A stretch of DNA of 64,000 nucleotides from Scenedesmus sp. PABB004 (GCA_014905635.1 JABVCE010000044.1:62001-126000), one strand, 5' to 3'; numbered from the stretch's first letter, positions 1 to 64,000 are shown. Numbers and translations: made by a program. The notes: generated by a model not told the origin, from the sequence alone.

Positions 1-168
1 GGCGGCAGGTTTGGCGGCAGTGCCGCGACAGTGATGCGACCGGCGCACAGTCACACGCGTGCGCCTGCCCTCTGGTCGTCCACCCCGCCACACTCGCACC
101 GATCACACCTCCCTCTTCCGAGCTGTTCCGCGCAGCCTGCACGCGGTCGCCGCAGCCCCGCGCTAAAG

Positions 169-993
169 ATGAAGGCCGCTACGCTCGCTGTCGCCGTGCT
201 GCTGGCCGCCGTCGCGCTGCACGGTGCGCGTGAGGAGCTCTCGGAGGTTGGGAGCATCTGCAACGGGGGTGGCGCCGGGGCCAGAGCGCCCGCCGCAGCG
301 GGCAATCGGCCGCGCGAACCGGCTCCCCGGGCGGCCCATTCAGGCCGTGCAGCCGCCAGCGCTCAGCTACCGACGCAGCCACGCTTGTCGCCGCGCCGCG
401 CCGGTGCCCGCTGCGGGTCACCGCCGTGCGCTGCTGCCGCCGCGGCGCACCGCTGCGGGTGACATCACAGCGCGCGCGTCGCTGCCGCCGCCGTGCCGCA
501 CCGCTGCGGGCCACCACGCGCCGCCGCCGCTGCCGCCACCGCTGCCGCCGCGCAGGCGCGCAGGGCGATAGCATCACCGACGCGATCAAGAACGCCGCGG
601 GCTCTGCTCTCGGCGGCGCCAAGAACGCAACTGCGACCGCTGGAAACGCGACCAAGGACGGTGTGTCGAGCTTCACCAGCTCCATCACCAAGTCCGCAAC
701 GGACGCCGTCAAGGTGCGCCCCTGTTGCGACTGCGCTGGCCCAGCCGGCCAGCGGCAGCCGCCCGCGCGCCGACCCGCCCCCGCCCCCGCACGCGCAGGG
801 CGCGGCGGGCACGGTGACCAACGCCGTCACGGGCGGCGGCGTGGCTGGGACCGTTGCTTCTGCGGCCGTGAATCAGAAGATTGATGCTGCCGCTGCCTCA
901 CTGACCGGGCAGAAGAGCTCGGCGGGCGCCGCCGCCGGGTCGCTCGTGCTCGCGACGGGCGCGGCGGGCGCTGTGCTGCTGCTGCTGCTGTGA
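169..993 (+). CDS. Small secreted, probably GPI-anchored Ala/Thr/Ser/Gly-rich surface protein (3 exons)
   Basis: Signal peptide MKAATLAVAVLLAAVALHG; GT-AG introns at ~224-555 and ~714-798; C-terminus KSSAGAAAGSLVLATGAAGAVLLLLL* resembles a GPI signal. Confidence 0.7.
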
Positions 994-1236
994 GCGCGTG
1001 CGTGCACGCGCGCGGTTCTGGCACGCGGCCGGCCCAGTGGTGTGGGGGCGCGGCGCGAACAGAAACGCGCGCTGCGGCGCCACCGAACTCGCCCACAGCG
1101 AGTGGCGCGAGGCGTCGCCTCTGGCTGGGCGACCTGAGTTCAACTCAGCAGTGCGGTCGGCGCGCTGCATCAGAACCTCGGCCTTGGGGCGGTCGCAAAC
1201 GCGTTGGTAACACGCAGACCGCCACTGCCGCCGCGC

Positions 1237-1388
1237 TCAGCCCGGCTGCGCCGCGTGCCCGTGCGCGGTCGGCGACGCCACAAACTCGCCCCACCACTCG
1301 TCCTCGTGCGCCACCGCCTTGGCCTGCTGGTGCAGCGGGCTGGGGCCATGCGCGTGCGAATGTGCGCGCGGCGCCGGCCTTGCCCCCG

Positions 1389-1419
<31 letters not shown>

Positions 1420-3736
1420 CTGGCTCCCGTGCGGATGGCCACCCGGAGCATGCTGGATGCTGAGCTGGCTGAAGCTGAGCACGTCGAGCTCCCGCCGAAG
1501 CGCTGCCACGCCGCCTGCCGCTGCAGGCGGACTGCTGCTCAGCGCGGCCGCGTGCGCGGGCGGGGCCGCGTGCGCGGGCGCGGCGGCGAACGGGTCCCAG
1601 CCCGCCTCCTCCGCCGCTGCGTGGTGGTCGCCGCCGCGGGCCCGGGGCGAGCTCATGTCGATGAGAGGTGGGCCGTCATCCGCACCGCCGCTGCAGCTGC
1701 GGACCGGCGGTGGCGGGCGCAGCAGCCCCCGGCTGGCGCCGCCGCCGCCGGCCTCCGCCGGCTGCTCGTCGCCGGAGAGAAGGTCGAGCGCGGCGCCGCG
1801 GTCCGAGCCGCGGTCCGAGCCGCGCAGCGACGACGCGGAGCTCAGCGGCCGCCGCGGCGAGGGCGGCGGCCCCAGCGACAGCGCGCCGCCGCCGCTGCCG
1901 CCGGGCGACGCGCCGCGCGCCGGGCCGCCGCCAGCGCTGCCCGGCCGGCTGCTGCCGCCACCGCCGCCGCCGCCGTCGCCGCCAGCGGCGGCGGCGCCGC
2001 CACTGCCCTCCGCTGCCGCGCCGCCGCCGGCACTGCCGCCGCCGGCGCCGCCGCCGCCCGCGGCAGCGAGGTTTGCGCGCTGCACGCGCTCCAGCGCCTC
2101 CGCCACGCTCTCCGCGCCCTCCGTGGAGCCCAGCAGCGCGAGCTGCTGCGGCGTCCAGGGCGCGCGGAAGGCCTCGGTCAGCACGTCGTGCAGCGCCGGC
2201 TCCTCCCAGGCGGGGAGCTCAATCTTGAGCAGCGCGAGCGCCCCCTCCATGTCGGCGATGCCCAGCAGGCGCGGCGCGACGCGGCGCAGCAGCCCCACCG
2301 CCGCCTTGAGCAGTGCCTCGTCCATCTTGTCCGCCATGATAACGTCCAGCACGCTGGCGGCCCGCAGCAGCACGCGCGTGCGCGGCGGCGCGGTTCGCGG
2401 CGCAGCGGCGGCGTGGCAGGCGCGCGCCAGGCAGCAGCATGGCAAGCGCGCGCGGCGGGCGCGCGGCGCGGCCGCGCGGCGCGGCACGCGGCGCACCGCG
2501 CTGAGAAGCTGGCCGGGAAGTCTGCCGAGAAGCAGGTCATCAGCCACGACGCGCCGTAGAGCAGCGGCAGCACGCCGAGCGACTCGAGGTGCGCGCACAG
2601 GCGCGCCGGCATGAGCCGCCCGAGCTGCCACAGGTGCGTCTGCGCGGGTTGCAGCGGCGCGGCCGCGCGTCGGCGCGGGGACGGCGCGGCGCGCCCAAAC
2701 GTCGGCGGTCCCCGAGCGCCCGGTTGCGCGGGCGAGCGCCGGGCGCCGCCGGCGGCGCCGCCGCGCCTGCACGAGGGCCATGTCTGTTGAGTAGTAGCTG
2801 CGCAGGCCGCGGTCGCGCATGAGCATCACGAGCGCGCCAAACGCGTGGCGCTCGGGGAGGTACATCAGCAGCAGCCCCGCGACGACTGCGCGGCGCGGCG
2901 CGGCGCGGCGCTCGCGGGCGGCGCCCCGGGCTCACGCCTCCCTCCTGCGCGCGCCGCCGGCCGCTCACAGTTCATGCCTTGGCAGTAGCCCACCTAGTGC
3001 GGCGGCGGCGGCGGCGGCGGCGGCGGCATGAGCGCGCGGGCCGGCGGCCGTGCCTTGGAGGGCTGCACACACGCCGCCGCTGCTGGCGCCGCACCTCTGG
3101 GTCGGCCGCGGCGTACGCCACGAGCACGCGGCGCAGCGCGGCCTGGCCCTCCGGCGCCGCGAAGCGGCGCGTCGACGGGAAGGTGCGCTGCAGGTCCTTG
3201 TCGATGTCGCCCAGCGCCTCGGCCGACACGGGCTGCGGCGCGCGGCGCGCACGGCGCGCGCGGGCGCGGGCGGCCGCTCTCCCCCTGGCGGTGGTGACGG
3301 GCGGCGGGCGGCCGCCGCTCCGGCGGCAGCCAGCCGGCGCCGCCGCCGCCGCCGCCGCACCGAGAGCAGCATGTCCTCGTAGCGCTCCGCCGCCGCGGCG
3401 CCGAGGCCCCCCTTGCGCTGCAGCGCGCTGAGCCAGAGCTGCGTGCGCATCGCGCGCGGCGCCGGCTCGAGGATGGTCTTGCCCACCTGCAGCGTGACAA
3501 AGGGCTCGTCGTCCTGCGCCCGCGGCGGCGGCGCCGGCAGCGTCGGCGGGCGGCGGGCGGCGGGCGGCGGGCGGCGGGCGGCGGGCGGCGGGTTGCGGGC
3601 AGCGGCGCAGCGGCGGGCCGCGCCGCGCCTGCAGCGCCTTGCGCCCGCCCTGCCGGCCCAGCCCCAGCGAGGCCAGGCGCTGGCGCAGGTCGTCGCGGAG
3701 GGCGGGGAGGCCGCTGAAGGACCGCCTGGGCGCCAT
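1237..3736 (-). CDS. TBC-domain Rab GTPase-activating protein
   Basis: Spliced exons give IDKDLQRTFP (R-finger), VGYCQGMN (Q-finger), VAGLLLMYLPERHAF and YGASWLMTCFS, followed by a low-complexity C-terminus. Confidence 0.9.
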
Positions 3737-4734
3737 CGTGCCAGCGCTCCGCCGCAGCAGCGCTGCTCGCTGCTGCGCCTCAGGCGCCCCTCATCCCCGC
3801 GCGCCGCCCGCCCGGCCCGGCGTCGGCGTCGCTGTTGTGGTGCCGGGAGCGCGAGCCTGGGCGGACTGCCGCGCCGGCGAGCGGGAGCGGCGGCGCGGCG
3901 CACACGGCAGCGGCGCCGGCGTCGGGCCCGCGGCGGCCGGCGGCGGGCGCACGGAGAGCGGCGTCTTTGGCGGTCGGCGGCGTGTCGGGCGGCCGTGCGG
4001 GGCGGCCGTGCGGCGGCGATGCGGCACGCGGCGCCGTTCAACCGCGGCGGCGCGTGCGCCGTAAGTCGCGCGTGCGCGGGGCGCGCTGTGGTCGGCGCAG
4101 GCCCGCCGTCGTCGCCGTCTTCATCGGACGCGCTGCCCCGCGCGCCCAGCCCGCACCGCTGCCGCCGCCGCTGCCGCTGCCGGTGCGTCCGGTGCCGCCG
4201 CCGCGCAGGCGCAGCTCAGCCCTGGCCCTGGTGCTGGTGCTGAAGCTCGGGTGGACCTTGACCGCTTGGCGTACGGCAGACGCGCGGGTCGGGGCACGCG
4301 GGTTAGTCCGCGCAGCTGACTCCTGGGTTGGCACCCCGGCGCCACCGGCCACTCCCCCTCCCCGGCGCGTTGTCAGTGAGCGGCCAGGTTCATCGTAGCA
4401 GCTAGACGCGCCTGCGTGGGGCGGCGATCGGCCGCGTTTCGCGACAGCAGCGCGGCGAGGTCGCACGCCACGTCCGCGCTGCCGACGCGCCCCGCCGCGC
4501 AGCGCCGGTGCCAGTTTTGGTGTTCTCGCGCCGCCCGCAGCACGTCTTGCCGTGCGCGGGTCAGGGGCGCGGGGTGCGCAGACCTAAAGTGCGCGCTGGC
4601 CGCTGCGTCGCTGCTCCGATTGGGCGCTGCGGGCTGGCCGCAGCGCGGGGGGCGTGATGCGAGCGGCTGCGACGCCCGCGCGCCCTGACCGCGCCCCGGC
4701 GCGGCGCCTGGGCATCCCCCGCAGGCCCGCGGCC

Positions 4735-7138
4735 ATGGGCGCCTCGGCCTCCTCCCTCGTCGCCCAGGTCTACGCCGGCCTGGACGGGGCGCGCATGCTG
4801 GCGAGCGCCAAGGCGGGGGCGGAGCAGGAGCTGCGGGAGGCGCTCGAGCGCGAGGGCCCGCTCGCGCTGCTGTCGAGCAGCTACGCGGCCGGGCACACCC
4901 TCGTGCACCTGGCCGCCCAGGAGGGCCATCTGCCGGCGCTGCAGCTGCTCGTGCGGCTCATCCGCGAGCACGCGCGCCCGCTCGCGGCGGCGCTCGTGCA
5001 GCGCGTCGCGGCGGCGGCGACGCCCGAGGGCGTGCGCTGGCGGGAGCTCGCGCTGCCCTGCCCCCGCGTGCCCAAGCAGCAGGTGCTCGCGCTGCTGCAG
5101 CCGGACGCGGTGCTGCGCACGCTGCTGAGCTGGCAGACCGGCCGCGGCACGACGCCGCTCATGCTCGCCGCGCGCGGCGGGCACGCCGACTGCGTCGCGC
5201 TGCTGCTCGCCGAGGGCGCCGACCCGCTGCTGCTCGACAAGCCGACGCGCAGGCGCGGCCCGCGGCACGGCCTGCACGACCGCGCCCGGGCGCGCGCGCG
5301 CGCCCGCTTCCGGCCGGCCCGCCCGCGCGCGCGCCCGCGGGCCCACGGGTCGCCTCGCCGGCGCCGCCGCAGGTCGTGCCTGCACTACGCCGCGCTCGCC
5401 GGGCACGCCAACTGCGTGAACGCTCTGCTGAACGAGTTTGCCACCGTGCCCGTGCCCGGGCAAGAGGGGCGCGAGGTGCTGCTGCACTCGGCGCTGCTGC
5501 GCGACGGCGTGGGCGGCACCAGCAAGTGCGCGCGGGGCTGCTGGACCCCCGCGCGCCGCCGCGGCGCCGCGCTGCCGCGCGCGCAGGCAGGCCCCGCCGC
5601 CCCCCTCTCCGCCGCGCACCTCCCACGCGCCGCGCGCGCCCACCCCTCCCGCCCAGGTTTGTCGACCTCCGCAGCAGCAGCGGTTTCTCGCCGCTGCACT
5701 ACGCTGCCTTCTGGGGCCACAGCGCGGTCGTGCGGGCGCTGCTCACCGCCGGCGCGAGCGTGCTGCAGCCCACCGCCAACGGCGCCGGCACCAGCAGCAG
5801 CGCGACCGAGCTGCTCGTTGACCGCGGCTGCAACGCGCTGCACCTCGCCGCGGGCAACGGCCACGTGCTCGTCGCGGCGACGCTGCTCATGGCCCACGTG
5901 CGCCCCGCGCGCGCGCCGGCTCGCGCCCGCGCCGCGCCGCCGCGCCACGTCGCTGCGCCGCGCCGCTGCGCCGCGCCGCGCCGCTGCGCCGCGCCACCAC
6001 GCCGCCGCGCCCGCGAAGGCACCGCGGGCCGACTCGCCGCCGCGCCGCCGCGCTGCTGCGCAGGCGGAGGTCATGTCGCGCCACGCGGCCCGCCCGCTCG
6101 GGCGCGCCTCGGCGCAGGAGGCGTGGGAGGGCGTGCCGCACACCGACCCGCGCGCCGTCAAGAACAGCAGCGGCTTCACGCCGCACGGCCTGGCCGCCGC
6201 GGCGCGGCGGCCGCAGGGGCTGCTGATGCTGCTCAATCCAGGCGTGCCGCTGCTGTGGGTGCTGCAGAGCGCGGGCCTGCAGAGCAAGGGCCGGTTCGGC
6301 GTGCCGAAGCTCGCGGTGAGGGCGCCCGCCCGCCGGCGGGCGGGCGGGGGGGGGGGGGGGGGCAGCGCGTGCGGCCGGGTCGTGCGTGCGCGGCGCGCTC
6401 ACGCCCGCGGCCGCGGCCGCCGCGCGTCGCCGTGCCCAGGTGCTGGCCAAGCTGGTGCTGGACGAGCACCTCACGCAGAGCCTGGACGAGCTAGAGGCGG
6501 AGCTCGCGGCCGAGCAGCGGGCGGAGGCGCTGCCCGGCAGCGCGGCCGAGGCCGCGGGGCTGCTGCGGCACGACAGCGGCGCGAGCAGCAGCGCCGGCGG
6601 CGACGTCCGCGCCCTCGCGCCGCGGCCGCGCGACGTGCTGCGGCTGGCGCCGGAGGAGGCGGCGGCGACCGCGGCCGCGGCGGCTGCCGCGGCGGCCGCC
6701 GCCAGCACCGCGGTCGGCGCCCCGTGCTCGCCTGGTGGCGGCGGCTGCGGCTGCGGCGGCGCCGTCTCAACGCGCTCGCTGTGCGAGCTGTCGTTGAGCG
6801 GCAGCAGCTGCGGCCTGGGCAGCAGCGCGGGCAGCCGCGCCGCGTCGCAGTCGAGCCTCACGAGCCTGTGCAGCGACGCGTGCGCCGCCGAGCCTGCCCC
6901 GGCCTGGCTCGGCGACCTGGCGCCGGTGCCGCCCTCCGACGACGCTGCCAGCAGCTGCGCGAGCGAGGCGCTGTGCGGCATCTGCTTCGACGTGCCCTGC
7001 GCCGCGGCGCTTGCGGGCTGCGGGCACCGCCTGTGCGTGGGCTGCGCGCGCTGCATCGTCGCCGTCAGCGCCGCCGACAAGCCCGCGGCCTGCCCCTTTT
7101 GCAGGCAGAGCGTGGGCGGCTTTGTGCGCGCCGACTGA
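4735..7138 (+). CDS. Ankyrin-repeat + C3HC4 RING E3 ligase (XBAT/XB3-like)
   Basis: MGASAS (possible myristoylation); ankyrin repeats GHTLVHLAAQEGH, GTTPLMLAARGGH, SCLHYAALAGH, GFSPLHYAAFWGH, GCNALHLAAGNGH; C-terminal RING CGICFD...CGHRLCVGC...CPFCR. Confidence 0.88.
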
Positions 7139-8026
7139 CGGACGCGCCGCAGCGGCGCCGCGAGCACTGTCGACACTGCCTTGGGGCCAGCGGCCCCTCA
7201 CTGCCAAGCGAGCGTACACCGTTGCTGCTGCTGTCTGACGTGCCGGGGCGGTGCGCGCGCACCGGCGCTGCCAGCTCGCGCGAGCCCATAGTGGCCGCAG
7301 GCTGGCGCTGCGCGCCGCCAGGTTGGCGGTGCGTTGTTGTTTCATGGCGGCGGCGGCACTCGCATTTCATCGCCACCACCCATGCACCCGCGTGAGCGCT
7401 CACCACCACACGCACTTGCGCACGCTCCCTCCCTGCGGGCGGGGGGAGCCGCTCTCCAGCGCCCCGCCGCGGCTGTACATTCTCCTGCAGGATGCATCAA
7501 ACGCATGCCCGCGTGGGCTGCACGGGGGGGGGGGGGGGGGGGGCAAAGGAGGAGGGGGCGACCAAGAACGGCGGCGAGCGGGCGCAGGCAGCCGCTGCCT
7601 GGCGTCGCCGTGCCGCATGCTCTGGCGAACAACCAAACACAGAGGGCTTCCTTGCGCGCTGCGTCCGTTGTTGCGGCGCCGCGCGTCTGCGTTGTTGTTG
7701 TACTTGTGTTGCGCGAGCCCTTGACTTGACTTGACTCGTGTTTCGCTTGCTCGCTGCGGGAGGGCCCGTGCGCGCGGCTGACCTCTGGGTGGAGGGGCTG
7801 GGCGCGCGCGGCCGGCCCCCGCGCCGCCGCACCTCACGCGCCCCCGTGCGTGCAGCGGCGGCGCGGCGAGCCGCTACTACATCGTCCAGACCATCGCAGC
7901 AGGCACTGCTGCTTGACTAGGGGGGCTATTCGCTGGAAGAAGAAGAGCGATTGCTCGAAGAACGGAAGTGAGCGAGCGAGCGCGCATCGGGTGGTTTCAA
8001 ATTCGAGCTTGACCAGGGCGTCGTCG

Positions 8027-8060
<34 letters not shown>

Positions 8061-8590
8061 GTGGTGGTTGCTGCTGCTGACGCACGGGCGCCGGGCTCCG
8101 GGCTCCGGCCAGCGGCCGCCGCCCAGCGCGGGGGCGGCCCGGCCGTTGGACTGCCCGCCCCGCTCGCTCGCCGCGCGTGTTGCGCTGTGTGCGGGGTGTG
8201 TCTGCTTGTGTGTGCGTGTGTGCGTGCTGCCACGCGGCGCTCCCGCCGCCGGGGCGGCGGCGCGCGGGCTGCCGACGCAGTGGCTAAAGCCCTGCTGCGC
8301 GGTTGCGGCTCAGGCAAAACCCAGGCGCCTCACATTTGGCTTTTATGCGCCGCCCCACAGCTTGCCCGACCCTCTCCGTCGACGCTGGCGGCCAGGCGCA
8401 CCGGGCTGCGCCACGCCCGCGGGTGGGGGCGAGGGTCGAAAGCTGATCGTCGCGCCAAGCGCGCCGGCGCCGCGCGATCAGCCGCCCATCACGCCCCCGC
8501 ATGCGCCTGTAGCCTCGCTCTGGACGGTCTAGGGTCGTGGGCGGCGCCACAGGCAGCGGCGGCGCGCCTGCGCGCCACCACACGCAAAAA

Positions 8591-10020
8591 ATGGCGCTGT
8601 GCGTGTGCCCGAGCGCGCCGCAGCTCCTCCTGGGCTGCGCCGCGCCCGGGTCTGAAGCGTCTGGCAAGCGCAAGGACGTGGACATGGCCACAGAGGTGCG
8701 GCCGGGGCGATCAGGGGCCGACGCGAGCCGTGGGGGCGCTCACAAGCTCGGCATCGCTCACTGCCGCCGACCGCCCTCCCCCGGCGCCCGTCTTGCGCCG
8801 CAGCTGCACCACCTGGTCGCAGCCGCAAGCAAGAAGCGCATCCGCACCGAGCTGCTGCGCTCCTCGTCGTCCCACCAGGCGCGCGGCGGCGGCGCGGCGC
8901 GCGCACTCCCAGCGCGCGCCGCCTCCCGGGCTCGAAAGCAGCGCGCAGCGGTCGCCTCACGCCGCGCCCGCCCCCGCAGGCGCCCCTGCTGGCACGCCTG
9001 GCCAAGAGCGACGCCGCGCAGCAGCCGGACCAGGCGCCGCCGACGCCGGCCGCGCCGCCGCCGCGCGCGCCGGGCCGGCGCGCCGCGCTGCGCGAGGCGT
9101 TCCACCTGCTGAGCGAGTGCGAGGCGGAGGGCCTCGCGGAGAGCCTGCGCAAGGAGGCGGCGGCGGGCGGCGCCGCGCCGTGCGTCGACCCGCAGCGCCG
9201 CCTGCTGCTCGTCGACTGGCTCGTCGACCTGTCGGACGAGTATGGGCTCGCCCAGGAGTCGCTCTTCCTCGCCGTCTCGCTGCTCGACCGCTTCTTGTCC
9301 CGCGGCGCGGTGCCGGCCGGCTCGCTGCAACTGCTCGGCGTGACGTGCCTCTTCGTGGCGGCAAAGTACGAGGAGGTCGCGCCGCCGAGCCTGGCAGGTG
9401 GGTACTCCTCGCTGGGCCCCAGCCAGCCCGTGGCGTCCAGCACCTGCGGCGGGCGGTCATGCTGTTGTTGCTCACCCGGCCGCTGGGCGGCCGCGCCCGC
9501 CGCAGACTTTGTGGACGCGACCGACAACGCGGTCTCGCCCGCGCGCATCGTCGCGATGGAGGGCGCGCTCCTGCGCGCGCTGGGCTTCCGGCTCGCTCTG
9601 CCGACGCCGCTGACCTTCCTGCACACGCTGCTCGCGCACGCGCGCGCCGAGGCCGGCGGCGGCGACGGCGGCGGCGGCGGCGCGGCGCTGGGGCAGCTCG
9701 CGGCCTACCTGCTGGAGCTGGGCCTGCTCACGCCCGAGTGCCGCGGCCACCGCCCCAGCGTCCTCGCGGCGGCGGCGCTGCTGCTCGCGGGCGACCTGCT
9801 GCCCGGCGGCGGCGCGGAGCCGCGCGCGCGCGCCGCCGCCGTGCGCGTGTGCCGCGCGATCGCCGCGGCCGCGGGCGCGCCGCTCGAGGGCGCCGTGGCC
9901 GAGCTGCGCCGCATGCACGCATGGGCGGCGCGCGCGGCGGCGCCGCCGTGTGTGCGCGAGAAGTACCGCCGCGCGCGCCACGGCCGCGTCGCGGACCTGC
10001 CGCTGCCCGCCACCTGGTGA
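8591..10020 (+). CDS. A/B-type cyclin (divergent)
   Basis: Cyclin box RLLLVDWLVDLSDEYGLAQESLFLAVSLLDRFL, LQLLGVTCLFVAAKYEE, MEGALLRALGFRLALPTPLTFL, VREKY; candidate RxxL D-box (RAAL). Confidence 0.88.
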
Positions 10021-10882
10021 CGGCCACGGCCCCCCGGGGGCCCTGGCCGCCCGGCGCAGCGCCGGGCGCGCCCGTGAGCGACAGCGGCGCAGAGCAGCGG
10101 CAGCGCAGAGCAGCAGCCGCTAGCGGCCGGCGGGCGCGCGGCGGCGGGCGCGGCAGCGGCCGCCTCGCCGCCGCGCAGCCTCGCCGGCGGCAGGGAGCCC
10201 GGCTTGGGCTGGACTCGGGTAGCTAGCCAGCAGCAGGCGCATCGGCCGTAGGCAGGCAGGGAGGCCACTGTCGTGTGTGTCGCACTTTGTTTTGAACAGA
10301 GCGCTGTACAGAGCGCTGTACAGAAACGTCGGCGGCAGTTGAGGCGCCTGCTGCCCGGCGCCGGGGCGTGAACGGGCCGAGCGCGCCGTGTGTGTTGCCC
10401 CTGCCGCGCGCGTGTACAGCGAGGCCAGCGGCTGCAGCGTGCTCTCTGTCGGGCCTTTGTGCGCGCCGACACGCGGGGGGAGCGGTCGGGGGGCTGCGGC
10501 GCTGCGCCGCGGGGCGCGGCCCCGTTTGTTGGTTGGTAGCTAGGCGCTAGACCACCGCTCATAAGACTGCTCTGCACATGCGGCGGCGGCGCGGCCCCTG
10601 CGAGGGCCGGCCGCGCGCCGCCGCCGCGCCTCCTCGCGCTCTGGGCTGGCTCCGCGCGGCGCCGCCCTGCTGTGCGTCGTGCCCCGCCCACGCCGGTAGC
10701 TCTAGGCTGTAGCGGCCAGTTCTGGTGCTTGCGTGTGTGATTGTGCGGGGCGCACTGCTGCTCGAAACCTCACGCCGCGCCGCGCGCGCGCTGCAGAAGC
10801 GGCGCCGGCTGGCGGCGTGCTTGGCCAGCACTGCAGAGTTGGGGCGTCGGCGAATCAAGCAGCCCGGGCTCTGGCGCTGTGT

Positions 10883-10886
<4 letters not shown>

Positions 10887-10945
<59 letters not shown>

Positions 10946-10992
10946 TGTGTGTGTGTGATCCTTTGTGTGATCCTTTGTGTGATCCTTTGTGA
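10887..10992. repeat. (TG)n microsatellite followed by ~3x GATCCTTTGTGT
   Basis: Directly visible in the sequence. Confidence 0.95.
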
Positions 10993-11439
10993 TCATGTCC
11001 TGTGCTGTTGTGCTGGGTGCTGAGGGCGGCACGCTTGCAAGCCTCGGACGCGCGCAGCCTGCAGCCGAGCCGGCGGCTCGGCCCGCCGCGCTGCCACCGC
11101 GCAACGCGAGGCCCCTATACGCGCAAGCCTGGAGCGTTTGCCAACGCCACAGGTCGGCGCACGCGCGGTTATAGCGGCCCGCCACCGCCCCGCGCGTGGC
11201 GTGCCGCCTGGCCCGCCGCCGCGCTGCTGCCCGGGACCGCGCGCCCGCCCCGCCGCCGTTAACCCGCAGTTCGCCAGCCCCGCGCTATTTAGGCCCGTGC
11301 TCGCACGGCGCAGCTCGCACCGGCTGCGGAGTGCACTGCGCACCTCCCGGCGACCTCCCGGCGCAGCGCGGCGCTCCGGGCGAGCGCATGGCCGGTCCGT
11401 GAGCTCCAGCGCACTCAAACCCCGTGTCGCGTGGCCTGC

Positions 11440-11852
11440 ATGGCGCGCCCGCTGGGCTGCGCGCTGGTGGCCATCTTGGCCGCCGCTGCCGGCGCCGCCG
11501 CGCTGGCGCCGTGCCAGTTCGGGCCCTCCAGCCACTGGCAGCTGGACCTCTCCACCGCGCCCGTGCACCCGGCCAGCGCGTGAGCGGATGGCGCGCGGCG
11601 GCACCAGCGCGCGCGTGGCCCGCGCAGCGGCCCGCCGCCGCGCCGCGCGCGCAAACAGCGACGACCGCCGTGCCGCCGCAGGTCCATCGTGGCCAACATC
11701 AACGACGACAACGCGAACCGTGGCCTGCAGGCGGACTTTGCGGGCCACACCGGCGCCGGCGCGACGCGCGTGGACTACGGTGCGCGCGACCGCGCACGCG
11801 GCCGGCCGAGCTCGCAGCGGGCGGGCTCAAACTCACGCGCACACGTGTGTCA

Positions 11853-11897
<45 letters not shown>

Positions 11898-14800
11898 TGC
11901 CCAGGCATTCCGTTTGTGACGGTGGACTCGGACCCCGCCAAGGGCCAGGCCTTCCCGCCGGGGCCGACGAATTTCTACCTGTATGCCAGCGAGAGCGACA
12001 CCAAAGCAGGTGCTTGCGCGCGCGCCGCGGCCCTCACACTGCCGCAGGGCCACGTCCCAGCTGGCCGGACGCCTGACTGGCTGCCGCCGCCGCCGCCCGC
12101 GCCCCGCGCAGGCGTCCCGGCCGGCAGCGGGCGCTACCCCTTCCCTGCCGGCGCGCCGATCGAGGGCGCATACCCCGGCTGCTCCGCAGCAGACTGCCCC
12201 GGCGACCGCCACGTGCTGGTGGTGGACAACTTCACCTGCACGCTCTACGAGGCCTGGCGCTGCGAGGCGCCCGCCAGCGCGGGAGGTGCGGCGGGGACGG
12301 AGAGGGAACGGGCTGCGCGCTGGGCGCGGCGCGGCGCGCAGCTGCCGGCGCCGCGGCTCCTCCGACGCCCCGCCGACGCCGCCGCCTCTGCCGTCGCACG
12401 CGCCCCGCAGACCCGTGGCGCTGCGCCAACGGTGCGGCGTTCAACCTGAGCAACCCTCATCTGCCGCAGCGCCCGCTGGGCTGGACCAGCGGCGACGCGG
12501 CGGGGCTGCCCATCCTGCCGGGCCTGGTGCGCGTGGACGAGGTCGCGGCGGGCGTGATCAACCACGCGATCCGGTTCACTGCCCGTTACGTCCGGGCCGC
12601 CTACGAGTTCCCCGCAGGCCACCTCGTCACCGGGCGTGAGTCCCCGCCAGCCGGCTGGCCCTGCGCTTGCTGTGCCGCGCCCGCGCCGGGGCCGCACGCC
12701 GCCGCTGACGTGACGCCTGCGCGCGCTGTCCCGCGCCGCGCAGAGGGCACCACGCCCAACCGCCCCTGGATGGGGATGCGCGCCCGCCTGCACGCGGGCT
12801 TTGACTGCGGCGCCCTCGTGACGCACGAGGCGCAGGTGCGCCGCGCGCGGGCAGCCCGCGGCCCGCTGCCCCTGGCGTTCACGAGCCCGGGCCCGCTGAC
12901 GCCGCCCGCCTTCCCGCCAGGTCATCTGCGCCGCGCTGAAGAAGTATGGCGTCATCCTCGCCGACGTGGGCTCGCCCTGGTTCCTGACGGGTGAGTCAGG
13001 CCCGCTGGCCGCGCGCTGCCAGCCCGCCGCCCGGCCAGCCTCACGCCTCGACGCGCGCAGCGCCGCGCCGCGCCGCGCAGGCGAGGCCAGCGCCGCGTGG
13101 GAGGCGCTGCTGGGGCCGCGGCTGTCGCAGTTTCACGCCGACCTGCGCCAGGGCATCCGAGGCGACGACATGGAGGTCGTGATGCCACCCGGTGTGCCCG
13201 CGGGGTGTAGAGATTAGGCCGCCGCGCCGCCCCGCCCCTCCGCCCAGCCGCCCCGACTCGACGCGCCGCGCTCGCCGCGCGCCCGCTGCCCTCCCCGCCG
13301 GCCGCCTGACCGCGCGCCGCCGCTCGCCGCCAGGCCACTGCATCTGCACCACCCCGAGCTGCACCAACACCCAGGGCGTGCGGACCTGCCCCGCCCCGAA
13401 GCTCCCGGGCGAGTACCCTCCCCCGCCGTCGCCCTCGCCGCCGCCCTCGCCCGCGCCCGGCGGCGGCGACCCAGCGCAGGACCCGCCCGCGACCGGCGCG
13501 CGCAACCCCGACGGCAGCTGCGCGCTGCTGCCGGGCAGCCACCTCGGCCTGGACGTCTCGGCGCTGCCGCTGCACCCCAGTTCCGCGTGAGCCGCGCGCG
13601 CGCGCGCACACGCTGCGTCGCCGGGAGCGCCGAGGCGCCGCTCTCGCACCGCGCCGCGCCTCAGACCGGCTCCGCGCTGAGGGCCCGGCTCGCCCCGCGG
13701 CGCTGCAGGGGCATCGTCCAGTACATCAGTGAGGACAACCTTGACCGTGGCATGCACGCAGGTGAGCCGCGCGTCGCGGGCCGCCCCGCCCGGCCGCCCC
13801 GCCCGCCCGCCCCGCCGCCGCCGCCCGCCGCGCCGCGGCGAGCAGGCCTTGCGCTCCGCCTCACCTGCGTGCACCCGCGCGCGCGCAGACTTTGCGGGCC
13901 ACGACGGCCCGCTGACCGCCAACACCGTGTTTTACGGCATCCCCTTTGCCACCACGGACAGCCGCCCGTCGCGCGGCCAGGCCTTCCCGCCGGGGCCAAC
14001 AGACTTCTACCTGTACCCCTCTGAGAGTGACGTCACAGCAGGCGCGCGCGCGGGCCGCGGCCCCGCCTGCGCGGCCGGCCCACTGCCTTTGACTCCGCCT
14101 CCAGTCCCAGCTGGCCAGACACCTGACCGGCTGCCGCCGCCGCCGCCTCCGCCGCCCGCGCCCCGCGCAGGCGTCCCCGCCGGCAGCGGGCGCTACCCCT
14201 TCCCTGCCGGCGCGCCGATCGAGGGCGCATACCCCGGCTGCTCCATGCTGGACTGCGACACCGACCGCCACGTGCTGGTGGTGGACAACTTCACCTGCAC
14301 GCTCTACGAGGCCTGGCGCTGCGAGGCGCCCGCCAGCGCGGGAGGTGCGGCGGGGAGCGAACGGGCGGCGCGCTGGGCGCGGCGGGGCGGGGCAGCCACC
14401 CGGCGCCGCAGCTCCTCCGATGCCCCGCCGGCGCGCCGCCGCCTCTGCCGCCGCGCGCGCCCCGCAGACCCGTGGCACTGCGCCAACGGCGCGGCGTTCA
14501 ACCTGAGCAACCCTCTTCTGCCGCAGCGCCCGCTGGGCTGGACCAGTGCCGACGCGGCGGGGCTGCCCATCCTGCCGGGCCTGGTGCGCGTGGACGAGGT
14601 CGCGGCGGGCGTGATCAACCACGCGATCCGGTTCACCTCCGGGCGCATCAAGGACGCCTACGCCTTCCCCGCGGGCCACCTCATCACCGGGCGTGAGTGC
14701 CGGCACGCGCGCACTGCCTGACAAGGCCCGGCGCGCTTGTGAGCGCCGCCCGCCGACGCCGACGGTGGCGCGCGCGCGCCACCGCCGCTCCGCGCAGAGG

Positions 14801-17785
14801 GCGGCGTCGGGCCGTTCCGGCCCTGGCTCGGCCTGCGGGCCCGGCTGCGCGCGGGCTTTGCCTGCGGCGGCCTGGCCACGCCCGAGGCGCGGGTGGTCTG
14901 CACCGCAATGAAGAAGTATGGCCTCATCCTTGCGGACGCCGGCTCGCCCTGGTTCCTGACGGGTGAGCGCGCGCGCGCACTGCGTGCCGCCGGCCGCAGC
15001 GCGAGCTCCCCGCTCACCGCGCACCGCGCACCGCCGCGCCGCGCCACGCAGGCGAGGCCAGCGCCGCGTGGGAGACACTGCTGGGGTCACGACTGGCGCA
15101 GTTCAGGGCCGACGTGTCGAGCATTACAGCCAAAGAGATGGAGATCGTGCTCCCGCCCGGTGCGCGGGCGAGCCGGCCGGCCGGTGGTGACAGGGGTCCT
15201 GCGCCGTGAGCGCTGACGCGAACGCTGACGCCGCCGCCCTCTCCCGCTCCGCTCGGCGCGCAGACCACTGCCTCTGCCTCAACGCCCAGTGCCTGGACTG
15301 GCTCGGCACGGCGACCTGCCCGCCGCCGCGCGTGCCCGGCCCGCCGAGCGCGCCGACGCCCGGCACGCGGCTGGTCGTGCAGACAGGCCGCTCCGTGCAG
15401 CGCATCGACGGCTCCAGCGTCGTCTACAACGGCACCGTCGACGCGGGCATCTCCACGCAGTACATCGACACCTGGAACCAGATGCAGGCGCGCGGCGGCG
15501 ATGGCTGGAGCCCACGCGCCCGCCACGCCCGCGCGCGCCCGCCGCCCGCGCCCTTCCGTCGCCGCGCCGCCCACGCCCGCGCCGCCCACACCGCGCAGGG
15601 CAACACCTACTTCTGGCCCGCCACGCAGCAGTTCAGCGTGAGCGACAAGCTCGGCTCCGAGGGCGCCAGCTTCCGCGTGCTGCTCCGCTTCGACGAGCTC
15701 TGGAAGCTGCTGCCCGCCGGCGCGACCATCTACGGCGCGGCGCTCAACCTCACGTTTATCAATTGGGACAGCACCGCCGCTACCCTCCAGGCGCGCCCCC
15801 GCCCGCCAACGCAGCCGCGCAGCCGCGGGCGGCGCGCGCGTGTCGTGCTGGGACGGCCCGGCGCGGCGGCGCGCCGACGCGCGCGCCCGTGCGCGCCGGC
15901 TGCCCGCAGGTCTGCGCGGTCGCCCAGGACTGGGTTGGCGTGGACACCAAGCCGCCCAAAGCCTACAGCGGACTGGGCTGGCGCTTCACGGGGCGCTTCA
16001 CGCCCGCCGGCGCGTGAGTGCCCGCGAGCGAGCATCCCCTGTGCCTGAAGGGGGCCTGCCGCGCGTCGGCGCGGCGTGGCACGCGGCGAGGCGCGACCGT
16101 CCGGCCCGGCTGCCCTCCGCACCGCCACCTGCGCGCAGGTCCATCCCGTGGGGGACCCCTGGCGGCGACTGCGCGCCCGGCCAAGCCCCATGGAGCGTGG
16201 ACGTGCCGCCCGGCCACGAGCAGAGCGGCCTGATGGCGGTGTCGGTGCCCCTGCCGGCCAGCCTGCTGCAGGGCTGGGTCGCCAATGCCGGCGCCGCCAA
16301 CTACGGCCTTCTCCTGCGGTGCGCCGGCGCCCGCCGCTCGTGCTGTGTGCTGGCGGCCGCCGCATGCGAGCCAACGCCGGCCGCGCGCGCGCATGGCGGC
16401 GCGTCACCGCTGCTGGCCTGCCGCGCCGCCGCGCACCGCGCGCGCAGGGCCGCCGCGGGCGGGCTGAACCTGCGGCTGAGTCAGAATGCCGCGGCCGTGT
16501 CGGTGCGGCCGGCGCTGGACATCTACTACGAGGGCGGCGACACGAGCATCCGCTGGTCGCCCGAGCCCGTGCCGCCCAGCCCCTCGCCGGCGCCGTCGCC
16601 GTCGCCTGGCGACGCCGGCCCGCCGCCGCCGGCCGCACGCAACGCCGACGGCAGCTGCGCGCTGCTGCCGGGGAGCGCGTTTGGGGTGGACGTGTCGGCG
16701 ATGCCGCTGCACCCCAGCTCGGGGGAGATCATCGCGAGCATCAACGACGGCAACGCCGCCCGCGGCATGCACGCCGACTTTGCCGGCTTTGAGGACGCCG
16801 GCGCCGCGCTCATACCCTACGGTGGGCCCTGGCCCTGTGCCCCTGAGCCAGCCCCACGCGCACCGCGCCCGCACACACCGCGCGCAGGGCCCCAGCGCCC
16901 GGCCCCGGCCAGCGCACGCACGCACGCCGCGCGTGTGTGTGTCACGCCGCCGCCGCCGCCGGCGCCGCCCAGGCATTCCGTTTGTGACGGTGGACTCGGA
17001 CCCCGCCAAGGGCCAGGCCTTCCCGCCGGGGCCAACAGACTTCTACCTGTATGCCAGCGAGAGCGACACCAAAGCAGGTGCGGCTCGCGGCCGGCCCACT
17101 GCCTTCGACTCCGCCTCCAGTCCCAGCTGGCCACGCCTGACTGGCTGCCGCTGACTGCGCCGCCCGCGCCCCGCGCAGGCGTCCCCGCCGGCAGCGGGCG
17201 CTACCCCTTCCCTGCCGGCGCGCCGATCGAGGGCGCATACCCCGGCTGCTCCATGCTGGACTGCGACACCGACCGCCACGTGCTGGTGGTGGACAACTTC
17301 ACCTGCACGCTCTACGAGGCCTGGCGCTGCGAGGCGCCCGCCAGCGCGGGAGGTGCGGCGGGGAGCGAACGGGCGGCGCGCTGGGCGCGGCGGGGCGGGG
17401 CAGCCACCCGGCGCCGCAGCTCCTCCGATGCCCCGCCGGCGCGCCGCCGCCTCTGCCGCCGCGCGCGCCCCGCAGACCCGTGGCACTGCGCCAACGGCGC
17501 GGCGTTCAACCTGAGCAACCCTCTTCTGCCGCAGCGCCCGCTGGGCTGGACCAGTGCCGACGCGGCGGGGCTGCCCATCCTGCCGGGCCTGGTGCGCGTG
17601 GACGAGGTCGCGGCGGGCGTGATCAACCACGCGATCCGGTTCACTGCCCGGCGCGTGCAGCCCACGTACGCCTTCCCTGCAGGCCACCTCATCACCGGCC
17701 GTGAGTGCCGGCGCGTGCAGTGGGCGCGCCAGCTCTGCCGGCGCTGCAGCACGGCCGGTCAACCGCCGCCGCCGCCGCCGCCGCC

Positions 17786-17865
<80 letters not shown>

Positions 17866-20638
17866 CGCAGGCGGCGCCGCGCCCAGCGACCCCTGGCTCG
17901 GCCTGCGCGCCCGGCTGCGCGCGGGCTTTGCTTGCGGCGGCCTCGCCACGGCGCCGGCGCGCGTGATCTGCGCCGCGCTCAAGAAGTATGGCGCCATCCT
18001 CAGCGACTCCGGCACCGGCTGGTACCTCACCGGTGAGCCCTCCCCCTGCCAGGCGGCGCAAACTGCGCGGCCAGCTGGGCGGGCGCCCGGCACGCCCTGC
18101 GCCCTCCGAGCCCACGCCGCCCGCCGATCCGCCGCCACGCCGCGCAGGCGAGGGCTCTGCGCACTGGGCTGACGTTATCCCACCGGCGATGGCGGACGCC
18201 TTTGCGGCCGACATGGCGGCGATGCGCGGCTCGGACATGGAGATTGTGATGCCGCCAGGTCGGCGCCCGCCCCGCCGCGCGCCGCCGGGCGGCGAGGCCC
18301 CGTGCCGCCGCCGCCGCCGCCGCCGCCGCTGACGCCGCCCTTCTCGCACGCCGCCGCGCCCGCCCCCGCCGCGCAGACCACTGCCTCTGCCTCAACTCGC
18401 AGTGCCTGGACTGGGTCGGCACGGCGACCTGCCCGCTGCCGCGCGTGCCCGGCGCGCCCGTCCCGCCCCGCCGACGGGGACGCGCGTGGTCGTGCAGACC
18501 GGGCTGTCCATCCCGCGCCTCGACGGCGCGCCGGCGGCTGTCTACAACGACACCATCGATGCAAGCATCACCACGCAGTACATCGACACCTGGAACAAGA
18601 TGCAGGCGCGAAGCTCGGGCTCGGACGCGGCGGCGGCCGGCCGGCCGGGCGGCCGCGCGCGCTCCCGCCGGCCGAGCGGCGCCCCGCGCCGCCCGGGCTG
18701 CGCCGCCGACTGCGCCGCGCGTCGCCGCCGCCGCTACTGCCGCCGCAGGGCGTGCTGTACCCCTGGCCGACCGCGGCGGACCGCACCATCAGCGAGCTCG
18801 GCAACGGCGGCAAGGAGGCGTATCGCACTCTGCTGCGCTTTGACGGGCTCCAGGCGTTCGTGCCCTTTGGTGCGACCATCAACTCGGCGCGGCTCAACCT
18901 GACGCTCTTGGCGTGGGACCTTCACGACAACACGCTGCAGGTCTGCCTGCTGACCAAGCGCTGGGTCGGCACCGCGCCGGCGACGCCCTACGACGGCCTC
19001 GGCTGGGCCAAGACCGGCGCCGACGGCGCGGCGTGGACCCAGCCCGGCGGCTGGGGCGACTGCGCCACGACCTGGAGCGTGCGCGTGCCGATGGGGCACG
19101 AAAAAAGCGGGATGATGCAGGTGCGTGGCACCGGCGGGGCAGGCGGGGCGGATGCCGCGCTGGCGCCGCGGCGGCAGCGCCGCGCGCCGCGCGTGTCGCC
19201 CGAGGCCCTGCCTGCGCCGCCGCTCGGGCCGCGGCCGCAGGTGTCGCTGCCGCTGCCCGGCAGCGTCATCAACGGCTGGGTGGCGGGGCAGGGCGCGGCC
19301 AACTTTGGCGTGCTGCTGCGGTGAGCGCGCGCCGGCCGCCTCGGCGGACTCCCTGCCGGCCGCGCCCGCCGGCCGGCCGCCCACAGCAGCCCGCCCGCCG
19401 GGCCCGCCGCCGCAGCTGCGACACGGGCGCCGTCTCGCTGCGCCCCAGCCAGTACGCGACCACCCCCAGCGTGCGGCCGCTGCTTGACATCTGGTACCAG
19501 CCCGGCACTGGCACCATCGAGCCCATCACCTCGCCCTCTCCCGCCCCCTCGCCCTCGCCGTCGCCCGCCCCCTCCCCGTCGCCCTCGCCCTCGCCCGGAC
19601 CGGGCGGCGGCGGCAGCGGCGGCGGCGGCGGTCAGGGCACGGCGCGGCTGGTCGTGCAGACGGGCGCCGACGTGTGGGGCAACGGCACTGCCTACAACGG
19701 CACCGTCGACGCGGGCATCTCCACGCAGTACATCGACACCTGGAACCAGATGCAGGCGCGGCGCGCCGTCGGCTCCCGCCCGCGTGCCCGCCACGCCCGC
19801 GCGCGCCCGCCGCCCGCGCCCTTTCGACGCCGCGCCGCCCACGCCCGCGCCGCCCACACCGCGCAGGGCACCACCTACTACTGGCCCGCCACGCCACAGT
19901 TCAGCGTCGCCGACGACCAGGGCAGCAGCAAGGAGAGCTTCCGCGTGCTCCTCCGCTTCGGCGGGCTGCAGCAGCTGCTCCCGCCGGGCGCAGACCTTGC
20001 CTCGGCGCGGCTCAACCTGAGCTTTGTCAACTGGGCGGCCAAGCCGCAGACGGTGGACGTGTGCGCGCTGCGCAAGCGCTGGTCCGCGGTCAAGCCGCCG
20101 GTCAGCTACACGGGTCTGGGCTGGAAGCGTACGGGCCTGGCCAACGCCACCGGCCAGTGAGTGCGGCGGCGGGCGGCGCGGCGCGCGGCTCGCGCGCTCA
20201 GGCCCGAGCTGACGACCCCCCTCCCGCCGCCACCGCCACCCGCGCAGGCCCGACACCTGGACGCAGCCCGGCGCCTGGGCGGACTGCGACCCCGCCGCCG
20301 TCTGGAGCCTCACCGTGCCCTGCTGCAACGGCCCGGCGCGCGTGTCGCTGCCGCTCCCGCCCGCCGTCGTGGCGGCGTGGGCGGCCGGCAACGGCAGCGC
20401 CAACGCCGGCCTGCTGCTCAAGGGCAGCTCCGCGAGCACCGCCACGCTGCGCCTCAGCCAGTACGCTGCCGACCCCAAGGCGCGCCCCGCGCTCGACCTG
20501 ACCTACTCCATCGTCACGGCGGCGGCGGACAGCAGCAACAAGACCAAGCCGCCCGGCGGCGGCGCGCGGCGGCCCGGACGCAGCCCCCACCCGCGCCCGC
20601 GGCGCTCGCCCAAGCCGAGGCCGTCACCCAAGCCATGA
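11440..20638 (+). CDS. Large secreted multidomain protein: signal peptide-A-A-B-A-B-B (A = uncharacterised bacterial-type 'WTSADAAGLPI' domain; B = DNRLRE/CBM96-like domain), with Cys-rich and Ser/Pro linkers
   Basis: Signal peptide MARPLGCALVAILAAAAGAAALA; three copies of DRHVLVVDNFTCTLYEAW...WTS(G/A)DAAGLPILPGLVRVDEVAAGVINHAIRFT...KKYG.IL.D.G..W.LTG; three copies of DA.I.TQYIDTWN...R.LLRF..L....P.GA....A.LNL...RP.LD; SPSP linkers; many canonical introns; no stop codon seen in the reconstructed exons. Confidence 0.8.
17765..17863. repeat. (GCC)n microsatellite in an intron
   Basis: Directly visible in the sequence. Confidence 0.9.
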
Positions 20639-21505
20639 TCATGACACCGCGTGTCGGCGTGCATCGCGGCGGCGCTCGGGGCCGCAGAGCCCGGCCCGCT
20701 CGCTCCTAGCTGCCTCGTGACGTTTGCGGGACTGCGACGACGCTGATTCTCATTGCCACGCCCTGCTGCTGCCACAACGTTCCCGCTTTTTGCTTTCCCT
20801 GCTCTCTGTCTGCTGCTCGCGTCATGTATCCGATGTGAGATGCACCCCGCACCAGTCCCACGGCGCCCCAGCCGGGGGTTGCGCCCCGCTCGCGGCCGCA
20901 CCCCTGGGGCTTGTGCCACAGCACTGCTGCTGCCACGCGCCGGCGCCCATCCAACCTGCTTGTCTGTTTGCCCGCGCACAGCTTCCCCGTGTGTCCCCCC
21001 TGGTTTGACGACGATGACCGGCGCCCCTGCATTATGGTTGGCCGTCGCGCGGCGCGCGCTCGTCATGGTTCTGACCCTTGCCCTCTCCCACACATCATCG
21101 CACTCACGTTGAGCCGCGGCCCGGGAACCCAGCCGCACAGCATCGTGATCCCACAGTCTGTGCTGTCTCAAATTCTTGGAGTCTGCGTCGACCCAAATTC
21201 TTGAACGGCGTGACGGCGCGTGCGAAGTGACGACGCGCGCAACAAGGACCGACCATGCGCCCCCCGCCTGAACCGCCCGCGTTCTAGAGCAGTCCTAAAG
21301 CAGCCGGCGCTGGCCACGCCAGCAGCCGCCCGAGCACGGCGCCGCCCGCAGCGCAGCGCCGAGCGACCGCTGCTGCCGCCGCCGAACGAACGCCCAGCAC
21401 GGCCGAGTCGCTGCCCGATCGCGTCGAGGGGGGTGAAATTAGCTTGGACAGGGCCACAGGCGCCGCGGGCCGCGCTGCCGGCAGCAGCAGGCGGCGGCGG
21501 CGGCG

Positions 21506-23955
21506 ATGGCGGATGTCGCGTCCCCCGCCTGCGCAGCCGCGTGGTCGGCCTGCCTGTCCAAGCTCTCCGGCGGGGTGTGTGAGGGATCAGCATTGGGTGA
21601 CCGCCCAGTCGCCGCGCGTGGTGCGCTCAGCGCTCAGCGCGCCGCCGCCGCTGCTGCCGCCGCCGCAGGAGCTGCCGGGCGCGGCGGACGTCTCGGCGGT
21701 GTGCGGCGCCGGCCTCGTGGAGGTGCTGGCGACGATGCTGTTCGATCAGTTTGAGGTGCGGCGCGCCCGGCGCGCCACCGCCGGCTGCGCCGCGACCGGC
21801 CGGCGAGCAGCAGCAGCGCCGCCGCGCAACCGCCGCCAACCGCCGCGCGCGCAGGGCCGGCTGCAGGCGGTGCACGTGCCCGCGTTCTGGGACGCGCTGC
21901 AGGCGTGCCGCGAGCGCGAGGGCGCGCTGGAGGCGGGCCTGCTCCCGGCGCTGAAGGCGCGCGCGGGGCGCCGAGAGGGCGCGCGCTGGCGTGACCGAGT
22001 GGCGCCGCCCGCCGCCGCCGCCGCCGCCGCCGCTTCCGCCGCCGCGGCACCTGAACCCCGTGCCCCCTGCCGCTGCCCCTTGCCGCGCCACCGCCGCAGG
22101 CGCTGGCGGGCGCCGTGCGCGCGCAGTCGGAGCAGCTGGCGGCCGCCGCGCAGCAGCTGCTGCTCGGCATGCTCGCGGCGGCGCCGCCGCCGTGCGACGT
22201 GCCGGCGAGCACGGTCGCGCTGCTCGCGGGGCTGTGTGCGCGGCACCGCACGTCCGTGGCGGCCATGCTCATCGCCACCGCGCCCACCAGCCTGCCGGGT
22301 GCGGCGCCGGCGGTCCTGGCGGGCCGGCGCGGCGCGCGGCGCCGCCGGCCGCCACGCCTCGGGCCGCGCCCACGCCGCCGCCGCCGCGCCGCGCTGCCGC
22401 CCAGGCCTGCTGGTGCGGTACTACCAGGCGCGGCTGGAGCAGCTGGTGGCCGTGATTCACGAGCAGCAGGGCGGCAGCGGCGAAAGCATGAGCGAGGACC
22501 CGCCCAGCCCCGCGGCCGCGGCGGGCCGGCCGCCCACGCCCGGCAGCGCTGCCGACACGCCCGGCGGCGGCGGCGTCGACGGGTGGGCGTGCGGCGGCGG
22601 CGCGCGCTGCCTGCGCAGCCCGGCGTGCAGCGCAGCTGACGGCGGCGCGCGCGCGCAGGCATGCCCTGCCAGCCGCGGCCGCCGCGCCGCTCGCGCTGCT
22701 GGGTGACGCCTGGTGCGCCGAGGTCGCGGGCGTGGCGGCCACGCTGGAGGAGCTGGGCCTGGCGGCCGCGTCCGAGGAGGCATACGCGCGCGTCATAAAC
22801 AGGCGGGCCGCCGCCGCGGGGCAGCCAGCCACGGGCCGGACGCGCCTTGGGCGCCGCCGCGGGCCAGCGCGGCGGCGGCGCGCCTCACGCGTCCCCGCCC
22901 CGCGCCGCCGCCGCCGCCGCCGCCGCCGCGCGCAGCCACGTGGTGCAGGCGCTGGCCGACCTGGCGACGGGGGCGTCCGACGCCGCGGTGCTGCCTCGCG
23001 CACAGGCGCTCGTCTGCTCCGGCCCGCTCGCGCTGCTCGAGGCGCTGCTGGGCGGCGCGCCGGGCGCGGAGCTCAAGCTGCAGGCGCGCGCGCGCCTGCA
23101 CGCTGGCGCGCCCAGCTCGGCTCCGCTCGCCGGCCGGGCGCCCACCACACGCCCGCCGCCGCCGCTCCCCACGCCGCCGCCGCCGCAGGAGTGGCAGCTG
23201 CGGCTGACGTACCTGCTGCTGGAGACGCTGGGCGGGCTGCGCGCCGGGGCGATGTTTGACCTGGTGGTCGACTTCCCCGACTCGCGCCCCGCGCTCGACG
23301 ACCTCGCGACCTGCCTCGCGCACACGAGCCTGTCGCGCGCCTTTGCGGCGCGCTTTGGCGCCGCGCTGCGCGAGCGCCTGCTGCACGCGGGCGCCGCGAC
23401 GTCCGACATCATCGCCACGTACGTCAGCACCATCCGCGCGATGCGGCACGTCGACCCCAGCGGTGACACCGCCCCCCCCCCCCCCGTGCAGCCCGCGGCC
23501 CGCCGCGCGCGCGCGAGCGGCGACGCGCCGCCGCCGCCGGCGCCGCGCCGACGCCACGCGCCGCCGCCGCCCCGCCCGCGCCGCGCGCGGCAGGGCTGCT
23601 GCTGGACGCCGTGGGCGAGCCGATCCGCGCGTACCTGCGGCGCCGGCCCGACACCATCCGGTGCATCGTGGGAATGCTCACAGAGGACGGCCCCGGCGGC
23701 GCCGGCGCCGGCGGCGGCGAGGGGCCCGGCCTGCTCGCGGAGCTGCAGGCGGCGCAGGGCGGCGGCGGCGCCGGCGCCGGCGTCGCGCCGCCCGGCGCGG
23801 CCGCGGCGCTCTCGGCGGCGGCCGCCGCGGGCGGCGGCGACGCGGCGTCCGCGCGCGGCGCGGGCTACACCTGGTGCGTGAGCGAGGCGGAGGGCGACGA
23901 CGCGGCGCTGCGCCTGCTGGAGGCGCTGGAGGCCGGCGCCGCCGCCGCCGACGGT

Positions 23956-24002
<47 letters not shown>

Positions 24003-25546
24003 GGGCGGCGCGCCGCCGCCGCCGCTGCCGGGCCTGCCCGGCGGCGGCGCGGGCGCGGGCGGCGCCGCGGCGGCGCTGCTGGGCGGGCCGCGCGCGGACG
24101 CGGACGTGGTGAGCCTGCTCATCGGCATCTACGGCGGCCCGCTGCGCTTTGTGGAGCAGTACCGCCGCATGCTCGCGGAGCGGCTGCTCGCCAAGGACGG
24201 CTACGACTGCGCGCGCGAGATCACGACGCTGGAGCTGCTCAAGATCCGGTGCGCGCGCCGCTCGCGGGCGGGCGAACGCGTGTGCGCGCGCGCGCGCCGG
24301 GGCCGCGCCGGGGGGCCGCGCGCCCCCACACCGCCGCCGCGCCGCGCGCAGCTTTGGCGACGCGGGGCTGCACCCGTGCGAGGTGATGCTCAAGGACCTG
24401 GCCGACTCAAAGCGCCTCGACGCCAACGTGCGCGCGCTGCCGGCGCTGCAGCAGCAGCAGGCGGCCGCGCCGGGCGGCGGGAGCGGGAGCGGGAGCGGGA
24501 GCGGGAGCGGCGGCGGCGCGCTGCCGCCGGGCGCCGCGGCGGCGCTCGCGCGGCTGCGCGCGACGGTCTGCTCCTACCTCTTCTGGCCGGAGCTGCCGGA
24601 GCACGCGCTGCGGCTGCCGCCCGACCTGCAGACGGCGCTCGCGGTGCGCGCGCGGGCGCGCGCGGGCACGCGCGCGCGGCCGCGACGCGCGCCGGTGCTG
24701 GGCGCTGACCGCCCTACGCGCGCCGCGCTCTGCGCGCCGCGCGCGCCGCAGGTGTACGCGGAGCGCTTCCGGCACCTCAAGGCGCCGCGCAAGCTGCGCT
24801 GGCGGCCGGCGCTGGGGCTGGTCGAGCTGAGCGTCACGCTCGGCGACGCGCCGCCGCTCGACTTTCGCGTCACGCCCGTGCACGCGGCGCTGCTGCTGCA
24901 GTTCAGCGAGGCCGGCGCGGCCGCGGCCGGCCCGCCCGCGAGCCGCGGCGCGGGCGAGCTCGCGGCCGCGCTGGGCGTGCCGGCGGCGGTCGTGCGGCGC
25001 GCGGCGCTCTTCTGGGTCGGCGCGGGCGTGCTGCTCGAGCGGCGCGGCCCCGGCGGCGAGGCGGCGTACGTGCGCGCCACGGCCATCGACCCCAGCCGCA
25101 TCGGTGAGCCGCAGGGGCCGCGCGCGCGCGGCGCCGGGGCCGGGACCGCGCCGCCGTGCGACCCCTCGCGCCGCCGCGACGGCCCCGCCGCGCCCCCGCG
25201 ACGGCCCCGCCGCACCGCGCGCGCGCGCCGCGCCGCAGTGAGCCGCGAGGCGGCCGACGCGTCGTGGGTCGACGACGGCGGCGGCGCGGTCAGCGCGGAG
25301 GACCGGCTGGTCGCGGAGATGGGGCCGTTTGAGAACTACGTCATCGGCCTGCTCACCAACGTCGGCCCGCTGCCGGTCGACCGGCTGCACAACATGCTGC
25401 GCGTGTTTGTGGTCGGCGAGCCGCGGTACGACGGCCGCACCCAGGAGCAGCTCGCCGCCTTCCTCGGCGTGCTCGCGGCGCGCGGCAAGGTCGCCGCGGC
25501 CAACGGCATCTACAGCCGCGTCGTCGAGGGCGGCGCGGCGGCGTGA
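21506..25546 (+). CDS. APC2: Anaphase-promoting complex subunit 2
   Basis: ERLLHAGAATSDII..YVSTIRAMRHVDPSG, EPIRAYLRRRPDTIRCIV, LIGIYGG..FVEQYRRMLAERLL, LELLKIRFGD..LH.CEVMLKDLADSKR, KAPRKLRWRPALG, and a C-terminal winged helix (YVIGLLTNVGPLPVDRLHNMLR). Confidence 0.95.
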
Positions 25547-26297
25547 GGCGGGCGGCGTGAGGCGGGCTGCCGCGGGCGGTAATCATCCGGCGCGGCGCAA
25601 GCAAAGCTCCCGCCAGCGCGCCGGCGGCGAGGGCGGCGATCATCGCGGCGCGCGGTCCAGACACTGCGGCGCTCGAGCAGCGTCCGGGGAGCGCTCCGGC
25701 GGCACCGTGGGGGCGCGGATCAGGCGCGGGGGCGCAGATCACCACCTGCGCGGCGGCGGTTGGTCGCTCCCGTGCCCCACAGGAGCCGCTGGCACCCGCG
25801 GCGCGCCTCCCTGCGCGGCAGTGACATTTCTGAGCGTGTTCGGTCGCCTCCATGCGCGGGCATTCGCGGCATTTATTCCGTGGAATAGCAGAAGCGGAGC
25901 GGTCGGTTTACCCGTTTTCAGCAAGGGTACCTAGACCTTTTTTCGGCATTGAGCAGTGCTGGCAGGGGTTGCGTCCTGCTGTCATCCGAGCGGAGGCAGG
26001 GGCCTGCGGATTGCCGCACGGCCATGCGGTCCAGGCGTGCGCGTTGAGGGCGTGCCTCCTCAGAGCCGGCGGTGCTGGCGGGCGCTTCCCTGACGGGGGG
26101 TGCACGCCAGCAGGCTGTCAGGGGCACCGCACCAGGCAGGTTGACTGAGCAGTGAACACCCTGCGCCGTTGGCGGCTGGGAGAACACACCGCCTGAGCGC
26201 ACGTCCTGGATTCAACACCCCATGTGCCGGTCGCGCGAGACCAGGCCCCACCAAAACCCTTTTGGGCGGCGACCGGGAGGCCTTCATGCTGCCGCTG

Positions 26298-26769
26298 CGC
26301 CGCCCCGCGTGCTGCTGCTGCTGCTGCTTCTTCGGCGGCAGCTGCAGCACGACCACCATGCGCGTCACGGGCCGGCCCTCGCACGCGACCTCGTGCGGCC
26401 AGCTGCTGCTGGGCCCAGCTGCGGGGCGCCGCGCCGGCGCCGGGCGCTGCCGCCGCCGCCGCAGCGCCGCTGCCGCCGCCGCTGCCGCCGCCGCGGCCGC
26501 GGCCACCGCCGCCGGCGGCCGGCGCCCTGACAAAGACAAAGACAAAGATAGTTACACCACAGGCTCGCGCCCATTGGTCCCGCGCCCCTTAAGGACGGTG
26601 TCCCGCATCTTCCAGATGTCCATCACATAATCTGCCACAAAGTGAACAGCAAGCTGATCCTGCAGTAGGTCACCAAGCAGATAGCGCCGCGCCTGCTCCA
26701 GTGCTCCAGTGCTCCAGTGCCCTGGCGGCTGCGGCCTTGGGCCGGGCCGGCAGCAGCGGGAAGCTGGGC
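26298..26769 (-). pseudogene. Inverted partial copy of the PIH1-gene last exon (source ~46171-46470), interrupted by an insertion
   Basis: Reverse complement matches the PIH1 exon, e.g. SSSWPHEVACEGRPVTRMVVVLQLPPKKQQQQQHAG and PSFPLLPARPKAAA. Confidence 0.85.
26530..26718 (-). mobile_element. 5'-truncated non-LTR retrotransposon (LINE-like) 3' end
   Basis: Low-GC 189-bp insert with ORF end LEQARRYLLGD...VADYVMDIWKMRDTVLKGRGTNGREPVV*, a (TCTTTG)3 tail, and flanking direct repeats GCCCTG (26524-26529, 26719-26724) within the PIH1 copy. Confidence 0.65.
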
Positions 26770-26784
26770 CTCGGCCGCGCTCAC

Positions 26785-27346
26785 GGCTGGCGGCGCCAGC
26801 CAAGCCTGGCGCGCCGCCGCGCTGCGGAGCCGCTGCTGCTGAGCACCGCGCGCGCCGCCAACCGCAGGGGCGCCGAGCTGATGCTGCCCGACCTGGCCTG
26901 GGCGTCGCAGGCAATGGGCCTGGCGCAGGACGCGCTCGCTGAGGGCCGCGTTGCGGTGCAGCGGGAGGACGCGCAGCAGCAGCAGCCTGGCGCGGCCGCG
27001 GTGACCTGGCGGCGCCTGCACGCGATGGGCCCGCGGCGCCTGCTCGAGCGCCAGGTGGCGCTGGGCTGCCTGCCCTCGCTGACGACGACGCAGTGGCCGC
27101 TCGACTATGCGGCCGACGCTGCGCTGGCGGGGCAGCTGCCGCTCGCTGCGCTGCCGGGCTTCAGCTCGCCGGGGCCCTTCCCGCTGCTGCTCAGCCAGCC
27201 GGCGCCGCCCGCGCTGGGCGGCGGCGTGCTGCTGCACCTGGTGGTGGACGCGGACGAGGCGGCGCCGCTGGCCGCCGCGCTGGCGGCGGCGGTGTGAGGC
27301 AACACAGGCAGCGCGGTTGCCCTCCATTCCTCTCTCAAGCGCGCTC

Positions 27347-27407
<61 letters not shown>
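26785..27407 (+). pseudogene. Inverted copy of the last intron/exon and (GCAG)n 3' region of the HXXXD acyltransferase gene (source ~40400-41050)
   Basis: Near-identical translation GAELMLPDLAWASQAMGLAQD...APLAAALAAAV* and the same (GCAG)n tract. Confidence 0.88.
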
Positions 27408-27590
27408 CCGCCTCCGCATTGGCCGCGCGGGCGGCCGCGCCCTCCCGTCGCCCAGCCACCACGCAGCCTCCCGCTCACTCGCGCGGCTGGCCGAGAACGC
27501 GGCGCTGCTGCAGGGGGAGCGCGCGGCGCGGCGCGCGGCGGCGCAGCGCGCGCTCGACGCGGCGCTGCTCGGCTTCCGTGCGCCGTGGGA

Positions 27591-27852
27591 GGCGCCTTGC
27601 GCATGGCGTGGCCGGGTGCAGCCGACATGCTCCGGGTGGGCGGGCGCCGCGAGGAATGCGGCGGCGGTCGCCGACGGCGCGGCTGCGCGCCCGCCGTTCG
27701 GTCTGACCGCCCTTGACCCCCAACACCCCGCGTGCCCCGGCCGACCGGCTGCCGTCCATGTGCGCGGGAGACGCCGGCAGTTGCCCACGGCCGCGCCGCA
27801 CGCCGTGCCCGCCCACGACTGCGGCGCCGGCGGGCGCATCAGCTGCCGCCGC
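27591..27852 (+). repeat. Direct copy of the IFT57/PIH1 intergenic region (source ~44855-45102)
   Basis: GCGCCTTGCGCATGGCGTGGCCGGGTGCAGCCGACATG...GGCGCATCAGCTGC is present at both sites. Confidence 0.88.
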
Positions 27853-27854
27853 TG

Positions 27855-28965
27855 ATCCCCCGGCCCACACGCGCGCGCCCGCGCGTCTGGCGAGCCCATT
27901 GGCGCCCAGGCGGGCCGGATCCAGGGCGCCCCAGCGCCCGCCGGCGCCGCAGCAGCGGCGGGCGGGCGCCAGCATGGCAGCGGCTCGCGGGCGCGTCGAG
28001 GCCCGGCCCGGCGACGCCATGGACGAGGCGCCGGACTCCCCAGCCCTCCCCCACCAGCGCCGGGCGGCCCCCGGCGCCGCGGCGGCCGGCGACGCGGCGC
28101 AGCAGCGCGCCGGCGCGCCGGCGGGCGCAGGGCGCCTGGGAGGCGGCCGCGGCGGTGCTCGCGCCGGGCGCACGCCCCCGCCCGCAGCCCCCGGCAGCGC
28201 GGGCGAGCCGGGGGCGCCGCAGAAGAAGAAGCGGCAGCGCGCGCCCGGCGGCGGCGCCGGCCGGCCGGCCAAGCGCGCGCGCGCGCTGCACGAGCTGGCC
28301 GTGGAGAGCATGGAGGGGCTGGGCGGCGAGGAGGAGGAGCAGGAGCAGCAGGAGGAGGAGGCTGAGGCGGAGGAGCTGGCCGGCGCGGACGGCGGCGACG
28401 AGGCGCGGGTGCGAGCGGCGCGCGTGCTGCCCGCGCGCGGCTGCGCTCTGCCCCCGCCGCTGCCGCCCAGGAGGCTGCTCCTCAACCCGGTGTCGGGTTG
28501 AGCGCGCCCGCCGCGGGTTGAGCGCGCCGCGCGCACCCCGGCCTCGCCGCCGCCGTCCAGCTCCTCCTTCTCCGTCTCCGCCCCCGCCTCGGCCTGATCC
28601 TGTCTCTCCTCCTCGCCCAGCCCCTCGAGGCTCTCCCCGGCGACGCGCGGTGCCCGCGCCACGCGCTTGGCCGGCCGGCCGCTGCCGCCGCGCTGCTGCG
28701 CCCCCGCGCTGCCGGCGTCGCCGGCCGCCGCGGCGTCGGGGGCTGCCAGGCGCTGGTGGGGGAGGGCTGGGGAGTCCGGCGCCTCGGCCATGGCGTCGCT
28801 GGGCCGGGCCGCGCCGCGCCGGCGGGCCGCCGCGATGCTGGCGCCCGCCCGCCGCTGCTGCGGCGCCGGCGGACGCTGGGGCGCCCTGGATCCGGTCCGA
28901 GAGCGCGCGGCTGGGCGCGGCCAGACGCGTGGGCTGGCGCGAGTGGGCTGCGTGGGCGGCGGCTG
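27855..28965. repeat. Long imperfect inverted repeat (fold-back) with two convergent paralogous ORFs
   Basis: 27915-28095 pairs with 28715-28895; + ORF MDEAPDSPALPHQRR (28019-28501) versus - ORF MAEAPDSPALPHQRL (starting at 28791). Confidence 0.85.
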
Positions 28966-29201
28966 CGGGCAGCGCGGTGTTCGCCCGGGCGCAGCAGAGG
29001 CGGCGGCTCTCTCTCGCGCGCAGGCGTCCGCCGTCAGCGCAGCTGCGGTGTGGACCCGCCTGGGCCCGCACACCCGAGCACACAGGATCGCTGGCACCAG
29101 GCGCAGGGTTCAGGGCGGCGCCGTTGCAGACATCGTGCGGGCGCTTTGCTCAATTGCCAAAACCACCGCCAACCGCCGCCCGCGCGATCGCCCGGGCAGC
29201 C

Positions 29202-30786
29202 TCACCACGCGCCCCACGCGCGCTGCAGCGCTGCCGCCGCCGCCGCGGCGCACTCCTCCTCCAGCGATGCCTGCAGCCGGTCCGCCAGCTGCGCGCTCGC
29301 GTCCAGCGCCGCCAGGCCGCACGCCGTGGTTCTGCACGCTGCCACCGAGCCGCCGCCGCTGCAGAGCGCTGCCGCGAGGGCCCGGCGGAGCTCCGCGCGG
29401 TCACCGCGGCGCGTGGCCGCACGCGCCTGGAGCTCGCCCGCCAGCTGCTGCAGCGCGCCGAGCTGCTGCTGCCGCGCGGCCGAGAGGCCCAGCGCTGCCG
29501 CGCGGGGACCGGCCAAGCGGCACACAAGAGCCAGCAGCTGCTGGCGCAGCAGGCGCTGGCGCGGCGCCGGCGACGCGGCAGTGTGCAGCGGTGCCAGCTG
29601 CGCCGCGGGCCCGCGCTCGACGCCGGCGCGCTTTGCAGCCGGCGCCTCCAGCGACAGGCTTGCGCTCAGCAGCGCGGCCAGGCACTCGCTGCCGCCGCCG
29701 CCGCCGCCGCCGCCGCCGGCATGGCGCGGGCGCTTGGCGCCCGTCGCGGCGTCGGCGAGCGGCAGCGCGGCCACGGCAGCAAAGGGGTCGTCGCGAGGCT
29801 GCGCGGCGCCGGGCCGCCGCCCCAGCTCCTCCTCGCGCGGCGGCGCCAGCAGCCGCTCCAGCTCCGCCAGCAGTGCGGCCAGCTCGCGCGCCAGCCCTGC
29901 ATCAGCGGCGCGCTCCCCCATGCAGGCAGCCTGCAGCGCGCCGAGCCGCGGCAGCGATGCGTCGAGGTCGGCCGACGCCCGCGCCCAGCGCGCCGCGAGC
30001 TCCTCCTGCGCGGCCTCCAGGAGCGCCGCCTGCGACGCGAGCGCCTGCAGCGGCGGCGGCGGGGGCGGCGGCCGGCCGCGCGTCACGCCAGCGCGCTGCC
30101 AGGGCCGCGCGAGCGGCTGCTGCGGGGGTGGAGGGCGTCGCCCAGGCATGCTGGCAGCGGCGGCTCGCCCGTACACGCACCTCGCGCTCCGCCTCCAGCC
30201 CGGCGAGGCGCAGGCGGTTGCGCGTACTGGAGTGCAGCTTGCCCTTCTTGGCCACGCCGCCCGCGGGCGCCACGCGGCGGGCCGGCAGCTGCGACGGCGG
30301 CGCGCGACTGCGCCGCGCGGGCGTGGGCGCGGGCACGGGCGGTGGTGCCACGGCGGCTGGCTCCGCAGTCGCCGCGAGCTGCTGCGGCCGCACGCCCGCA
30401 AACGGGCTCGGCACCGCCGGCCGCGCTTGTGGACCGGCCGCAGCCGCGCCAGCCGCCGCAGCCGCGCCGCCGCGGCGCCGCAGGTCGTCCAGGCACGCCG
30501 CCAGGTCACGGTTGGCCAGGGCCAGGGCCAGGCCGCCGCCCGGGCAGGCCATGCCCCACCACTCCGGCTGCTGGCCAGGCGCCGCAGCCAGCAGCGCCGA
30601 GGGCAGCTGCTGCCCGCACGGCTGAGTGTCGGCTCTCGCCCGCTGTGGCGCTGTGGCTCGGTGCAGCTCCCACAGCTGCGGCGGCTCCAGCACGTGCCCA
30701 GGCGCGCCGCCCGGGAGGGGCGAGCATGGCGCGTGCGCGCCAGCGCCGCCCAGCGCGCCCGCCAGGCGCTGCGCGGCGGTCCGCAT
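29202..30786 (-). CDS. Hypothetical coiled-coil protein (at least 2 exons; start uncertain)
   Basis: Exon ending ...KKGKLHSSTRNRLRLAGLEAERE, a GT-AG intron (~30181-30047), then Leu/Glu/Ala heptad-like segments (ALLEAAQEELAARW, ELAALLAELERLL). Confidence 0.5.
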
Positions 30787-31169
30787 GCCGGGCGCCCGTG
30801 TCGAGCGTCAACGCGCGGGCGTGAGCGGTGCGGCGTGGAGAACGTTGGTCCCGATCCCGACGTGCGTGAGTTGCTTTGCAGGGGGCGGCAGGCGCCCGCC
30901 GTGCGGTGCGTGCTGCGCGACGGGTGTGTGACAGCTCGGCGGTGAGGCGCGGCGTCGCGCGGTGTGTGCGGCGGCGCGGCGGCGGCGCCCCGGAAGCAGA
31001 CGGGCCGCGCGGTTTGGGCCGAGCGCGCGCACAGTGCCCAGGCTCCCACCTCTCGCCCGCAGCGACCCTGATCTCTCCGCGGCGATCCGTGACGCTTTTG
31101 CCGCAGCGCGACGGGCGCGCGCGGGTACGAAGCAGCGGCGCTCGCTGGCCGCCGGCGCCGGCTGGCAGC

Positions 31170-33355
31170 ATGATGGCGGGCTTGGTGATCCCCGGCAGCG
31201 ACGACCCGACGCTGGTGGAGGTGTCCTGCCGCCTGGGTGCGGCGCGGCCGCCTGGGAGCGGCGCGGCGCGGTTGATCAGCGCCGCCTGCTTGCACTGAGC
31301 GCCCGCCCCGCCCCCCGCCTGGCGCAGTGGGGCGAAAGGACGCCGCCAAGACCGGCTGCGCGGTGGGCAGCCGCGCGGGGAGCGGGCCGCCGCGCGCCTG
31401 CCACCGCGTGCGGCGCCTTCAGACGTTGCCGCCGCTGCTGCCCCCCCGCAGAAGGGCCTCGCGCTGCCGGCGGTGGAGCTGGACCTGGGCGCGGTGCGGC
31501 AGGCCCTGGCGCAGCACGTGCCGATGGTGGAGGTGGCGGCGCCGTCGGCCAACGGTGCGCCCGCCGCGCGAGGTGCCCGCGAGGTGCCCGGGCGGCTCGC
31601 GCGCGCCCGGTCGCCGCCCGGCTCACGCCGCGGCGGCGCGGCCACGCGCACGCGCGCAGGCGTGGCGGTGAAGGAGGCCGGCAAGCGCGGCCCGCAGTCA
31701 GCTGCGGCGCTCGGCGGGGCCCGCGGCAGCAGCACGGCGCTGCAGCTGCTGGCGGCGGGCGCGCGGCTCGCGCTGAGCAGGTGGGGCGCGGGCCGCGCGG
31801 CGCGGCGGGCAGCTCTGCCACGCGGCGCGCCGTTCACCGGCGCCACCCGCGCAGGCTGGGGCTCCCGGGGCTGGGCCCCGCGCCCGACCCGCGCCCGCCG
31901 CGGCTGCTGGCGTGGCACTGCACCAAGCAGCTGCTCGCGGTCGGCCACGCCGCCAGCGGGGCCGTGCTGCTGTACGACGTCGGCGCCGCGGCGGGCGGCG
32001 CCGCCGGCGACGGCCGCGACGTGCTCGGCGCGGCGCAGCAGGTGCTCTGCCACCAGCTGCAGGCGCGGCTGGGCTGCCTCGCGTGGCGGCCCGTGCACGT
32101 CAGCATGCTCGCGGTCGGGTGCGAGGGCGGCGTGGCGCTGTGGAGCCTGGGCAAGCTGCCTGGCCTGGCGGCGGCGGCCAACGTCGCGCACCGCGGCCGC
32201 GACGCCGGCGACGGCCAGGGCGGCGCCGGCCAGGGCGGCTGGGTGTGCTGCCTGCCGTTCAAGCCGGGCTGCAGGTGGGCGCGGCGGCCGCGGCGGCGGC
32301 TGCGCGGCTCGCCCCAGCCCGCGCAGCGCGCGCGCAGGCGTCGCTGACGCGCCGCCGCCGGCCGCGCGTTCGCGGGTGCCCTGCCCCTGCTGCCCGCCAC
32401 AGGGTGACGAGCCTGAGCTGGAGCCCCGACGGCCGCCTGCTCGCGGGCAGCAGCGCCGACTGCAACCGCCTCATGGTCTGGGACGTCGCGCTCGGCGTCG
32501 GCGCGACGCTGCGGCTGGGGCTCGAGCCCGTGAACGTGCTGGAGTGGTCGCCGGACGGCTGCTACCTCTTTGCGGGTGCGGCGGCCGCTGGCGCGAGCGG
32601 GCAGGCGCGCGTGCGCGGGCCGCCGCCGCGCGCCGCTGCCTTGCCGTCCGGGTCCAGCCTGACCCTTCCCGCGCCCCGGCCCCGCCCCGGCCCCCGCGAC
32701 AGCTGCGCGGCGGGGGCGCTTCTTCCTGTATGAGACCACCACCTGGTCGGTGCGCGCGTGGGACACGCCGCCGGGCGCCGCCGTCACGGCCGCCGCGTGG
32801 GCGCCCGGCGGCCGCGTCGTGCTGCTCGCGCTCGCCGGCGCGGCGCACCTCGTCGCGCTGCACCTCGTCGGCGCGCCGCCGAGCTTGAGCGAGCAGCTGC
32901 TCCCGGTCAGCCTGCCGGGCGTGTCGGACGCCGAGGCGGCAGCGTGAGCGCGGGCCGCGCGGGCGCGCCGGGGGCGCGAGCCATAGCGCCGCGCCCCGCC
33001 CTCACGCCCGCGCGCACGCCGCCCGTCCGTCCGCAGGGGCGCGCCCGGCCGCGGCTGCATCGCGGGGCTGGCGTGGGACGCGAGCGGCAGCCGGCTCGCC
33101 GTCGCGCTCGGCGCGCCGCACCCCGCCGCCGGCTGCGCCGCGCTGTTTGCCACGAGCCTCTCGCCCGTCGTCGCCGCGACGCTCGTCGGCTTCGTGCAGC
33201 CGGGCGGCGCCGCGCCGCCGGGCGGCGGCGCGCCCGCGGCGCAGCTCGCATTCGCGCCCGCGCCCGGCCGCGCGGGCGCGGTGCTCGCGCTCGGCCGCAC
33301 CGACGCCGCCGGCGCGCTCGGCGGGCGCGTGCGCTGCGTGCCCATGTACTTCTGA
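31170..33355 (+). CDS. AAAS: Aladin (WD40 nucleoporin)
   Basis: LAWH, CLAWRP..SMLAVGCEGGVALW, VTSLSWSPDGRLLA, WDVALGVGATLRLGL..V.VLEWSPDGCYLFA, YETTTW, IAGLAWDASGSRLAV, ending VPMYF*. Confidence 0.85.
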
Positions 33356-33616
33356 GTGTCGGCGGCTGGGCGAGAGCGAGAGGAGAGGACGGCGCGGTCG
33401 GCGGGCGCCGGCGGCTGAGCCGCCGCCGGCCGTAACGCGCCGCCGCATCGGCCGGCACGGGCCCTCCGCCGGCGCGCGCGGGCGCCCCACAGCGCCGTGC
33501 AGTCGCGCCGCCCCTCCCCTCCCTCCCCCCGCCTCCCCGGCCGCTCAGCCGCCCGCGCATCGCCTGCGCCGCCCGCCGCGCCTCCGGGGTCGTGATCAGC
33601 CTGTGAGCTCGCCACC

Positions 33617-34413
33617 ATGAGCGAGGCTGTGAACCCGAAGGCGTACCCGCTGGCGGACGCGACGCTCACGAACACCATCATGGACATCGTGCAGCAGGCG
33701 GCCAACTACAAGCAGCTCAAGAAGGGCGCCAACGAGGCCACCAAGACGCTGAACCGCGGCATCAGCGAGTTCGTGGTCATGGCGGCCGACACGGAGCCCA
33801 TCGAGATCCTGCTGCACCTCCCGCTGCTCGCGGAGGACAAGAACGTGCCCTACGTCTTCGTGAGTGCCCCGCGCGCCCCGCGCCACGGCGCGAAACGCCG
33901 TCCGCGCAGCGGGGCGCACCTGGGGCCGCCCGTGGCGGCGCCGCGGCGCGCGGCAGCCGCTGCGCGCGGGGCGGCTGCGCGCCGGCAGCGGTGGCAGCAG
34001 CGGCGCGCCGCCGGCCCCGCAGCGGCAGCTGCAGCGGCAGCGGCAGCAGCAGGAGGGTGTGCAGCAGCGGCGGCAGCAGCGGCGGCAGCAGCAGCGGTGG
34101 CAACGGTGGCAGCAGGGGCAGCAGCGACAGCAGCGGCAGGAGCGGCAACAGCAGCGGCAGCGGCAGCGGCAGCGGCAGCGGCAGCGGCAGCAGGGGGAGC
34201 GAGCTGGCACAGCGCTGCATCGCCGCCCGCCGCCCTGACCGCGCGCTCCTCCCCCGCCGCCGCCGCGCGCAGGTGCCCTCCAAGGCGGCGCTGGGGCGCG
34301 CGTGCGGCGTGAGCCGCCCCGTGATCGCCGCGTCGGTGACGACCAACGAGGGCAGCCAGCTGAAGAGCCAGATTCAGAGCCTGAAAGACGCGATCGAGAA
34401 GCTGCTCATTTAG
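33617..34413 (+). CDS. SNU13: SNU13/NHP2L1 (15.5K, L7Ae family)
   Basis: [14 protein letters not shown]...[16 protein letters not shown]...[11 protein letters not shown], intron, then [19 protein letters not shown]...AIEKLLI*. Confidence 0.98.
34010..34192. repeat. Degenerate (CAG/CGG) repeat in the SNU13 intron
   Basis: Directly visible in the sequence. Confidence 0.85.
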
Positions 34414-34906
34414 TCGGGGTCGGGCGCACGCGCGGCGCCCGCGAGCGCAGCTGGCGCCGCGCGCCGCGCGGCCGACCCCGCGGCGCAGGGGGCTGCACGG
34501 CGCCGCCGCGGCGCCCCTGGACGTGCGGCCTTGTGCTGCGTGCATGGCTGCGGGCATCGGATGGCCGGCGCCGGTAACAGGCGACGCCGGCGCTCGGCAC
34601 AGCCCAGCGCCGCCGCGCCCGACCGCGGTGACGCCGCGCTGCAGAGCCCGGGCAGCAGGCAGAGCCCGCCCCCACCGCCCCGGACGCGATCCCACCGCGC
34701 TGAGGCGCGCCCGCGGCGGACGCCGCCGCCCGGTGCGGCGGGCCGTCGCCGGCAGCGCGTTCGCGCGGCTGCGGTTGCGGTGCAGGGCCCGGCACCCCAC
34801 CCCAGTGCCGGTGCCCGATCGGTCCACTCTCCAGCCACACTCCTCTGCGCACGGCGGGACGTCAGCGCCCGCCAACCGCCGCCGCGGGGCCAGCGCTGCT
34901 CGCGCA

Positions 34907-36791
34907 ATGGGCGCCAAGGGCGGCCAGCAGCCCGTCATGCTGGCCCGGCAGCGTCGACGAGACATTGCGGTGACGCTGCTGGTCACCAGCGCGATCTACG
35001 GCCTTGGCGTTGGCCTGCAGCACGCCCTGTACAGCCGGTGCGCCGCTGCTGCTGCCGCTGCTGCTGCCGGTGCCGCCGGCCGCTGCCGCCGGCTGCCGGT
35101 GCCGCCGGCTGCCACCGCGTACGGCGGCCGTCCCGTCGCACGCCGCCGCCGCCGCCGCCGCCGGCGCGCGCAGGTGCGCGGAGCCGATCGACGTCGGCAG
35201 CGTGGCGGAGCTGCAGGCGTATCTCGCGGCGTTCGCGGCCAACCACACCGCCGACCCCGCGGCGGCGGCGCGCGTGTCGCGCGTGCAGCAGGGCCTGGCC
35301 GCCGCGCTGGCCAACGCAAGCGCGCTGGAGGGCGCGCAGCGCGCCAAGGCGGAGCTCACGGCGCAGCTCGCGGCCGCGCGGGAGGCGGCGCGCAAGGCCG
35401 AGGCGGCGGCAAAGGAGCTCGAGGGCGTGCGCGCGGAGCTGCAGCGCCAGCTCGAGGAGGGGCGCAAGCAGCTGGACCAGGAGAAGCAGCAGCACGCCGC
35501 GACGACGGCCGCGCGCGAGGCGCTCACGCGCGAGGCGGCGGCGCTGCAGGCCAAGGCCAAGGCCGGCGACGCCGGCGGCACGGCGGTGCCCGCCGCCGGC
35601 AGCGGCGGCGTCGGCGGCGCCGGCGGCGCCGGCAACGCGACCGCGCTGGTGGAGGCCAAGCTGCTGGCGCTGGAGGTCGCGGGGCTGCAGTGCGGCGCGA
35701 CGCAGGGGTACGAGTTCTGGGCGAATCCCATCCTGGTGTGGGGGTATGACCACCGCGCGGCCGACGCGGCCGAGTGCTGCGCCGCGTGCCACGCGTACAG
35801 CGCGACGGTCGCGCGCGGCGGCACCGAGGCGGGGCGCAACGGCAGCACCTGCAACGTGTGGGCCTTCTGCGCGGACAAGGAAGCCTGCGGCGACCGCCTC
35901 GGCGAGTGCTGGCTCAAGTGGGAGGCGCGGCTCGCCGACACGCCGCCGCCGGCGCTGCCGCCCGACGCCAAGCGCCAGGCGGGCTGGGTCAGCGGCGCGG
36001 TCTACGCCGGCGACGCGCAGCTGCGCGCGCTCGCGGGGTCGTCGCTCGTCATGCACACGCCCGTGGGCGACGCCGAGGTGGAGCTGCTGCCCGAGCTCGC
36101 GCCCGCGTCGGTGCGCGAGCTGCTGCGCATGGGCGCGCTGCTCGCGCGGGCCGGCGGGCGCTGCTCCAACTGCCGCATCTACCGGCCGGAGAAAAACTTC
36201 CTCGTGCAGGTGGGCTGCGGCGCCGGGCGCGCGCTGGGCGCGCAGGGCACCCTGCGCCGCGCCCCCGGGTGCCCTGCCCGGCCCACCCCGCACCCCGCCG
36301 CCGCGCCGCCGCGCCGCCGCGCCGCCGCCACACGCCAGGGCATCCTCGAGGCGCCGGGCGCCTACGTCGCCACGCCGCGGCGCCCCAACCCGCCGCAGCG
36401 CATGGTCATGGAGCGCGGCCTCGTCTGCTGGGCCGGCGGCGGCGGCGGGCCGCACTGGTTTGTCAACATGGTCAACCAGTCGGGGTTCAAGGACGACCAT
36501 CTCTGCTTCGGCCTCGTGCGCGACATGGCCGTCTTTGAGCGCGTCCTGGAGCTGCCGCTGAAGACCAAGGCCAAGCCGAGCGACATGAACGGCCTCGTCA
36601 CGCCGCTCTTCTTCAACGTCACGCTGCGCCCCCCGCCCGACGGCGGCGCGGCCGCAAAGGCGGCCTGGGCCGCGGCGGTGCGCGGCGGCGGCGGCGACGA
36701 CGACACGGGCGGCGGCGGCGACGCGCCGGAGGAGCAAGAGGCGGACCCGCCCGAAGACGACCCCCCGCGGCCGGACGGCGAGCGGCGGTGA
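34907..36791 (+). CDS. Type II membrane protein with coiled coil, PAN/Apple-like Cys domain and degenerate cyclophilin-like domain
   Basis: N-terminal TM segment; heptad region; EFWANPILVWG...ECCAACH...CNVWAFCADKEACGDRLGECWLK...WVSG; LLPELAPASV...IYRPEKNFLVQG...MERGLVCWAGGGGGPHWFVNM...FG. Confidence 0.78.
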
Positions 36792-37171
36792 GCGGCCGGC
36801 GTTAACAGCGGCGTGATCGCGGGCGCACGCGCAGAGCCAGCAGCCAAGGGTCCCGGTGCGTTCCGCCTGGCGAGCTCGCTCCGGGGGTGTCGGGACTGGG
36901 GCTCTGCAGCGCTCCGCCGCGCCCGCGCGGCTCCACGGCGCACTGCCCGATTCATCTGCACACTGCGCGCACGACACCCACGCACCGCCGGCACGCGAAA
37001 CAGCGCCCACCCCGCAGGTCGACGTCAGCCGCCCGCTCCCGCGCCCGCCTGCCTCCGCCGCCTCTCGCCACCGGGCCCCCGCGATCGGATCGGCGCGTCG
37101 GGACCGAGTGCCGGCCGCGCCGTGACCGCAGCGCGGCGGGGGAGGTACCCGCGCAATCCAGCCCGCCAGCG

Positions 37172-38446
37172 ATGTCGCTCCTCCTCGCCAGCCTTCCCGG
37201 GTCGGCGGTCCGCGCCCCCCAACCGCGCCGCGCCGCTCCCGCGAGCGCCGGCGCGAGCGCGCCGCAGCGCCGCCTCGTCGCGCCACGCGCCGCGCCGGCG
37301 CCGAGCAGCCCCGCCTCGCCGGCGATGGACAAGCTCATCAACTCCACGCGCCTCGCCGTCCTGGAGCACGCCGACCACGAGCTCCAGGAGCTCTGCGGCT
37401 CCATGAGCAGCGCCGACGACCAGGCAAAGTGCTGGGAGGTCTACAAGGTGCGCACGCGACGCCGCGCGCGCGCGCGCCGCCGCCGCCGCCGCCCGCGCGC
37501 GTCGCCCCCCACGCGCGCGCCGCCCGCAGTTTTACCACGACGCGCGCACGAGCGCCGCGCGCGCGTGCCTGTGGGAGCTCGAGGTCGAGGGGCGCGAGGG
37601 CGCGGCCTGCAGCGCGCTGGAGGGGCTCGAGCGCCTGGTGTACGAGGTCGGCTACGCCGGCGACGCGGTGCAGCTCTACCACCAGCTCAAGGTGTGTTTG
37701 TGTGTGTGTGCGCGTGTGCGTGTGTGTGGGGGGGGGGGACCAGCTCAAGGCGCGCCGCCAGGGTTGAGCGGGTTCAGGGAGAGGGGGGATGCGACCAGCT
37801 CGAGGCGGCGCGCGCGCGCGTGCACACGGCGGCGCCGACGGCGGCCCGCCGCCGCGCTAACGCACCCGCGCCCGCCGTCCCCGCGCCCCGCGCGCGCGCG
37901 CGCGCAGATTCAGGCCAACATGGCCAAGCGCGCCGCGGCGGGCAGCCCGAGCCTGCCCGCGGCTCCGCAGGGCCGCGACGCGATGCTCGACGCGCTGCGC
38001 GGCCAGGCGCTCGACCTCTTCGCAAAGGTCGACACAGACGGCAACGGCGTGCTGGACCGGTGCGCCGCCCGCGCCGCCCGGCGCCGCGCCGCGCCGGCTC
38101 TGCTCTGCTCGCGCGCCCGCCGCCACGCGCGCCGCGCCGCGCAGCGCAGCGCCGGCGGCCCGCGCCGACGCCACGCCTTGCCCGCCGCGCGCCGCGCGCC
38201 CCACCGCACAGCGAGGAGCTGCTGGGCGCGATGAGCCTGCTGCACCACGCGCTCGGCGAGGCGGAGATGTCGCTCGCGCTGAGCTGCATGGACTGCCACG
38301 GCCACATCAGCCGCGAGCAGTTTGTCAACATCGTGCAGGCCGAGGCGCTGTGCGACCCCGCCTGCGACGCGGAGGCGCTGCGGCACACCAGCCACGCGCG
38401 CCCCGCGTGGTGGAGCGACGCGCCGCACTGCGTCACCGACGTGTGA
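37172..38446 (+). CDS. Probable plastid-targeted EF-hand protein
   Basis: Ala/Arg/Ser/Pro-rich transit-like N-terminus; EF-hand LFAKVDTDGNGVLDREEL; degenerate second hand MDCHGHISREQF; three GT-AG introns. Confidence 0.75.
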   Translation: MSLLLASLPGSAVRAPQPRRAAPASAGASAPQRRLVAPRAAPAPSSPASPAMDKLINSTRLAVLEHADHELQELCGSMSSADDQAKCWEVYKVRTRRRARARRRRRRPRASPPTRAPPAVLPRRAHERRARVPVGARGRGARGRGLQRAGGARAPGVRGRLRRRRGAALPPAQGVFVCVCACACVWGGGTSSRRAARVERVQGEGGCDQLEAARARVHTAAPTAARRRANAPAPAVPAPRARARADSGQHGQARRGGQPEPARGSAGPRRDARRAARPGARPLRKGRHRRQRRAGPVRRPRRPAPRRAGSALLARPPPRAPRRAAQRRRPAPTPRLARRAPRAPPHSEELLGAMSLLHHALGEAEMSLALSCMDCHGHISREQFVNIVQAEALCDPACDAEALRHTSHARPAWWSDAPHCVTDV

Positions 38447-39212
38447 GCGCGCCGCCGCCGCCGCGGCCCCCCTGTGTGCGCGTGGCGAGAGGGTTGGACG
38501 GCAGCCGGCGGCGCTCCCCCCGCGTGGGGGCTGCCAGGCCGGCTGCGCAGCCGGGCATAAGACCGCGCCCGCGCCCCACCACATGGCGCATCGCACGAGC
38601 ACCGCGTGGGTTTTAGCGGCATCCGCAGTCCGCTAAAACCAACCCACCTGGTGCCCTTTTTTTGTGCGAGACGACCGACCGACCGACCGTGGCAGGATTT
38701 TTCACACGCCTCCTGCCTTGTAGCTTGGCTCTTCCCCTGTACCCTGATTCGCCAGACTCTGTCTGTCTCACCGCGTGGTTGGACTTGATTGCGATGCGTT
38801 GATGGGCGGTTGCGCTGCACGCCGCCGGCAGCCGCGCGCGGCGCCGTCGCAGGCGGCGGCGGCTCATTGCCTGCGGGCGGCCCTCGGGCGGCGCCCCGGT
38901 CGGCAAACAGCGCGGCAAGTGTAATTGAGGTGCCCCGCGGCCCAGCAGCAGCGCGTCGTGCCGCCTGCGCTCGAACCGCCGCGCTTCAGCCCGCCGCCGG
39001 CGGCTCACGACGGTGCCCGCGACCCCATGAGCTCCCGCGCGCCCCGTCGCGCGCCCACAGCACCACCAGGCGCCCGGCCGGCCAGCGCGCGCACGGAAAG
39101 GAGCGGCGGAGCGAGGGCCGCCAGCACAGCGCCGCCGCTGCCCGCGACTTCCACGGCCCGCCGCGGCTCGAGCACGCGACCAGCCGCCGCGCCGCCGGCG
39201 CCAGCGGCAGCC

Positions 39213-40143
39213 ATGAGCTCTCGGGCGCTCCTGGGCGCCTTCTTCCCGGCCACCACGGCGGCGCTGCAGCGCTGGGCGCCGGCGGCGTTCGACGCGCTCG
39301 TGCCCGCCGACTGCGCTGCCGCGCGCGTTCGGCTGGGGCCCTCTGGGCTCGTGCTGGAGTGGGCCACGCTGGTGCCGCTCTGCCTGGCCGGGGTCGCCGT
39401 CGGCGCGGCCGGCCTGCGGCGGCGGTGGGCCAGCGGCGGCGGCGCCTTGTACAGCCACGCGTTTGGCTTCTTCGGCCTCATGAACGCCACGGCGCTGCTC
39501 TGCCACTGCCTCACCCCCGACGGCCACCCAGGCAAGTGGGTGGTGGCGGCGCTGGACGTCGGCTTCACCTGCGCGGCGAGCCTGTGCCTGCTGCTCGCCG
39601 CGTGCAGCCGCGGCGCGCCCGCGCGGCGCCAGGTTCACCTGCGCGCGCTCGCCGACGCGCTCTGTCCGGCGGCGCTGGTCGTCGCGCTCGCGGGCAACGC
39701 CTGGGGGCCCTGGGGCTGGCAGTGAGTGCCACGCGGCGGGCCGCCGCAGCGCGCCGCGACCGCCGCCGCGCGCGCGCGGGCGCCGACCCGCCCCCGCCCG
39801 CGCCCGCAGGTCGCTGCCCGGCCTGAACGAGGTCATGTACCAGCACACCACGCTCGCGGCGGCGGCGACGCTCCTGCTCTGCGAGGCGGCGCGGCCGGGG
39901 CTGGCGCGCGCGCAGCGCGGGGCGATCGCCGGCGCGGCCGCTGTCTTCTTCGCGACGCCGCCCGCCATGCTGCTCAACCCGCTGCTCTGCCGCCTGCCGC
40001 GGCACGCGCGGTTTGAGATGACGCACGTGCTGTTTGCCGGCTGCAACGCCTCCTTCGCGCTGCTGCTCCGCTACCTCGACCTCTGCGAGCCCCCGGCGCG
40101 GCGCGGCGCAAGCAAACCCGCGGCCGCCGGGAAGCGTGCGTGA
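39213..40143 (+). CDS. Polytopic membrane protein of unknown function (possibly CREST-like)
   Basis: About 6-7 hydrophobic segments over 2 exons (intron ~39723-39809); embedded polar residues in ALLCHCL, ALDVGFT, NEVMY, MTHVLF. Confidence 0.65.
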
Positions 40144-40399
40144 GCCGCGGCGGGACGTGCTGCGCAGCTGTGGCGCGCGGCGGGTATGACGCTGCGGAAG
40201 CGCAGGGGAGGGGGGGGGGCTTGAGAGAGCACTGCTGCGCCGCCAGAATGGCCCGGGATTGAGTCGGCTGCTGGGATTGCGCCGTTATGGCCTAAGATGC
40301 CTGGGAGCTGGTGCTGCAGCCTGCTGCCGTGATCGCACACTGCCTTCGTTCGTTACGCACGCTAGCCGCGCTTGATCGCGCGTCGTCCTCTTTTTGCGA

Positions 40400-40465
<66 letters not shown>

Positions 40466-40480
40466 ACCTGCCTGCCTGCC
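40400..40480. repeat. (CTGC)n microsatellite
   Basis: Directly visible; copied in inverted form at ~27349-27407. Confidence 0.95.
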
Positions 40481-40532
40481 CGGGAGCGCGCTTGAGAGAG
40501 GAATGGAGGGCAACCGCGCTGGCTGTGTTGCC

Positions 40533-42410
40533 TCACACCGCCGCCGCCAGCGCGGCGGCCAGCGGCGCCGCCTCGTCCGCGTCCACCACCAGGTGCAGCA
40601 GCACGCCGCCGCCCAGCGCGGGCGGCGCCGGCTGGCTGAGCAGCAGCGGGAAGGGCCCCGGCGAGCTGAAGCCCGGCAGCGCAGCGAGCGGCAGCTGCCC
40701 CGCCAGCGCAGCGTCGGCCGCATAGTTGAGCGGCCACTGCGTCGTCGTCAGCGAGGGCAGGCAGCCCAGCGCCACCTGGCGCTCGAGCAGGCGCCGCGGG
40801 CCCATCGCGTGCAGGCGCCGCCAGGTCACCGCGGCCGCGCCAGGCTGCTGCTGCTGCTGCTGCGCGTCCTCCCGCTGCACCGCAACGCGGCCCTCAGCGA
40901 GCGCGTCCTGCGCCAGGCCCATTGCCTGCGACGCCCAGGCCAGGTCGGGCAGCATCAGCTCGGCGCCCCTGCGGTCGGCGGCGCGCGCGGTGCTCAGCGG
41001 CCGCGGCTGCGCAGCGCGGCGGCGCGCCTGGCTGGGCTGGGGCGGCAGCCCGCGCGGCCGCACCGCGCCACCGCTGCCGCGAGCGCCCCTGCCATCGCCG
41101 CCGGGCTGCGCTCGCCCGGCAGGCAGTCCTCGGCAATCGCGCTGGCAAACATGTTGCCCACGCAGCTCGGCAGCCCCGCCGCGGCGCCCGGCGGCGCCGC
41201 CGCGAGCGCGGCGGCCGGCAGGCGGCCGCGCATGTCGGCTGTGACCGCGACGTCGTGCGGCAGGCCCGCGCGGCCGGGCAGGCCGCAGAAGGCGCGCGCC
41301 ACGGCGCCCAGCAGCAGGTTGTGGGCGGTCAGCACGCGGCGCGCGTCCACGCCGGGCGGCGGCGCGCGCGCCTCCGCCGCCGCATCACGCTTGAGGCGGG
41401 CGATGGCCGCAGGGCCGGCGTGGAAGCTCAGCCGCACGGGCGCGCCGGCGCCGGCCCCGCCGCCGTCGTCGCCGTCGCTGCCGAGGCCCGCGAGCGCCGT
41501 AAACCTGGCCTCGTCCGCCGGCTCGAGTCGCTTCAGCCGCGCCGGCTGGAAGCCCGGCGGCAGCGCGGCGGCCGCGCCCGCGACCAGGGCGTTGAGCAGC
41601 GGCGCAGCGGCCGGCAGGCGCGGCGGCCGCTCCGGCGACCGCCCCGCCGCCGCCGCGGTGTACGTCGCCGCCAGCGTGCGCAGCAGCACACGCAGGCTCG
41701 CCCAGTCGCCGAGGAGGTGGCTGCAGCGCAGCCCGAGCACCGCGCCGCCGCACGCCAGGCGGAGCAGGGCGACGTGCACGAGCGCGCCGCCGGCGCCCTC
41801 GGCGTCGTCCAGGTAGTGCGGCGTCAGCGCGCCGGGGAGGTGCCCGAACAGCAGCTCGTTCAGCGGCGCGACCGCGAGCGGCTCCAGCGCGTCGCCGGCG
41901 GCGCTAGCTGCGCTCGCGGGCGCCGGCGCGAGCGCGTCCAGCGTCATCCCCGGCGGCGCCGTGCCCACCATCAGCGCCAGGCCGCCACCACCGCCTGGGC
42001 CAGGCACCAGCGCCAGGCGCCCGTCCTGCGGGCGGGTACGGCCGGCGTCACCCGACGCGGCGGCGGCAGCAGCAGCGGGCGCGCGTCCGCGCCGCCGCCT
42101 GCTGGGCGCCGCTGGCCGCGTGCTGGGCGCCTGATGGGCGCGCCTGCTGGGCGAGGCGGTAGCCCCAGGGCGGCCAGGCGTCCACCGCGACCGCTGCAGC
42201 CGCTCGGAGCAGCGCTGCGTCGACAGGGGAGCCATAGCAGAGCGCCTGCTCGAGGAAGACCGTGGGCGCGGCGAGCGCGCACCACACCGACGGCTGCAGC
42301 GGCCGCTGTTCGCTGGCCGGCTCGCTGCTCGCGACGAGCTGCGGCGGCTCCCAGGCGATGGCGGACGCGGCGGCGGCCGCCGTGGCGCCGCCAGGCAGCA
42401 GCGCAAACAT
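40533..42410 (-). CDS. HXXXD (BAHD/CoA-dependent) acyltransferase-like protein
   Basis: AVLGLRCSHLLGDWASLRVLLRTLA (HXXXD), RLSFHAGPAAIARLK, VAVTADMRGRL, PSCVGN; 3 exons. Confidence 0.75.
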
Positions 42411-42563
42411 CGTCGCTGGTGCGGGGTGCGCGACCAGCTTGGTGTTTGGGGGATGTTCGGCGGCTCTTGTCCGAAGCGCTGCCCTGTGCGGCTGAACCGC
42501 CACAACAATGACGGTGACGCTGAACCCCGCAGCGCGCGCGCAGCACCCTTTCACCGCCGCTGC

Positions 42564-44745
42564 TCACGCCGCGGCCGCGCGCCGCCGCGCGGCCTGCTTT
42601 TCGCGCAGGCTGAGGCTGATCAGCAGGTGGCTGACCACCCCGATGCGCAGCTCCATGCCCTGCAGCTCGCCCCGCAGCGCCGCCATGCCGGCCTTGAGCC
42701 GCACCAGCGGCGACGCGTCGGCCAGGTTGCTGCCGCGAACGTCCAGCGCGGCCTTGGCCTCCTCCAGCGCCGCGGCGAGGCGGTGCAGCTCGTTGTTTCG
42801 CTCGCTGATCGCCTCCGCGCACCTGCCGCGGCGGCGGCGGCGGCGCCACGCTCAAGGCGCGCTCGCGCCGCGCGGCGACGCGGCGCGCCGGCGGAGCGGG
42901 CGGCGCGCAAGCGCCGCCCGCGTGCCTGTTGTGCTCCTCCTGCGCCTCGAGCAGCTCCACGCGCGTGCCGCTGTACGCGGCCAGCAGGCCGTCAAACTGG
43001 CCGTTCAGCTGCCGCTCCCGCGCTGCGACCCTGTCCAGGCTGGCCGCGACGTCGCCGCCGACCCGCTCCAGCGCGCCGCGTGCGTCGGGCCACGCCGCGG
43101 CGAGCGCGTCGGCGCTGGCGTGCGCCGCCTCGAGGTGCGCGCGCCAGTCGCGCGCGTTGCCTGCGGCCGCGGCGACGGCGCGCAGCCGGGGCGCCACGCG
43201 CTCCACCTCCAGCCGCCACGCCACGGCGTCCACCTGCGCTCGGCGCGCCCGGCGCGGGCGCGGTTGGCGCTGTTAGCTGTGGCCCGCCTGCCAGCGGAGC
43301 AGCGCCGCCGCAGCGGGGCCTCGCGCCGCTCACCGTGGACACACGGACCTGCCTGGCGGCGCTGGCCTCGGCCGCCGCGGCATGCCCCGCCGGCGCCGGG
43401 GGCACCTGCTCGCCCGCGGCGCAGGTGCCGCCCCAGGCGAGCGCGCCGTCGGCGTCGTCGTCGCTGTCGGCCGCCAGCGCGGCCGCCTGCGCGGGCACGC
43501 AGGCGCGGCAGCTCGCGCTGAGACGCTGGCACGGGCCCGCCCCGCCGCGCACTGCCCGCTGCCCCGCCACCAGAGCCAGCGCTCGCGGCTGCTCCGCGGC
43601 CGCCAGCGCCAGGGCGCCGCACCACTGTGGAGATGTCTGCCGCCTCGGCCGCGGGGTCGTCATCCTCCTCCACCGCCTCCAGCCTGCGGCGGCGCCAGGC
43701 GTGTGCGGCCCAGCCGCACAGGTCGCCGCCGCGCGCCGCCGGCCAGCGCGGCCTGCCCGCCCGCGCCCCGCCCGCGGCGCGGCGCGCCTGTCGTCCCCGT
43801 GCACCGGCCGGCCCAGCACCACGCGCTGCGCCTCCAGCGCGGCGTCCAGCAGACCGTCCAGCAGCGCGCACGCCTCGCAGCCCCAGCCCGGCGCGAGCTT
43901 GGCCGGCGGGTAGGGCGGCGGCGCAAAGCCGAGCGCGCGCAGCCCGCCGACAAGCGCCTGCAGCGTCGCGCCGGGGTCGTCAAACTCCTTGGGCGCCGCC
44001 ACAGCCGCGCCGCACAGCGCCAGCAGCCACGCGGCCTGCGGTGGCAGCCGAGGCGCGCGTCAGCCCCGGAGCCGCCGCCCGGAGCTGCGCCGGCTGGCGT
44101 GCCCGGCGGCGCCGCCGCTGCTGCCATCGCAGCACGCTGCGCGTCGCACCAGGCTGGTGAAGTAAAGAAACTGCTCGCCGCCGCTGCCCTGGTGCAGCGG
44201 CGCCGTGAAGTAGTTGGGCGTCAGGGGCTTGCGGTGCGGCTTTCTGCGGCGGCGCGCGTTGACGGCGCGGCGCCGTGGGGGGCCTGGCGCAGCCGGCGCA
44301 GCGCCGCTCGAGCGGCGGCGGCCGCCGCCGCGTTCCCTCCCTCACTTTCGGCGGCAGAATTCGCGCTCGTAGTTGAGCAGCTGCAGCTTGTTCAGGATCT
44401 GGTCCTGCACGAGGGGCCAGCGGGCGCGGGCGGCGGCGTCGGCACGTGCGGCCAGCCACCGATGCCGGCAGCGCGCGCCGCGGGCGGGGCGCAGCGGCGC
44501 CGCCGGCGCACCATGTAGACCTCCTCCGGCAGCACCGCCTGCGGGGGGTGGTGTGGCGGGCAGTGAGGCCGGCGCCGGCCACCGCAGCGCCTGGCGGCCG
44601 GCCGCGCGGCGCGAGAGGCGGCCGCGCCGGGCCGCACCTCCAGCGAGCGGCCGGCGGGCTGCGGCGCGGCGCGCAGCGGCGCGAGCCCCTGCGCCGGAGG
44701 CTGCGCCGGCGGCGCCGCAGGCTGCTCCGCGCGGGAGGCCTTCAT
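42564..44745 (-). CDS. IFT57: Intraflagellar transport protein 57
   Basis: ILNKLQLLNYEREFC, KPHRKPL..NYF, EQFLYFTSL, PKEFDDP, LGFAPP.YPPAKL..G.G, WRLEVERVAPRL, DWRAHLE, MELRIGVVSH. Confidence 0.93.
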
Positions 44746-45104
44746 GCTGCCGCTCTGCGCGGCGATGGACGCGGCGTGAGCCGCGCACACGCGCTGGCGC
44801 CCGCTTGCGCAGCGGTGCCAGCTGCGCCCGCGCGCGCGCTCGGCAGCGGCCGGCGCGCCTTGCGCATGGCGTGGCCGGGTGCAGCCGACATGCACCGGGT
44901 GGGAGGGCGCCGCGAGGACGGCGGTCGCCTCCGCGCCCGTTCGGTCTGACCGCCTTGACCCCCAACACCCCGCGTGCCCCGGCCGCCCGGCTGCCGTCAA
45001 TGTGCGCGGGAGACGCTGGCAGTTGCCCACGGCCGCGCCGCACGCCGTGCCCGCCCACGACTGCGGCGCCGGCGGGCGCATCAGCTGCATCAGCTGCCGC
45101 CGCG

Positions 45105-46763
45105 ATGGATCCCGCCACGCTGCCCGACATGGACCCGCAGGAGGCCGCGGAGATGCTGAAGCTGCTCCAGAGCTACGCTGAGAGCGGCCGCACCGGCCTG
45201 GGGGACATCCCGGAGGTGCGCGGCGGCGGCGACAGCAGCGCGCACGCGCCGGGACGCCCACGCGGCCCGCCACGCGCGCAGGACCTCATGGCCATGCTGG
45301 AAAACGTGAAGCGCGCTCAGGGCCAGCCCACGGCCGACGCGGAGGACGCGGCGGAGAGCATCACGCCGGAGCCCGGGTGCGCGCCGCCGGCGCTGCTTGC
45401 AGCGCCGCCTGCGGCCTGCGGCGCCTGCGGCGGCGGCGGCGGGGGGGGGGGGGGGGCAAGCTTGCAGCGCGGCTGCGGCAGGCTCCCGGGCCGCCGCACG
45501 CTGTGGGCGAGCCGCCGCGCGGCAGCAGGCTCCTGTCCGGTTGCGCTCGCTGAGCGCGCTGCCGGCGCGCCGCGCAGGTTTGTGGTCAAGACGACCGACC
45601 AGGACGGCCGCAAGATCTTCATCAACATGTGCCACAGCAAGCAGGTGACCGGCGAGCCCACCGCCACCGCGAGCGCGGCCGCGGCCCGCGTGGCCCGCCA
45701 GCGCCGCCTCGCTCAGGCGCGCGCACACGCGCCGCCGCGCCGCGCCGCTCCCGCGCAGGTGCCCGCGCCCGGCGGCTGGACGGACGGGCGCATGCCCGAC
45801 AGCGTCGCGGCGGCGCTGCAGGACCTCGCGCGCGACGCGCCGGCCGGCGGCGGCGCCAGCGCCGAGGCGCTGCGCTTCCCGCTGAGCTGCAGCGAGGTGC
45901 TGCCCGACGCCGACCGCGGCGGCGCGCCGTGCGGCACGGTCGACTGCGTCGTGCACAGCGACGTGCTCGCCGCGGCGGCGGCGCACCGGCCGCTGAAGGC
46001 CTTCCTCATCGAGCTCGCGCTCGGCTGGGTGGGCAGCAAGCACGGGCTGCGCCTCGACCCGCGCTTCAAGCTGCCCAAGATGGCCTACAAGGGCGCGGCG
46101 GTGCGCACGCAGCGCGTGCGCGCCGCGCCGCGCGCGCTCGTCACCGACGTGACGAGCGCGGCCGACGACGCGCCCAGCTTCCCGCTGCTGCCGGCCCGGC
46201 CCAAGGCCGCAGCCGCCATGGCGCCGGCCGCCGGCGGCGGCCGCGGCCGCGGCGGCGGCAGCGGCGGCAGCGGCAGCGGCGGTGCGGCGGCGGCGGCGGC
46301 GCCCGGCGCCGGCGCGGCGCCCAGCAGCGACGCAGCGCCTGGCGCTGGCGCTGGGCCCAGCAGCAGCTGGCCGCACGAGGTCGCGTGCGAGGGCCGGCCC
46401 GTGACGCGCATGGTGGTCGTGCTGCAGCTGCCGCCGAAGAAGCAGCAGCAGCAGCAGCACGCGGGCGGCGCCTGGGAGCCGGGCGACGTGGTCGCCGAGG
46501 TGTGGGGGCAGCAGCTGCGCGTGCGCCTGGCGGCGCAGCCGGGGCCGTGCGTCGTGGCGCTGCCGTTTGCAGGCTCGCCGGCGGGCGCCGACGCGGCGCT
46601 GGCGGCGCCCGCACGTGGCGGCGGGGCGCAGCGGCTGACGGTGCGGCTGCCGTACCTGCCGGTCGCGGACTGGGTCGCTGCGCTCGCCGACGCGGCGCCG
46701 CGCGCGTTTGCGGAGCTGCCGGTCGCGCACGCCGACTACATGGAGCTGGACGAGCCGCTGTGA
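45105..46763 (+). CDS. PIH1-domain protein (PIH1D1/MOT48-like HSP90 co-chaperone)
   Basis: ITPEPGFVVKT...KIFINMCHSKQVPAP, FPLSCS...D..G..C...DCVV, FLIELALGWV..K, KLPKMAYKG, and a C-terminal CS-like segment (LTVRLP). Confidence 0.88.
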   Translation: MDPATLPDMDPQEAAEMLKLLQSYAESGRTGLGDIPEVRGGGDSSAHAPGRPRGPPRAQDLMAMLENVKRAQGQPTADAEDAAESITPEPGCAPPALLAAPPAACGACGGGGGGGGGASLQRGCGRLPGRRTLWASRRAAAGSCPVALAERAAGAPRRFVVKTTDQDGRKIFINMCHSKQVTGEPTATASAAAARVARQRRLAQARAHAPPRRAAPAQVPAPGGWTDGRMPDSVAAALQDLARDAPAGGGASAEALRFPLSCSEVLPDADRGGAPCGTVDCVVHSDVLAAAAAHRPLKAFLIELALGWVGSKHGLRLDPRFKLPKMAYKGAAVRTQRVRAAPRALVTDVTSAADDAPSFPLLPARPKAAAAMAPAAGGGRGRGGGSGGSGSGGAAAAAAPGAGAAPSSDAAPGAGAGPSSSWPHEVACEGRPVTRMVVVLQLPPKKQQQQQHAGGAWEPGDVVAEVWGQQLRVRLAAQPGPCVVALPFAGSPAGADAALAAPARGGGAQRLTVRLPYLPVADWVAALADAAPRAFAELPVAHADYMELDEPL

Positions 46764-46894
46764 GCCGCGCGCGCGCCGCCCGCCGCGACGGCGCCCTCTG
46801 TGCCGCGCGGCGTGGGTCGGGGTGGCGCTCGGTTGCATGCAACTGCCGCGCCCGCTGCGTTCGGCCGCGCCACGCCGTACCGCGCCGGGGCCGC

Positions 46895-48090
46895 TCAGTC
46901 GCGGATCACGCGCTCGTTGGTCTTCTCCGCCGGCAGCGGGCGGTTGAAGCCGCCCCGCCGGTTCATGTACTGCCGCGCGGAGCGCTTGGACTTGACCTTG
47001 ATGCCGCTCGCGTTGGCCGCGTCGTCCTCCACGTGCTTGCCCTGCACGGCACACGGCGCGGGCGGCGGTCCAGCGGGGCGGCGCTGGCGCGCGCGCGCGC
47101 GTTCCCTCGTCCGCGCGCCCGCGCCCGCGCGCTCGCGCGCCCGCGCGTCCGCGTGCGGCAGCTCACCTGCGTGGTGTCAAACGTGAAGGGGATGCCCATC
47201 ATCTGCATCATCTGCAGCTCCTCAGGGCTCAGCTCGGCGTCGAGGTCCACGTCCGCCGCGGACGCCCGCCCCGCCTCCGCGCCGGCCGCCGCGCCGCCCG
47301 CCGCGCCGTTGGCCGCGGCGGCGCCGTTGGGCGCGCCGCGCGCGCGCTCGCGCTCGCGCTCGCGCTCGCGCTCGCGGCTGCCGGAGCGGCTGCGGCGGCC
47401 ACCGCGCTCGCGCTCCAGCTCGCGCCGCCGGCGCTCGCGGTCGCGCTCCTCCTGCTCACGGTCCACCGCGTCCACCTCCGCCTCGCGCTCGCGCTCGCGC
47501 AGCCGGTCGCGCGGCCGGTCGCGCTCGGCGCCGCGGCCGCCGCCGCCGCGCCGGTCGGCAGGCGGCTCGACCCCGGGCGAGCGCCGCGCCTCAGGGCTGC
47601 GCACGCGCCGGCGCTCCCTGCGACGGCACGGCGGCGGACAAGCAACACGGTCAGCGGCGCAGCTTGGCCGCGGCGGCCGGCCCAGCTGCGCGGCGCCACC
47701 TCACCTGCTCCTGCTGCGCTCGCGGCGGCGGCGCTCCCTGCTGTGCGACCGACTTCGGCTGCGCCTGCTGCCGCCGTAGCGCTCGCGCTCGCGGTCACTG
47801 GGGCGGCGGCGCGGCGATGAGCGGGCGCTCGGCGCCGCAGCGGCAGCGGCAGCGGCAGCGGCAGCGGCAGCGGCAGCGGCAGCGGCAGCGGCAGCGGCAG
47901 CGGCAGCGGCAGCGGCAGCGGCAGCGGCAGCGGCAGCGGCAGCGGCAGCGGCAGGCCCCCCCCCCCCCCCCCCCCGCGCGCACGGCTGCCGCCGCGCGCA
48001 GGCGGCCCACCGGTACTCGCCGCGCTCCCGGTCGCCGCGCTCCCGGTCCCCGCGCTCCCGGTCGTCGCGCTCCCGGTCGTCGCGCCCCAT
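46895..48090 (-). CDS. SNRNP27: U4/U6.U5 tri-snRNP 27 kDa protein
   Basis: RS/RD-rich N-terminus; MMQMMGIPFTFDTTQGKHVED...KSKRSARQYMNRRGGFNRPLP. Confidence 0.95.
47837..47953. repeat. (GCAGCG)n hexamer repeat plus poly-C in SNRNP27 intron 1
   Basis: Directly visible in the sequence. Confidence 0.95.
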
Positions 48091-48117
48091 GGCTGCTTGC
48101 TGGGCGCCGCGGCGGGC

Positions 48118-48660
48118 CTAGTTCTGGGCCGTGCCGGCGAGGTTGCCCGCGGAGCTGGCCGCCTTGCTGGCGATCGCGTCGTGCAGGCTGCGCGCCTCGC
48201 GCGCCTTCTTGCTCTGCAGCTCGTCAAAGTGCGTCACCTGCGGCGGCGGCGGCAGGTGAGCCACGGTCGGTCGCGGTCGCCGCCGGCAGCATGGGCACGC
48301 CGGCGGTGCCGCCGCCGCGGCCGCCGCCGCCGCGGCCGCCGCCGCCGCTGCGCACCCAGCTCGGCAGGCACGCGCCCTCAAACTTTGCGCGCAGCGCCCT
48401 GCATTTGCTGGGGATGGGCACGCCAGCGCTGTAGAGCAGCCCGCACTCGCGCACGCAGGCGTAGAACGCGTCCCGCGCCTGGCGGCGACGGCGGAGCAGC
48501 AGCAGCAGCAGCGGTCGGCCGCGCGCCGCGGCCAGGCGCCGGCGCCACAGCGTTTGCATGTGCCCCGAACGGCCGCTCCCAGCCGCTCCCGCACCTTGTA
48601 GCAGTCCGCGCGCCCGGAGCGGCTGACTTTGGCTTCAGAGGCGGGAGCGGACCCAAACAT
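48118..48660 (-). CDS. COA6: COA6/COX6B-family cytochrome c oxidase assembly protein
   Basis: Three exons: RADCYK|ARDAFYACV...KCRALRAKFEGACLPSW|VTHFDE, giving a CX9C...CX10C pattern with SWV.HF. Confidence 0.85.
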   Translation of the reverse strand: MFGSAPASEAKVSRSGRADCYKVRERLGAAVRGTCKRCGAGAWPRRAADRCCCCCSAVAARRGTRSTPACASAGCSTALACPSPANAGRCAQSLRARACRAGCAAAAAAAAAAAAAAAPPACPCCRRRPRPTVAHLPPPPQVTHFDELQSKKAREARSLHDAIASKAASSAGNLAGTAQN

Positions 48661-49523
48661 CAGCCCGAGCAACGGCCGTGTGGCGGGCGGAGGGCGGCAC
48701 GGCGCCGCGGGTGCTCCGCTGCACCGCACTGGGCAGCGGCAAAGCAGGAGGGCTGGCTGGCAGTCGCGCGGCGGCGCAGGGCGCGGCGCAGGGCGCAGCG
48801 CGTCGCCGGCATCAAAGCGGGCCGCAGCGACGGTCGTTGCGCCGTGATCGTCCCACAATCAACGCACCAGTGACCTGCTCGGCTGACGGCCGGCGCCCGA
48901 GCTGCGGGCGGCGCGCCGCCGGCGCGCCACACGCAGCGCAGCGGCGGCGCGTCCCGGGCGAGCGGCCGTTCCCGGCGGGCTCGCAGCCAGTGCTCGGACA
49001 GGGCCCGCGAGCGCCGCCGCCAGACGGCGCATCTGGGGGAGGTGCCGCGCACGGGCCGGCCGCGCCGCCGCCGCGCGCGCGCGCGAGTGACCGGCGGCCG
49101 TCGCGCAAACGCCGCCGCCCGGCGCGAGGTTCGGGCTGGCACGCGCGACGGCGCGCCCTCGCCCGGCGCACCCGGAATTTCGATGACGGTGTGAGCGGAG
49201 CGGTCGCCACCTGGCCGAACCTGGCGACCGCGCCCGACACGCTCCCTTGCCTGCACGCGCCTGCGCCAGTTGCATTGCCCACGGCCTCCCCGTGCGTAGA
49301 GCTGCAGCCTGCGCGCATAGGCGGCGCGTGCGCGGAGGCGTAAAGAAAGCGGCCCATTTTTACGGTCCGCAGCGCGCGCGGACACTCGCGGCGGCGGCAG
49401 GCGGGCGCGTGGCCGCTGTTGGGCTGCGCCCCGGACCGCGCTGCTGCATGAGACCCGGCCCCACCCGCTGCTGCTGCTGCCGCCCGCGCCGCGCCGCAGG
49501 CGTCGCGGCGGGGCGTCGTGACC

Positions 49524-52266
49524 ATGTGGACCGTGCCGGCGTCAGGTGAGCGGCCGGGCGCGGGCTTGGGGCCGCGGGCGCGAGTGCTCACCCCCCCGAG
49601 CGATCGGGAGCCACTCGCGCGGTCGTACGTGTGCCCCCCCCCGCGAGCGCGTCGCGCCGCGCAGCCAGCCTCGGAGTGAAGGCTTGGCCGCGCCGCAGCC
49701 GGTCGGCCCGGGCTTGCGCGGCGCAGCTGCCTGGCTGGCGGCGTGAGCGCGGCGCGACGTACTGCTGACGGCGGGCGCGGGCTGCCCTGACCTCCGCCCG
49801 AAATCTGCCGAACCCAGCCGCACTCGCATCCACTCCCCGGCTAGTCCGGCGGCTCTGACGCCGCCGCCGCCGCCGCTGCCGCCGCCGCCGCCGTCGCAGC
49901 TGGCCGGGGGTGACGCCCGGCGCGGCGCAGCGCGGGCCCGCCCGCGCTGCGCGCGGCGGCGGCACCTGGCTCTCTGCCTCTGCCGGCGTGCAGGAATATG
50001 CCAGCTGCTGATGATCCCGCTACCCGAGAGAGCAGGGGCGGCGCACGGCAGCGAGCCGGCGTGCCCGGAGCAGCAGCCGGGTGAGTCCACCCCCGGCATG
50101 CAGCCCAGCGCCGGCGGGCAGCGGGCGCTGGAGCCAGCGACGGGCTTGGGTGCGCGCGCCCAGCAGGGCAGCAGCGGGCTGCTCGCCGGGGGCAGCGGCG
50201 CCGGCAGCGGCAGCAGCAGCAGCAGCTTGGCGCGGGCGCTGGACGCACAGCCCGGGGGCGCGCCGGGCCCGCAGCAGGGCGCGGCGGCGACGGCCGCCGG
50301 CGAGGCGCCGCAGCAGCCTGACGGCGGCGCCGCGCCGGCCGCGGCGCCCCGCTTCACGGTGAGCGCTGCCGGGCGCGCGGCGCCTGGTGAGGCCACCTGC
50401 GGCGGACGCGCGGCCGCCCGCCGCGCCCCGCCGCGCTGTGCTGCGCTGCCCCCCCCCCCCCCAAACCCCCACCCCCCTTCTCCTCCCCACGCCCACACTC
50501 CAGCTCTTCTACGCCAAGGTACCGCGCGACGAGGGCCGGGAGCAGCTGCTCGCGCTGTTTGGCCAGTACGGCGGCGTCGCTGAGCTGGAGATGTTCATGG
50601 AGGCGCCGGTGCGGGCCGGGCTACCAGCGGGCCGCCCGCCGCCGCTGCGCTGCGCGCCCGCCGCGCGCGGACCGGCGCCGCACAACCCACGCGCGCGCCG
50701 GCGCAGGGCGCGGCCGCGAGCAAGGGCTGCGGCCTGGTCGTGTACGAGAGCCGCGAGGCCGCGGGCGCCGCGGTGGAGGGTCTGAACAATCGGTTCACCT
50801 GGCCCGGCATGCGCTCGGCGATGGTCGTCAAGCTCATCAGCACCGCGGCCGACAAGCAGCAGCCCGGCGGCGCCGCCGGCCGCGCGCCGGCCGCGCGCGG
50901 CGCGGGCACTAGCGCAGGCGCTGGCGCGGGCTGGCCGGGGCGCCCGGGCGGCGGCGGCGGCGCCGCGGCCGCCGCGGCCGCCGCGGCGCCGGAGGCCCCG
51001 CCGGACGGGTGCGCGCCGGGCGCGTACAAGCTGTTTGTCGGCAACGTGCCGCGCGCGTACGGCGAGGACGAGCTGCGCCCCGTGTTTGAGTCGGTCGGGC
51101 GCGTCGTGGAGCTCGTCGTGCTGCGCGACCGCGGCAGCCTCGCGTCCAAGGGCAGCGCCTTTGTGTGGTACGCCGCCGGCGAGCACGCGGACCAGGTGCG
51201 CCGCCGGCGCCGCGGCCGCCGCCTGGGGGGGCCCGCGGCCCGCGCCGCGCCTGTGCGAGCGGCGCGGGCCGCCGAGCGCCGTCGCCCCCGCGCGCCGCGC
51301 CCGCCCCCGCGCTCGCCGCAGGCAGTGCGTGAGTTCAACATGCGCATCTGGCTGCCCGTGGTGCCGGGCAACCCCGCGAGCGAGCGCGAGCGGCCGCTCG
51401 TGGTGCGGCGCGCGAGCGGGCACCGGCCGCAGGCGTGGGCGGGCCAGCAGGAGCTGCCGCCGCCGCCGCGGCCGGACGACGGCGCGGAGGCGTGGCAGGC
51501 GCTCGGCGCGCCCGGCGTGACCGCGCTCGCGGCGGCGGCCGCGGGCCTGCGCGTCAGCGGCGGCAGTGGGCCCCACGGCGCGGGGCAGCCGATGGTGCTG
51601 CTGCCCCACGGCGGCGGCGGCGGCGCCGCCACCGCCGCGCCCTACCTGGTGCCTCACCCGCCGGTGCAGCAAGTGTTTGCTGTGTCCGAGGGGCCCGCGT
51701 TTGCGCAGCAGCCTGCGCAGCTGGTGGGCGCGCTGCCCGGGGCGATGTACGTCCTGCTGCCGCCGGCGCCGGCGCCGGTCCCGGCGCCCGCGCCGTGGGT
51801 GGGCAGCTTTGCGCCGACGCAGCAGCCGGCCGCCGGCGCGGCGCCGCCGGGGGAGCCGTACGGCGGCGCGTACGTGCTGGCGGCCGGGGGCAGCTTCGGC
51901 GAGCAGCCGCAGCCGCAGCAGTGGCTCGCGCCGGTGCACGCCGGCGCGCCCGGCGGCGTGCTGCCGCCGCCGGCGGCGCCTGAGGTGCCCGGTTACGGCG
52001 GCGGCCTGCCGCTGGTCAGCATGACGCTGCGCGCGCTGCCGTGCGTCCCGCTGCAGCAGTGCGTGGCGGTGCTCGCGGCGCAGCTGCAGTTGGTCGCGGC
52101 GGCGTCGGGCGCGCGCGTCGGCATCACCACGACGAGCCCCGGCCCGGCGGGCGAGGCGGTGCTGGTGTCGCTGTCGGGCGCGCAGCCGCAGGTCGTGGCG
52201 GCGTGGCAGCTCGCGACCAGCCTGCTGCACGCGAGCGACGCCTGCGTGCTGGAGGCGCTGAACTGA
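49524..52266 (+). CDS. CELF/FCA-like two-RRM RNA-binding protein with a C-terminal KH-like segment (start uncertain)
   Basis: LFYAKVPR...SKGCGLVVY...WPGM; YKLFVGNVPRAY.EDELRPVF...SKGSAFVWY...PLVVR; Pro/Ala/Gln-rich region. Confidence 0.82.
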
Positions 52267-53634
52267 GGTGCGATGAGGCCGTCGGCCCCCACCTGTGCCC
52301 AATTTGCCGCGCGGCTGGTGCGGCTAGTACTGAGCGACGCGCAGCGAGTTGGTTTGGTTTGCGGCATCGGCGCCTGATCGCGCCGCATGGCTTGGCGGCG
52401 GCGCTGGCGCGGCACAGCTGGCCGTTCCCGGCACTGTGGCGCGGATCTGTCTCGCACACGCCTGCACCGCCATCTCAGTGCAGCCGCGTGAACACCCAAC
52501 AAAGGGCGGACTGCCGCAGCGGCGTCTGGCCGGCTGCGCTCCAAACCGCGGCCGGGTGCCCTCGCTGCTATGAGAACCCGGCGGCTTGATCGGCTTGATC
52601 GGGCGGAGCGCCGCCGTTTACTCTGACGACCGATCGGCCGGCGTGGGCCGAAGACCCTGGACTCTGTACTGCGTGTGCGCGACCCCCCCCCCCCTGCCCA
52701 GGTGTCGAGAGCGTCCCACACCCCAGCCCGGTGTGTCACGCGCGAAACTCCCACGGATGCATTTATTATGAGAACAGCCTCGTTCAGCTGTTTTGCCCGC
52801 CTAACATCATGGCCTCAAAGGTTGGCGCTGGTATCATGCCCTCAAAGGTTGGCGCTGGCGCGGCGACGGGCCGCCACGACGCCGTGCGTCGACGACACCA
52901 CCACCACATGCGCCAGCAGTGCGGCACCCGGGATCGTGCACGTGGAAAGCGGGGGGTCGGGCGGGGGCGGTCAATCGGCAATGGGCAGAGACGAGCGAAT
53001 GTGTGACGGCACCCTCATGGCGGTGCGCAGGGTTGGTTCATGCTGGGTCCAACCCCAGCATTCTTGCGCCGATGGTGCCTTTTTCATTGGCCCATAGTTT
53101 GACGGCCATTCTGGCTCACCGCCGTTCAACAACTCGGGCGCAACGCGCGCCTGAGCCCAACGCTTGTTTTGACGGCGCTGCAGCGGCCAGCTGGCTCGTG
53201 GTCGCAAGCCGGTCGACCTGGCGCCCCTCCCCCTCAGCAGCTGGGCGGGTCGCGCGCATGTGCCCGGGGCTGGCTGTGGGCCGAGGGGGAGCGGCGAGGC
53301 CGCGGCGCCCGGCCTGGGGCGTGTCGCCCCTGGCCGGCGGCTGGCGGGAATGTGGCAGCGCTTGGTTCGCACACACTGCACCTGGAGCTGGTGCGCTGAG
53401 TTGTTGTTGTCCTTGAACTCCCTGGTATGACCAATCAACCCCGTCGGCGGCGCGATGCTGGACTTGGCTGTGCGGCTGCAGGTCTGAGCTGCAGCAGCTG
53501 AGCGCGCCTGCTGAGCGCGCGGCTGCCCTGCAGCTGCTGACTGCCCTGCAGCTAGCTGCATCAGCGCTGGAGGGATCAGCGATCATTGGTCGTCGCTCGG
53601 GCCGACTGCCTGGCCGCGGCTCGTTTAACTGCAC

Positions 53635-55051
53635 TCAGCTGGCCGGCCCCGCGTCGGCCTCCCCCGCTGGGCGCCGCGCGTTGAGCGACAGCGACCCCAG
53701 CGGGCAGAGCGCGGCCCCGGCGCCCCGCGGCGCCTCCTGCTGCTTGCTCCGCCACAGCAGCACGCTCGCGCGGGTGGCGGCTAGCAGGTCGGTGATGGCG
53801 TCGGGCAGCAGCTTGCACTCGGGCGCGGTCAGCGCGAGGATATCGATGGCCTCCGCCTCCACCGCCTGCGGCAGCGCCGTCGCGGCCGGGTCCCTGAACA
53901 CGCGCTGCGCCGTGTAAAACTCGTTCACCGACGTCGCCACACCAAACTGCGTGAGCATGCGCGCCGCAGTCTCCTTGAGCTGCGCGCGGCGGCGGGCGCG
54001 GCGGCGGGCGCGGCCTCAGGCCGCAGGTCTCCGCGGGCGCGGCCGGGCCCCCGACGCGGCGCGCGCGCCCTGGCAGCGCGCGCTCCGCTCCGCGCGGCCG
54101 CCGCACCGCGCCGCTCGGCGCCGTCGCGGCGGTGACTGCGAGGTAGATGCTGTCGCGCTGCGCGTCGAGCTGGTCCATGAGCCAGCCGAGCACGTGGCGG
54201 CTGTTGCTCTGGCAGTCGAGCATGACCTTGAGCCCGCCGGCGCTGGCGCCGCCGAGGAAGGGGCCGCGGCTGTTCGCCTTGACCACCAGCACCGGGCAGC
54301 AGCGCAGCGACTTGGCCAGCCGCAATGCGAAGCTGCCGGCCGCGGGCAGCGGGTCGCCGCGCGTGCCTAGGGCGGCGGCGGCGGCGGCGGCGGCGGTCGC
54401 GCCGCGCCGGCGCGGCCGCTGCGCGGCGGCCGGCGCCGCTGGCGACACCGCGGCCGCGCACCTGCCGCGCACAGGTTGTGCGAGCCGACGACCACGAGGT
54501 CGGCCATCACGGCGGCCGCATGCTGCCGCACGACGTCGGCCAGCCGCGCGTCGCCCTTGACCAGCACCTGCGGCGGACGCACATTCACTGAGCCGGCCCC
54601 GCCCCTCGGCGCCGCGCGCGGCGCGCGGCTTGCGCGCTCGCGGCGCACCACGGGCGTGACGGTGTTGGCGCACGGCTCCGCCGCGTGTGGCGCGAGCAGC
54701 GCCTCTCCGCCCACGACGCCCTCCGGGGTCATCGCCACGGTGACGAGCTGAAGCTCGTCGCGCGGGCGCAGCAGCGCCCGCGCCATGCGCACCGCCAGCC
54801 GGGTGGCGTGGTTGTTGGCCACCAGCACCACGACCACGCTGCCTGCGCGGCGGCGGCAGCAGCGGCCAGGGCACGAGCTTGTCGGCCGTGGTCTGCCAGT
54901 ACGTGCCACAGCCGTTCACGTGCGCAGGCAGCGCGCCGCGCGCCGGCCGGCGCGTGCGCAGGCGCTCGCGCGCCAGCCGGCCACGCGCCGCCGGCCGCGC
55001 ACCGCGGCGAATGGACTGCCTCAAGCTGGAGGAGTGGAGTAGGGCCGCCAT
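53635..55051 (-). CDS. Tandem universal stress protein (USP)-domain protein
   Basis: VVVLVANNHATRLAVRMA..LLRPRDELQLVTV, ADLVVVGSH, GSFALRLAKSLRCCPVLVVK; second degenerate domain (IDILAL...SVLLWR). Confidence 0.75.
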
Positions 55052-55350
55052 CGCGCCGTGGAGCCGCGCTCCGAGCTGTTGACCGCGCGGCGCGTGTGCG
55101 TCCCTGCGTGTGGCCGAGCTGGTCGGCGCTCAGATTCAAGCTGCTGGGCGGCGCCGCGAGCAACTGGGCAAGCGCTGCGCCGCCTGGGCCCCGCGGCTGC
55201 GCCGCCACGCCGCCGCGACGCCGTGCCGCCGCCGCCGGCCTGGGCCCCAGCGCGCTCGGCGGTGTGGCCAGTCCGCGTCTCCCGTCCTCCGAGCGCCGCC
55301 GCCTGCATCCTGCGGTCCGCCCAGCCACACACGCGCGGGACCACACAGCG

Positions 55351-56638
55351 ATGCGCGCGCTGGCGCAGCGCCCGGGCGCCTTTGGCGCCGGCCCGGCGCC
55401 CCGGCAGTCGCGCCACCCGCGCGCGCGTCTCGAATGCAGCTGCAGCGCCGCGCCGGGGCCCAGCAGCCGGCGGGACGCGCTGCTGCTGGGCCTGGCCGCT
55501 GCTGCCGCGCCCGCGCTGCTGCCATTGCCGGCGCAGGCCGGGTGAGACGCGCCGCGACTGGCCCGGCGCAACCGCGCCGGCGGCCGGGCGGCACCGCGCA
55601 GCGCTGCCCGCCGTGCCGCGCCGCGGCGACGCGCCGCCGCCGGTGCCCCGCTCCGTCGCGCAGCTTCAAGAAGGAGCTCAAAAAGCGCAAGGTGCCGCTG
55701 GAGGACTACAGCGTCTCGGGTGCGGCGCGCACCGGCGCGAACAGGCGGCGCGTGCCCCCTCCAGCCACGGCCTTCGCGGACCGCCGCCGGCCGCGAGCGC
55801 GCGCCCCACCCACCTGCGCGCCCCGGCGCCGTGCGCGCGCAGAGGTGGACGGGCTGCGCTTCTTCGACTCCGAGCCGGGGCGGGGGCGGGAGGTCAAGGC
55901 GGGCGACAAAGTCGTGGTGCGGCTCCGCAGCGCAGCGCCGCGCCGCCGCTCTGCGCGGCGCAGCGCTTCGGCCGCCGCGGCTCACGCGCGCCGTCGCGGT
56001 GCGTGCGCGCGCGCCGCCGGCAGGTCCACTTTGACTGCAAGTTCAAGGGCATCGACGCGGTGTCCAGCCGCTACGCGCGCACGCTCGGCGGCAACCGCAC
56101 AATCGCAGAGGTGGCCGTCGCGCGGCGGCGGCGCGCGGCGGCGGGCGCGCGGCCAGCGCGACGCGCGCGCAGCGGGGGCGGCGCGCTGACCCGCCCCGCC
56201 CCGTCGCGCCGCACCGCCCTGCGCCGTGCGTGCCCCGCCCTGCCCCGTGCTGCGCAGCCGTTTGAGCTCGTCGCGGGCGGGCCGATCACGCTCAACATTG
56301 TGCGCGCGGGCGACACCGCGGGCGGGCTCTTTGCCGGCGGCTCGGGGCCCAAGCCGCCGCCCGCGCTCTCCACGGCAGTCATCGGCATGAAGGCCGGCGG
56401 CCGGGTGCGCCGCCGCGGCGGCGCGGCGCGGCGCGGCGCAGGCGGCAGGATGGGCGGCCGGCGCGGCCGGCCGACGCGCCGCCCGCGCGCCCGCGCGCGC
56501 GCGCGCGCGCCGCAGCGCGTGGTCTACGTTGACAAGGCGGAGCTGGGCTACACGCAGGGCAACCAGGAGATCCCCGCGGGCGCCGCGTTCCAGCTCGAGG
56601 TGGAGGTCCTCTCGGTGCTGAGCGCGGGCAGCGGCTGA
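55351..56638 (+). CDS. FKBP18: Thylakoid-lumen FKBP-type PPIase, FKBP18-like
   Basis: Transit peptide and Tat motif SRRDALL...AQA; GLRFFD...G.G, VHFDCKF, GNRTIAEPFE, PKPPPAL...GMKAGGRR, ELGY...EIPAGA.F.LEVEVL. Confidence 0.85.
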
Positions 56639-57079
56639 CGCGCGCAGCGGCGCTGGCGGCGGCGGCGCACCGCGCTGGGACACGCGCTGGGCAGGCCTGC
56701 TCGAGTGACACAGCGCTCGACCAGATGACGGCGCGCGCGCTACAGCCAGCCGCCGCCGCGGCGCGTCAGGCGTCCGCTCGCTCGCTCGCTCCCGCACAGT
56801 CCTCCTCCGGCGGAGCAGCGCCCGGGAGGCAGCGCCAGCGTCGCGCCGCGCCCGCTGCCCGCGTGCGATTTTTCGAGCGAGCGCCGCGCTGCGGCGGCCG
56901 TCCACGGCGCCCGCGCTACGCGACACGACGCGCGTGGGTGCGCGGTGGGTGCACCACCGGCCGGCTCGCTCGCAGCGCAGCACGGCGCAGCGCCCGCCGG
57001 GGGGGGGGGCGCCCCTCAGCGCCGCCGCTGCGCGCCGCGCCGCCGCAGGGCGTGGGCGTGGCCCGCCGGCAGTGCGATC

Positions 57080-59590
57080 ATGGCGAGTCCCTCCTTCCCG
57101 GGGGCGAGCCGCTGCGCCGGCCCAGCCGCGCGCGCCCCGGCGCCCGCGGCGCCGCGGCGGCGCGCTGCGCTCCTGCTGCTCGCGCTCGCGCTCGCGCGGG
57201 CGGCGGCTGCGACGACGCAGGACGCGTACGCAGGTGCGGCTCGCGTGGTCGGGCCACTCCGCTCCCGGCAGCGCCGCCCGACCAGCGGCCAGGGCGCGCC
57301 AGCCGCGCCCGGCGTGCGCGCGCCGTGTCGCGGCCGGGCCCACACCTCGCCCGTGGCGCCGCGCGGCTCCGCGGCGCGCGCGCCCGCGCGCAGGCGAGCT
57401 GCAGCAGACGGCGGTGCACCGCAAGGAGGGGGCGCGGCATGAGCACGGGCGGGGCGGCAACGGCACGGCGGAGGCGTCGCACGTGCAGCTGTTCCACCTG
57501 CGCCGCCGCTCCGGCGAGCTCGTGCGGCTCCACTTCACACAGCCCCCCACGCAGGCGCGCAGCGGGCCGCGCCGCGCGCTCAGCGCGCGAAGCGTGACGC
57601 GCCGCGCTGGCCGCGCGCCGACGGCGCCGGCCCCCACCGCCGCACGCAGGTGCCGCGCAGCGGCGCGCACGTCGTCGTGCAGACGCAGCCGCGCGAGGCG
57701 TGCGGCCTGGCCTCCGACGCCGCGGGCCTGTGCGTTGCGAGCATCAGCACGCAAGAGGGTGCGCCGCCGGGCGCTGCCGGGGCCCAACCCCTGCCAGCGC
57801 CCACGCGCGCGCCGCGGCGCGCGCCAGGGGCCCTGACCGCCGCACGCTGCCCGCGCGCCGCCCGCCTCTAGAGGCGCCGCGCGACGTCTTTCTGCCGGAC
57901 CAGCCGCGCGGCGAGGTGAAGATGAAAGCCCTGGTCATGCAGCTGCAGGCGCGGCGCAGCAGCCGCCGGCTCGGGGCGCCCGCGCGCGGCCCACCGACGC
58001 GGCCCACCGACGCGGCCCGCCGACGCGGCCGCCCTGCCGGGCCTCGGGCGGCGCCAGGTGTGCGGGGAGGGCCCCGCGACCACCCCCGAGAACCTCACCG
58101 CCGCGCTGTTCGAGGGCCAGCCCGGCAGCCCCGCGCAGACGGTGGAGGGCATGCTGCGGTCGTGCTCCTACAGCGCCGCCGAGTTCAGCCTCGCCCTCGG
58201 CAGCCGCGTCGTCGCCGCGGTCGTGCCCATCCCCTGCACCGGCAAGACGCCCTGGGGCGCCGCGTACGACAGCGCGGCCTGCCCCTTCACGGGTGCGCGC
58301 GCCCGCCGCCGCCGCGCCGGCCGCCGCCCGGCCGCCGCCCCGAGCCCGCCGCCCTTGCCTCGCCGCCCTTCGCCTCGCCGCCCGGCCGCCGCCGCGGACC
58401 GCGCGCAGAGTGGTCGGACGTTGCCAACGAGTACGTGCGCACCGTGCTGGGCATCGAGTGGAGCGAGTACAAGTACAAGGTCTACGTGGTGCCCCCCGGC
58501 GACCTCTGCGCCTGGGGCGGCATGGGCTGGGTCGGCTGCCGCGACGACTGCCGCGCCTGGGTCAGCGGCGACCTCTGGCAGGCGCGCGCGGCGCCGGCGC
58601 CGGCGCCGGCGGCGAGCCCCTCGCGCGCGCGCCCCGCCGCGCCCCGCCCCACCCCGCGCGCCGCGCGCGCGCCCTGCGACCGTGCAGTTTCCCACCACCT
58701 GGCTGCACGAGCTTGGGCACAACCTTTACTTAAACCATGCGGGCAGCTTCCAGGCGCCCCCCGGCGGCGGCGCGCCGGCGTACGTCGCCTACAAGGACGA
58801 CAGCGGCGCGATGGGGCACTGCTGCAGCACGCGCTGCTTCAACGCGCCGCACAGCTTCCAGCTCGGCTGGAGCCGCCCCATCGACGTGCTCACCAAGGAC
58901 AGCCTGCCGCCGGGTGCGGCCGGCCGCGCGCGTGCGGCGGCGGCGGCTGGCGCTCGGCGGCCCACGCGCCACCGCCGCACGCGCGCCACGCCGCGCGGCG
59001 CGCAGGCGAGTGGCGGAGCTTCACTCTGCCGCCGCGCGCGGGGCCGGGCGCGGCCGCGGCCAACCTGCTGCGCGTCCGCGGCGACTGGGCGGGCGAGGCC
59101 TCGGGGCACAACCTCTTCTTAGAGTATCGGTGAGGTTGAGCGCCGCGTGTGGGCCGGCGGCGCGCCGCACGCCGCGCCGGGGCGGGGGCGGGGCGGGTCC
59201 GACGCCGCGCCCGCCGACCGCCGCCCGCGCCGCGCGCGCCGCCGCGGCGCCGCCAGGCGCGGCGCCGACTATGACGGCGGGCTGCTCGGCAGCGTGCGGG
59301 ACAAGGTGACGCTCTACAGCACGCCCGTGGGCGACGCGATGCCGTTCACGACGCTCGAGGGCGCGGTGGGGGCGCACCAGATGCTGACTGAGTCGCGGCT
59401 CGGCTCGCGGCTCGCGGTCTGGGTCGGCGACGCGGGCGCCGCCGGCGCGGCCGTGCGCGTGTGCCGCCCCGCGGCCGAGCGCGAGGCCGACTGCGGCGAC
59501 GGCCGCGACGACGACTGCGACGGGCTCACCGACGGCGAGGACCCCGACTGCGCGCCCGCGCTCTCGCGGCGCCTGCTGCTCCAGCTCTAG
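57080..59590 (+). CDS. Gametolysin-family (peptidase M11) secreted metalloprotease
   Basis: Signal peptide; CSY, CAWGGMGWVGC, HELGHNLYLNH (HEXXHXXXXXH), YKDDSGAMG (Met-turn), CFNAPHSFQLGW. Confidence 0.9.
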
Positions 59591-60132
59591 CCTGCGCCAG
59601 CGGCAGTGTTTCATCATCATAAGCAGGGCGGCGAGATTTCAGCGTCAGAGCCGGCGCGCGGCCCTTTTTGTTCGTGCAGAGCGCGCACCGACGGCGCGTG
59701 TACAGTGCAGCGGCGGTGTGCAGCGCGGCGAGGGGGGGGGGGGAGATTGTTGCGGCCACAGCGCCCTCAGCGCCGGCCCAAGGCCTGCCGCGACGCCCCG
59801 CACGCCATCGCGTGCGGTGCGCTGGATCGCTTCCTGCAGGCGGTGCTGTTCCTTGTTGTGCTTTGATTATTTATTCATATTGCCTGGCGCGAGCCGGGCC
59901 TGTCCGCGCGGATACCCGTGCGGCGCCCGGCGCGCGCGTTGCAACAGCGGTGACGTCGGCTGGTGAACCGCCGCTGATCGCTCGTTGTTTTATCCCTCCG
60001 TGGCGCCGGCGGCAGGTAGAGAGCGCCGAGCCCCGCAAGCCGGCAGCAGCGGCAGCAGCATCGCAGGCGGCCGATGGCTGCGGGCTGAGTTGCGGGCGCC
60101 CGCGCGGGCAGCAGCAGCGGCCGGCGGCGGCG

Positions 60133-61202
60133 ATGGCGTCGCAGGATGCAGCCGTGGCCTACTACTTTGCGGCCGTGTCGGCGGCGTGCGTGGCGCAGGG
60201 CGCCACGCTGGCGCTGAGCTGGCGCGGCAGGGCGGCGGCGGCGGTCGCCGATGCAGCGCCGGGCGGCCCGCCCGAGAACTACGAGCACAAGTACAGGTGA
60301 CCGCCGGCGAGCTGCCCGCTCTCCGGCCATGGAGCGCGTCCGACGCCGCCGCGCCTGGGTCGCAGGGGCTTCAAGTACGGCCGCACAGCCGCCTTCGCCG
60401 CGCTCACGCTGCTCCAGCTCGGCCTCACCGGCTGGCGCTGCGCGGCGCACTGGGGGGGCCTCAGCCCCATCGACTGGGCCAACCTCCTGGTCCTGGCCGC
60501 CTACAGCGGCACGCTGGTGCGCGCGGGGCGGGCGGCGGGCGCTCGCGCAGGGACAGCAACCGCAGCGCGGCGCGCAGCAGGCGGCGGCGGCGGCGAGCCG
60601 GCGGCGGCGACAAGCCGATGCGGCCGCCGCCGCAGGTGGTGCTGGTGCGCACGTGGCCGTGGCAGCTGTCGCTGCGGCTGAGCGGCGTGCTGCTGCTGGC
60701 GCTGCTCGAGCCGGGGCTGCTCTTTGCGGAAGACGTGACTGTGGTCCAGCCGGGCGGCGCGCTCGACGCGGAGCACGTCGCGCGGTGCGGCCGCGTTCGG
60801 CAGCGGCACGGGGGCGCCGCACGGCGCGGCCGGGTCGGCGGCAGGCACCCGCCGCCGCCGCCGCCTCGGCCGACTGCAGTGCCTGCCGCCGCCGCCCGCA
60901 GCGTCGTCGTGCACGGCGTGCAGCTGGTGCTGCTGCTCGGGCTGGTCATTGCCGAGCTCATCATCCAGCAGCACCAGCTCCTGCAGCGCAGCACGTTTGT
61001 GACCAGCGGCGCGGCGGCGGGCCTCGCGGCGCGCCTCAATGGCGCGAGCCCCAGCGCCGCGGCCGCTGCGGCCGCCGCCGCGGCGCGCGGCAGCGGCGGC
61101 TTCTTCGGCTGGGGCGCAGCGCCGGGCGGCTACGAGCGCCTGCCGAGCGACGCAGAGGAGGGCAAGCCGCGCCGCGTGCCGCGCCTCTGGTGCGCGCGCC
61201 GC

Positions 61203-61236
<34 letters not shown>

Positions 61237-64000
61237 GCGCGGGGGCCGGCCGCCGCACCGCCGCTCACGCGCGCGCCCTGCCTCCCCGCCGCCGCCGCCA
61301 CACCGCGCCGCGCGTGCCGCCGCGCAGGCAGCCCGGCGACAGCCGCTGGGCCATGGCGGCGAGCGCGTTCAGCTTTGTGTGGCCCTCCACGCCCATCCTG
61401 CGCGCGCGGCTCGCCGCCTGCCTGCTGCTCATCCTCGCCGAGCGCGCCATCAACCTCGCCGCGCCCATCGCGTTCAAGCACATGGTCGAGGCGCTCAGCG
61501 ACGTCACAGCCGCCGCGGCGGCGGCCGCCGCGGACCCCGCCGCCGGCGGAGCCGGCGGCGCCGGCGGCGGCGACGGCGACGGCGGCGGCGGTGCCGCGCC
61601 CGGCGGGCGCCTGCTGCGCGCGCTGCTCGCGGCCGCGGCGGCGGGCGGCGCGGCGCCGAGCGCGGCGGCGCGGGCCGCGCTCGCGGCCGCGTCGGCCGCG
61701 GCGGCGCGCGGCGGCGGCGCGGGCGGCGGGCTGGTGGGGCTGGTGGGGCTGGTCGCTCCCTTCTGGGGCCTGTTCTACCCCTGGGTGCTCGTCTACCTCG
61801 CCGCATTCCTGCTGCGCGGCGGCAGCGGCGCGGAGGGCCTGCTGGCCAACGTGCGGGACCTGCTCTGGATCCCAATCACCCAGGTGGGCGGTGCGGCGCA
61901 AGGCGGCGGCCTGCGCACCTGCGCCTGCGCCGCGCCCGCGCGCCGCCGCGCCGGCCGGCGCCCGCGCCGCACCCGCGCGCCGCACCCACGCGCCGCGCGC
62001 CGCGCCGCGAGTCGCGCCAGGCCGCGTTTTGCCGCATCAGCTGCGACGTGTTTGGGCACCTCCTCGCGCTCGACCTCCACTTCCACGTCCACCGCCGCAC
62101 GGGGCAGATCATGCGCATCCTCGACCGCGGCACCAGCAGCATACAGGCGCGGCGTGCAGGGGCGCAGGGGGCGCCGCCGGGGGTGCTGGGCGCGGCGGCG
62201 GGCGGCGGCGGGCTCGCCGGGGGCGGCGGCCGCGCCCGCGCCCGGCGCGCGCCCGGCGCGCGCGCGGCGCCGGCGTGCCGGCCGCCCACAGCCCCCCGCG
62301 GCGGCGGCGGCGGCGCGCAGGACACGGTCGAGGTGGTGCTGTTCAACGTGCTGCCGCAGCTCGTCGACATCGCCGTCGCGGTGGCCTACCTCGCCGCCGC
62401 GATGGCGCCCTGGGTCGGCGGCATCGTGCTCGTCACCGTCGGCGCCTACGTCCCGCTCACCATCTGCATCACCGAGCGCCGCGGCCGGGTGCGCGCGCCG
62501 CGCCGCCGCGCCGTGCCCACGCGCGCTGCGCCGCGCCGCCGCGCCGCGCGCTGTGCCGTCGCGCCCACGCGAGCCGGCTTCCACGAACCGCCCACCCACC
62601 CACCCACCCACCCACCCACCCACCCACCCACCCACCCACCCACCCACCCACCCACCCACCCACCCACCCACCCACCCACCCACCCACCCACACGCCCCCG
62701 CCCCCCCCCCCAACACAAAAGGTGCGCAAGGTGATGAACGCGCTGGACAATGCGCGCGAGGGCCGCGCGACCGACGTGCTGCTCAACTACGAGACCGTCA
62801 AGATCTTTGGCGCGGAGGGCCTCGAGCTGCGCGGCTTCCACGACGCGACGACGCGCTACCAGGCGCGGCGGGCGGGCGGGGCAGGACTTGTTTGGGGGGA
62901 GGGGTTTGGGGAGGGGTGGGCAGGGGAGGGAGGGCGCAGGGCGCGGAGCACGCAGGGCGCGCGGCGCCCCCGGCTGACCGCCGGCTGATCCCCGCCGGCG
63001 CTGCCTGGTGTGTGCGTGACGTGTGGCGTGTGCCCCACCCGACACCCGGCGCAGGCGGCCGAGTACTGGCAGCTCGCGTTCCTGAGCCTGCTGAGCATGG
63101 TGCAGTCGGCGGTCGTGTGGCTCGGCCTCGCCGCGGGGCTGGTCGTGTGCGTGTGGGGCGCGAGCCGCGGCAGCCTCACCGTCGGCGACACGGTGCGCGC
63201 ACGCGCGCGCGCGCAGGGCAGGGCAGGGGGCGGGGGCTGTCCGCCGCGCCGCGCAGCGCGCGCGCGCCGCACGTCCGCGGTCAACCCCCCCCCCCCCCCC
63301 CCCTCCCCCCCCGCGTGGGGTGTTGGTGTGCCCTCTCCTCGCCCTGGTGTCACGTGTCACATGCCCCTGGTGTCACGTGTCACATGCCCCTGGTGTCACG
63401 TGTCACGTGCCCCCCCCCCCCCCCCCCCACACACACACGTGCCCCCCCCCCCCACACACACACGCAGGTCCTGTTCCTGACCATGATGTCGCAGCTGTAC
63501 GTCCCGCTCACCTACTTTGGCAGCTACTACAGACAGGCGCGGCCGCCCCGGCCCGACCCGCCGCGGGGCGCACGCGCCGCCGCCGCCAGCCTGCTGGGGC
63601 GCCGCCCCAAAGCACACACCCACCCACCCGCCCACCCACCCACCCACCCGCCCACCCACCCACCCACCCGCCCACCCACATGCCCCCCCCCCATAAAACA
63701 CCCCCGCCCCCCAGGTGACCAAGGCGCTCATCGACATGGAGAACATGTTTGAGCTCCTCGCCACAGCGCCGCGCGTCACCGACGCCCCCGGCGCGCGCCG
63801 CCTCGCCGTCACCGAGGGCCGCGTCGACTTCAGGGAGGTGCGCGGGACGCGCCCGCGCCCGGCCGCCACGCCACGCCACGCCGCGCGCGGCGCGCGCGGC
63901 GGCGCCCGGCGCTGCGCGGCCGCGCGCGCTCGCTCCCTCCGCGCCCGCCGCGCCACACACGAGCCGCCGCGCCGCGCCGCGCCCCCCCCCCCCCCCCTCA
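60133..64000 (+). CDS. ABCB half-transporter, HMT1/ABCB6/ATM-like, with extra N-terminal membrane domain (runs off the window)
   Basis: FVWP, ERAINLAAP, RDLLWIPITQ, FGHLLALDLHFHVHRRTGQIMRILDRGTSSIQ, DVLLNYETVKIF, LTVGD.VLF..QLYVPLTYFGSYYR, ALIDMENMFELL. Confidence 0.93.
62591..62690. repeat. (CCCA)n microsatellite in an intron (similar tract at ~63617-63680)
   Basis: Directly visible in the sequence. Confidence 0.95.
63342..63410. repeat. 3x 23-bp tandem repeat CCCTGGTGTCACGTGTCACATGC in an intron
   Basis: Directly visible; each unit contains CACGTG. Confidence 0.9.

Follow-up and report, generated by a model that had tools for sequence, protein, structure and literature searches.

A giant secreted-type protein of Scenedesmus sp. 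PABB004 combining a widespread unnamed domain, predicted to be a double-psi beta-barrel, with DNRLRE/CBM96-like modules

What would an alga do with a giant, much-spliced and apparently secreted protein built from repeats of two modules, and how did it come by them? The gene that raises this question lies in a window of 64,000 nucleotides from Scenedesmus sp. PABB004 (GCA_014905635.1, JABVCE010000044.1:62001-126000), the window being the whole stretch of DNA that was analysed, and all positions are counted from its first letter. Its DNA is eukaryotic, with a GC content of 70–83%. A gene model built from donor and acceptor sites has 31 exons and 30 introns of 85–170 nt, 25 of them GT-AG and five GC-AG. 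The GC donors (window positions 14042, 15488, 15791, 18606 and 19756), a high proportion at 5/30, are each preceded by CAG, and their junctions match the ortholog described below.

The preliminary description had read from the spliced exons a signal peptide followed by modules in the order A1-A2-B1-A3-B2-B3, and the model, which the ortholog matches over its whole length, recovers this order. The product of 1,899 amino acids runs from signal peptide through A1, a Cys knot, a Ser/Pro linker, A2, a knot, B1, a linker, A3, a knot, B2, an (SP)n and Gly linker and B3 to a basic tail. The Cys-rich knot (HC.C) said to follow each A was found at residues 340, 717 and 1334, the Ser/Pro linkers at residues 367, 991 and 1599, and the A motifs then quoted are all present in each A copy. 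In a hydropathy scan the N-terminus is the sole hydrophobic segment of the protein. Identity is 72–76% among the three A domains and 46–53% among the three B domains. The features are given here, placed from the sequence unless another basis is named.

11440..20638, plus strand: whole gene; 31 exons, 1,899 amino acids if the break in exon 26 is bridged; 63% identity over the full length to protein P0121
11440..11505, plus strand: signal peptide (residues 1 to about 22), the single N-terminal hydropathy peak, with the cleavage site placed by eye
11512..13191, plus strand: domain A1 (residues 25–338; exons 1–8), predicted double-psi beta-barrel with an inserted sheet
13336..13480, plus strand: Cys knot 1 and Ser/Pro linker
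13519..15159, plus strand: domain A2 (residues 401–715; exons 9–15)
14171..14632, plus strand: 462-nt tract (exon, intron and part of an exon), 100% identical to 17179–17640
15266..15322, plus strand: Cys knot 2
15362..16532, plus strand: domain B1 (residues ~749–976), DNRLRE/CBM96-like, from sequence and profile matches
16656..18258, plus strand: domain A3 (residues 1019–1332; exons 20–25), preceded by a Ser/Pro linker
18379..18435, plus strand: Cys knot 3
18460..18473, plus strand: one-base frameshift in exon 26 at the C run 18466–18469; uncorrected stop at codon 1460; ortholog alignment gapless at the break
18477..19500, plus strand: domain B2 (residues ~1367–1587)
19529..19631, plus strand: (SP)n and Gly linker
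19640..20510, plus strand: domain B3 (residues ~1635–1856)
20540..20638, plus strand: basic Pro-rich tail, 11 Lys/Arg among the final 33 residues, also present in the ortholog

A search with B2 brought up one long protein (P0121) of 1,942 amino acids, encoded without introns on a contig of 6,931 nt; its cluster numbers 11 proteins, eight of them named and from Tetradesmus obliquus. The model aligns with it end to end, with 1229/1944 identities (63%) and no doubtful gap at the splice junctions, an agreement with an independent intron-free protein that, judged by sequence comparison, is far beyond chance. Module order, splice sites and a single transcript therefore hold, P0121 itself being one open reading frame. 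The T. obliquus protein (WIA38090.1 / SZX63187.1, “EGF-like domain-containing protein” in UniRef) is a one-to-one ortholog with the identical order of modules. No published function for it was found in the literature searched; in the available part of the T. obliquus 633 wall proteome (PMC11839794; 95 proteins) its accessions were absent and no listed peptide was recognised by eye, a set too small to weigh on either side.

Unlike its ortholog, the window gene carries a frameshift, which the preliminary description had overlooked. The frame is open to the end of exon 25, but in exon 26 a single base is missing close to the C run; uncorrected, B2 and B3 are out of frame as assembled. The product of 1,899 residues is the frame with one N inserted at the break, which then stays open to the stop at 20636–20638. 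A frame-restoring intron of 53 nt (18445–18497) was rejected, as it would cost B2 its conserved first strand and falls below every other intron in length. Since B2 and B3 (59% and 60% identity to the ortholog) are as conserved as B1 (61%), the break most probably arose in assembly or else very recently. If the one-base deletion and its early stop were genuine, this strain would possess a recent partial pseudogene or truncated allele encoding A1-A2-B1-A3 only. We hold this to be doubtful, given that the deletion falls in a homopolymer, that exons 27–31 show no further lesion, and that B2 and B3 have kept pace with B1; it is independent of the other alternatives considered here and would apply whatever the function of the family. 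One DNA sequencing run matched (share 0.09) and no RNA run was listed. The contigs of that DNA run included near-identical pieces of the locus, none shown to cross the frameshift.

Contamination was rejected, the gene having 30 introns and sitting between a cyclin and APC2. Its neighbours are an XBAT-like ankyrin-RING ligase (window 4588–7135), the cyclin (8656–10020) and APC subunit 2 (about 21500–25543). A (TG)40 microsatellite with a 12-nt repeat occupies 10878–10991, some 450 nt 5' of the start codon.

The A copies have a double history. A1, A2 and A3 each pair by position with the corresponding Tetradesmus copy and so predate the split between Scenedesmus and Tetradesmus; their ends are copy-specific, and in the window gene their cores are homogenised (94–100% identity), in contrast to those of the ortholog (75–78%). 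The identical 462-nt tract of A2 and A3 points to gene conversion, or alternatively to homogenisation during assembly. The introns at 15488–15598 (B1) and 19756–19866 (B3), 89% alike, also have the look of gene conversion. Elsewhere in the genome a paralog lies on the minus strand of contig C67 (G000:C67, ~265,990–269,000; L006 7990–10000 and L007 1–990). It comprises a signal peptide, A, a Cys knot, a Ser/Pro linker and a second A, has no B, and by eye has intron positions in common with the window gene. No paralog of the beta-helix type discussed below was found in this genome, a count that is a lower bound.

Module B had been likened to DNRLRE/CBM96 glycan-binding modules, a resemblance that profile searches bear out, at a distance. 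The ortholog's B1 aligned with positions 9–163 of the 164 of NCBIfam DNRLRE (NF033679) at E 2.3e-6 and 27.8 bits, below the curated cut-off of 34 bits. NF033679 matched 5/13 B pieces, and Pfam, including CBM96 (PF24517), gave no match to B itself. A B profile gathered 505 representatives at E 0.001; among the best 150 relatives, 10 of the 40 scanned passed the CBM96 cut-off, and 23/25 short relatives matched NF033679. By ESM features B lies at 0.93 to CBM96 clusters. Profile search, relatives and ESM features agree on homology of B to scored DNRLRE/CBM96 members, and on this sequence evidence B is a divergent DNRLRE/CBM96-like module that falls under the curated cut-off. It has in common with these families (founding structure 7VBO, which PDB sequence searches with B did not reach) the pattern R-x-L-L-R-F, W..PGG, NYG.LL and RP.L.I.Y, and differs from them in an extra N-terminal segment, DxGITTQYxxxWN. 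The founding CBM96 binds alginate via a Lys/Arg groove (PMC9971899, available portion); B is near neutral overall, with no obviously Lys-rich make-up. DNRLRE modules also ride on proteins other than CAZymes, for example fused to a polyhydroxybutyrate hydrolase (excerpts of PMC12278694).

Module A is the greater puzzle. It had been recognised chiefly from uncharacterised secreted bacterial proteins, and so it proved: 7,331/8,000 scored candidates were homologous and so were, among the matches listed, 587/599 hits of the A pattern in GTDB genomes, with phyla that include Acidobacteria, Chloroflexota, Actinomycetota, Myxococcota, Pseudomonadota, Patescibacteria and others. By eye, a signal or lipoprotein peptide can be seen in most bacterial A proteins, and many are stand-alone secreted domains. 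Judging from these sequences, A is an unnamed family of thousands of putatively secreted proteins, mostly bacterial and found also in phage tails. Five viral models have the A fold at E < 1e-9, among them a minor tail protein of a Gordonia phage (Foldseek E 3e-13). Microcystis phage Mae-JY09 has a distant A-like gene (L096 5557–6654, PP395641.1; tblastn E 1e-3) in its tail module, the second gene after that for the tape measure. Sequence searches of Pfam (at E 1 for five A proteins and the ortholog), NCBIfam, PHROGs and the PDB gave no match to A, and the ESM atlas returned only unnamed clusters (0.88–0.89). Metagenome scans for algal loci found none. A literature search on the motif, accessions and fold combination of the family, covering few subscription journals, found no paper.

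The company that A keeps in bacteria is of the glycan type. Of 81 long bacterial A proteins 40 were scanned, and 16 of these carry GH44, cohesin/dockerin, SLH, PKD, Fn3, Ig or beta-helix domains. Individual examples are A fused to GH44, or to cohesin plus dockerin (L016 2758–6834, L009 4741–6792). The neighbourhoods of 80 bacterial A loci held no recurrent partner indicating a substrate, and none beyond ABC ATPases (12) and response regulators (8).

Two A domains were folded, one algal and one bacterial, the latter alone (pLDDT 96.6; its numbering, that of L017, is used for the family). Foldseek against the PDB gave nothing under E 0.001 with either model, and weak rows for the inserted part resembling RelE, BrnT or HigB were discarded as a common sheet. 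The best VIA-align match was the MltA structure 3czb (Z 4.5, rmsd 5.7, 178 residues aligned), below the level which the tool calls trustworthy and lower than the Z of 7–8 that unrelated models typically reach; a low Z is expected, because the barrel makes up only ~90 of the 278 residues. Of the top 27 rows, 22 (Z 2.5–4.5) are of classes which we take to be MltA/3D, expansin, cerato-platanin, kiwellin, barwin, RlpA-like, loosenin or GH45. About 13 lower rows (Z 2.1–2.6) are other double-psi beta-barrels (DPBBs): CDC48-N, VAT-N, FwdD, aspartate decarboxylase, RNA polymerase and a designed DPBB. In all, ~35 of 50 rows are DPBBs, with many unrelated functions, and those of glycan type ranked above the others in both searches, the algal model producing the same list as the bacterial one.

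The top residue couplings in 145 sequences, which are not independent of the AlphaFold model, place 174–178 parallel to 235–240 and 206–210 antiparallel to 270–275, a psi pattern. The strands may be read as 1, H-x-D (38–40); the insertion, ~60–170; 2, ALRFT; then P-M-G; 3, RxRL; 4, GMILAD-N-G; 5, WYISG; a helix; and 6, FEVV. The six-stranded topology of a DPBB is recovered both in the VIA rows and in the couplings, at a best Z of 4.5 and with no Foldseek match. In an HHalign comparison, home-made profiles of 3D and RlpA scored 19.1 and 17.9, where shuffling reached maxima of 15.3 and 16.7; the positive control came to only 27%, the probability was 1–4%, and the P-x-G strand alone was recovered. 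A gave no match to PF03562, PF06725 or PF03330. The most likely reading of the modelled A is a double-psi beta-barrel, closest to MltA, expansin and GH45, in which strands 1 and 2 are separated by an inserted sheet of ~110 residues. The suggested kinship with glycan-acting proteins is in this way upheld by the predicted fold.

Members of the MltA/3D group (PF03562, PF06725; PDB 3czb, 6qk4, 2pi8 and YuiC 4wjt) are, like A as modelled, exported DPBBs split by a large insertion after strand 1, with P-x-G before strand 3 and D-x-G after strand 4 (by register, the position of MltA D297). A differs in having no strand 5 Asp (MltA D308), in an insertion of another fold which holds invariant residues, and in the want of an HMM match (Z 3.3–4.5). 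Expansin D1, loosenin, cerato-platanin, barwin, RlpA-like (PF03330) and GH45 proteins, which are secreted, possess the same barrel over 82–100 residues (rmsd 3.1–4.4). Unlike A they have no insertion and keep a catalytic-type Asp, and A is without a CBM63 partner.

Based upon 145 sequences, the invariant residues of A are S75, E89, D97, H99, E112, R141, T146, S147, D149, H172, R175, T177, H191 and R209; T146–D149 and D239 were part of the search patterns and the remaining invariant residues were not. In A1 the conserved residues are D65, E132, D146-R147-H148, E161, R193, D201, H224, R227, H243, R262 and D293. All six Scenedesmaceae A copies keep the invariant set, which Edaphochlamys (D76V, E89Q) and protein P0147 (H172R) do not fully do. 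These residues may nevertheless be structural. In the available text of PMC4499186 the catalytic acid of MltA is D308, on strand 5, and D297 binds the -2 sugar; the strand 5 acid is retained in expansins and GH45 (HiCel45A D121, BsEXLX1 D82; PMC9888185, available portion). Strand 5 of A (model 245–248, its identity taken from secondary structure) reads W-[YF]-[ILV]-[ST]-G, acid-free whatever the register, so that A has neither the catalytic Asp of MltA nor the proton-donor Asp of GH45 and expansins, and the known DPBB mechanism therefore cannot apply to it. An Asp of the MltA D297 type is present: D239, 99% conserved, ends the strand 235–240 in the D-x-G loop after strand 4, an equivalence that the register suggests and that appeared in one HHalign run and not in a cleaner one.

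The reading we favour, and consider somewhat probable, is that the gene specifies a multi-modular protein, secreted to the algal wall or matrix and acting there on glycans, in which A would be a glycan-cleaving enzyme of a new family and the B modules would bind; the predicted fold, conservation and the fusion partners of the long bacterial proteins speak in its favour. The substrate would lie in a cleft between barrel and insertion. Because the strand 5 Asp is absent, catalysis is assigned to acids and His of the insertion: the proposed residues are, in A1, E132, D146-R147-H148, E161 and D201, together with D65 and D293 of the psi-loops. The invariant Arg and His would suit an acidic glycan bearing uronate or phosphate, possibly with a metal. 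The B modules would hold the protein on polysaccharide, while the Ser/Pro linkers and basic tail would space and anchor it, and the three A copies, which keep their copy-specific ends across species, probably differ in preference. The target could be either the alga's own wall or a bacterial surface.

The missing canonical acid also suits a different view, that A is not catalytic and serves, like an expansin or loosenin, to bind or to loosen, within a protein that acts as a multivalent scaffold of the wall or as an adhesin. Expansins and loosenins are indeed DPBB proteins without lytic activity, yet expansins keep the very Asp that A lacks (both from the accessible part of PMC9888185). HRGP-like linkers and repeats would be at home in a scaffold and the phage tail copies of A could be receptor-binding, but against this view stand the many bacterial members that are stand-alone secreted domains. 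More than ten polar residues, moreover, are invariant across bacteria and eukaryotes, which exceeds what binders usually keep, and we regard this view as unlikely. Quite unlikely, in our estimation, is a metal-dependent A acting on non-glycan substrates or on glycan decorations (as esterase, deacetylase, phosphodiesterase or peptidase) with B as a tether. Three invariant His with Asp/Glu could form such a site, DPBBs serve non-glycan proteins too, and the hydrolase fused to DNRLRE (PMC12278694, in part) offers a parallel; against this, the fusion partners are of CAZyme type and the glycan-type DPBBs rank above the rest.

The origin of A had been put down to a horizontal gain particular to algae, and here the distribution tells another story. 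Of the best 150 B hits seven also carry A, with beta-helix domains. Named carriers are Volvox africanus GLI68052.1, Edaphochlamys debaryana KAG2482515.1 and the malawimonad Gefionella okellyi EP00698_P025556, in which B, beta-helices, A and Cys knot stand in one secreted-type, uncharacterised chain. These have two or three right-handed beta-helix domains, whereas the window gene lacks them and has A and B in several copies instead. Giant eukaryotic proteins with B, two beta-helices, A and the knot (P0138, P0148, P0144, P0216, P0161, P0147 and P0199) occur in volvocine algae, Gefionella and others. The pairing has bacterial precedent: in a DUF7151 protein of bacterial type B stands with a beta-helix and a distant A, and in a gene of Chloroflexota A is fused to a beta-helix.

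An unrooted tree was built from 64 A domains, being 16 non-bacterial rows (six classed by judgement) and 48 of the 81 bacterial rows, with the long P0162 left out. A 99/84 branch has all 16 non-bacterial rows on one side, 13 rows of chlorophyte type group with one Gefionella copy at 99/94, and a Polyangiaceae gene comes next. A quick tree of all 98 rows agrees. The Polyangiaceae genome in question, source of the bacterial row nearest to the eukaryotic clade, contains a tandem pair of A genes (L014 5761–8110). A Cys pair is present in 14/16 non-bacterial and 0/81 bacterial A rows. Because the non-bacterial rows form one clade with Gefionella and volvocine algae, A appears from the tree to have entered eukaryotes once and long ago, or to have spread from eukaryote to eukaryote. 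Its presumed bacterial origin is suggested by the bacterial breadth of the family, the unrooted tree singling out no donor. A recent transfer from a bacterium to this algal lineage, which the overwhelmingly bacterial membership of the family might invite one to assume, is very improbable and largely refuted by the clade common with Gefionella and volvocine algae, by the distribution of the Cys pair and by the age of A1, A2 and A3 relative to the split from Tetradesmus.

We might tentatively go further and suggest that A constitutes a new enzyme family, a DPBB whose catalytic centre would have moved into the insertion (His/Arg/acid or metal based, and lyase-like) and which would cut acidic glycans of the cell surface. 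It would be turned on bacterial envelopes by bacteria, by phage tails and by protists that feed on bacteria. There would have been a single very early eukaryotic gain, before malawimonads and green plants parted, or else an old transfer between eukaryotes, and chlorophytes would have rebuilt the domain into giant proteins of wall or matrix.

These results provide a predicted fold and testable residues for an unnamed family of thousands of secreted proteins, spread over numerous bacterial phyla and present in phages and several eukaryotes. Should A prove catalytic, it would be a new CAZyme family and a new use of the barrel of MltA, GH45 and expansins. In the Scenedesmaceae the protein may serve to remodel the wall or matrix or to handle bacteria, and the clade common with a malawimonad has a bearing on the early acquisition by eukaryotes of tools for the surface glycans of bacteria.
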